Below, in pieces: positions 1-20,783 of a stretch of 20,783 nucleotides of DNA. The stretch covers positions 1-20,783 of the forward strand of contig RDOA01000058.1 of assembly GCA_011364925.1 (NCBI GenBank). Direction: 5' to 3'. How positions within the stretch are numbered: position 1 is the stretch's first letter; each line of letters opens with the position of its first letter. Under the pieces are notes generated by a model. It searched no databases. It was not told where the DNA came from and saw nothing but the letters and a program-made list of their open reading frames with translations. The position numbers and the translations under genes were made by a program. Origin of the DNA: Promethearchaeota archaeon. GTDB lineage: Archaea; Asgardarchaeota; Lokiarchaeia; Sigyniarchaeales; SOKP01.

Positions 1-202
1 CCCCCCTTGTAAAAGGTTCTTGTCCAGGAAAATTAACATTTTCTAAGTAATCTCCTTTGATATCCAATGGAGTATACAATGGTTTTATAGGAATCTCGGA
101 ATCAGTTACAAATTTAACGTCGCGTTCTTTTGTTCCTTTGAACTTTTCTTCCCATTTCTCTTTTTCTTGTTGAATTTTTTCTAAATAATCTTTATCAAAC
201 AA
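1..202 (-). CDS. Methylmalonyl-CoA mutase family, large/N-terminal subunit (5' part only, runs off window)
   Basis: Not in the ORF track. Manual translation from TTG at 202: MFDKDYLEKIQQEKEKWEEKFKGTKERDVKFVTDSEIPIKPLYTPLDIKGDYLENVNFPGQEPFTRG. The T.S.IPIKP.YTP.D...PG..PFTRG pattern is the typical acyl-CoA mutase N-terminus. SD-like GTGTGA at 210-215, 7 nt upstream. Confidence 0.9.
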   Translation of the reverse strand, partial: MFDKDYLEKIQQEKEKWEEKFKGTKERDVKFVTDSEIPIKPLYTPLDIKGDYLENVNFPGQEPFTRG

Positions 203-214
203 TTGTAAATCACA

Positions 215-265
215 CTAATTTGCTTAATTAGATTAAATATTATTTATCTAATTTAAAGAAATTAG
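215..265. promoter_or_regulatory. Paired CTAATT-N5/6-AATTAG inverted repeats upstream of the mutase gene
   Basis: CTAATTTGCTTAATTAG (215-231) and CTAATTTAAAGAAATTAG (248-265). Confidence 0.35.
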
Positions 266-348
266 GACAGCTAAAAAACTTTGATAATGGTTAACCGAAT
301 ATTGAACAATTATCCTTTAAGTTATAAATTTAGAGGAAATAATGAGAA

Positions 349-1263
349 TTAAGGCTCTAATAAATTTGTGAATTCATAAATTATACGATAAACATCCTCA
401 GCAAATTTAGGCTGAAAATCAAAAATCTTTTGGGAACTAAATGTTAGTAATCGAAATTTGACAATGATACTTAAGTGATAATCTACGATATCAAATTGGG
501 GTTTTATCCTGAATATATCTTTTTGGTTGTATTCATTACAAAGCTCTGCCACTTTACTAAGCATAACTCGAAATCCTTTATAGGGAAAAGCCATTCGAAA
601 AGTATAAGTGTATAACTTGGGATAGTATTTTGTTGTAAAGGAGTCGTATGCTTTCTTTAGAGTTCTTTCAAAATTTTTCTTAGATTTATTGAGTTCTTCA
701 TACATTTCTTTGAATCCTATATCTTGCGGGGCTAATATTTTCCTTTTAAAATCTTCAAATGATTTCTTTTTTCCTAGTTTTATAGTATAATTTACGATCT
801 TTGATGAGAGCACTTGAGCATTAGATTTCTCAATAATGATGTTGTCAAAAGTCTCTAGTTTCACTTTGGTTAAATTAACCGCCCGAATTATTCCCTTATC
901 TCCTTCAATTTTAACCAAATCGCCAACTTCAAATGGTCTAACTAACATTATAACTATTCCTGATATGAAGTTTGAAAATATGCCACTTGAAGCGAAAGCT
1001 ATGGCCGTGCTAATTGCTCCCGTGAGTATTGCGGTGTATTCAGGGTTAATTAAAGAGATAATAGGAAAACCTTCAATTATAAAATACGCTATAACAAGAA
1101 CAGTAGCAATTTTTAGAGTAAAATTAATGAGTATCTTTTGTTTTAATGGGAGCTTTTTGAGCTTTCCAAAAATATAAGAAACAAAGTTATTTAATAGATA
1201 TAATCCAACTCCAATTATTACTAAATAGACTAATGCTTCTAGATCTGTATCAAATATCGCTAT
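349..1263 (-). CDS. Small-conductance mechanosensitive channel (MscS family), ~304 aa
   Basis: The track ORF (349-948) starts mid-domain at RPFEVGDLV. The frame is open 105 codons further up through three hydrophobic segments and GAISTAIAFASSGIFSNFISGIVIM (MscS TM3). Best start is ATA at 1263, 7 nt after GAGGTGA (1271-1277). Confidence 0.85.
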   Translation of the reverse strand: MAIFDTDLEALVYLVIIGVGLYLLNNFVSYIFGKLKKLPLKQKILINFTLKIATVLVIAYFIIEGFPIISLINPEYTAILTGAISTAIAFASSGIFSNFISGIVIMLVRPFEVGDLVKIEGDKGIIRAVNLTKVKLETFDNIIIEKSNAQVLSSKIVNYTIKLGKKKSFEDFKRKILAPQDIGFKEMYEELNKSKKNFERTLKKAYDSFTTKYYPKLYTYTFRMAFPYKGFRVMLSKVAELCNEYNQKDIFRIKPQFDIVDYHLSIIVKFRLLTFSSQKIFDFQPKFAEDVYRIIYEFTNLLEP

Positions 1264-2183
1264 TTTTCATTCACCTCTAAGTTATTCCGTGAGTTTGATT
1301 CAGTATTTTCAGTCCAACCATAATTTACCTCTTTCTCATAGATTTTAAAAAGAATATCTCTAATTAAGGGGTCTGTATAGCTTAAAATTAATTTCGGATC
1401 TTTTGTAATAATTTGGATTGTGATACTTAAGCGATATGGAACAGCACTGACTGTAGTATTAGCATAATAATACGGTCTTTGCCCAAAAATTAGTTCATAC
1501 TTGTCAAAAATAGGCTTAAGTAAATCCTTAAGTTTCTCTGAATCAACCGTTTCTAAAAGTTCGACTACTTTAATATATCGAGTAATCTTTTCTTCACCGA
1601 TAATAATTTTTCCAACATGTTTGACAACCTCCGAAATTTCTAATTTTTTCCCTTTTTTAGTGGGTGCGTGAGTATAGCGCACTACTGATGAATTGAATGC
1701 GGTCTTGTTAGGAATATATGTGATAGAACCATCAAAATCGATTAACTTCAGGTTATTTAATGTGATTTCTTTTACTATCCCCTCAGTTCCGTTTGTTTGA
1801 ACTAGATCAGCTACCTCAAAACCTTCTGAGGATAAAAGCATTACTCCAGAGGCAATGTTATTAATGATATTTTGAAAAGTTAAGGATATAGCAACCACCA
1901 GAAACGATATTATAGCTACAAAATAAATTGGCGAAATCATGAATATCAACCAGAATGGGAATACGAGCCATGCTATATTCAAAATAATCTTCAAGAGATA
2001 ACGGACTATCAAATTTTTGATTAAACTTTGAAATACATCGAGTAAGATCGATCTTAAAACATAAGCAACTATATTTAGAAGAATAATATTGAATAATAGC
2101 TGTTCAAAACCAAAATAGTAATAGATTAAAACAAATACCCCTACAAATATTATCCAAATTGCAATTTTATAAATCCTTTTCAT
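1260..2183 (-). CDS. MscS family mechanosensitive channel
   Basis: N-terminal TM helices, then AISLTFQNIINNIASGVMLL..EGFEVADLV..GTEGIVKEITL..DG..TYIPN (MscS TM3 and beta domain). Confidence 0.88.
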   Translation of the reverse strand: MKRIYKIAIWIIFVGVFVLIYYYFGFEQLLFNIILLNIVAYVLRSILLDVFQSLIKNLIVRYLLKIILNIAWLVFPFWLIFMISPIYFVAIISFLVVAISLTFQNIINNIASGVMLLSSEGFEVADLVQTNGTEGIVKEITLNNLKLIDFDGSITYIPNKTAFNSSVVRYTHAPTKKGKKLEISEVVKHVGKIIIGEEKITRYIKVVELLETVDSEKLKDLLKPIFDKYELIFGQRPYYYANTTVSAVPYRLSITIQIITKDPKLILSYTDPLIRDILFKIYEKEVNYGWTENTESNSRNNLEVNEK

Positions 2184-2320
2184 AGAAAATCATTTATCTC
2201 TTCGATTTTTATAAGTTCAGATATAATTTATTACATTAAAAATTAAAGGAAACTTTTTTTTTAAAATTTGGTTAATTAAATTATTAATTAACTCACTCTA
2301 TAACATCTAGGTGAAAATTT

Positions 2321-3415
2321 TTGAAGATATTTTCGAGACACTTAAAAAAAGTAATTCCTCCTAGTAAAAAGAGAAAAGAAGGGGTTGGCCTTCCTCCAGG
2401 AACTCTAATATATACAGGAGATAAAATAAAGGAAAAAACTAAAATTAAGGTAACAGATTATAACGAAGAATTCTATGAATTTCAAGAATTTGAGGACATT
2501 CAGAAAGATCTCACAGCAATTAAGAAAGGAGTAACAAGATGGATCGATATCCACGGTCTTGCTGAAGTAAATGTTATTGAAGAAATTGGTCGTCAGTTTA
2601 ATTTACATCCACTTGTTTTAGAAGATATTTTAAGTACGAACCAACTTCCAAAATTCGAAGATTATGGAAAGTATATTTTTATCATAATGAGAAAATTGAT
2701 TTGGAATGAAGAAGAAGATGAGTTTGACTTTGAACAAACGAGTTTGATTTTAGGAGAAAATTACGTAATTTCACTCCAAGAACGAGACACTAATCTTTTT
2801 GATCCAATATACGAACGAATCCGAGTCCCAAAAGGAAGAGTTCGTTCAATGAAAGCAGATTATCTTTATTATGTTTTAATTGACATTATTGTTGATAATT
2901 ATTTCATCGTATTGGAGAAATTAGGTGAAGAAATAGAAAATATTGAGGATATTTTAATAAAAAGTCCAGATCCAGTAACTTTACAACTCATATATGGATT
3001 AAAGAAGTCTACGATTGAGTTAAGGAAGTCAATATGGCCTATAAGAGAAGTTATCAACAAACTGCAAAGAGAGCAATCGAGTCTACTTGGAGATGAGTTA
3101 CAAATCTATTTAAGAGATATTTATGACCACATCTTTAGAATCTCTGATCTTTTAGAGAATAATCGCGAAATCGTTTTTGGAATGTTAGATATGTATCTCT
3201 CTAGCGTAAGTAATAGAATGAATGACATTATGAAAGTACTTACCATAATTTCAACAATTTTCATTCCTTTATCTTTTCTAGCTGGGTTTTATGGGATGAA
3301 TTTTAAGTATATGCCTGAATTTTCACAGCCCTCAGCATACCCAATTTTAATTATAATAATGATTCTAATTGCCATTGTAATGCTATATTATTTCAGAAGA
3401 AAAAGATGGCTATAA
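2321..3415 (+). CDS. corA: Magnesium/cobalt transporter CorA
   Basis: GLPPGTLIYTG N-terminus, LHPLVLEDIL, YLRDIYDH, and two C-terminal TM helices with the YGMNF signature and MPE loop. TTG start 6 nt after AGGTGA. Confidence 0.96.
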   Translation: MKIFSRHLKKVIPPSKKRKEGVGLPPGTLIYTGDKIKEKTKIKVTDYNEEFYEFQEFEDIQKDLTAIKKGVTRWIDIHGLAEVNVIEEIGRQFNLHPLVLEDILSTNQLPKFEDYGKYIFIIMRKLIWNEEEDEFDFEQTSLILGENYVISLQERDTNLFDPIYERIRVPKGRVRSMKADYLYYVLIDIIVDNYFIVLEKLGEEIENIEDILIKSPDPVTLQLIYGLKKSTIELRKSIWPIREVINKLQREQSSLLGDELQIYLRDIYDHIFRISDLLENNREIVFGMLDMYLSSVSNRMNDIMKVLTIISTIFIPLSFLAGFYGMNFKYMPEFSQPSAYPILIIIMILIAIVMLYYFRRKRWL

Positions 3416-4042
3416 GGTTTGTTTCTCAATATTTTGCCTTAATTGTGAAATTGCCTCTTGAATTGTGTTTATTTCTTTTTCTAATTTAGAACTATCTTCA
3501 TTTAATGATATTAATTGTTTTTCAAGTTGTTTAGATTCTTCTAAGTTTTCATTTTTATCTATAATTTTCAATTTTTCTATAATCTGTTGAACCTTCTCTT
3601 GATTTACTTGGAAAAGATTTCGAACTTTTTCTAATTCTTTTTCTTTTGTTAAAATCTCTTCGAGAACTAATTGTTCTTCTTTCATATCGATTAAATTTTC
3701 AATTTTACTAATATAGCGTCTTATCGCATACAATCTTAATTCCTTGTCTTCTTCTCGTTCGAAAAAGAGAGCTATGTTGCTATCTTCTCCTAATTTTAAG
3801 ATAATAACGGAAATATCTTCAGTTTCGAAAATTAGTTTTCTATAAGGCTCCATTTTATAGTTACAAATTTCATATAAACTTCTGATATGGTTTAAAGTTC
3901 CTGCAAGATTCTCCCCTAATTTAGGGATGTTTATAGACTGTTCAAAAGTCGTTTGGAAGATAGTTCCATTGTTATAAAACATAACAATATGTTTTACTTC
4001 GGGTAAAGCACTTTTTATTCTACTTATATTCTTAAATACCAT
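3410..4042 (-). CDS. Roadblock/LC7 (profilin-like) domain fused to a C-terminal coiled coil
   Basis: The first ~120 aa show the helix, two strands (VKHIVMFYNNGTIF), helix, three strands (KLIFETEDISVIILKLGEDSNIALFF), helix pattern of roadblock folds; the last ~85 aa are E/K/Q-rich heptads. ATG 4042 follows GGAGCGTGA; GTG 4054 is an alternative start. Fold assigned by pattern only. Confidence 0.6.
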   Translation of the reverse strand: MVFKNISRIKSALPEVKHIVMFYNNGTIFQTTFEQSINIPKLGENLAGTLNHIRSLYEICNYKMEPYRKLIFETEDISVIILKLGEDSNIALFFEREEDKELRLYAIRRYISKIENLIDMKEEQLVLEEILTKEKELEKVRNLFQVNQEKVQQIIEKLKIIDKNENLEESKQLEKQLISLNEDSSKLEKEINTIQEAISQLRQNIEKQTL

Positions 4043-4050
4043 CTTTATTT

Positions 4051-5493
4051 TCACGCTCCAAACAATTTTCTAATTCCATTAACTCCTTTTCCTATTCCAA
4101 CTCTTATTCCTTTTGGACCAAGTTTATTAAGTAGATATATCATCAATAAACAAACAGTAATTACTATGACTATTATAATCCCCGTTGAGGTCTCAAAAAT
4201 TAAAGTATAATAAATTGAAACCAGAATTATTTGATAAAGTGTGGTAAGAAAACCAATTTTAAAAAACTGCCGGAAACTAATTGGGCGCTTGTTTGCTTCT
4301 GCTAATTGCACTACAAGGATATTATCGCCTAAAGGAGTCAAATTATCCCCCCAGTTAGCTCCTATTGCCAAGCTATAATAAAATTGTTTTCCCACACTAG
4401 GAAAATTACTCGTTATCGTACTGATTACAGGAATTAACACTTTTGTTATAGGGATATTGTCTATAGCACTACTTAAAAAGGAAGAGAACCACAATATTAT
4501 AAGAATCTGGAAAAATACACTCCCTCCTGATATGTGAGCCATAGATTCTCCTAATACTTGAACTACACCAAGAAGATCCAATGCACCCGCAATAACAAAA
4601 ATTCCTAAAAGATAAAAAATCAATTCAAAATCTATTTTTGAAATTATTTGTCTAGCATCTAGCCTGCTTATGATGATCAGAACAACCGCTACTAGAAGAG
4701 CTAATATATCCGTGCTTATTAGGGATGAGGGAATAATTATAAAAAATGTAAACAAAGCAATCAAGGAAATTAACGATTTGAATAATAACTTCTTATTGGG
4801 AACAAAATTCCAAACGTTAAATTCCATTAAAATAGTGATGCCTTCTTGGGGAACTTGTAAAGATTTCTTGAAGATAAAAATGAACAAAATCAGGGTAAAA
4901 ACGAATATAATCAAAGAGACCGTGCCAACATTTAAAAAGAATTCAACAAAAGAAATGTTGGCATATGTACTTATTAATATATTGGGTATTGATGATATTG
5001 AAAAAAAAGTTCCTCCGATATTAACTAAAATGGCCTGAGTTAAAATATAGGGGGAAGGATTTACGTTTAATATTCTCGAAACAGTGATTGTGAGAGGTAT
5101 GAGGATGATTACTGTAAGAATGTTATTTAAAATTGCAGAAATGACAATGGTTATCAGGCAAAAAATGCTCATTAAATATACCGGTTTACCCTTAGATAAT
5201 TTTATTAAATTTAAAGCTGTGAATTGGAAAAGTCCCGCTTCTTTGGAAATTTCCACAATAAACATCATTCCTATAATTAAAATAAGGGAATGAAGGTTCA
5301 CAAAACCTTCGCTTTGGGATCCAAATAAAAGATCAATTATAACTTTAAAGTCTTTTTTTTCTAAGTAAATCAATACAAAATAAACAATAACGGCTCCGGA
5401 TAATGCTGCTATTGCTCTGTTTAATTTTCCGCTGATAATACATATTATAACCCCTATAAAGCAACCTAAAACAATTAAGATACTAATAATTAT
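4051..5493 (-). CDS. ArsB/NhaD/SLC13 (ion transporter superfamily, P-protein-like) permease, ~480 aa
   Basis: Motifs SAILNN, NIGG..S.IS..PNI, SSAIDNIP, GANWGDNLTPLG; many TM helices. The frame extends 40 codons above the track start and includes a first TM and KLNRAIAALSGA. Probable ATA start at 5493, 7 nt after GAGTGA. Confidence 0.88.
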   Translation of the reverse strand: MIISILIVLGCFIGVIICIISGKLNRAIAALSGAVIVYFVLIYLEKKDFKVIIDLLFGSQSEGFVNLHSLILIIGMMFIVEISKEAGLFQFTALNLIKLSKGKPVYLMSIFCLITIVISAILNNILTVIILIPLTITVSRILNVNPSPYILTQAILVNIGGTFFSISSIPNILISTYANISFVEFFLNVGTVSLIIFVFTLILFIFIFKKSLQVPQEGITILMEFNVWNFVPNKKLLFKSLISLIALFTFFIIIPSSLISTDILALLVAVVLIIISRLDARQIISKIDFELIFYLLGIFVIAGALDLLGVVQVLGESMAHISGGSVFFQILIILWFSSFLSSAIDNIPITKVLIPVISTITSNFPSVGKQFYYSLAIGANWGDNLTPLGDNILVVQLAEANKRPISFRQFFKIGFLTTLYQIILVSIYYTLIFETSTGIIIVIVITVCLLMIYLLNKLGPKGIRVGIGKGVNGIRKLFGA

Positions 5494-5729
5494 AATTACA
5501 TCACTCTAACAATTGAGTATCTATATGAGAATCTAATAAGCATTTATGGCATAAAAAGGTAAATAATTTATAATCTCTTGAAAATATGCCTTGATTTCTA
5601 TGTTATTTGGTTTTTTGCCACTATAAACCAGTAACTTATTTAGTTATATAATTTTAATATAATAACAATTAAAATAAGGTTAGAAACTATTAAAAAAAAT
5701 CCAAGAAGAAAAATAGAACAAGCAAAGAG

Positions 5730-6392
5730 ATGGCTAAAATGGAAGATATTAAAGATATAGAGAGAATAGCCCGAGAAAATTCTGAAATAGCAAAACGAGA
5801 AGAATCAACTGCAAATGACATTAAACTTTTAGCAAAACTAACCATAAGAAGAGCTAAGGCTAGAGAGATGCTCGCTGAGAATGAAGTTGAGCTTTTAAAA
5901 ATACGAGAACATTTAGCGGAGAAGACAAAAAAGTTAATTGAAAAAAAGGAAGAAGTAAAAGTATTATTGAAATTTGGAGATGCTGGATTAAAGATAGAAA
6001 AAATTCAAGCGAATTATAACGAAAGAGTTTCTGAAATTCAAACAGAAATTGCTAAAATTCTTTTAAAGATTGCCGCTATCGAAACTGAAATGGCTGAAAT
6101 AAAGTTAATGCTTGCGAACAGAATTCTTGATGGGGTTAAAAAAAGGAGAAAATTAGCAAAAAAACAGTTGGAATATGCAAAAATGGTAAGTGAGAACGCT
6201 CCTACTGAAAAAGTTTCGAGAGTAAAAGAAGATTATCTTAAAATTCAAAAAGATTTAGCTGATATAGACTCTGACGTCATGGAAATCAATAAAAAAATCA
6301 TAAATAAACAGAATAAGTTAGCTGATTTGAAAAAACAACATTCTGCAAAATTAGGTGAAAGGGAAAAAATTAGACCAATCTTTAATAACTAA
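5730..6392 (+). CDS. All-alpha coiled-coil protein, three long helices (possibly BAR-like)
   Basis: 220 aa, K/E/A-rich, with breaks at FGDAG and SENAP. Ala recurs every 7 residues. The CDS is credible; function is speculative. Confidence 0.75.
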   Translation: MAKMEDIKDIERIARENSEIAKREESTANDIKLLAKLTIRRAKAREMLAENEVELLKIREHLAEKTKKLIEKKEEVKVLLKFGDAGLKIEKIQANYNERVSEIQTEIAKILLKIAAIETEMAEIKLMLANRILDGVKKRRKLAKKQLEYAKMVSENAPTEKVSRVKEDYLKIQKDLADIDSDVMEINKKIINKQNKLADLKKQHSAKLGEREKIRPIFNN

Positions 6393-6475
6393 TTTTAACT
6401 TTTAATTTCCATTCAATTCAAACCATTAATATAATAATAACTTATAGGAACTAGTGGAGAAGTAATAAGAATACG

Positions 6476-6670
6476 ATGAATAATTTTTCTATCTTATTCT
6501 TGGTAATTGTGTTAAGTGGAATCTTAGCAATCGCTTTAATATTAATAGTAAAAATCATCATAGCAGAAATAAGAAAACCTTCAAACGAACAACTCGTCCT
6601 TTTTGGCTTACTTGCGATATTAGTCGTTTTTCTTATCTCATTTATACTAGGGCTGATTCAGATTTTATAA
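6476..6670 (+). CDS. Small two-TM membrane protein, hypothetical
   Basis: 64 aa, two hydrophobic helices joined by a short charged loop (EIRKPSNEQ); GGAG upstream. Confidence 0.65.
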   Translation: MNNFSILFLVIVLSGILAIALILIVKIIIAEIRKPSNEQLVLFGLLAILVVFLISFILGLIQIL

Positions 6671-6717
6671 AGTTATACTATGATTTCTACTATAAAAAGG
6701 AAAAAAATAAAGAAATT

Positions 6718-7467
6718 TTAGTTTTGAAGTTCGTCACGGTATTTAACCAATCTATCAGGCTGGTTTGACATCATTGCGTCGATGTATTTACCATCATATT
6801 TCATAGTAAGTAAATCTTGCATTTTCCTTTTAAAGAGGACCCCCCATACGTAAAATTTGAATCCGAGTTCTTTAACCCTTTTAAAAAGATCAAATGTCAC
6901 AAAGTTGAAGTTAACATTAATTCCTTCAACATTGAGTCTTCTCATATCTTCGATTTCAAGGCATTCGTCTTTAATTTCAGTGTATTTAAGCGGAACGGTA
7001 TTGATTAAAGTAACGTTTTTATCGTATTCTCTAATTTCCGAATAAAATTTGCTTAGGTTATCGGGGTGGATTGAAGGTTTTCCAAGTTCTACACGTTTAA
7101 ATAATCCGTATTCTTTAGCGGTGTCGATGATTTTTATACCAACCTCTGGTTCCATGATATCAACATGATATTTAATGTTATTGTCTTCTAACGCTTCGAA
7201 AACATCTCTAAGGGTGGGAATGGGTTCGTTATTGTCAAGTTTGAACTTTTTAATTTGATCTAATGTTAACTCTCGAATTGGAATTTGTCCACCGTTTAGT
7301 TTAAGAGAATTATAAAAACTTAAAACGACCTCACCTTCTTTTGAGAGTTTCGCTTCAGTTTTTATTCCATCAACACCCATTTCAACTGCATTCTTAAATG
7401 AGGATAGACTATTTTGAGTACCTATAAATCCCGTTCCTCGGTGACCCCATACAAAAGTCTTGTTCAA
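6718..7467 (-). CDS. Glycerophosphodiester phosphodiesterase (GDPD)-fold protein with degenerate active site
   Basis: VWGHRG, NSLSSFKNA..MGVDGI, IPTLRDVF, YVWGV and DAMMSNQPD match the GDPD TIM barrel. TTG 7467 follows GGAGGTG (the track uses GTG 7476). Confidence 0.85.
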   Translation of the reverse strand: MNKTFVWGHRGTGFIGTQNSLSSFKNAVEMGVDGIKTEAKLSKEGEVVLSFYNSLKLNGGQIPIRELTLDQIKKFKLDNNEPIPTLRDVFEALEDNNIKYHVDIMEPEVGIKIIDTAKEYGLFKRVELGKPSIHPDNLSKFYSEIREYDKNVTLINTVPLKYTEIKDECLEIEDMRRLNVEGINVNFNFVTFDLFKRVKELGFKFYVWGVLFKRKMQDLLTMKYDGKYIDAMMSNQPDRLVKYRDELQN

Positions 7468-7468
7468 A

Positions 7469-7999
7469 TTACACACCTCCAGTTTCTTTACTAATTTCTT
7501 TTGCTAATTTAACGAGGTCAAAAAACGCAACAGCATATTGGAGATCACCTTCAATCTTAAGATTCCCACTTAGAAATTCTGCAAAGGGTTCAAAACTTCC
7601 TTTAAAAATTTGAATCATTGTTTTTTGAGTACAAATTACTGTGAATGTTGGATTATCTTTTTCTCCTTTATCGCATAAGTAAACTCCATTTCCAAATTCA
7701 ACCCAGAAATTAAAATCAGAGTTTAAAATTTTGCCTTGAAAAGTTTTTATTTTAAAATAATCCAGTTCTTCTTTGAATTCTTCGTTTTCTAAGGCTAATT
7801 TCTCAATAGATTTGTTTAATTTCATAATTTTTCTCTTAGTACAACAATTCTCACATAGAAATTCATTAATCGAAATAACTCCACAATGTTCCATATAACA
7901 TTCTATTTGATTAGTTTCACCGTTAACAGTAATACTATGAGCACATTTTAATGGTAACGTTTCTATTTCGTTTCCACAACCACTGCATATTAAACTAAT
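7469..7999 (-). CDS. Cys-rich putative Zn-binding domain fused to an SCP2 lipid-carrier domain, ~176 aa
   Basis: C-terminal SCP2 signature (PTFTV...F.G...P...FLSGNLKIEGDL..A). The frame is open 35 codons above the track ATG and adds a CSGC motif. Probable ATT start at 7999 after AGGTG (8008-8012). Confidence 0.8.
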   Translation of the reverse strand: MSLICSGCGNEIETLPLKCAHSITVNGETNQIECYMEHCGVISINEFLCENCCTKRKIMKLNKSIEKLALENEEFKEELDYFKIKTFQGKILNSDFNFWVEFGNGVYLCDKGEKDNPTFTVICTQKTMIQIFKGSFEPFAEFLSGNLKIEGDLQYAVAFFDLVKLAKEISKETGGV

Positions 8000-8186
8000 T
8001 TTGAAAACACCTTTTCGTTGAATTATAATTCGTACGATTACAAAAGATAGCTAATACAGTTATTAAAAGTGTGGGCTTAGAAATATAATGTTTTAAACTG
8101 TTATGACTATTAGTTTGGTGTAAAATTCTAAAAAAATTTTTAGAATGTAAAAAATCCCTAAATTTAGGGTGAAAAGGATTGTAGGG

Positions 8187-8696
8187 TTATTCTCGAATGA
8201 ACTTCAATACTTCTTTCATAAAGTCTGGTAGATCATCTGGAGTTCTTGATGTTATCAAATTTCCATCAACTACTACCGATAAATCTTCAAATTTTGCCCC
8301 CGCATTAATCATATCGTCTTTGATCGCAAAATAACTTGTCGCTCTTTTTTCTTTTATGACCTTTGAGGATATCAATACCCATCCTGCGTGACAGATTGCC
8401 CCTACGAGTTTGTGTTGTTGGTCAATTGTATGTACGAAATTAAGGATATCTTTATTTCTTCTTAAGTGATCAGGATTTTTAGTTCCTCCCGGAATGATTA
8501 CGCCATCGTAATCATTGGCGCTTACTTCGTCTATTCGAAAAGTAGGTTTTATTTCGTACCCAAATTTCCCACTAATTGGTCTTCTACCGAGACTAATAAT
8601 AACACTCTCGTGACCAGCTTCTTTTAATCGATAAAAGGGGTAAAGAAGTTCTGCTTCCTCAAATCCATCTGTAGCTATAATTGCTATTTTTGCCAA
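8187..8696 (-). CDS. pfpI: PfpI/DJ-1 family protein (type 1 glutamine amidotransferase-like protease/deglycase)
   Basis: DGFEEAEL, YDGVIIPGG, AICHAG nucleophile elbow, VVVDGNLITSRTPDDLPDF. Start is TTG 8696 or TTG 8714. Confidence 0.93.
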   Translation of the reverse strand: MAKIAIIATDGFEEAELLYPFYRLKEAGHESVIISLGRRPISGKFGYEIKPTFRIDEVSANDYDGVIIPGGTKNPDHLRRNKDILNFVHTIDQQHKLVGAICHAGWVLISSKVIKEKRATSYFAIKDDMINAGAKFEDLSVVVDGNLITSRTPDDLPDFMKEVLKFIRE

Positions 8697-8840
8697 TAAG
8701 TTTCCATCTCTCAAACATTAATTCTGTTTTCAAATCTCTTATTAAAACAAGAGCTTATAATATTTGATAATTTGGATTATAATTTATCAGTAATCGCTAG
8801 TTTAACAAATTTTATATCTGAAAACACCATAATTCTTTAT

Positions 8841-9170
8841 ATGAGTATCAAGGTAAATGATTATATAGAAAAGTTAAAATCTCCTCAAAAGGAGATATGT
8901 AAGAAGTTAAGAAGTATTATACTAAGCAACTACCCTTCAATAAATGAAGGAATGAAGTATGGAGTTCCTTACTACAACGACAATTTCTATATTGTGGCTT
9001 TAAAAAACCAGGTGAATCTTGGATTTTCAATAAAAAACTTAACTGCCAAAGAAATCGCTCTTTTCGAAGGAGACGGTAAAACTATGAGGCACATTAAGGT
9101 TAGGGCTCTTGGTGAAATAGACGATAAAAGAATCATCAAACTGCTTGATTTGGTTCATTTAAAAAACTAA
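8841..9170 (+). CDS. DUF1801 (YdhG-like) protein
   Basis: V.DYI......KEI..KLR.II....P...E.MKYGVPYY...VNLGF...GDGKTMRHIKV. ATG 8841 has no SD and lies ~25 nt after a TTTTATAT box, so it may be leaderless. Confidence 0.85.
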   Translation: MSIKVNDYIEKLKSPQKEICKKLRSIILSNYPSINEGMKYGVPYYNDNFYIVALKNQVNLGFSIKNLTAKEIALFEGDGKTMRHIKVRALGEIDDKRIIKLLDLVHLKN

Positions 9171-9979
9171 TTTCTTGAAATATAATACCGAAATTTGCCA
9201 CTTGGATCATCAATTTGCCAAGCTTGGAAAAAGTCAAATGATTCTTTCGTGTCCCATAAATTTTCAATATTTTGAATTCCTTCGTATAGGTCAGTTAAGA
9301 GAGAAATATCACATGGATAATTTCTATGGGAGGGGTAAAGTTCGACTTTCTTATTTTTTTTACAGATGTCAATTAATTTTATAAGTGAACTCAAGACTAT
9401 TGGAAACTCTTCTCTTTTTGGTAGAAATTGATCTCCATAATAAGCCACATCTCCAGTAAAAAGTTCCCCTGTGGAGGTTAATAAGCATATAGAACCTGGA
9501 GAATGCCCTGGGCAATGTATGACTTCCGCTATGATCTCACCTAAGTCAAAAACATCTCCATCTTTTAACGGAACGACTTCTTTTGCGGGTGGAATCAAAA
9601 AATTCTGCTCTGCGTATTTTTTGACAATTTCATTAGGAGAATCTTTGAAGTAGGAGACATCGTAAGGTTTTGAGATAACATCAATTTCATTTTCGTGGAT
9701 GTAAACCTTTTCAAACTCTACATTCCCTAGCGGGTGATCCCAATGAAAGTGACTATTCAAAACTAAGAGATCCCTTTTATCGATCAATTCATTGACGATT
9801 GGTCTTATGGGAAATAAACCGCACCCTGTATCGAGTAAAAGGGCAGTGTCAGTCCCCAAAAGCAGGTAGATGTTTAAAGGATCGTTTGTATACACATTAT
9901 TTACAAGAGATATGTTTTCTTTTATAACAAATAAGTAATCTTTGTGCTTTGAAATCTCAAAATGATTTTTTCTGCTCAT
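9167..9979 (-). CDS. MBL-fold metallo-hydrolase
   Basis: LLDTG, SHFHWDH (HxHxDH), PGHSPGS, LFTGD and PSH metal-ligand motifs. Confidence 0.92.
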   Translation of the reverse strand: MSRKNHFEISKHKDYLFVIKENISLVNNVYTNDPLNIYLLLGTDTALLLDTGCGLFPIRPIVNELIDKRDLLVLNSHFHWDHPLGNVEFEKVYIHENEIDVISKPYDVSYFKDSPNEIVKKYAEQNFLIPPAKEVVPLKDGDVFDLGEIIAEVIHCPGHSPGSICLLTSTGELFTGDVAYYGDQFLPKREEFPIVLSSLIKLIDICKKNKKVELYPSHRNYPCDISLLTDLYEGIQNIENLWDTKESFDFFQAWQIDDPSGKFRYYISRN

Positions 9980-10085
9980 AATATCTTAACAATAGTGAAT
10001 TAATTTAAACTATAAATTATTTTCATCATATTAGATTTTTATACTTAACACTAAGTTTTGAGATCAAACGGTTTAAGGAGAATTA

Positions 10086-11393
10086 ATGATGACGGATTGG
10101 AAATACGACTACTCTCAAAAAGTCACCTCCAAAGAAGAAGCAATTTCCCAGATCAAATCTGGAGATACAATAGTGTTTGGTCATGCGGCTGGAGAACCTA
10201 CAACCTTGGTAGATGAGCTTGTAAGACAAAAAGACCGCTTTAGAGATGTTAAGATAATTCATATGGTTCCACTTGGAGAGTCTAAATATTGTCTTCCCGA
10301 AATGAAAGAAAATTTTAGACACATCTCCTTATTTGCTGGCGCAACAACACGAAAGGCGATAAGAGAGGAAAGAGCAGATTACACTCCTGTATTCTTTTCA
10401 GAAATCCCACGCCTTTTTAGGGATCGCATAATCCCTATCGATATTGCATTAATCCAACTATCACCTCCGAACAAAGATGGAGACATGAGTTTCGGTGTTT
10501 CAGTCGATTATACTCTACAAGCTTCAAAATCAGCAAGGTTAGTTATTGCTGAAGTGAATAAACAGATGCCTAGAACGATGGGCAAAACAATTCATTTTTC
10601 ACAAGTCGATTTTATTGTTGAGACAGATAGACCATTACACGAACTTGATCCTCCAATAATCACGGAAATTGAGGAAAAAATAGGTCGAAATATTGCTTCA
10701 TTGGTTCCGAATAACGCAAACCTTCAGTTAGGAATTGGAGCAATCCCGGATGCAGCATTAAAATTTTTACCGGACAAGAGAGATTTGGGTATTCACTCAG
10801 AAATGTTTTCTGATGGTGTTGTTGACCTCTACGAGAAGGGAATCATTACAAACAAATACAACAATTTAAATCCCGGCAAATTTACAGCCACTTTCTTAAT
10901 GGGAACAAAAAAGCTCTATCAGTTTGTCGATAACAATCCAGATGTAGAGATGTATCCAGTAGATTATACAAATAATGTGATGAACGCTGGAAAAGTTCAA
11001 AATTTAATATCAATAAATTCAGCTCTCCAAGTTGATTTGTTTGGCCAAGTTTGCGCTGATACTTTAGGATATCAGCAGTTTTCTGGTGTAGGAGGGCAGG
11101 TAGATTTTGTTCGAGCATCTAGTTTATCGCCAGGAGGTAAATCTATAATTGCTTTACCATCAACAAATAAAACTGGAACAGTCAGTAGAATTGTTGCGAA
11201 ATTTTACGATGGGTCGTGCGTCACTACCTCTCGTAATGATGTCCATTACGTGGTAACTGAGTATGGCATTGCAAACTTACGAGGCAAAACGATTTGCGAA
11301 CGAGCAAAAAAGTTGATTGAGATTGCTCATCCCAGTTTTCGCGATCAGCTTAAAAAAGAGTTTTGCGAGCTTTCTGGTTACAAAATTGATTAG
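10086..11393 (+). CDS. Acetyl-CoA hydrolase/transferase family CoA-transferase (4-hydroxybutyrate/butyryl-CoA transferase-like)
   Basis: LQLGIGAIP, GIHSEMFSDG (catalytic Glu), SINSALQVDL.GQ, SGVGGQVDF, VVTEYGIA.LRGK. AAGGAG SD. Confidence 0.93.
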   Translation: MMTDWKYDYSQKVTSKEEAISQIKSGDTIVFGHAAGEPTTLVDELVRQKDRFRDVKIIHMVPLGESKYCLPEMKENFRHISLFAGATTRKAIREERADYTPVFFSEIPRLFRDRIIPIDIALIQLSPPNKDGDMSFGVSVDYTLQASKSARLVIAEVNKQMPRTMGKTIHFSQVDFIVETDRPLHELDPPIITEIEEKIGRNIASLVPNNANLQLGIGAIPDAALKFLPDKRDLGIHSEMFSDGVVDLYEKGIITNKYNNLNPGKFTATFLMGTKKLYQFVDNNPDVEMYPVDYTNNVMNAGKVQNLISINSALQVDLFGQVCADTLGYQQFSGVGGQVDFVRASSLSPGGKSIIALPSTNKTGTVSRIVAKFYDGSCVTTSRNDVHYVVTEYGIANLRGKTICERAKKLIEIAHPSFRDQLKKEFCELSGYKID

Positions 11394-11438
11394 AAATATA
11401 TTGAGTTAGAAATTAAAATAAAAAATTGAACGAGAATT

Positions 11439-12200
11439 ATGGTGGATTACAAATTTTGGCTTACAAGGTTAAAAGATGAGGTTTATTGGCTTTACTTAAA
11501 TAATATTAATAACAAAAATGCTTTTGATCTTGCGGTAGTAAAGGAAATGGAGCAAATACTTGAAAGTGAAATTAAACCAAATAATAAAATCCGAGCATTG
11601 GTAATCACTACCTCATTAGACGATGTTTTTACTGTTGGACTTGATATAAAATGGCTTGTAACTCTTGAAGAATCAAAAGCAAGGGATATGACTAACCAAC
11701 TACAGAAATTATTTAAAAAAGTTGAAACTTTACCAATACCCGTCATTGCAGCTGTTAAAGGGTTAAATTTTACAGCAGGTTTTGAGCTTATGCTATGTGC
11801 TGATATAATTATCGCTGCGGATAATACAAAATTCGGGCAAGTTGAAACTAAATGGGGAATGGTCCCTGCAGGTGGATCAACTCAAAGATTGATTCGTTTA
11901 GTTGGTCCAATGAAAGCAAAAGAGTTAATTTACACTTCAAAGATCATTACTGCTTCAGAGGCTTTAAGGATTGGTTTAGTAAATGAACTTGTACCGTTAG
12001 CAGAACTTGAGACGAGAGTAAACGAATTAGCTAAGGACATAATAAAATGCTCCGGTAAAGCTATTGAACTCTCCAAACAATTGATCCAAATGGGAATCTA
12101 TAGCAACGAAGAAGGATTCCAAATGGAAGTAGAAGCGTTTCAAGAACGATTTTTTTCTGGAGAACCAAAAAGAAAATTAAGAGAATTCTTAAATAAATAA
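11439..12200 (+). CDS. Enoyl-CoA hydratase/isomerase (crotonase)
   Basis: F.VGLDI, PVIAAVKG...AGFEL...AD, FGQVE..WG..PAGG.TQRL.RLVG. Both catalytic Glu positions are present. Confidence 0.93.
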   Translation: MVDYKFWLTRLKDEVYWLYLNNINNKNAFDLAVVKEMEQILESEIKPNNKIRALVITTSLDDVFTVGLDIKWLVTLEESKARDMTNQLQKLFKKVETLPIPVIAAVKGLNFTAGFELMLCADIIIAADNTKFGQVETKWGMVPAGGSTQRLIRLVGPMKAKELIYTSKIITASEALRIGLVNELVPLAELETRVNELAKDIIKCSGKAIELSKQLIQMGIYSNEEGFQMEVEAFQERFFSGEPKRKLREFLNK

Positions 12201-12318
12201 TACAAGTTGGAGTTAGGTTTTATAATTCTCTATAACACGAATGACTTTATCTTTTAGGATAATTTAAATTTTAATATAGATTTAAAAAATAAAATTAAAA
12301 ATAATTGAATGTGATTTT

Positions 12319-13473
12319 ATGGAATTTACGCTTACTGAAAAACAAAAAATGCTAAAAAAAATAACAAGACAGTTTGCTGAAGAGTTTATTGTACCTGTTG
12401 CTCGAGAAAGCGATGAAAAACAAGAATTAGACGATACAGTTTATCAGAAAATGAAGGAAATGAACTATTTTGGTGCTTGTATTCCAGAAGAATATGGTGG
12501 AGCGGGTCTTCATAACGATACTATAGGATTTGGCATTGTTATTGAAGAAATTTCGCGTGCTGATGCTGCGTGGGGTATTACTATTGCGGTCCATAATGGT
12601 GTTGCTGCGTATCCGATTTATAAATATGGAACTGAGGACCAAAAACAAGAATTCCTTATAGATCTTGCGAAAGGTAATAAAGTGGGAGCTTTTTGCCTTA
12701 CTGAGCCTAATGCTGGAAGTGATGCAGCGGGAGTTCGATTAACAGCAGTAAAAGATGGAGATGAGTATGTCTTAAATGGTACCAAAATATTTGCAACATC
12801 TGGTGGTATCGCAGGAACGCTACTAGTGGTAGCTAAAACTGGCGAAAAGGATAGTAGGAAGCAAATGACAGTTTTTCTTGTAGATTCTAAAACTCCTGGT
12901 TACTCCGTTGGAGTAAAAGAAGATAAAATGGGAGTTCGAGCGTCAAATACCTCAGAACTAGTATTTCAAGATGTCAGAGTACCCGAAGAAAATATTTTAG
13001 GAGGAGCGGGAGAGGGATTTAAGATGGCGATGAAAATTCTGGACTTTGGGAGAATTGGTATCGCTGCTCAATGTGTTGGTTTAGGACAAGCAGCACTGGA
13101 AGCTTCAATTAAGTACGCGAATGAGAGAGTTCAATTTAATCAACCTATAGGAAGATTCCAAGCGATTCAATGGAAAATTGCTGATATGGCAATTGCTATT
13201 GAATCTGCTCGATTATTCACTTACAAGGCAGCTTATTTACACGATAAAGGCGAACAATTTGGAATGGCGAGCTCTATGGCAAAATTAACTGCATCTGAAG
13301 CTGCAATGCAAGCTGCTCATGGCGCCGTTCAAATCCATGGTGGTTATGGATTAATGAAAGCTTACCCTGTAGAGCGATATTTTAGAGATGCAAAGATGGG
13401 TGAAATATACGAAGGTACTAGTGAAATTCAGAGATTAGTAATTGCTAATAACTTACTTCGAAAAGGAGCTTAG
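12319..13473 (+). CDS. Short-chain acyl-CoA dehydrogenase (butyryl-CoA dehydrogenase-like)
   Basis: FCLTEPNAGSD, LNGTKIF, KMGVRAS, RVQF..PI, QIHGGYG, EIYEGTSEIQR (catalytic Glu). Confidence 0.95.
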   Translation: MEFTLTEKQKMLKKITRQFAEEFIVPVARESDEKQELDDTVYQKMKEMNYFGACIPEEYGGAGLHNDTIGFGIVIEEISRADAAWGITIAVHNGVAAYPIYKYGTEDQKQEFLIDLAKGNKVGAFCLTEPNAGSDAAGVRLTAVKDGDEYVLNGTKIFATSGGIAGTLLVVAKTGEKDSRKQMTVFLVDSKTPGYSVGVKEDKMGVRASNTSELVFQDVRVPEENILGGAGEGFKMAMKILDFGRIGIAAQCVGLGQAALEASIKYANERVQFNQPIGRFQAIQWKIADMAIAIESARLFTYKAAYLHDKGEQFGMASSMAKLTASEAAMQAAHGAVQIHGGYGLMKAYPVERYFRDAKMGEIYEGTSEIQRLVIANNLLRKGA

Positions 13474-13632
13474 ATGACACAAATGATTTTCATTATTATT
13501 ATGTAACTAATTTTTCTTTCATATTTGTGTTTTAATAACGGTAAAATTTATTTTTCCTAAATAAATTATTCGTTTTAACATAAATTTGATAATTTTAATT
13601 CTAAAACAAGCTAAATAAAAGAGGATTTCGAT

Positions 13633-14439
13633 TTGAAAATATTTGTTTGTGTGAAACAAGTACCAGGCGTATCAGAGATAAAAATAGATCCAAAAACAAA
13701 TACGCTTGTAAGAGAGGGGGTTGAATCCGTAATAAATCCCAACGATCGAAATGCCATTGAATTAGCTTTAACACTTAAAGAAAAGCATGGCGCAGAAGTT
13801 TTAGTTCTTAGTATGGGACCTCCTCAGGCAGAGGAAATACTACGGGAAAGTATAGCAATGGGAGCAGACAAAGGTTTTTTATTAACGGATAGAGCTTTTG
13901 CTGGTGCAGACACGCTTGCAACATCCTATACTCTATCATTAGCAATTAAAAAGATACTAAAAGAATCAGATCCTGAGGAAAAATATCTTGTTATATGTGG
14001 AGCTCAAGCAATTGATGGAGATACAGGACAAGTTCCACCAGAGTTAGCTGAAGAATTAGGAATTCCACAAATTGCGTACGTTTTGAGTATAGAATTAAAC
14101 GAGGATAAAATTGTAGCTGAAAGGAAATTCAGAGCTGTAGAAATAGTAGTAATTGAAACTAAACTTCCAGCACTAATATCAGTTTTAAATGACATCAATA
14201 AACCTAGATATCCTAGTATGGCAGGAATATTGAAAGCTCACGACAATTCAAAAATCACATATTATAACGCCCAAGATTTAAATGCTGACGAGGCGAAAAT
14301 TGGATTAAATGGGTCAAGTACTGAGGTTTGGAAGATTTTTGCCCCCGAGAGAAAGGGTAACCGCGTTATTTTAAGAGGAACCCTAGAAGAAATTGTCCAG
14401 CAATTATGTCAAAATTTAAAAGATGACAAAATTCTTTAG
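13633..14439 (+). CDS. etfB: Electron transfer flavoprotein beta subunit
   Basis: VCVKQVP, INPND..AIE, SMGP, DRAFAGADTLATS, QAIDGDTGQV, PRYPS. TTG start after GAGGA. Confidence 0.95.
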   Translation: MKIFVCVKQVPGVSEIKIDPKTNTLVREGVESVINPNDRNAIELALTLKEKHGAEVLVLSMGPPQAEEILRESIAMGADKGFLLTDRAFAGADTLATSYTLSLAIKKILKESDPEEKYLVICGAQAIDGDTGQVPPELAEELGIPQIAYVLSIELNEDKIVAERKFRAVEIVVIETKLPALISVLNDINKPRYPSMAGILKAHDNSKITYYNAQDLNADEAKIGLNGSSTEVWKIFAPERKGNRVILRGTLEEIVQQLCQNLKDDKIL

Positions 14440-14452
14440 GAGGTCACCACGA

Positions 14453-15655
14453 ATGAGTATTCTTATCGACGATGAATTGTGTACTGGTTGTGGAAGTTGT
14501 GTTAATAACTGTCCCTATTCTGCAATTGAATTAGTGAACAATAAAGCTAAAATTTTACCTTCTTGTAATCTTTGCGGTGCTTGCGTAGAACCTTGTCCTG
14601 TCGAGGCAATTACGCTTAAACGTGGCGCACAAAAGGCAGCGAAAGTCGACTTTTCTCAGTTTAAAGGAGTTTGGGTTATTACTGAACATTATAAAAACAT
14701 AATTCACAATGTAGCGTTCCAATTATTAGGAAAAGGGCGTGAATTGTCTGACATATTAGGCGTTGATCTAACGTTCGTTATATTAGGCGCTAATTTCGAC
14801 AATGAATTGGATGAAATAAGCAAATACGGCATGGATAAGATAATATATGTGAAATCCCCGATTTTAAAGCATTATTATTCCGATTTGTATGTGAAAGTTT
14901 TATCAGAATTAATTATTGAGAATAAGCCAGAGATTATTTTAATTGGAGCTACTCCTACAGGAAGAGATTTTGCTCCCCGAATCGCAAAAAAACTTAATGC
15001 AGGCTTAACTGCAGACTGTACCGGTTTAGCTATAAATCCTGAAACGATGAATTTACTTCAAACGCGTCCAACTTTTGGGGGTAATATCATGGCGACTATT
15101 AGGAATCCTAATAGTAGACCTCAAATGGCAACAGTGAGACCCGGGATTTTTAAAGAACCCCAAAAAGTAGAAAAAAAAGTATCTGTCAAGAAAATTGATT
15201 ATGCATTTGAAGAGAAGGATTCTGTTTCGAAGATAATAAAAGTTATCAATACTAGCAAAACTCATGTAAATCTGGAAGATGCAAAGATTATTGTAGCGGG
15301 TGGACGAGGAGTAGGATCGAAAGAGAAGTTTAAGCTTATTGAAGAATTAGCTGATGTATTAGGGGCTGAACTAGGTGGATCTAGAATTACTGTTGAGTTA
15401 AATTGGCTTGATCCTGATCGCCAAATTGGACAAACAGGTGTAACCGTTTCACCAAAATTATATATAGCTTGTGGGATTTCTGGAGCAGTTCAACACATTG
15501 TTGGTATGGAGAATTCCGATGTCATTGTAGCTATTAATAAAGATCCTGATGCACCAATATTTCATATTGCTCATTACGGCATAGTAGGAGATCTTCACGA
15601 AATCCTCCCCATTCTAATAGAGGAGATAAAGACTATAAACTTAAATAAAGAATAA
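14453..15655 (+). CDS. etfA: Electron transfer flavoprotein alpha subunit with N-terminal 2x[4Fe-4S] ferredoxin domain
   Basis: CTGCGSCVNNCP and CNLCGACVEPCP, then GLTADCT, RPTFGG, GGRG, QIGQTG, GISGAVQH..GM. ATG 14453 follows GGAGGT; the track start at 14423 overlaps etfB. Confidence 0.95.
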   Translation: MSILIDDELCTGCGSCVNNCPYSAIELVNNKAKILPSCNLCGACVEPCPVEAITLKRGAQKAAKVDFSQFKGVWVITEHYKNIIHNVAFQLLGKGRELSDILGVDLTFVILGANFDNELDEISKYGMDKIIYVKSPILKHYYSDLYVKVLSELIIENKPEIILIGATPTGRDFAPRIAKKLNAGLTADCTGLAINPETMNLLQTRPTFGGNIMATIRNPNSRPQMATVRPGIFKEPQKVEKKVSVKKIDYAFEEKDSVSKIIKVINTSKTHVNLEDAKIIVAGGRGVGSKEKFKLIEELADVLGAELGGSRITVELNWLDPDRQIGQTGVTVSPKLYIACGISGAVQHIVGMENSDVIVAINKDPDAPIFHIAHYGIVGDLHEILPILIEEIKTINLNKE

Positions 15656-16217
15656 CTTTTAGAGAAAAAAAGATGTGAAAATCAAAACCGTCTAAATTCT
15701 CCAACTGTGGGCAGTAATACTTTTTTTAAATACTACGAAATTGTGATCTCTGAATAAGAGTTCAAAAAATAATAATTATAATTAAAGAGAAGGTAGTAGA
15801 ATAGAAAAAAAAAGTAATGGAATGCTAGTTTTTTTAGCGGGAAAAACTCATTCGTGGAGGAATAAATTATGGGCTAAAATCAAAACATTCCACTACAAGA
15901 TAGAAAATCGAAATTTTCTAACATAATATAGATTTTTTAGAATTTAAATTTATCGTTAATCGGCTAAATTTAGAAACGCTCTATTTGAATATTCAATAAA
16001 ATAGGATGATAATAGAATATTTGAAATATCATATCTCTTACTTTTATCGTATAATCGTAGATGCCCAAATAAATGCGAATATAACGCATAGATTTAATTA
16101 AAAAACAAAATTTTTCTTGAATTTCTTCAGACCTAATTCATTTTTTTCACACAATTTTAACCAGATTTAGGTGAAAAATTTTTAATCGATATGCAACTAG
16201 TAAACCAAAATCCGAAT

Positions 16218-16235
16218 TTATTAAGATCTTAATAA
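16218..16235. promoter_or_regulatory. Perfect 18-bp palindrome, possible operator
   Basis: TTATTAAGATCTTAATAA in the etfA-iorB gap. Confidence 0.35.
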
Positions 16236-16623
16236 GCATTAATTCTTTATTTAAAGTATGTTGAGTAGCTTATCTTAAAAATTATTGAGAATAGATGCAA
16301 AATTGAGATGAAAATATCCAAATAATTGCTAATTAGGTTTAGTAAATAACTTAAATTTGATTTAATCACCACATTTTCTTTCTTTCTACATCAAACTTCT
16401 TTATTTTTTTCGAGAGCTCAGTAAAAATTTGAACTAGTTAAATCCAATTTATTTTTCTAATTACTTTTTTTTGTCCTAATTCTCTGAATCCACATTTGGA
16501 AAATATATGTAGCTTCCCATTTTCTTCCCATTATCAACTTAAGGGAATAATTTAATTAAATTTAAGAGATTAAGAAAAACTAAAGAGAATATTATAAAAC
16601 CTATTTCTTAATGATATCTAATC

Positions 16624-17235
16624 ATGGAAATCAAAAGTTATAATTTGCTAAATGTGGGTGTTGGTGGTCAAGGCGTTATTCGAGCATCGCAAATCCTCTC
16701 GTATGCTGCTTTACTTGAGAATTATAAAGTCAGAACAGCCGAGATTCATGGTATGGCCCAGAGAGGAGGATCGGTTGCGTCGTATCTCCGCTTTGGCACT
16801 GAAGTAGAAGGACCATTGATTCCTCGGGGAAAAACTAACACAATTTTAGCTTTTGAAGCAAGTGAAGCGGTAAGGATTTTCAATTACGCTGGACCGGAAA
16901 CTGTGTTTTTGATTAGCGAAAAGATTATCATTCCTCCAATGATTCATCAAATGGGAATGGACTATCCCAATATATCTGAAATCAGCGCGTTTCTGAAAAA
17001 CATTTCGAAAAACATTTTCTTTATAGATGGTATAAAAATCGCTACAGATTTAGGAAATTTAAGAACGATGAACGTTGTGATGTTAGGAGCTTTGCTTGGT
17101 TTAAATGTTTTACCACTTCGAAAAGAAACTCTCGAAAAGGCAATTTTAAGATATCTCCCTCAAAAGTTGCACGAGGTAAATAGTAGAGCGTTTGCATTAG
17201 GAATTGAAACTGGAAGAAAATTAGGGGGAAATTAA
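16624..17235 (+). CDS. iorB: Indolepyruvate:ferredoxin oxidoreductase beta subunit
   Basis: GVGGQG, EIHGMAQRGGSV, N.VMLGAL, N..AF..G. Confidence 0.93.
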   Translation: MEIKSYNLLNVGVGGQGVIRASQILSYAALLENYKVRTAEIHGMAQRGGSVASYLRFGTEVEGPLIPRGKTNTILAFEASEAVRIFNYAGPETVFLISEKIIIPPMIHQMGMDYPNISEISAFLKNISKNIFFIDGIKIATDLGNLRTMNVVMLGALLGLNVLPLRKETLEKAILRYLPQKLHEVNSRAFALGIETGRKLGGN

Positions 17236-19140
17236 ATGAGTAGACCAGATTTTGCAAGCGAACAGGTTGGAATGAAAGTTATAATGTTAGGAAACGAGGC
17301 TATAGCTAGGGGACTTTTAGAAGCAGGACTAGTTATTGGTGCGGGGTACCCAGGAACTCCGTCGTCTGAAATTCTTCCAACTTTAGCAGAGATGCAAAAA
17401 TATTTCCCTCATCTTAAATTAGAATGGAGTGTGAACGAAAAAGTAGGTTTTGAAGTTGCTTACGGAGGATCAATGTCAAATGTGCGTTCCGTTGCAGTTA
17501 TGAAGCATGTAGGAGTAAATGTAGCTTCAGATGCTTTTATGACTGCTTGTTATGCGGGAGCGAGAGGTGGGATGGTCCTAATTTCAGCAGATGATCCTAA
17601 TTGCTATTCCTCCCAAAATGAACAAGATAATCGATATTTTGGGTTACACGCGTTAGTTCCTGTGTTTGAACCCTCTACGCCTCAGGAAGCAAAGGATATG
17701 ATTAAATACGCGTTTGATTTTTCCGAAGAATACCAATCTTTAGTTTTGTTTCGCACTACGACCAGATTAAACCACGGTAGAGGGGACGTGGTTCTTGGAA
17801 ATGTCAACATTCAAAACCGTGATACTGGTTTTGATTGGGATCGTTCTCGATGGGTATGCTTGCCATCACACTCAAGAGTATTGCGAATGAGGTTATTGGA
17901 AAGACTAGACGATATTTCCGAGTTTGCTGACGATTTTCCATTTAATTCGATACAATTATCAGGAGAAAGAGTAAATGGCGTTCGATATGGATTTGTAGCA
18001 GCGGGAGTCCCGTACTCTCAACTTTTGGACGCGCTTAATTTTTATGGGATTAGGAAAAAAGTATCAATCTTAAAACTCGGTTTAGTGTATCCTCCTCCTA
18101 AAAAATTAATTAAAAAATTATTCGATTCTTGTGACGAAATCGTAGTTGTCGAGGAATTAGAGCCTTTTATAGAAAACATTTTAAAACAAAACGCATTTGA
18201 AGAAGGTTTTTCCAAAGAAATCAAAATACATGGAAAAGATATTTTTCCACAAAATGGAGAGTTTGCAGGGGAAATTTATTTAGAAAATGTGGCTCGTTTA
18301 ATGGGATTTTCCTATAAGACGGTTCCTGTTCCTGACAGCATGATGATTATTCCACCGAGATTGCCTATTTTATGCCCTGGATGCGGTCATAGAGCGACTT
18401 TTTACGCGATAAAACAGGTTGAAAAGAAGATGAAAACGAAATTCGTTAATTCTTCAGATATAGGTTGTTATACATTAGCTGTATACAAACCTTTAGAAGG
18501 AATTGATACAGAAGTTTGTATGGGAGGTTCGATTGGTTTAGCAAACGGTATAGCAAAAGTACAGAGCAAAGAAAATCCCGTTCTAGCAATCTTAGGAGAC
18601 TCCACTTTCTTTCATTCTGGAATTCCCGCCTTGATTAACGCAGTTTTCAATAAAAACAATATATTGGTAGTAATACTAGACAATCGATCGACGAGTATGA
18701 CTGGGTTTCAAGATAATCCAGGTACAGGTGTTACGATTACAAACGAACCGGGTGTTCGCGTAGTATTGGAGGATCTTGTTAAAGGTTGTGGTGTTTCTGC
18801 TGATAAAATTTGGGTAGAAGATGCAAACGATTTGAATAAAACTGTAGAAAAATTAGAAGAAGCAGTTAAAGCTGAAGGTGTCCGCGTTTTCATCTCACGG
18901 CATTTATGTTCGTTACTCGAATCGAACCAATTTCGAGCTCAACAAATTACCCCTCCAACCATAGATGTTAACCCTGAAAAATGCACTGGATGTTTAATAT
19001 GCGTCAATAAATTTGGCTGTCAAGCGCTAAATTATGACGAGGAGAGTAGAAAAGTGTCAATTGAACAATCTGTTTGCAGGGGGTGCAAAGTATGCATTGA
19101 TGTATGCTCTCAAAACGCAATTTATGAGGTAGATGCTTAA
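17236..19140 (+). CDS. iorA: Indolepyruvate:ferredoxin oxidoreductase alpha subunit
   Basis: GNEAIARG, YPGTPSSEI, NEKV, MKHVG.NVA.D, SSQNEQD, LCPGCGHR, DIGC, GDSTFFHSG..DN (TPP motif), C-terminal ferredoxin. Confidence 0.96.
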   Translation: MSRPDFASEQVGMKVIMLGNEAIARGLLEAGLVIGAGYPGTPSSEILPTLAEMQKYFPHLKLEWSVNEKVGFEVAYGGSMSNVRSVAVMKHVGVNVASDAFMTACYAGARGGMVLISADDPNCYSSQNEQDNRYFGLHALVPVFEPSTPQEAKDMIKYAFDFSEEYQSLVLFRTTTRLNHGRGDVVLGNVNIQNRDTGFDWDRSRWVCLPSHSRVLRMRLLERLDDISEFADDFPFNSIQLSGERVNGVRYGFVAAGVPYSQLLDALNFYGIRKKVSILKLGLVYPPPKKLIKKLFDSCDEIVVVEELEPFIENILKQNAFEEGFSKEIKIHGKDIFPQNGEFAGEIYLENVARLMGFSYKTVPVPDSMMIIPPRLPILCPGCGHRATFYAIKQVEKKMKTKFVNSSDIGCYTLAVYKPLEGIDTEVCMGGSIGLANGIAKVQSKENPVLAILGDSTFFHSGIPALINAVFNKNNILVVILDNRSTSMTGFQDNPGTGVTITNEPGVRVVLEDLVKGCGVSADKIWVEDANDLNKTVEKLEEAVKAEGVRVFISRHLCSLLESNQFRAQQITPPTIDVNPEKCTGCLICVNKFGCQALNYDEESRKVSIEQSVCRGCKVCIDVCSQNAIYEVDA

Positions 19141-20527
19141 ATTTATGCTTTACAATTTCTTTTATCCGAAATCCATTGCTATCATCGGAGCGACAGCCAA
19201 TCCAAAAAAGTTTGGTAATGCTGTTACCACGAATATCTTAAAAAACAAGGATATAAAGAGCGAAGTATTTCTTATTTCTCATGGCAGCAAGGAGATACAA
19301 GGAATAAAGACGTACGACTCTCTTTTAGATGTTCAAGATGAAGTAGAGATCGCAATCATATTAGTGCCAGCTAACTTCGTAGAATCTGTAGTTGACCAAT
19401 GTATAGAAAAACAAGTTAAAGGTATTATAATCGTAACTTCTGGGTTTGGAGAAGTGGACGAAGCAGGAAAAATCAAAGAAAAACAAATAGTGGGTAAATG
19501 TAAAAAAGCTGGAATCCGAGTAATCGGTCCTAATTGTGTAGGAATTCAGAACGCAGATATTGGCCTAAATGCGTCATTTATCCAAACTCCACCTCAAGGA
19601 GAAGTCAGCATGATAAGTCAATCGGGTTCTTTTGGATGCGCCGTATTTTATGAAATGGAACGAGATGTAGTAGGTTGCTCAAAATTTGCAAATATAGGTA
19701 ATGCTGTTGATGTCTCTTTTGATGAATTTCTTTCATTTTTCACTCAAGATGAAAATACAAAAACTATTTGTATTTATATTGAAACACTCACGCACGGAAG
19801 AAAATTCTACGATACGCTTAAAGAAATTACTCGAATCAAACCAGTAATTGTGCTAAAAGGTGGAAAGACCATTACAGGTATGCTAGCAGCTCAAAGTCAT
19901 ACGGGATCAATCGCTTCGAATTATGAGATTCTAAAAACAGCTGTAAAACAAGCAGGAGCAATAATGTGTGAAGATGTATCCGATTTCATAACTGCAATTA
20001 AAACTCTTTCATTTCTTGTTCCTCCTGAAGGAGAGAATGTAGGAATTCTCACTAATAGCGGAGGTAATGCCGTTTTTTTTAGTGATAATGTGGATAAATT
20101 CAATCTAAAACTTGCTGAATTTTCCGATACGCTAAAAGAAAAGATTTCACCTCATTTGATATCGTTAGTACAAAAAATTAATCCTCTCGATATGATTGGG
20201 GTAGCTGAAGAGGAACAGTATTACTATGTTGCCAAAGAAATGTTTGAAGACAAGGGAATTGATATCGTTGTGGGAAGCGCTGTAATACCCCCTTTTTTAG
20301 GAATGAAGTCCGATGAACATTTTCGTGGGCTAATCCGAGCTTGGAACGAAACGGGTAGGAAAAAACCATTAATTCCCTTATTTTTATTTAGTGAAGGTTT
20401 TGATGAATTAAAGGAAATAGCGAGAAAAGAAAAAATCCCAATTTTCTATACACCACACGAAGCTGCTTACGCGATCAAGTTGTTGATTTTGCGTAAGAAA
20501 TTCTTAAACCATAAATCAAATAGTTAA
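19133..20527 (+). CDS. acdA: ADP-forming acyl-CoA synthetase (acetate-CoA ligase) alpha subunit
   Basis: PKSIAIIGA CoA-binding fold, SGFGE, GPNCVG, SQSG, SHTGS phospho-His, TNSGG, NPLD. No ATP-grasp beta domain. Start is ATG 19133 or 19145. Confidence 0.92.
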   Translation: MLKFMLYNFFYPKSIAIIGATANPKKFGNAVTTNILKNKDIKSEVFLISHGSKEIQGIKTYDSLLDVQDEVEIAIILVPANFVESVVDQCIEKQVKGIIIVTSGFGEVDEAGKIKEKQIVGKCKKAGIRVIGPNCVGIQNADIGLNASFIQTPPQGEVSMISQSGSFGCAVFYEMERDVVGCSKFANIGNAVDVSFDEFLSFFTQDENTKTICIYIETLTHGRKFYDTLKEITRIKPVIVLKGGKTITGMLAAQSHTGSIASNYEILKTAVKQAGAIMCEDVSDFITAIKTLSFLVPPEGENVGILTNSGGNAVFFSDNVDKFNLKLAEFSDTLKEKISPHLISLVQKINPLDMIGVAEEEQYYYVAKEMFEDKGIDIVVGSAVIPPFLGMKSDEHFRGLIRAWNETGRKKPLIPLFLFSEGFDELKEIARKEKIPIFYTPHEAAYAIKLLILRKKFLNHKSNS

Positions 20528-20643
20528 GATTGTTAATTTTTAAATAACAATATATATAAATTGTATACAAGAGTAGTATTATTTTAGAAAAGATTTCTTC
20601 GAGATTTTAGATGATAAGGCTTAAAAGTATTGATAATTTTCGT

Positions 20644-20696
20644 GGTATCACCATCATCGCAATGATCTGGCTTCATTTAAGCGATTGGTGGTTATC
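20644..20696 (+). other. GC-enriched bulged stem-loop (candidate small RNA or UTR structure)
   Basis: ACCATCATCGC pairs with GCGATTGGTGGT, with an inner AATGA/TCATT stem and a 7-nt loop. Confidence 0.35.
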
Positions 20697-20741
20697 TGGA
20701 GATTTTCGCTGGTTTGAAGGATTTTCCCTTCTAGTAGTAAA

Positions 20742-20783
20742 TTATGTTTTTTGGGTTAGTTTCCAATTTATCTCAGGAATTAG
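20742..20783 (-). CDS. Possible 3' end of a gene entering from the right (..LIPEINWKLTQKT*)
   Basis: Open frame from the window edge to TAA at 20744-20742; too short to identify. Confidence 0.3.
   Translation of the reverse strand, partial: LIPEINWKLTQKT

Follow-up and report, generated by a model that had tools for sequence, protein, structure and literature searches.

The stretch of DNA analysed here (the window, 20,783 nucleotides) comes from an Asgard archaeon, one of the prokaryotes closely related to eukaryotes. One protein encoded in the window is 75–91% identical to that of Promethearchaeota MAGs, including Loki_b31 and E44_bin85, and the host belongs to Lokiarchaeia (Promethearchaeia), apparently to a SOKP01-like genus. 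Three genes on the minus strand have no ATG, GTG or TTG between the in-frame stop and their conserved N terminus. The gene mscS-2 (349–1263; 304 aa, Pfam PF00924), which encodes an MscS-family channel and is the second of a tandem pair, opens with ATA at 1263–1261; an in-frame TGA lies just upstream (1269–1267), and the first canonical codon, ATG 948, comes 105 codons later. Its Shine–Dalgarno sequence (SD), GAGGTGA (1271–1277, minus strand), forms a duplex of −11.7 kcal/mol with the 16S tail of the same genome and lies within the final codons of mscS-1, the ATG-started upstream paralogue (1260–2183, minus strand). The TAG of mscS-1 overlaps the ATA as ATAG, in the geometry of an ATGA stop/start overlap, and translation of the two genes is probably coupled. 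The CitMHS/ArsB-like permease of the ion-transporter superfamily (4051–5493; 480 aa, PF03600) has ATA at 5493–5491, an in-frame TAG at 5508–5506, a first canonical codon (TTG 5373) 40 codons downstream and the SD GAGTGA (5501–5506, minus strand; −6.1 kcal/mol); ATT codons stand on both sides of this ATA, and the orthologue column points to ATA 5493. The SCP2 gene (7469–7999; 176 aa, PF02036), with a Cys-rich N-terminal domain and an SCP2 domain, has ATT at 7999–7997, an in-frame TAG at 8053–8051, a first canonical codon (ATG 7894) 35 codons downstream and the SD AGGTG (8008–8012, minus strand; −6.5 kcal/mol). All of the frames, codon distances, in-frame stops and SDs given for these genes in the preliminary description were reproduced.

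In each of the three genes the GTG of the SD ends 8 nt before the start codon, as it does before TTG 202–200 of the methylmalonyl-CoA mutase gene (5′ end at 2–202, minus strand; PF01642). This spacing had been called a fixed register; it is indeed shared by these four genes, but canonical starts in the genome spread over 5–10 nt from the SD, and ATH (ATA, ATT or ATC) starts peak at 6–8 nt. Other neighbours start with TTG, namely corA (2321–3415, plus strand, behind AGGTGA), a GDPD-family gene (6718–7467, minus strand, behind GGAGGTG), the DJ-1/PfpI gene pfpI (8187–8696, minus strand) and an etfB-like gene (13633–14439, plus strand; family named from the translation), and the TTGs proposed for them (2321, 7467, 8696 and 13633) are also the best calls of our start model. 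For mscS-2 this model gave a probability above 0.999 that the start is non-canonical.

The segments upstream of the first canonical codons had been thought to hold parts that the proteins need. This stands for the permease, whose extension carries the first two hydrophobic segments and the start of the Pfam CitMHS domain (the PF03600 match opens ahead of the first TTG), and for the CxxC of the SCP2 protein, which is conserved in all six orthologues. In MscS, where all membrane helices had been named, the extension holds the first two hydrophobic segments (residues 10–28 and 54–72) and the third (88–106) minus its last residue, together with the start of the Pfam beta-domain.

Alignment of orthologues revealed that in all three genes the column of the ATA or ATT start is occupied by ATG in other genomes, as the preliminary description had suggested might be found. 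At the MscS start column, 11 close orthologues have ATG (6), TTG (3) or ATA (2), and 13 more distant ones have ATA. The 17 permease orthologues carry 8 ATG, 5 TTG, 1 GTG and 3 ATT, and the six SCP2 orthologues 5 ATG and 1 TTG. The SD context is also retained: the closest permease orthologue (G036) has the equivalent of GGTGAT ahead of its ATG, and GGTG occupies the same place in 6/6 SCP2 orthologues. Conservation sets in at the ATH column and declines upstream of it, and all three frames are intact, with 61–84% identity to close orthologues.

The occurrence of three such genes within 8 kb had been considered unusual, but it exceeds what the genome as a whole would give only slightly: at a rate of 7–10%, three of ten genes gives P = 0.03–0.07 and three of 21 gives P = 0.18–0.35. 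In the whole genome, a start model with an SD term and a flat prior over non-canonical codons assigned 72.2% of starts to ATG, 11.7% to TTG, 5.3% to ATT, 3.9% to GTG, 3.5% to ATA, 1.3% to ATC, 0.8% to AAA, 0.3% to CTG and 0.2% to ACG; the ATH share depends on the model, ATH being inseparable from AAA when the SD term is removed. Homology-backed cases place the floor of the ATH share near 4%, and when starts were randomised in a null simulation the model picked AAA or GAA rather than ATH. SD-anchored starts are clear in this genome, and the SD, of GGUG(A) type, matches its own 16S tail, GATCACCTCCT (contig C86). When codons at SD distance were counted for every gene without selection, ATG, TTG and GTG formed peaks and ATA a weak bump, and the ATH signal emerged once the tally was conditioned on frames lacking a canonical codon. 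Among 47 frames with coding-like extensions that were chosen blind to the SD, ATH made up 22/41 in-frame codons located 5–9 nt behind an SD and 16/93 at other distances (P = 5e-5).

Comparisons between genomes agreed with this. For strong ATH calls, a list that includes false positives (an intron-split aIF2-gamma, a split GTPase and a few antisense frames), the orthologue has ATG, TTG or GTG in 35/88 pairs, dominated by a few genes, compared with 2.9% at internal Ile codons; this screen used a gene filter, and its unfiltered version was swamped by antisense frames. In Clostridioides difficile, a control with 29% GC, the ATH share was 0.8%, against 3.7–7.0% in three equal-size samples of the genus. 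Estimates from 400-kb samples are noisy; those of other families gave 2.2% ATA but 7.3% AAA (G044) and 1.2% ATA (G055). Such samples being too noisy there, the breadth of ATH use beyond the genus was gauged from aIF1; ribosomal-operon genes and uS4 start canonically in those families.

Essential genes of the genus use ATH as well. In uS4, 12 genomes have ATC at the Met position of MGDP, preceded by an in-frame TGA, and 18 others have ATG or TTG there; in uS8, ATA, GTG, TTG and ATG share one column. PheT, uS8 and aIF1 lack a canonical start, and eS26 and uL15 were likewise counted among the ATH-started ribosomal proteins, although for uL15 the ATA called by the model is probably one codon early, with ACG in the ATG column of the orthologues. 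In all 12 main copies of the initiation factor aIF1 from the genus the start is ATT, its zinc knuckle lies upstream of any canonical codon, and in one genome (G032) the frame has no ATG, GTG or TTG at all. A phylum-wide survey of 30 aIF1 loci, with six mis-framed loci left out, placed ATA in five other Asgard families (f2, genome G042; f5; f7; f14; f20), CTG in f9 and ATG, GTG or TTG in the others. Inspection of the Lokiarchaeia aIF1 alignment revealed no obvious lesion in the protein. Thus the earlier proposal of lineage-wide relaxed starts is borne out for ATH use across genome and genus by the start model, orthologues, uS4, uS8 and aIF1.

These data strongly suggest, with a probability of about 0.9, that the MscS, permease and SCP2 genes are intact and translated from ATA, ATA and ATT, as local cases of a genus-wide habit of starting some 4–10% of genes at AUU, AUA or AUC through permissive, SD-led initiation; CTG and ACG would also serve as starts, rarely. 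The proteins might instead begin where annotation would place them, at canonical codons further downstream, and NCBI does hold a 141-aa SCP2 form starting at the downstream ATG, which is what a gene caller would put out; the expected truncation by annotation is thus confirmed for SCP2, and searches for identical copies of the shortened MscS and permease proteins gave no match. Yet the onset of conservation at the ATH column and the G032 aIF1 frame make downstream starts extremely unlikely, as does the fact that truncation would strip MscS of its membrane segments, the permease of its first two segments, SCP2 of its CxxC and aIF1 of its zinc knuckle. Equally improbable are sequencing or assembly errors (G-to-A changes or indels) and decaying pseudogenes. 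The sequence was assembled from a metagenome, and of seven genomes only this one has ATT in SCP2, but independent genomes share the MscS ATA (15 others) and a permease ATT (3), the uS4 ATC and the aIF1 ATT each recur in 11, and the frames are intact, several of the affected genes being essential and single-copy. Because orthologues carry ATG, TTG, GTG, ATA or ATT at the same column, errors, pseudogenes and downstream starts are largely refuted. Hardly more credible is a start at an out-of-frame ATG close by, with the ribosome then slipping or frameshifting into the gene. Such ATGs are present in the window (ATGAAAAATA before mscS-2, and ATG-TAA before the permease), and that of MscS is common to several members of a distant clade, but they lie 0–1 nt from the SD, GGTGAT yields ATG by chance, six genomes that retain the ATA lack the ATG (G021, G015, G020, G022, G035 and G036), and SCP2, uS4 and aIF1 are preceded by none.

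It is also very unlikely that ATH becomes cognate through editing of the mRNA or through a specialised initiator tRNA. Conversion of AUA to the equivalent of AUG by A-to-I editing is conceivable, but would leave unexplained ATT and ATC, which together are commoner than ATA, as well as CTG and ACG. The only initiator-type anticodon arm found carries CAT (CAU anticodon) and reads GGGCTCATAACCC; the tRNA census is incomplete, ARAGORN having missed most tRNAs because of introns, and intron-rich tRNAs may be overlooked. Within this census we saw no non-CAU initiator, and internal codons, where ATH is matched by ATG in just 1.3% of cases, gave no sign of AUA-to-Met reassignment. A weightier alternative, which we consider possible though doubtful, is that fidelity is normal for an archaeon and that ATH starts are weak (~1–30% of AUG, as in bacteria), compensated by a strong SD and retained because they are tolerable in a cell that grows slowly or serve it to damp expression. 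In its favour, 72% of genes still begin with ATG, the SDs ahead of ATH-called starts are the strongest (median duplex −7.9 kcal/mol versus −6.3 for TTG/GTG and −3.7 for ATG, a partly circular comparison), and in Staphylococcus aureus AUU and AUA behind extended SDs give ~10–30% of AUG output (PMC13009471). By contrast, stoichiometric uS4, uS8, uL15 and eS26, and PheT, use ATH; the same gene may have ATG, TTG or ATH in different members of the genus, which looks near-neutral; and AUA competed about equally with AUG in E. coli extracts (PMC5499595). This alternative contests relaxed stringency, not the start positions.

Under permissive, SD-led initiation, SD pairing would bring the ATH codon into the 30S P site, where ordinary Met-tRNAi (anticodon CAU) would pair with bases 1 and 2 and tolerate a mismatch at the third; aIF1 proofreading would be lax enough for even ribosomal proteins to start at ATH. 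The first residue would then be Met rather than Ile, because ordinary Met-tRNAi initiates. On this reading, relaxed stringency would amount to efficient initiation and not to weak initiation that the cell puts up with. By analogy with bacterial infC and eukaryotic eIF1, a feedback loop on aIF1 is plausible. More tentatively, at slightly less than even odds, start stringency in Lokiarchaeia may be low genome-wide, with its set point held by negative feedback of aIF1 through its own AUU or AUA start. If so, several hundred AUH-started genes would be regulated together in the closest lineage to eukaryotes, and the aIF1 loop would be the archaeal counterpart of infC and eIF1 autoregulation.

ATH starts would cause standard gene finders to cut proteins short. 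Asgard proteomes are known almost entirely through callers that accept only ATG, GTG and TTG, so 4–10% of the proteins of this genus would be shortened or missed, among them membrane anchors, metal sites and ribosomal proteins, and claims on eukaryote origins from gene presence or absence and domain architecture depend on such calls. Permissive, SD-driven start selection would then operate in a lineage with an aIF1/aIF1A/aIF2 core homologous to that of eukaryotes, which is strict, and its aIF1 offers a simple test for autoregulation of a fidelity factor in a third domain.

Animal mitochondria also use ATH starts, and their modified tRNA-Met reads AUA. Mycoplasma gallisepticum has annotated AUU and AUC starts (PMC5499595). 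Both resemble the present case in combining an AT-rich genome with frequent ATH initiation, but theirs are reduced genomes with bacterial-type machinery, whereas the host here is a free-living archaeon with a 3.9-Mb genome and the standard code. Initiation in this genus resembles that of other archaea in SD pairing with a AUCACCUCCU tail, frequent TTG and GTG and a CAU initiator tRNA; it differs in that the standard archaeal starts are AUG, GUG and UUG (PMC7531240), AUH not being listed there as a regular start. Reviews describe SDs as rare in Lokiarchaea (PMC12993045, PMC7531240), in contrast to the clear SD-anchored starts found here, and ribosome profiling in Haloferax set aside near-cognate putative alternative sites as possible false positives (PMC7261190). 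Our literature search, in which few subscription papers were reachable, turned up neither a description of ATH starts in Asgard archaea nor a paper on aIF1-type autoregulation through a weak start in archaea. Sulfolobus aIF1 rejects AUU in vitro, which counts against permissive initiation, and fidelity factors regulate themselves through infC (AUU) in bacteria and eIF1 (poor AUG context) in eukaryotes (PMC4705826), where the feedback itself has been proven; the aIF1 of this genus is likewise a fidelity factor whose gene has a conserved weak start. The closest parallels are the near-cognate starts of E. coli infC and pcnB (AUU; PMC5499595) and of S. aureus infC, ccpN, citZ (AUA) and cvfC1 (AUU) (PMC13009471), which also place AUU or AUA behind a strong SD, are conserved between species and have no canonical alternative. 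Each near-cognate codon accounts for 0.004–0.024% of annotated bacterial starts (PMC5499595). These bacteria have two to four such genes per genome, whereas in this archaeal genus of Lokiarchaeia, which initiates with aIF1/aIF2, 4–10% of genes would belong to this class, ribosomal proteins included.

Three reverse-strand genes of the window, encoding MscS (349..1263), a CitMHS/ArsB-like permease (4051..5493) and an SCP2 protein (7469..7999), very probably start at ATA or ATT (with ATC, ATH) upstream of any canonical codon (ATG, GTG or TTG). In MscS, an in-frame TGA precedes the start, ATA 1263, by two codons, and no canonical codon occurs until 105 codons in; the permease starts at ATA 5493 and SCP2 at ATT 7999, with first canonical codons 40 and 35 codons in, respectively. 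In each gene, the GTG of a Shine–Dalgarno-type (SD) site ends 8 nt before the start codon, as it does before the TTG at 202 of the mutase gene. The 16S tail of this Lokiarchaeia genome (G000) is GATCACCTCCT and the matching SD is therefore AGGAGGTGATC; duplexes with this tail score −11.7 (MscS), −6.1 (permease) and −6.5 kcal/mol (SCP2). The MscS ATA and the stop codon TAG of an upstream paralogue overlap as ATAG, an arrangement like that of coupled ATGA junctions. The figures for these frames in the preliminary description were all reproduced on recomputation, and the extensions, which it took to encode parts needed or plausibly needed by the proteins, contain Pfam domains or hydrophobic segments. 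Its expectation that annotation truncates such proteins is demonstrated for SCP2, because the NCBI entry is the 141-aa form from the downstream ATG.

The two MscS paralogues (349-2183, reverse strand) lie in tandem, are 28% identical and occur as a pair in most class genomes searched; they possibly form a heteromeric channel. N-terminally, the SCP2 protein carries a Cys/His-rich domain (CxxC ... CxH ... C ... C ... CxxCC) that had no match when Pfam and NCBIfam were scanned; three relatives lack this domain but have the SCP2 part. Between etfA and an indolepyruvate-oxidoreductase-like operon lies ~1 kb of AT-rich DNA (15656-16614) with no frame of 70 aa.

The comparison of orthologues that had been proposed as a check came out favourably for all three genes. 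Counting the start column or the codon directly preceding it, 11 close MscS orthologues (70–79% identical) have ATG (6), TTG (3) or ATA (2), and a clade at 40–47% identity has ATA (13 genomes) or ATG (one). The 17 permease orthologues have ATG (8), TTG (5), GTG (1) or ATT (3) in the start column, with an in-frame TAA immediately before the ATT in one relative (G006); six SCP2 orthologues have ATG (5) or TTG (1), two of them immediately after a stop. An ATG-started oxidoreductase gene of the window (17236-19140) has an orthologue in another relative (G014, contig C233, L102-L105) with ACG at the start column behind GGAGG.

Essential genes are affected as well. The uS4 protein begins MGDP throughout the class, and its Met column is ATC in G000 and 11 relatives, where the SD includes an in-frame TGA two or three codons upstream; other genomes have ATG (17), TTG (one) or ATA (one). 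The uS8 gene starts with ATA in three genomes and with GTG, TTG or ATG in six, and uL6 with ATA in G032. In G000, uL15 has ACG at its orthologues' ATG column, PheT starts with ATA (ATT in G017) and GatB with CTG (ATG in G017); RadA and eS26, named from their translations, are non-canonical by model call.

The initiation factor aIF1 (SUI1; contig C86:10208-10537, forward strand) itself starts with ATT, with an in-frame TGA four codons upstream, and its zinc knuckle (PMC6237735) is encoded upstream of any canonical codon. This ATT is invariant among the 12 main copies in the genus, and the G032 frame contains no ATG, GTG or TTG. A divergent second copy in four genomes (G005, G007, G026 and G033; 56–63% identical) also has ATT at the start column; other Asgard families have ATA or CTG in six cases and canonical codons in the remainder. 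In Sulfolobus, AUU is rejected by aIF1, and both IF3 in bacteria and eIF1 in eukaryotes regulate themselves by way of weak starts (PMC4705826). It is therefore natural to propose that aIF1 may control itself in a feedback loop through its own weak start.

The 3.92-Mb assembly has 33% GC and includes the window as contig C69; one window protein is 75–91% identical to proteins of Promethearchaeota (Lokiarchaeia) MAGs such as Loki_b31 and E44_bin85. We analysed 3,117 frames with a fitted start model that combined coding likelihood, an SD matrix with spacing, and a start-codon prior flat across the 58 sense codons that are non-canonical. Converged shares were ATG 72.2, TTG 11.7, ATT 5.3, GTG 3.9, ATA 3.5, ATC 1.3, AAA 0.8, CTG 0.3 and ACG 0.2%. 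P(non-canonical) exceeded 0.9 in 136 genes, including all three window genes, and 123 of these calls were ATH; in a control with randomised starts (172 genes), the model picked AAA and GAA, not ATH. Among 47 frames selected without SD or codon information, ATH made up 22/41 in-frame codons 5–9 nt behind an SD versus 16/93 elsewhere (P = 5e-5). Equal-sized samples gave ATH shares, with visible noise, of 7.0, 3.7 and 6.0% within the genus versus 0.8% in C. difficile (29% GC). Orthologues had ATG, TTG or GTG at strong ATH calls in 35/88 pairs, mostly from a few genes, versus 2.9% at internal Ile codons. When the orthologue pairs were judged by eye, roughly 300 genes yielded about a dozen clear cases, which sets the floor near 4%. 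We estimate that 4–10% of genes have non-canonical starts; three within 8 kb, previously considered unusual, are thus only a mild cluster.

Although archaeal reviews describe SDs as rare in Lokiarchaea (PMC7531240, PMC12993045), SD-anchored starts (GGTGA type, spacing 5–10 nt) are evident across the whole G000 genome. Duplexes of −6 kcal/mol or stronger precede 26% of ATG, 55% of TTG/GTG and 76% of ATH calls (raw shares), and the strongest SDs occur at ATH starts (median −7.9 versus −3.7 kcal/mol for ATG, a partly circular comparison).

Sequence errors or pseudogenes fail as an explanation of the ATH codons, which recur across independent genomes and also affect essential genes. MscS might be translated from an out-of-frame ATG beside its SD, but that ATG is missing in six genomes that retain the ATA. 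Editing of mRNA could create AUG, but not from ATT or ATC. Introns in mRNA can also look like non-canonical starts. A candidate is a 29-nt insert that interrupts the P-loop Lys codon of aIF2-gamma (contig C53, reverse strand, just upstream of 19139): its removal restores GHVDHGKTT, and, judged by eye, the flanks are compatible with a bulge-helix-bulge. In five more genomes of the genus, the aIF2-gamma profile match begins at position 18–19, one with an in-frame TAG insert. A small-GTPase gene (contig C35, reverse strand, near 40690) is split in G000 by inserted sequence carrying in-frame stops, which may be a further short intron or a lesion; the gene is uninterrupted in G017 and G015.

We put the probability that the non-canonical starts are real at about 0.9. 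These results support relaxed, SD-driven start choice in this lineage, as originally proposed, with initiation that may be efficient or only tolerated. The codon positions, SDs and conservation are established, as are the swapping with canonical starts and the presence of a normal initiator-type tRNA (CAU). SD pairing would fix the P-site position of the start codon, Met-tRNAi would pair with it despite the third-base mismatch, and aIF1 proofreading may be permissive. The initiator-type tRNA-Met (contig C44, reverse strand; A1, GGG/CCC anticodon stem, CAT) carries what looks like an insert 3' of its anticodon arm; ARAGORN missed it and most other tRNAs of the genome.

Our literature search did not find a report of ATH starts in Asgard archaea. 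Reviews give archaeal starts as AUG, GUG and UUG (PMC7531240, PMC12993045), and profiling in Haloferax detected near-cognate alternative sites that were then set aside (PMC7261190). The codon ranking in G000 (ATT > ATA > ATC >> CTG, ACG; AAG/AGG absent) agrees with the codons known as weak initiators in bacteria (PMC5499595). In bacteria, SD-led AUU/AUA starts are known from a handful of genes (PMC5499595, PMC13009471). The chemistry of such starts is already known, whereas their far higher frequency, their use in core genes and their archaeal host are new here.
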